Below, piece by piece: positions 1 through 64,000 of a stretch of DNA of 64,000 bases. The position numbers and the translations under genes are program-made. Origin of the DNA: Chrysomallon squamiferum (Eukaryota > Animalia > Mollusca); contig CM022670.1 of NCBI GenBank assembly GCA_012295275.1, positions 22,630,001 through 22,694,000 of the forward strand. The letters run 5' to 3'. The notes under the pieces are model-generated. The model did no database searches. It was given only the letters and a program-made list of their open reading frames with translations, and had not been told where the DNA came from. Position 1 is the first letter of the stretch. Each line of letters begins with the position of its first letter.

Positions 1-204
1 ATTCTGATGGCTTAAAAATGTCTCTATATATTTCAAACTGCTCTTTCAAAAAAATTTACTCATTTATTGAGATTTTTATCAGGCATAATGTTTATAAAAA
101 AAAAAGAAAAAAAAAAGATGCACTGAATAAATATTAGTTGTCTTAGTTCATTTTTCAGAAAATGTAAAGAACAAAAACAAAATTATGATTTCTCATAATT
201 TCAG

Positions 205-3200
205 GCCAGCTCCTCTTCTGAAAGATGTAACACTTACAGAATCAAAAGCAAGAGAACTTTATCTAGAATGTATTCACATTATGAGATCTTTATACCATGA
301 ATGTCATCTTATACACGCAGATCTCAGTGAATTCAACTTGCTGTAAGTAACACATGTGAAATAGTCATGGACATCACAGTGACCTGTGCCATACAAAGAT
401 TATAACAAACTGTGAATTTAATGCAGCCTGGGAAAAAAGCAATCACTCACTACAGAATGTTTAATGATAATAATCATTGGATGTGCAATATGGAGTAAAA
501 TATAGGTTATAAGAAAGTTGTATGGCCAACTGATGTTAATAAAAATTTGGCATAAATTTAAACTGAATTTTATACTGATTGTATGGTCATATTATTTAAA
601 CAAAAAAGTTTGCAAAGTAGTTTTATTTTTTCCCTCAGGTTTCATGAAGGTCATCTGTGTGTGATTGATGTATCACAGTCAGTTGAGCATGATCATCCAC
701 ATGCCTTGGAATTTCTGAGGAAAGACTGTACAAATATAACAGGTGAGTCACTTCAGATTTATTTATTAATAATAATACTTCCATGTATATCTGATTATGT
801 GTTTCAAATTCATTTGAATTTACCAAATATGCAAGAGCATCAGAATTGCACTAAATATATGAATTTCAAAAAAAAAAACTCCCTGCAGATGTAGCTATTT
901 TGCTAATATCTTTAAATGTGAATTATCAAAGTTTGACTGAATTTCAGTTTATTTGTATATTTATTATTGAAAAATTACATTTATTTACAGAATATTTCAG
1001 AAAGAATCAAGTGTCAACTATGACAGTTAAGGAACTGTTTGGCTTCATTACTGATTTGGCAATTACAGCAGATAACATTGATGAGTATCTTGACAAAGCT
1101 ATGCAGATTTCAGCAAGTCGAACTTACAAAGATGTTTCTCAGCAGGAGAAGATAGATGAAGAGGTAAATTAAAGTTAATTCATGGAGTCAGGTGATGATT
1201 TACAATCCAACACTGACTGGTTGAAATCAGGTTGAAGAAAAACAAGTTTCTGATGACTCCTCAGTTTTTAAATGTTTAAAAATTAAACAGTGTTTGTTTT
1301 TGTGGGTTTTTAATATTAGAAAATTATGGCAACTAGATATCTATATTAAGTTGGAAACTAAACTGATTTGGGTGGTATTGAAAAAAATCTGGTTGTTTTA
1401 GATAACAAACTGAAAGTATACTTGATAGTAATACTGTGAGATTGTTCTTTAAGTTCAAACTGTTCTTCATTGTGTCAGCATCAGTCTTTCCAGAAAAGAA
1501 ATTTGTTAGATCTGTTTCAGCCTAGTTAGAAGTCAACATTTGCTACAGGTTATTATCATTTATCTTTAAAGTTTAAACTCAGTACACAAACACATACACA
1601 CAAAACAAATCATTTCAAATTTCTGTAGATTCTTGTATCTTCAAGAAAATTAAAATCTATCTCTTATTCACTCAGTATATGTGTATTGAATTATCCAATC
1701 AATATTTTACACAATCAGTTTATTATATATTAAAGTTAGTTAATTTAATCTATCACTAAAGTCATTAATTATTATTCAAATATATCTGTTAAAAACATGC
1801 ACTTCGAATAAGCCATTACAATTCAAATGATGAAATATGCAATCCAACACTTACTTTGTGAAAGAATGCAGAATTAAACTATTTCTGATTATGTTTGAAT
1901 GCATGTGCAATAAATAAAATGTGTACCAACTTTTGACCAGTATGTACAGATTTTCTGTTTATAAATAGCATCCAATCAGTGTTATAGCTTCTGTTTTCAG
2001 AGATCCTTTAATCAGAAAATGTATTTTATTTATAAAACTATTACCTATATTTATCAAGATTCTTTTAAAGATTCTTTTTTTTAAAGATTAGATCATGGAA
2101 TAAAAATCAATTTAGATGTATTTTCTTGTTAATTTCTTTTGGGGACAAAGGGTAGTTCAGACACTCACTAAAGAGTTTTTATTTTAATATTTAAATTTAT
2201 TATACATTATTGATTTTAATATTCTTATGTTAATAATTTTCAGGTTTTCAAACATTCATATATTCCTCGAACTCTGGATGAAGTAATCAACTTTGAGCAA
2301 GATTACCGCAAAGCAAAATTAGGCACAGGAGAAAAAGTAAGTAATACTATTATTAATTTACTAAAATATGTGAATATAAGGTTGAATAATAACTAATATT
2401 TATGGATGGATGACATTCTGTTTGGCAGTAAATCACATGATGATAAAAAGATCCAACTCTCACTGGTTTCACAACCAGGATGCAGAATCTCAACACTGAT
2501 GATTTACTTCTGTGCAAAATAGAAATGACATTGTCCTGCAGATTGTTAGATAACTGTTCTGAAAAGAGCTGTATTCTTATTCTCTGAACATAATGAACAA
2601 ATTTCTAAGTATTATAAATTTTTTGAAAGATCTTGTAGAATGAAAATTGAGGATTTAGTGTTTAATTATCAAAAGGTTTAATTTATTTCTGATCAGATAT
2701 CAGTATCTGATCGACAAGCAACCTGTTAAATATTTTGTCTGGGTTAACTCTAAATGTGGCTTTCTAAGTTTTATATGTCATTAGGTTACTTATTTATGAT
2801 TTACGTTAATTATAATACAGGAGTCATTATTTAAATACAATTTTGTGGGTTTTTCAAAAATAAAAATGAATTGTAGTATTAACAGTTGTGTTTGTTTTCA
2901 GGTTTTGTATCATACAGTAACTGGTTTAAATCAAGATCTGTCAGGTGTACAAGAGGTAATTTTGATTTTCTTAAAAATTTTAATTTGTTAAAGATAATGA
3001 ATTCTACATTATTTTTTATCAATAAATATATTTATCAGTATAAAATCATTGTGAAAAAATGTTGAACTCTTGAAAGTAGTCTTTTAATGTTCGTGCATAA
3101 ATTGGACCACAAATTACATACCTCAAATTCCATACATAGTTTTCCATTTTATTAATAGATATTCAGTAATAGATATTCAAACCTTGTACTTTTTGGAAGC

Positions 3201-5061
3201 CATTACATTTTATTGTGAATCATATGATGATAAAGAGATCCAACTCCCACTGGTTTTACAATCAGGATGCAGAATCTCAACACTGACGATTTACATCTGT
3301 ACAAAATAGTGTTACTCTAAAGAACATTAGAAAATGTAGCTGAATAAGAAATACTTTAGTGATGATATATTCGAGTCTGTTAATCCTACAAAAGTAAAAA
3401 TATTGGTTTGGTGAAATTTGAAGACAATATTTTTACATACCTGGATTCACCGATCAGAATATGTATGTATTTTAGTTGCATATGAAATAATTTCTACCGT
3501 AAATGCTACAAACTTTAGTTCCAACCGAGTACCTGTTTGCCAGCTCTTATCTAATTAGATTTAGAAACCTCTTTACTTTGATGGCTTCTGTATGTTGTTA
3601 AGAATGCTGATTATGTAATTAATTTTATATATATAATTTATATTTATATATATATTATTTTTCAGACTCCTCATTTGCTGGACAGATCTAAAGATCCTGA
3701 AACTTGTGAAAGACTTAGTGAGGATGTGTCTGATTCAGAAAGTAACAGTTCTGGTTCAGAGTCAGATAGTGATGGGACAGGGTCCCAGTTTGATGAAGAA
3801 CAAGATAAAAAACACAAAAACAAAAACATAGTTAGATTAAGAGATGAATCACCTAACAGTAAGAAGGTGAGATTCATTCAGTGTTAGTTAGTTTAGAAAA
3901 ATATATTTGTTATACTGATAAACATGTTGTTTGATAGTTGTGTGTTATTGAAAAATGTTGAGCTGAGGTTAGATCAAGAAGTAACCCACTTTTCTTCTTC
4001 TTTTTTTTTTTTTTTTTACAGAACATTTATGGCTTGTTACAACTTAATCATTTTCAAAACTGTTCATTTTAGACACTGCATTAATGTTAGTTTCAATAGT
4101 TTGTATTGTGTGACAACTTTGTTATTTATCAGGAATATTTATCATTTTCATCCATTATATATAAATTAGTAATAATGTTGTTGTCTTTTTTTCTTTTTTT
4201 TCTTACCCAAAATGATAATAGATTTTGCTTTTTTGTTAATGAACATTTTCTTGGTAAATAAAAAATAAAAAATAGTTTTGATATAATCAGGAAGTTACAA
4301 GATGTGTTAAGAGATCAAGTTTTAAATAAGAAGGGTTCTGAAGAATAAAAAGGTTTTAATCTTGTTTTTGTAACAAGTTGTTATCTGTTAATGATAATTT
4401 ATATCACTGGTTTCTGATGTAGAATTACTGCAGAGCATTGAAGATAATCTGTTATCAGTTTTTCCTATAAATCAAAGAATGAATAAGAGTAAAGAATGAA
4501 TAAGACTGTGACGGGTATTCACCTCTGGTCATGAATTATGCCTTCTGGGATTGAAAAAAGATATCTGTTTATATGATGAAATAAGAGATCCAACTCCTAC
4601 TGGTTTATACACCAGGATGCAGAATCTCCTCTCTGATAATTTTAAAAATATTAAAAAAATTTAGCTTAAAGACTGCTACTTTACTGATCATTTTCTAGAA
4701 CTTTGTACCTTACTAATAAGAGATCCAGTAGAGTCACTTTAACAACATTACATATTTTATACTACTTAGTTCCTGTCTAGATTGTAAAAAGAGAGCAGGA
4801 TTTTTTTTTTAAATGAATGTGAATTAAAGTTCTGCTTTATTGCATTTTACTGATTTTTTTTTTTTTTGATTTTTTTTTTACTTATTTATCTGTATCATGT
4901 ATTCCATTCAAATAATTTATATTTCTTTTCCTTTTTGATTTTTTTAGTTAAGGAAAAAGTTGACAAAAGAAGCTCACAGAGAAAAAAGGAAAACAAAAAT
5001 TCCTAAACATATAAAGAAAAGAAAAGAGAAAATTGCAAAGCAAGGCAAACCAAGTCACTGA
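205..5061 (+). CDS. RIOK1: Serine/threonine kinase RIO1 (40S biogenesis), 3' part; 5' exons lie outside the window
   Basis: Exons 205-342, 639-742, 991-1163, 2244-2336, 2902-2955, 3666-3866, 4948-5061 join in frame through GT-AG introns. They encode PAPLLKD...[45 protein letters not shown], an acidic/Ser-rich tract and the RIOK1-type basic tail [25 protein letters not shown] at 5059-5061, AATAAA at 5125-5130. Confidence 0.96.
1184..1260 (+). ncRNA. Intronic box C/D snoRNA A; predicted 28S rRNA guide (SNORD69-like target)
   Basis: Terminal stem GGAGTCA/TGACTCC, box C GTGATGA 1192-1198, guide ACAATCCAACA 1202-1212, D' CTGA 1213-1216, box D CTGA 1250-1253. The guide is complementary to the conserved LSU sequence GUUGGAUUGU next to the A-loop. 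Confidence 0.85.
1821..1900 (+). ncRNA. Intronic box C/D snoRNA B; same predicted 28S target as A
   Basis: Box C ATGATGA 1827-1833, guide GCAATCCAACA 1839-1849, D' CTTA, box D CTGA 1885-1888, flanking stem ATTCAAA/TTTGAAT. Confidence 0.72.
2427..2508 (+). ncRNA. Intronic box C/D snoRNA C; predicted 18S rRNA guide (SNORD19-like target)
   Basis: 9-bp terminal stem AGTAAATCA/TGATTTACT, box C 2437-2443, guide AAGATCCAACT 2448-2458 (complement of 18S AGUUGGAUCU), D' CTCA, internal stem CTGGTT/AACCAG, box D CTGA 2496-2499. Confidence 0.87.
3214..3295 (+). ncRNA. Intronic box C/D snoRNA D; paralog of C
   Basis: Stem TGTGAATC/GATTTACA, box C 3224-3230, guide GAGATCCAACT 3235-3245, box D CTGA 3283-3286; near-identical to 2427-2508. 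Confidence 0.85.
4569..4640 (+). ncRNA. Intronic box C/D snoRNA E; paralog of C and D
   Basis: Box C ATGATGA 4573-4579, guide GAGATCCAACT, internal stem CTGGT/ACCAG, box D CTGA 4633-4636; the terminal stem is weak (TTAT/ATAA). Confidence 0.78.
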
Positions 5062-6826
5062 GAAGAAGACTGGTTTAAAAATAACTTTGTACATTTGTGA
5101 TATAAAACTGTATATACGCTTTCAAATAAAATGATTCTATTGTAACAACTAAAAAGTGTTTTATATTTCTTTTGTGTGTTAATTTACAACTTCATATTTA
5201 TTTAAATGATTTTTAATTTCTAGGAGTCTGAAAATATTAAGAAACTGGGTAACTGAAAGTAGTGAAATATACTTTGTTGTGTCTGTGGAAATTGATTTTA
5301 TTGCTGACAGTGAATTTTTACAGTCATATGCTTTAGTTATTGCCATTATTTTAAATTATTAACTATAATTTCCCAGCCAAAAATGGATTGAATATTTATG
5401 TCCCTAAATTTTATTAATGGATGTTATTTTAAAAAATGTTATTTTTGGCAAGTATAATGATCAAACTGGTTATTGTAGCCACATTTTTCTCAACAATTTA
5501 GTTTTTAAAAGGGGATAAGAGTATTTCATGTAACTTGGATCAAGTAAGTGGATTTTATCATGAGAAGAATTACAGTACACAACAGTGGTCAGTTTGATGA
5601 GCTGGAATGTATTCATACCATTTCACACATTCCAGCTTAATTAGTTTTAAAATTGTTCCTTTTATTTTATTTTTTTTTTTTGGTTGTGTGAATAATGAAA
5701 AATATGATCCACTAAAATAAATTACAGTGTGGTGATAATTGTTTTAATTGGAATTTTTAATAAATTCCACATTGTCCTCTAATCATTTATTTCACTATCT
5801 GTAAAATAATTTGATACAGTTTTTATTTCTGAAATTTTTTGGAAATAAAGTAAAATTTAGTTCAGTGGAAGAAATAAATAAATTAACTTTTCACTAGATA
5901 AACATTAAAATTTCAATTTCAGTTACTTATTTTTCGTGTGTGTGTGTGTGTATATATGTATATATATATATATATATATATAATTAATTAAAAAACAAAT
6001 AATAAAGTAATAATTAATGCCAATCCTCAAACCAAAATGTACAAATACTTTTTCTGTTTTCAACATATGTTCATGAAATGTTGCTTGCTACACCAATGGA
6101 AATCAGTTTAAAGAAGAAAAAAAGAGAAGAAAGTAAATGTCAATTTATTGCATTAACAATGAACCAGTAGACCATGACTGCTTTCACGTTTAACGACACA
6201 CCACGATAGCTTTTAAAAAAAAAGTAAGAAAGAAAGAAACCGCCTGCTTATTTATAGTTGAAAATCCAGTTTGTGTGAAAATCCAGTACATTAAACAATT
6301 CAGCAATGTTACATTCTTTTATCACCTTCGTCATTTGGGGAAAAAAAAAAAATATATTACATCCGACATCGTCTCGTCATATGGAGAAATTTTAATAGTC
6401 TCACTAATCACACTGGCAGAAACATTAAAGTTGCTCGGAACATTTATACTCAGTTTAGTTTTCATACGCATGCCAGCTAGATCGGAATCTTGACAAATAA
6501 TTTATTTTTATTTATTATTTAGTGTCCAAATCATACAATGTCTATTTAAAAATAATAAAAATGTGATAGAAAAAACACCAAATAACATAAATAAAACAGA
6601 TATCAACAAAAACAAACAAACAAACAAACAAACAAAAATAAATAAATAAATAAATAAACAACGACAAAATTAAATTAATGGATCGATAAATGAATTCGAG
6701 TTATCTCCCACGTTTGCAGGCGTCGCTGTTTGGAGCAGCATCTGGGCCAGCGGGTGGATAAAAGGGAAGTTCTGCATTACCTACATTTCTACGGTTTTGC
6801 TCTCAGCCATAAACAGAAAATTAATC

Positions 6827-7877
6827 ATGGGTGTTGAAAAAGAAGTACTTAAAAGTGGAGATGGTTTGTATTACGATTAATAGATAGAGCGAATTTATTA
6901 TTTATTTATTTTATGTTTTAATATTAAATTAAACCGCGGTAATCTTGCAGCTATACTCATACCGGTCTACCCTTGTTTTCAGACATTTTACTCAGTACTT
7001 TATTACGGTGTTCTGGGTTTTTGTTGTTTTTTTTTTTTTTGGGGGGGGTCAATTTTATTTAGTGCAGATACAGAAAAATGATGTAAAATTTATATATGTA
7101 CTTTCGCTTTTCAAATCAACCAATCTTTCCTACACATTGACACAGGTAGCCACGCTTTCGTCATGACCGGTGTACACATAAACTGGTAAAGACATTAACT
7201 GATTCAGTGATTCATTGTAACAGCAGCTACTGAGCTACTGAACGGCGCCGATTTACATTCTGAAAAATACGTGCCTTTTTATACCACTGTATTGTATTTC
7301 ATAAAGAAAATTGAATTGAAAGTATAAAGGTATATATAATACTTAATAGCTATGTTACTTTACGTACATGCATTTTTCATAAAATAGACCGGCACTGCTC
7401 AGTAGACTGACTATATAAGTATATTCGGTGATAAGGCGGACTCGATTGCTGTGATTTTTTGTTTTTTGTTTTATTACTTGTTCTGATATAAAAAAGCTAA
7501 TATAAAGTTGCATAAATTCATTTTTACGTATCAAATCAACAATTTATTTGTTTCTCAGACAACTGACACGTTGTGTCGAGGAAAAAAAAAAAAAAAAAAA
7601 AATTAAAAAAGTGCCTCTAACCGAAATGAGCCAAGAGCGCTGATATATTTTAGGAAAAGTGGATAATTTAATAGTCTTCAATTTTGTATAAATTTAGAAA
7701 GTTTTTTTTAAAATTATTTTTTGTTGTATCAAGGGAAATATTTGTAATAAAATACTTTAGTGCAGTTTAAATGATTCTTTCTTTTTAGGTAAAACATTTC
7801 CCACCAAGGGTAAGAAGGTGACAGTTCATTATACAGGTAATATAACATTTTATTATTATTATTATTTTTTATTTTTT

Positions 7878-7926
<49 letters not shown>

Positions 7927-10703
7927 TCGCTGTTACTTTTTTTCTTGTGAAATAAAAAACGAAAAAATTGTAATTTGTTTGATTCTTTTAAAAGTATATT
8001 TATGTGTTTGGTTTTAACATTTTTGATGTATAATGTTAGTTTTATGTATTATGGAAATGTTCTTGTATTTTAGGAACATTAGCTGATGGCAAGAAATTTG
8101 ATTCATCCAGGGATCGTGGCCAGCCTTTTAAATTCACAATTGGAATGGGTGAAGTTATCAGAGGTTTGTTGGTTCAGTGATTAGTATTTACATTGCTTGT
8201 ATTTGTTTTGCAGACTGATTGGGATATTTCATTATAGAGTTGCTGAAATAAATGCAATTTTTGTTGGAGCGGTCTTAATGTTTCAATATAATAAAATGAT
8301 TAGAGATAAAAACTATTTTTGATTACAATCAGTAAGAATGCAAGTGATATAAATGGTTCAACTGTTAGCTTTTAAAAAAAATAATTCTCATTAAAATCAT
8401 TAATACTTAACAACAGCTTGTCAAACTATAAAAATATAGGAATCTGCAATTTTGGGTACTGACACCTGGATAAATTACTAAGGTACTTATGGGCCAGAAC
8501 TGATGCTTCATTCGTGTAGTAAATCATAATATCAGAAAACTTGTACCACCCAGCTCAATATACCACACTAAATTTATCATCAATGTTGATGTTGCAAACA
8601 GGTTTGACAGTATTATGTATATACACTAATATATTGAACTGAAACCATTACTACTTTTAGTTTATAAATAAAAAGTCACCATATTTTGGCAGTGCTAAAT
8701 AAAATAGTTAAAGGTAATTTTATTTAACAGAAAAAATCTTTCAGAAATAATTTTAAAATATTAATTTCCTTTTTGAATAATTAATATTAATGAACTATTT
8801 TTTGCAGGTTGGGATGAAGGTGTTGCAGGCGTGAGTTGTTTTTTGTTTAATTTAAGGTTGATTATAACAAACGTATCTTGTTTAAATAATGGACATATTC
8901 TTTTATGTTGGCTAAAGATTATTATATTTAAAATACAGTAATTTGAGGATTTTGGGTCTAAATACAAATAATCTGGACAGATATTTATATATAAACATGT
9001 TTTAAACTGAAATTAAGAATATTAACTTTGATTTGAAAATATATAATGTTATAATATTACATACCAATTGTTTATCTAAATAATCACTTTAAAATGATGC
9101 TAATTCTGTTGCTGGTAACAAATAGTGTAATTTGAAAATAAGCAAAAAACAACAACAAACAATCAGAAATTGTCAACAAAGGCCATGCACCTTTAAAATA
9201 TTATTTCACTGATAAGCTATAGTAATATATATATGTATATTTACTTAACTTGACTAATTAACTGAAGTAATGCCATATTTTATTGTTTTCTGTGGACTGC
9301 GCTTTCACTGGATAAACACAGTATAATCAAATGCTTCTACAGTTACATCTAATTTTTTACACCAATATCCAGATATCTAGTAAACTAACCAATTAATGCT
9401 AACCTGAAAAAGAAAATTTGCTTTTGCGAAATATTTTTATTTAATTAATGAAAACAATTATTCTCTTCAAGTAACAGATGCAGATGTAATTTCTTCCTGG
9501 TTAATAGTGTATAAAGCAAGAAATTTTAACATTTTTTTTTTTCTTTTTTATTATGTTGAATTAATACTGGTACACTTTTATTTCACCCTTTATTTGAAAC
9601 ATTAATCTGTTTAGGTTAAATAGTGAAAAATGGATAAAGCTTGTATTTTATGTAGGTCAAGTAAGGATATACATTACAATTTTGATTACCCAATTTACAG
9701 ATGTCCAAAGGTGAGCAGGCCAAATTAACCATCTCTGCAGACTATGGATATGGTAAAGATGGAGCTGGCAATGTATATCCTTTAAAAAGATTTAGTAAAG
9801 GATAATGTCAGGTGTGTTTACAAGGAATATTAGCATTTTAATGAAATACCTGGGTAATTAAAATTGAATTTAGATACATTTTCTTTCAATGTTTATATTG
9901 TTTTTCAATTTTTATTGTTTCTGAAAAAATACTTCCCCCCCCCATTTTAAAGAGCAGAAAGTAGTTGTAGTATTTTATTTTGCCTTCTCTCAAAGTTTTT
10001 GTAGATTTTTCAGGAAGTCTTTTTTAATTTTTCATTCTACTTGTATGCTTGCTTGCTTTGTGTATCAGGGATTTTAATTTATATATTATAACTGTAGAAC
10101 ATGTCTAATCGTCTGGTTTGCAAGCTGATATTTCACATTTTTAAAGCTTTTTCACAATTTTATTATTTGTAAATGAATAACTAATTGGACAAGAAGATTA
10201 TCCATTAAGCACTGGCTTCTTTACTTAGCTGTACAGTTCCGAGTATATATCTGAACATTTTGTTCGATAGCTTGTTTGGTGATTGCAGATGTCAAAAGGT
10301 GAAAGGGCTAAGTTAACCATTTCTTCAGACTATGCTTATGGTGAAAAATCTTTCAGTGATCTATATCCTTTAAATTCAAAATAGGCATAGTTTAAAACAT
10401 TTCATCACTAATTCTTTTTAGCTGCTATGTGTCTTTTTGTTTTTCTCCTGTCTGTGCATTAATTTATTTTTATTCATTTTTATTTATTTTCAATGCAAAA
10501 ATCTGTATCATGAGATTTAACCAATATTATTTTAATGAAAAATAACAAAACTTTTTTTTAATTATCATTTATAATGGAGAGGTTTTTTCTGGGGTTGAGC
10601 TTTTTTTTTTTCCTGCAATGTTTTACAATAAATTTCCTTAACCTGTTCTACTATTCCACCGAACGCAACTCTGATCTTTGATGTGGAGCTGTTGGACTGT
10701 TGA
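6827..10703 (+). CDS. FKBP1A: FK506-binding protein 12 (FKBP1-type peptidyl-prolyl isomerase), 107 aa, two isoforms
   Basis: Exons 6827-6863, 7789-7836, 8074-8163, 8808-8830, (9701-9774 or 10289-10362), 10652-10703 total 324 nt: [71 protein letters not shown]...[16 protein letters not shown]. Presumably co-orthologous to vertebrate FKBP1A and FKBP1B. It is absent from the ORF track because all exons are short. Confidence 0.95.
7879..7925. repeat. Poly(T) tract in FKBP intron 2
   Basis: Run of about 47 T. Confidence 0.9.
9701..9774 (+). CDS. FKBP1A: FKBP12 mutually exclusive exon 5a ([25 protein letters not shown])
   Basis: TTTACAG acceptor, 74 nt, followed directly by the U12 donor ATATCCTTT at 9775. 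Confidence 0.92.
9775..10651 (+). other. U12-type (minor spliceosome) AT-AC intron with two alternative donors (9775 and 10363)
   Basis: ATATCCTTT donors, branch site TTCCTTAAC 10634-10642, AC acceptor 10650-10651; splicing there restores the FKBP frame (V/L-IPPNATL). Confidence 0.93.
10289..10362 (+). CDS. FKBP1A: FKBP12 mutually exclusive exon 5b ([25 protein letters not shown])
   Basis: TTGCAG acceptor, 74 nt, same phase as 5a, open frame, followed by the U12 donor ATATCCTTT at 10363. Confidence 0.9.
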
Positions 10704-11597
10704 TGAGCATGGCAGACAGAATTTTCTATTTTTTAATTATTATAGACTAGAATCTCAAATTTGTATAAGCTCTAGATTTAACACAAGTATTTTCCTATCT
10801 AAACATGGTTTTCTAATTGTTGTCCAAACAACAAAACTGTAAAATTTCTAAACCATAGCTAATGAACATTATCAAATAAATTTCAGCAAGAATATGCTAT
10901 GAATAAATATGTTTAAGACATTTAAAATATTTTAAAGACATTTTACTGACTTTAAGATTTGAGCATTTATCAAAACACTGAAACCACATTCATTTTGTTT
11001 TTTTTATAAAAAAAGGTAATAAATCAAATAAACATAATTTTCTTGCATAAAACAAATTGATTTTTGCTTATGTTTAAATATAGTAAGAGACTGAAAACCA
11101 CATAAATGTTTGTATGGTATTAAGTTATTCTACCTACCCCAAAAACTAACAATTTCAGCAGTCATTATTATGTACCATAATGTATGATGCTGCATTGTTA
11201 TGTTATAAACTGTTTGTGCTTTGAGCAAAATGTTTATTTATACATTGTTTTTATTACCTCTGTTTTTATATTTACTAAAAATAAAAACTACAATTCATTT
11301 ATCAAGTCATGCTAAGTAGAAGTTGGTATTGTTTCTACATATTTGTTCAGACTGAAGAAAATGACATAAAATAATCACTGCTACAGCTGGAATCTGTTCA
11401 GTTGTAAATTAACCACATTACATTTTCCCCTGTGTTTGTAACAATATAAGGAATTAATGATGGTATGATAATAAAATAATTATGATGTTGCTCAGTTTAA
11501 TACCTGGTGGTGGAAATTTCTTTTTAGATATGATTTAAACAGATTTTCATAACAAAAACATTTATAATCATTGTTCAAATCACGTTCTTCATGTTCA

Positions 11598-11957
11598 TCT
11601 GATTTTCAAGAACTGCATTAGATACATTTATTAAAATGTTTTGATCATATTTCGGTAAAATATTTATGTAAAGTTTAAATTTTGAAATTTAAATAAATAA
11701 AATCATTAACATTTGCATTTACTTCTATAATAATTTTGTGCCATTTCATACAGATGAAATTTGACCTGTTACACTGTTCTGATTTTCAGGATCTGCATTA
11801 GATATGTTTATTAAAATGTTTTGATCATACTTCAGTAAAATATTTCTGAAAATTTTATTTTTGAAATTTAAATAAATGAAATCATTAACATTTACATTTA
11901 CTTCTGTAATAATGTTGTGCTGCTTCATACAGATGAAATTTGACCTGTTACACTGTT
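11598..11957. repeat. Tandem duplication, two copies of about 180 bp
   Basis: 11598-11777 and 11778-11957 both begin TCTGATTTTCA and end CAGATGAAATTTGACCTGTTACACTGT, with scattered substitutions. Confidence 0.92.
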
Positions 11958-12874
11958 AATCATTTGTAATTTCACTTAACAAATTCACATAAATTAACTG
12001 CCAATCTTTATTCTAGTTTGTTTTTATTTACTATGAAAGAGTATCTGTGAGAATTTAATTTTATGCTTCAGGTGACAATATTTTAACATTTGCTTGTGTT
12101 GTAAGGTTACACTATGGAAGAAATGTAAGCATGTGATGTGATTTTTCTTGCAAAATGCATTGCAGTTGCAGGTTTACTAGAGTATATTATTTCATCTTGA
12201 AAGGCTTCCATTTTGATAACTGCTTTCAGGTAAATATTAAAAGCTTTGAGTAAAATATGAAAATTATTAACTTGGACATTATTAATAACAACATTTCAGT
12301 TTCATAATGATTTATTAACTAATCAAAAACAATAGACATACTTTCAAACAATATGCATGCATGTTTTATGTATAATTATGGTAGCTTTTAAGAAGAAAAA
12401 TATGATGCTTCCTTGGACAATTTTTTTTGTTTGTTTCCATATCTCATTTATTGCACACTGTATTTACCATTAATACAAGCCCAAGTTGTAATTACATTGT
12501 ATGGAAGTTGTTACAACAGCCACAACACAAAAACATTTAAAAATCTAAAAATGTTTTACAAAAATTAACAATGGAAGATTTAGTTAACAAACATTAATGA
12601 AATAGTATTCTTCATCCTATTTAAAGCATATCATTTAGGAAATAAATCTTTAAATGTTGGAAGGATATAAAATGCATTGTCGTATACTTTTGATATATTA
12701 ATAATCACCTGACTTGTTTAAAGAATTTTGCTGAAAATAATTCTTTTTAAAAAAAAAATAGAAAAAAAGAAACTGGCTGGTAAAGTGCAGCTGAAGGTTC
12801 TTGTTAAATTAAGATCTACGTTACAGATGTACATACACACATAAAAATACCTTAGTTATAAATAAAATAAAAAG

Positions 12875-12905
<31 letters not shown>

Positions 12906-13058
12906 TTTTATTTATAATTTTAAAGATATATTATCTATTTACACATTACCAATATGTTTTATTCATTTTCTTTTTTTTTTTTTTTACAATACAAGAAACA
13001 GATATAACAGAAAAATACTACAGTAAAATGGCAGTATTTTTCAGTGTGTTTATGTAAA

Positions 13059-13094
<36 letters not shown>

Positions 13095-13957
13095 TAACAA
13101 AAATAATCACTTAAAATATGGCAAACTTGGGTAATTGGATTCAAATAATATTAAACAGATTTGGTTATCTTTTTCAAACATAGAATATATCTACATTGTA
13201 AATTTTGATAACTTGTATAGGAATTTATTTTTAAGATGTCAAATTTACCTGCCTAGGTATTAAAATAATTTTTGGTAAAACCATGGACAGATCCTTACAT
13301 TTTGTTTTATTTAAAAAAACTGATTTGCTTGGAAGAAATTTTGGGGCCATACATCTTTAACAACAACAAGTACTATTAAAATTAAAAAATCTTGAAATTG
13401 TAAGTATATGACAACAATACAATGCACAAGTACAATTTATTGAACTTAATTACTTGAACAAATTTGCATTTTTTTTAAAACTACTAAACAATGACAAGGG
13501 TACACATATCTGATGATAATTTATTTTGGCAACATAATTTTGGATGTCTATCTTCTGCGAACACTTTTTTTTTTTATTTATAAACTGACAGAAATGTTCA
13601 CAGAGAATTAAAAATCAATCTAACAGATATAAATTATTTTAGTAGTCGCACACAAATTTCAAATAAATATTTTTTAATACATGTATTAGAAAAATATCAC
13701 TTCTCAAAAATACACACAACCCCCTCTCACCTTTTTAAAAACATCTTACAATATCTGGTTTTAGGTCTAGTTTAAAATTATACTACTGAATGGGGGATAT
13801 TCTGGATCTAAATATCATGTTTGACACATTTTTGAAAACTTCAAACTGCATAAAAAATACCAGTTCTAAACACCATAGTCTTTTTTTCACCTTGCACGCG
13901 ATTTCCATAGTGATAACTGTAGACACAAGTAAAATAAGAAAGCCCTCGTCTAACGCT

Positions 13958-61104
<47,147 letters not shown>

Positions 61105-61356
61105 TGTGAAAGCGATGCAAACAAAAAAAAAAAAAAAAAAAAAAAATGACAGCTAACACTTCCCTGTCATTTATGCTACAAAATGGCAGAAACTGTAACC
61201 CTCAAATTCATTGCCGGATGCTTCTTGATGATAAAAAGAAGAAATAGTTTTATGTTATCAAGACTACCGAACACTACTGTCCTGTCTTCCGTTCCGTTGA
61301 TTTGCTTTATTAATGATGAGAATAACTACGTACGTTTTACCAGTACAATAATTAAA
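61105..61356. promoter_or_regulatory. Compact bidirectional promoter/5'UTR region shared by MIB1 and CABLES
   Basis: Only 252 bp between divergent ATGs; A24 tract 61123-61146; YY1-like CAAAATGGC 61179-61187; CpGs locally retained. Confidence 0.7.
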
Positions 61357-61643
61357 ATGTCTGCCACTTCCAAAAAGTTACAAAAAGGCCGTTATCGTCA
61401 AAGACTTGCAGCAATCAGCTTTTTAGCAAATATATCTTTAGATGGCACATACAATGACACCAAATATTCTGCATTTAACAGAAAACACCAAAGATTAAAA
61501 GACGACAGTCCTTGTAATTCAAAAGATGCTATTGAAAGTGAGTCGATAAAAGAAGAAAGCTTTGGAACAGTGCCAAACGAACCAAAATCAAGTAGTCTTT
61601 TGACTGTATTTAATAAATATGACTCTAGCCCAGTACTTCAAAG
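61357..61643 (+). CDS. CABLES1: CDK5 and ABL1 enzyme substrate (CABLES), first coding exon; the gene continues beyond the window
   Basis: MSATSKKLQKGRYRQRLAAISFLANISLDG matches the CABLES N-terminal motif RRxAAxxFLxNISLDG; donor AAG|GTAACA at 61643/61644. Presumably co-orthologous to CABLES1 and CABLES2. Confidence 0.85.
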
Positions 61644-62578
61644 GTAACAGTTTAAAAATATTGAATTTATGTTAATTAATACAAATTCATTAAGTCATGT
61701 TTTATGTGCTATTATTTTGATTTTACAGAAAATGCTTTTCAGTTTTTAGTAAACAGTTAAAACATGTACTTACTACTGTGTTATGGGTTACCAGTCAAAT
61801 TGTCCTCGTGTGAAAATATTCCCGTCACACTTAACACTGACTACACAACGCATACAATAATTAAGAGAAGTGGAATCAAATTCTATGTCATTTTAACCCC
61901 ATACAATCTCTGGATGCCTTAGGCCTATACATATTTTTCTTCCAACATTAATGCTCAATAAGGGTATCCATGTTAAATCAAAGAGGCCATTAAATCTTGC
62001 TTATAACAATCAATTAAGAACATTACTCGCTCAAACCAAACATCAGAGACGAATTCAGGCTAATTCTTTGATGGTTCCGCCTACCTATGTAACTTTATGT
62101 TTTAGCTTTAAAACTGTATGCTTAAGTCTGCATCTCACCATCTGCGTATAACATAATAAACTTTTCGTACGTGGGGACCACATGGTCCTTTGTATGCAGC
62201 GATATTATAACTGGTCACAGTATTAATATGATAATTATGTATACAGTATAGGGAAGACACTGAAATGACTTATGAAAGCTGAAATCAGTTAATACTATTA
62301 TGTAAAAATCAACTTTAAGATTATCAAAATATAAGTTCAACTTTAAAATCTGAGAAATAAAATAAATTATTTTTATTTTTTATTCTGGTTTTAAGTAAAG
62401 ATAATGGAAAAAGACTAGTTAATTAAATTTAATGTAATTGAGCAGTAGTAGAGTTTAAATAATTAAATAGGAACAATGTCACAAAAGAGTAATAAATGAT
62501 TGTGACCACTGCTTTCAGGAATTGCCAGAATGTGGATATTCTGGACATGGTTATTATATAAATTAAAAATGCATGTGA

Positions 62579-62582
<4 letters not shown>

Positions 62583-62610
<28 letters not shown>
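62583..62610. repeat. (TG)n microsatellite
   Basis: Directly visible. Confidence 0.9.
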
Positions 62611-63299
62611 AGGCATTTCCTACTTAGCATCTATTTAATAAGTTTCAATAAATAAATATATAAATGACCTGTGTAAATAATCTAAACAAAAGCACCCGGA
62701 TAAAGAAGATATATGTGGGACATATGTCTCCTACAAAATAACAAATATATACACACATACACACAAACATACATACATTTTTCTTTCTTTTTTTCTGATA
62801 CAATTTTGTTTCATGATTTTCCTCAAAGTTATAAAAACAGTATATTTAGAAAAACCAAACAATTTAGAACACTGGTTTCACTGAAAAAAAAAAAAATAAA
62901 AAAAATAAATAAATAAAAATAAGAATTAGCAGACATCATGATTATATCCCATATATATTGTCTTTATCCAGTTGCATTTATTTAGATTATTTAGACAGGT
63001 CATTATATATTTCTTTATTGAAACTTATTAAATAGATGCTAAGTTTTGTAAATACAAGAAAGCTGAAAAGTAGGTGTTGTGATCTCATATGAACTGGGTA
63101 TTATTTTTTTTAACTTTATGCACAATAAAAGAAATGCCAGAAATAAAGAAATATTAAATCTGACTCAGCAATTCAAAAGCAGAATTTTATGATTATTATT
63201 AATAAAAAATTTTACAATACAGGTTGATACAGAACAAATTGTACATGATTGTAGAAACTGAATTTTGTCTTTCTTTTTTGTTCTGTTGTTGTTTGGTTG

Positions 63300-63301
63300 T
63301 T

Positions 63302-63370
<69 letters not shown>

Positions 63371-63377
63371 CATTATC

Positions 63378-63440
<63 letters not shown>
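63300..63440. repeat. (TTTA)n(TTA)n compound microsatellite
   Basis: Directly visible; it produces three spurious low-complexity ORFs. Confidence 0.97.
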
Positions 63441-63563
63441 TTGTCCTTTTCTCCAAATCTCCTGTTTCACCTTATTTGACAGTAAATAATTATAAATACA
63501 AGGTGATGATGACTTTTATCACTACTTGATTAAGATGACTTAATTGTTTTTTCTCTATTTGAG

Positions 63564-63676
63564 AACCTCTACAATATCTAGTGGTGAAAAGGGATCAAAG
63601 TTCAGTCAGTTGCAGAAGACAGAAGCTTCCACATCAGGGTCCATTTCACTTCCACTGGCTAAAGGAAATGTAGCTG
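63564..63676 (+). CDS. Possible CABLES exon 2
   Basis: Pyrimidine tract then GAG (or the in-frame TAG at 63581). The open frame continues exon 1 (TSTISSGEKGSKFSQLQKTEASTSGSISLPLAKGNVA) to CTG|GTAAAT. No recognisable conserved motif. Confidence 0.45.
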
Positions 63677-64000
63677 GTAAATTGAATAAACATAATCTTA
63701 ACCAGTAACAAACATACAATGAAAATAGTAATCTTCATTCAGAGTTCTGTCGGATTAAATAAATAATTTAATGAGGTTTATTTACAATAATATATATGTA
63801 CACAACTGTATATGTACACAACTCTTACAAATTTATTATGATAATTTCCTCACCAGACATATTAAAGTGTTTACTAAAAATTAAAAGGTGATGTTTTATA
63901 ATTTTAATGAGCACCAGCTTTTTGTTTACAAATTAAATTGATAGTTTACTTTATTACTGAACTTTTATTTAACTGAAAGATAAAGCTATATGCTTGTGTG

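Follow-up and report, generated by a model that had tools for sequence, protein, structure and literature searches.

Twin exons of JNK-type layout in an FKBP12 gene of Chrysomallon squamiferum, with use of the second exon unproven

The FKBP12 gene analyzed here carries two homologous exons, 5a and 5b, and represents a real new case of the rare layout known from the JNK genes, with the use of exon 5b still unproven. We consider it probable that both exons form a functional mutually exclusive pair, in which the 5a form is the one seen in RNA and the 5b form, with a remodelled 80s loop, is likely rarer or tissue-restricted. The gene comprises six exons on the + strand of an AT-rich window (24–33% GC), i.e. 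the whole 64-kb stretch of DNA under analysis, and is flanked by a RIO-kinase gene on one side and a Mib_herc2/RING gene (− strand) on the other. With about 107 amino acids, one FKBP_C domain, an amino-terminal MGV and no signal peptide, the predicted product has the features of a single-domain FKBP. The nearest proteins in a full-length profile search were 108-aa FKBP12s with an identity of up to 81/107, and the 5a form as well as the 5b form matched Pfam FKBP_C.

Twin exons between a U2-type and a U12-type intron

The features of the locus are as follows.

6725..6863, + strand: FKBP12 exon 1; ATG at 6827, 37 coding nt (6827–6863); RNA contigs begin at 6725–6769; joint 6863>7789 (GT..AG)
7789..7836, + strand: FKBP12 exon 2; 48 nt; in RNA contigs
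8074..8163, + strand: FKBP12 exon 3; 90 nt; Pfam FKBP_C
8808..8830, + strand: FKBP12 exon 4; 23 nt; its U2-type donor GTGAGT (8831) is common to 5a and 5b; joint 8830>9701 (GT..AG) in five contigs
9663..9692, + strand: predicted intronic element of 30 nt over the branch/pyrimidine region of 5a
9701..9774, + strand: exon 5a; residues 66–90; apparently ancestral-type loop with Gly86 present; the form found in RNA
9775..9783, + strand: U12 donor of 5a, ATATCCTTT; used in the joint 9774>10652 (AT..AC)
9775..10288, + strand: hybrid intron between 5a and 5b; begins with a U12 donor and ends in a U2-type AG; lacks a U12 branch site
9776..9804, + strand: predicted 9-bp hairpin (9776–9784 with 9796–9804) over the 5a U12 donor
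9851..9866, + strand: downstream arm of a predicted 16-bp stem enclosing 5a
10289..10362, + strand: exon 5b; apparently derived loop with Ser86, Phe87, Ser88, Asp89 and Leu90; frame open and sites intact; only unspliced low-depth contigs over it
10363..10371, + strand: U12 donor of 5b, ATATCCTTT; sequence match, no use seen in contigs
10634..10651, + strand: the one U12 branch site, TTCCTTAAC, and its AC acceptor; by motif and branch-site score
10652..11700 (end not fixed), + strand: exon 6 and 3' UTR; stop codon at 10701–10703

In agreement with the original prediction of twin 74-nt exons with U2-type YAG acceptors and U12 donors, 5a and 5b are 74 nt each and 51/74 identical (69%). A CAG stands before and ATATCCTTTAAA after each exon, and the CAG and 12 donor-side bases are shared between the copies. 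On the + strand of the window the donor motif RTATCCTT occurs three times (9775, 10363 and 57437), and the branch motif TCCTTRAC once, inside TTCCTTAAC at 10634–10642 and ahead of the AC at 10650–51, confirming the proposed single branch site and acceptor serving both exons. With a branch-site matrix derived from 26 distinct sites in introns of other animals at the same position, TTCCTTAAC scored 14.3 bits, equal to the training median of 14.3. The best score within 40 nt before either AG acceptor stayed below −5 (−5.5 before the 5b AG), and the top score in the whole 5a–5b intron was 3.7. A joint from 5a to 5b would hence pair an AT donor with an AG end devoid of a U12 branch site, as had been claimed, and skipping both exons would likewise pair the GT donor of exon 4 with the AC acceptor. 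The claimed frameshifts were also borne out by the predicted products, which are 107 aa for either single form, 99 aa with both exons included, where the stop lies 46 nt upstream of the last junction, and 75 aa with neither.

The locus combines homologous exons of matching length and phase, a hybrid intron with a U12 donor and a U2-type end that lacks a U12 branch site, and an upstream U2-type intron together with a downstream U12-type intron that is spliced. The two copies differ in the quality of their acceptors, with that of 5b being the poorest of the gene in pyrimidines (10/20; control median 12). A competing AG (10269–70) lies 18 nt upstream of the 5b acceptor, its use would add an in-frame TGA, and an AG was equally close in 4/39 control acceptors. 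An assembly artefact was ruled out, as the copies are only 69% identical, their flanks are unrelated and one contig of run X5 spans both.

We propose that the twins arose by a lineage-specific duplication of an exon flanked by an ordinary intron and by an ancient AT–AC minor intron. The U2 donor of exon 4 would be joined to the AG of 5a or to that of 5b, and the AT donor of the chosen exon to the single U12 branch site and its AC. The hybrid intron between 5a and 5b, which begins as a U12 and ends as a U2 intron, would not be removable owing to the incompatibility described for JNK; AT–AG and GT–AC combinations are disfavoured (PMC3584512). As the 5a–5b intron has no U12 branch site and the GT of exon 4 only an AC end to skip to, one exon per message appears likely. 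By the established incompatibility of the two spliceosomes, the exclusion of transcripts with both exons or with none is thus likely, and the exclusion logic of the original prediction holds at the level of the splice sites. The choice would probably be biased to 5a. Such an origin needs a single step, since duplicating any exon that lies after a U2 intron and before an old U12 intron would automatically yield an exclusive pair, leaving one copy free to change.

RNA evidence on the two exons

Six runs cover the locus, all as assembled contigs. Runs X1–X4 are RNA from one study, where X1 and X2 are equal in size and possibly one data set, whereas X6 belongs to a separate study with the kind of data not on record, its contig being spliced. 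Among the pieces listed, the joints 8830>9701 (GT..AG) and 9774>10652 (AT..AC) were present in X1–X4 and X6. The AT..AC joints in RNA contigs show that the minor intron after 5a is real. Of the two junctions predicted to be present, 9774–10652 was found, whereas 10362–10652 did not occur among the contig joints listed. Among the spliced contigs listed, 5a was used in 5/5 and 5b in 0/5, a count to be read in view of the loss of minor forms from assembled contigs, and no joint touching 5b was found among the contig joints listed for X1–X4 and X6. Since contigs drop rare variants, these data establish the assembly of 5a but do not establish that 5b is missing. The idea of two FKBP12s from one gene is to this extent borne out for the 5a form and not for the 5b form. 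The two junctions predicted to be absent, 9774–10289 (both exons) and 8830–10652 (neither), did not occur among the contig joints listed, in line with the prediction, with the same reservation that contigs lose minor forms and report presence rather than absence.

Exon 5b itself was covered by unspliced contigs at 10174–10456 (depth 3.3) and 10226–10497 (depth 2.6) in X1 and X2. Other intron stretches have similar low-depth cover (9209–9405 and 7461–7817). No Rfam match was found within 6500–12000, so a hidden snoRNA does not account for the intronic RNA cover. X3, X4 and X6 have no contig cover over 5b, which was not taken as evidence. The DNA-like contig of X5 (7997–11700), possibly the source of the window itself, holds both exons with no listed difference inside them.

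Origin, divergence and apparent maintenance of exon 5b

Searching metagenome loci with a pattern composed of the exon end and the U12 donor yielded 76 matches, of which 10 were dropped as non-FKBP and 66 were kept as the same exon (37 distinct peptides). The same pattern gave five bacterial matches in genome contigs, which were taken as chance, and none in viral contigs. The last exon was present in 38/66 loci, all of which (38/38) had the AC acceptor and a U12-type branch motif, and in 61/66 loci the coding sequence did not run on into the exon from upstream, which fits an intron at that place. Both counts indicate that the exon already lay between U2 and U12 introns. An amphioxus gene model, P0366, shows read-through at this donor. 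From this comparison of loci we conclude that the AT–AC intron is ancient.

The original prediction had suggested looking for the twins in other molluscs and annelids. In a scan with a threshold of 45, where 5a scores 95 and 5b 82, no twin exon was detected in the 20 loci (14 peptides) with a whole exon 4–exon 6 interval, none of which is a near relative (best 41/54 core bases), nor in the 38 loci holding the whole minor intron. The only second copy in the scan, in locus L037, lies beyond the last exon and apparently belongs to a second gene. In a 74-column tree, a small number of columns, 5a and 5b were sisters with support 97/91 inside a group with GAGG-type loops, and the branch lengths were 0.38 for 5b and 0.045 for 5a. 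The sister relationship, together with the lack of twins in the other loci, points to a lineage-specific duplication. On the basis of the tree, the derived copy is 5b, and the loop of 5a is still of the ancestral type. The retention of two ancient loop types in one gene was ruled out, 5a and 5b being each other's nearest relatives.

The 5a and 5b forms differ in 10 residues. The exons had been described as conserved through Tyr82-Gly83 and different at every position of residues 84–90; the latter holds (7/7), whereas 3 of the first 18 residues also differ (Q71R, A78S and G81A). Base differences were concentrated in the loop, with 13/20 nt compared to 10/54 elsewhere in the exon (p = 0.0004), and 4/5 polarised amino-acid changes on the 5b side fall there (p = 0.024). 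The change is thereby concentrated in the loop that FKBPs use for partner recognition, a loop that is variable in nature. As a reference we compared 212 single-domain FKBPs, 133 of them with a readable loop, in a set weighted towards fish and the query proteins. Of 1928 natural FKBP pairs that likewise differ at three core positions, one had 7/7 loop differences and 100 had six or more. Gly86 was found in 133/133 proteins and 37/37 exon peptides and is kept in the 5a form, whereas the 5b form has Ser. Asp89 of 5b occurred in 0/133 readable loops, and Asn89 and Lys84 of 5a were likewise absent from these 133. The combination F87-S88-x-L90 is present in natural FKBP12s (DRGFSGL, P0331; ERGFSQL, P0342). 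No 5b-type protein was found among the 212 single-domain FKBPs, a set that has no close orthologue of this gene either (best 81/107), and a query with exon 3 alone retrieved no own or near protein. A C-terminal profile search was dominated by multi-domain bacterial FKBPs. Ten clusters were inspected for isoform pairs, and in the six listed the named isoforms differ at the amino terminus or by read-through and not through exchange of an exon.

Both predicted forms contain Y26, F36, D37, R42, F46, F48, V55, I56, W59, Y82, I91 and F99, which we take to be the binding-pocket residues. The 80s loop contacts calcineurin, FRB and type-I TGF-beta receptors. The loop swap would alter partner binding while the common catalytic residues stay. 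The loop is indeed a recognition site, as originally stated, but binding of calcineurin and mTOR there requires FK506 or rapamycin (PMC3940039), making type-I TGF-beta/activin receptors and RyR the more relevant partners.

A dN/dS comparison, which the original prediction had proposed for 5b, gave a dN of 0.09 and a dS of 0.81 for the core (first 18 codons) between 5a and 5b. Over 4000 simulated runs with 5b neutral since the duplication, no more than 2.2% gave the pattern seen, whichever of five branch lengths was used. On the 5b branch, the core changes were four synonymous and two non-synonymous (p = 0.035, five distant outgroups), and all these selection tests are based on 18 codons and distant outgroups. 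The exon alignment was not matched by any of 500 shuffles, whereas the 200-nt intron flanks were matched by 25/500 and 71/500. The synonymous-heavy divergence of the core points to selection on the 5b protein sequence. Exon 5b shows no lesion, with exact length, open frame and a CAG acceptor, while its flanks can no longer be aligned. Judged by its sequence, 5b looks maintained by selection as a coding exon; a recent loss of its use is possible, and its long branch (0.38 versus 0.045) together with the loss of Gly86 would also fit relaxed selection.

These properties bear on an unlikely but serious alternative, namely that 5b was once used and is now a silent, decaying duplicate that lingers in the minor intron because the spliceosome mismatch renders it harmless. 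Its lack of use in the spliced contigs, the long branch with Gly86 lost, the weaker acceptor and the failure to find twins in the other animals' loci searched all agree with a silent copy. Against it stand the intact length, frame, CAG and 12 donor-side bases next to unalignable flanks, as well as the clustering of changes in the loop where decay would spread them evenly; moreover, absence from RNA is not established by contigs that drop minor forms. If 5b were silent nonetheless, it would illustrate how a mismatch of spliceosomes can disarm a duplicated exon.

We regard it as improbable that 5b serves mainly as a regulatory decoy, where choice of 5b or of the upstream AG, or stalling at the hybrid intron, would cut FKBP12 output, for instance when the minor spliceosome is limiting. 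The in-frame TGA behind the close upstream AG and the unspliced RNA over the 5b region in X1 and X2 would suit such a role, but the low-depth contigs over other intron stretches make the latter unspecific, and the core divergence reflects selection on protein sequence. Very improbable, in our assessment, is a leaky exclusion through a cryptic U2 donor located within 5a, 2 nt from its end (AAT/GTATAT), joining 5a to 5b in frame into a 131-aa protein with a doubled segment. The frame is open across 9772>10289, and the use of shared or cryptic sites by the two spliceosomes has been described (PMC8329584, PMC3584512). No such joint was found among the contig joints listed, and a doubled strand–loop segment would be unlikely to fold. 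The AAT/GTATAT site has neither a G at −1 nor a G at +5, and to our knowledge real U2 donors rarely lack both. We keep the mutually exclusive pair as the preferred reading.

Predicted stems around 5a and comparison with known systems

The original prediction had overlooked the asymmetry arising from the derived state of 5b as well as the stems predicted around 5a. The segment 9663–9675 is a perfect 13-nt complement of 9770–9782, comprising the end of 5a and its U12 donor, and nowhere else in the 64 kb is the core 10-mer present (0.09 expected). The adjoining segment 9677–9692 is predicted to pair with 9851–9866 over 16 bp with one G-U, and the predicted 9-bp hairpin (9776–9784 with 9796–9804) covers the 5a donor again. 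The fold of 9650–9890 had a z of −2.9, with 2/200 shuffles as good. The 13-bp and 16-bp stems cross and are therefore alternatives to each other: the equilibrium fold contains the 16-bp stem and the hairpin (−53.4 versus −46.9 kcal/mol), with a probability of about 0 for the 13-bp stem, which could, however, form first during transcription. Holding the 5a sites open gave a fold energy of −32.9 kcal/mol, and the cost of opening both sites was 22.1 kcal/mol for 5a, 13.5 for 5b and 5.7–17.4 for 36 controls.

Pairing as strong as at 5a was found at 0/40 single-exon control donors and 0/35 control acceptors from other animals' loci. Of the flank shuffles, 1/1000 and 2/1000 were as strong in the one or the other respect and none in both, and real window positions reached this strength in 3/412 each. 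The 16-bp stem alone was matched region-wide by 10/100 shuffles and 9/33 window tiles. The stems were found post hoc, with distances chosen after sight, controls that are related to each other and no covariation support. Mean acceptor accessibility was equal for 5a and 5b (0.22), 5a is spliced despite the predicted stems, the surroundings of 5b revealed no special structure (z = 0.08) and no docking site common to 5a and 5b was found. On balance we hold a function of the stems around 5a to be possible, though short of probable. In that case the stems over the 5a acceptor region and U12 donor would act as a brake on 5a, letting 5b win in some cells. More doubtful is the complete scheme of a two-layer switch, in which the spliceosome mismatch would enforce one exon per message and the 30-nt antisense element would set which. 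Its output would be a second FKBP12 with Gly86 lost and acidic and bulky residues gained, and a single gene would then yield the usual FKBP12 as well as a variant that binds receptors differently, under the influence of minor-spliceosome activity. The short gene with its small introns suits a minigene test of RNA structure gating a U12 donor.

The closest precedent is the exon pair 6a/6b of the vertebrate JNK genes (MAPK8/9/10) with its U12–U2 hybrid intron (PMC1874599). The likeness extends to the homologous pair, the upstream U2 intron with two 3' sites, the two U12 donors joined to one U12 3' end and the unspliceable hybrid intron. In JNK, both forms are demonstrated, tissue-specific and conserved across vertebrates (PMC1874599), whereas for FKBP12 only 5a was seen and twins were not found in the other animals' loci searched. 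The default in JNK is the downstream exon, whose choice depends on a long pyrimidine tract and on Nova (PMC1874599); in contrast, the upstream exon is the one seen in FKBP12, where the hybrid intron has a tract of 10/20 pyrimidines and the stems are predicted over the sites of the upstream exon. JNK thus stands as the precedent originally named, but not as the sole one. In TMEM87a/b, competition of a U2-type 3' site with a U12-type 5' site leads to the use of one of exons 11 and 11a (PMC8329584), and U2/U12-incompatible clusters amount to 5/629 (0.79%) in human (PMC5740500); these show the same one-or-other competition in different genes. Human FKBP12 genes were not found among the clusters in the available parts of PMC8329584 and PMC5740500, with only an unrelated FKBP1B exon-2 candidate among the matches listed. 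The original prediction knew of no FKBP12 precedent, and in agreement with this no prior description of twin exons in FKBP12 was found in a search that left most subscription literature outside.

The suggested parallel with vertebrate FKBP12 and FKBP12.6, near-identical 12-kDa FKBPs that occur as two in one animal, proved weak. They are two genes whose 80s loops differ at one conservative position (ATGHPGI in FKBP12, ATGHPGV in FKBP12.6 for residues 84–90), and the residues reported to determine selectivity for RyR2, Gln31, Asn32 and Phe59 (PMC6290070), lie outside the twin exon. The 5a/5b pair belongs to one gene, differs at 7/7 loop positions and is identical at residues 31, 32 and 59, rendering the vertebrate pair a poor analogue. 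A further likeness exists to ATE1 and to docking-site/selector exons (PMC7797038, PMC6071210) in having intronic complementary blocks beside duplicated exons; those pairings are reportedly conserved and tested, whereas the FKBP12 pairings are predicted in one species and lie over a U12 donor. Among the matches listed, human FKBP3 has a catalogued minor intron (PMC11347168).

FKBP12-type exons at other loci and in other transcripts

Among the metagenome loci matching the exon end and U12 donor of the FKBP12 exon, L037 contained two FKBP12-type exons separated by 3.5 kb, each followed by its own AT donor, with the loop reading GAGG in one and GYPG in the other. The second of these exons lies past the last exon of the first gene, and the locus apparently comprises tandem FKBP12-type genes. 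At L002, L015, L024, L036 and L069, the AT donor was present after the exon and the U2 intron before it was absent. The public amphioxus gene model P0366 reads past the U12 donor into the intron; this is probably a misannotation, with the AT-AC intron as its cause. In the spliced sequencing run X6, the loose ends at 7818 and 8104 were pieces of another, FKBP-like transcript, which stems either from a paralogue or from some other organism present in the sample.

Genes neighbouring FKBP12

The following features flank FKBP12 in the window:
200–5060, + strand: multi-exon RIO-kinase gene (Pfam RIO1 at 562–891)
~15300–61150, − strand: large Mind bomb-like gene (Mib_herc2 at 60787–61152, RING at 15360–15674)
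from ~61183, + strand: ORF, head to head with the Mind bomb-like gene

The RIO-kinase gene is located upstream, ending ~1.7 kb before the start of FKBP12, and the Mind bomb-like gene includes exons resembling ankyrin at 15900–16160 and near 53800–54700. Pfam and Atlas searches yielded no match for the ORF, which we take to be CABLES-like.

The 3′ UTR, exon 5b and intron 4 of FKBP12

The end of the FKBP12 3′ UTR carries a 179-nt unit present twice in tandem (11598–11957; 90% matches), and the AATAAA found in both copies may give rise to alternative 3′ ends. Structure prediction suggested a 13-bp stem (10327–10339 with 10381–10393), in which a segment inside exon 5b would pair with the downstream intron, placing the 5b U12 donor within the loop. 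In intron 4, positions 9241–9254 contain two motifs that weakly resemble a U12 branch site, scoring 6.8 and 6.2 bits; they fall within a longer stretch spanned by unspliced contigs of the RNA runs X1 and X2.
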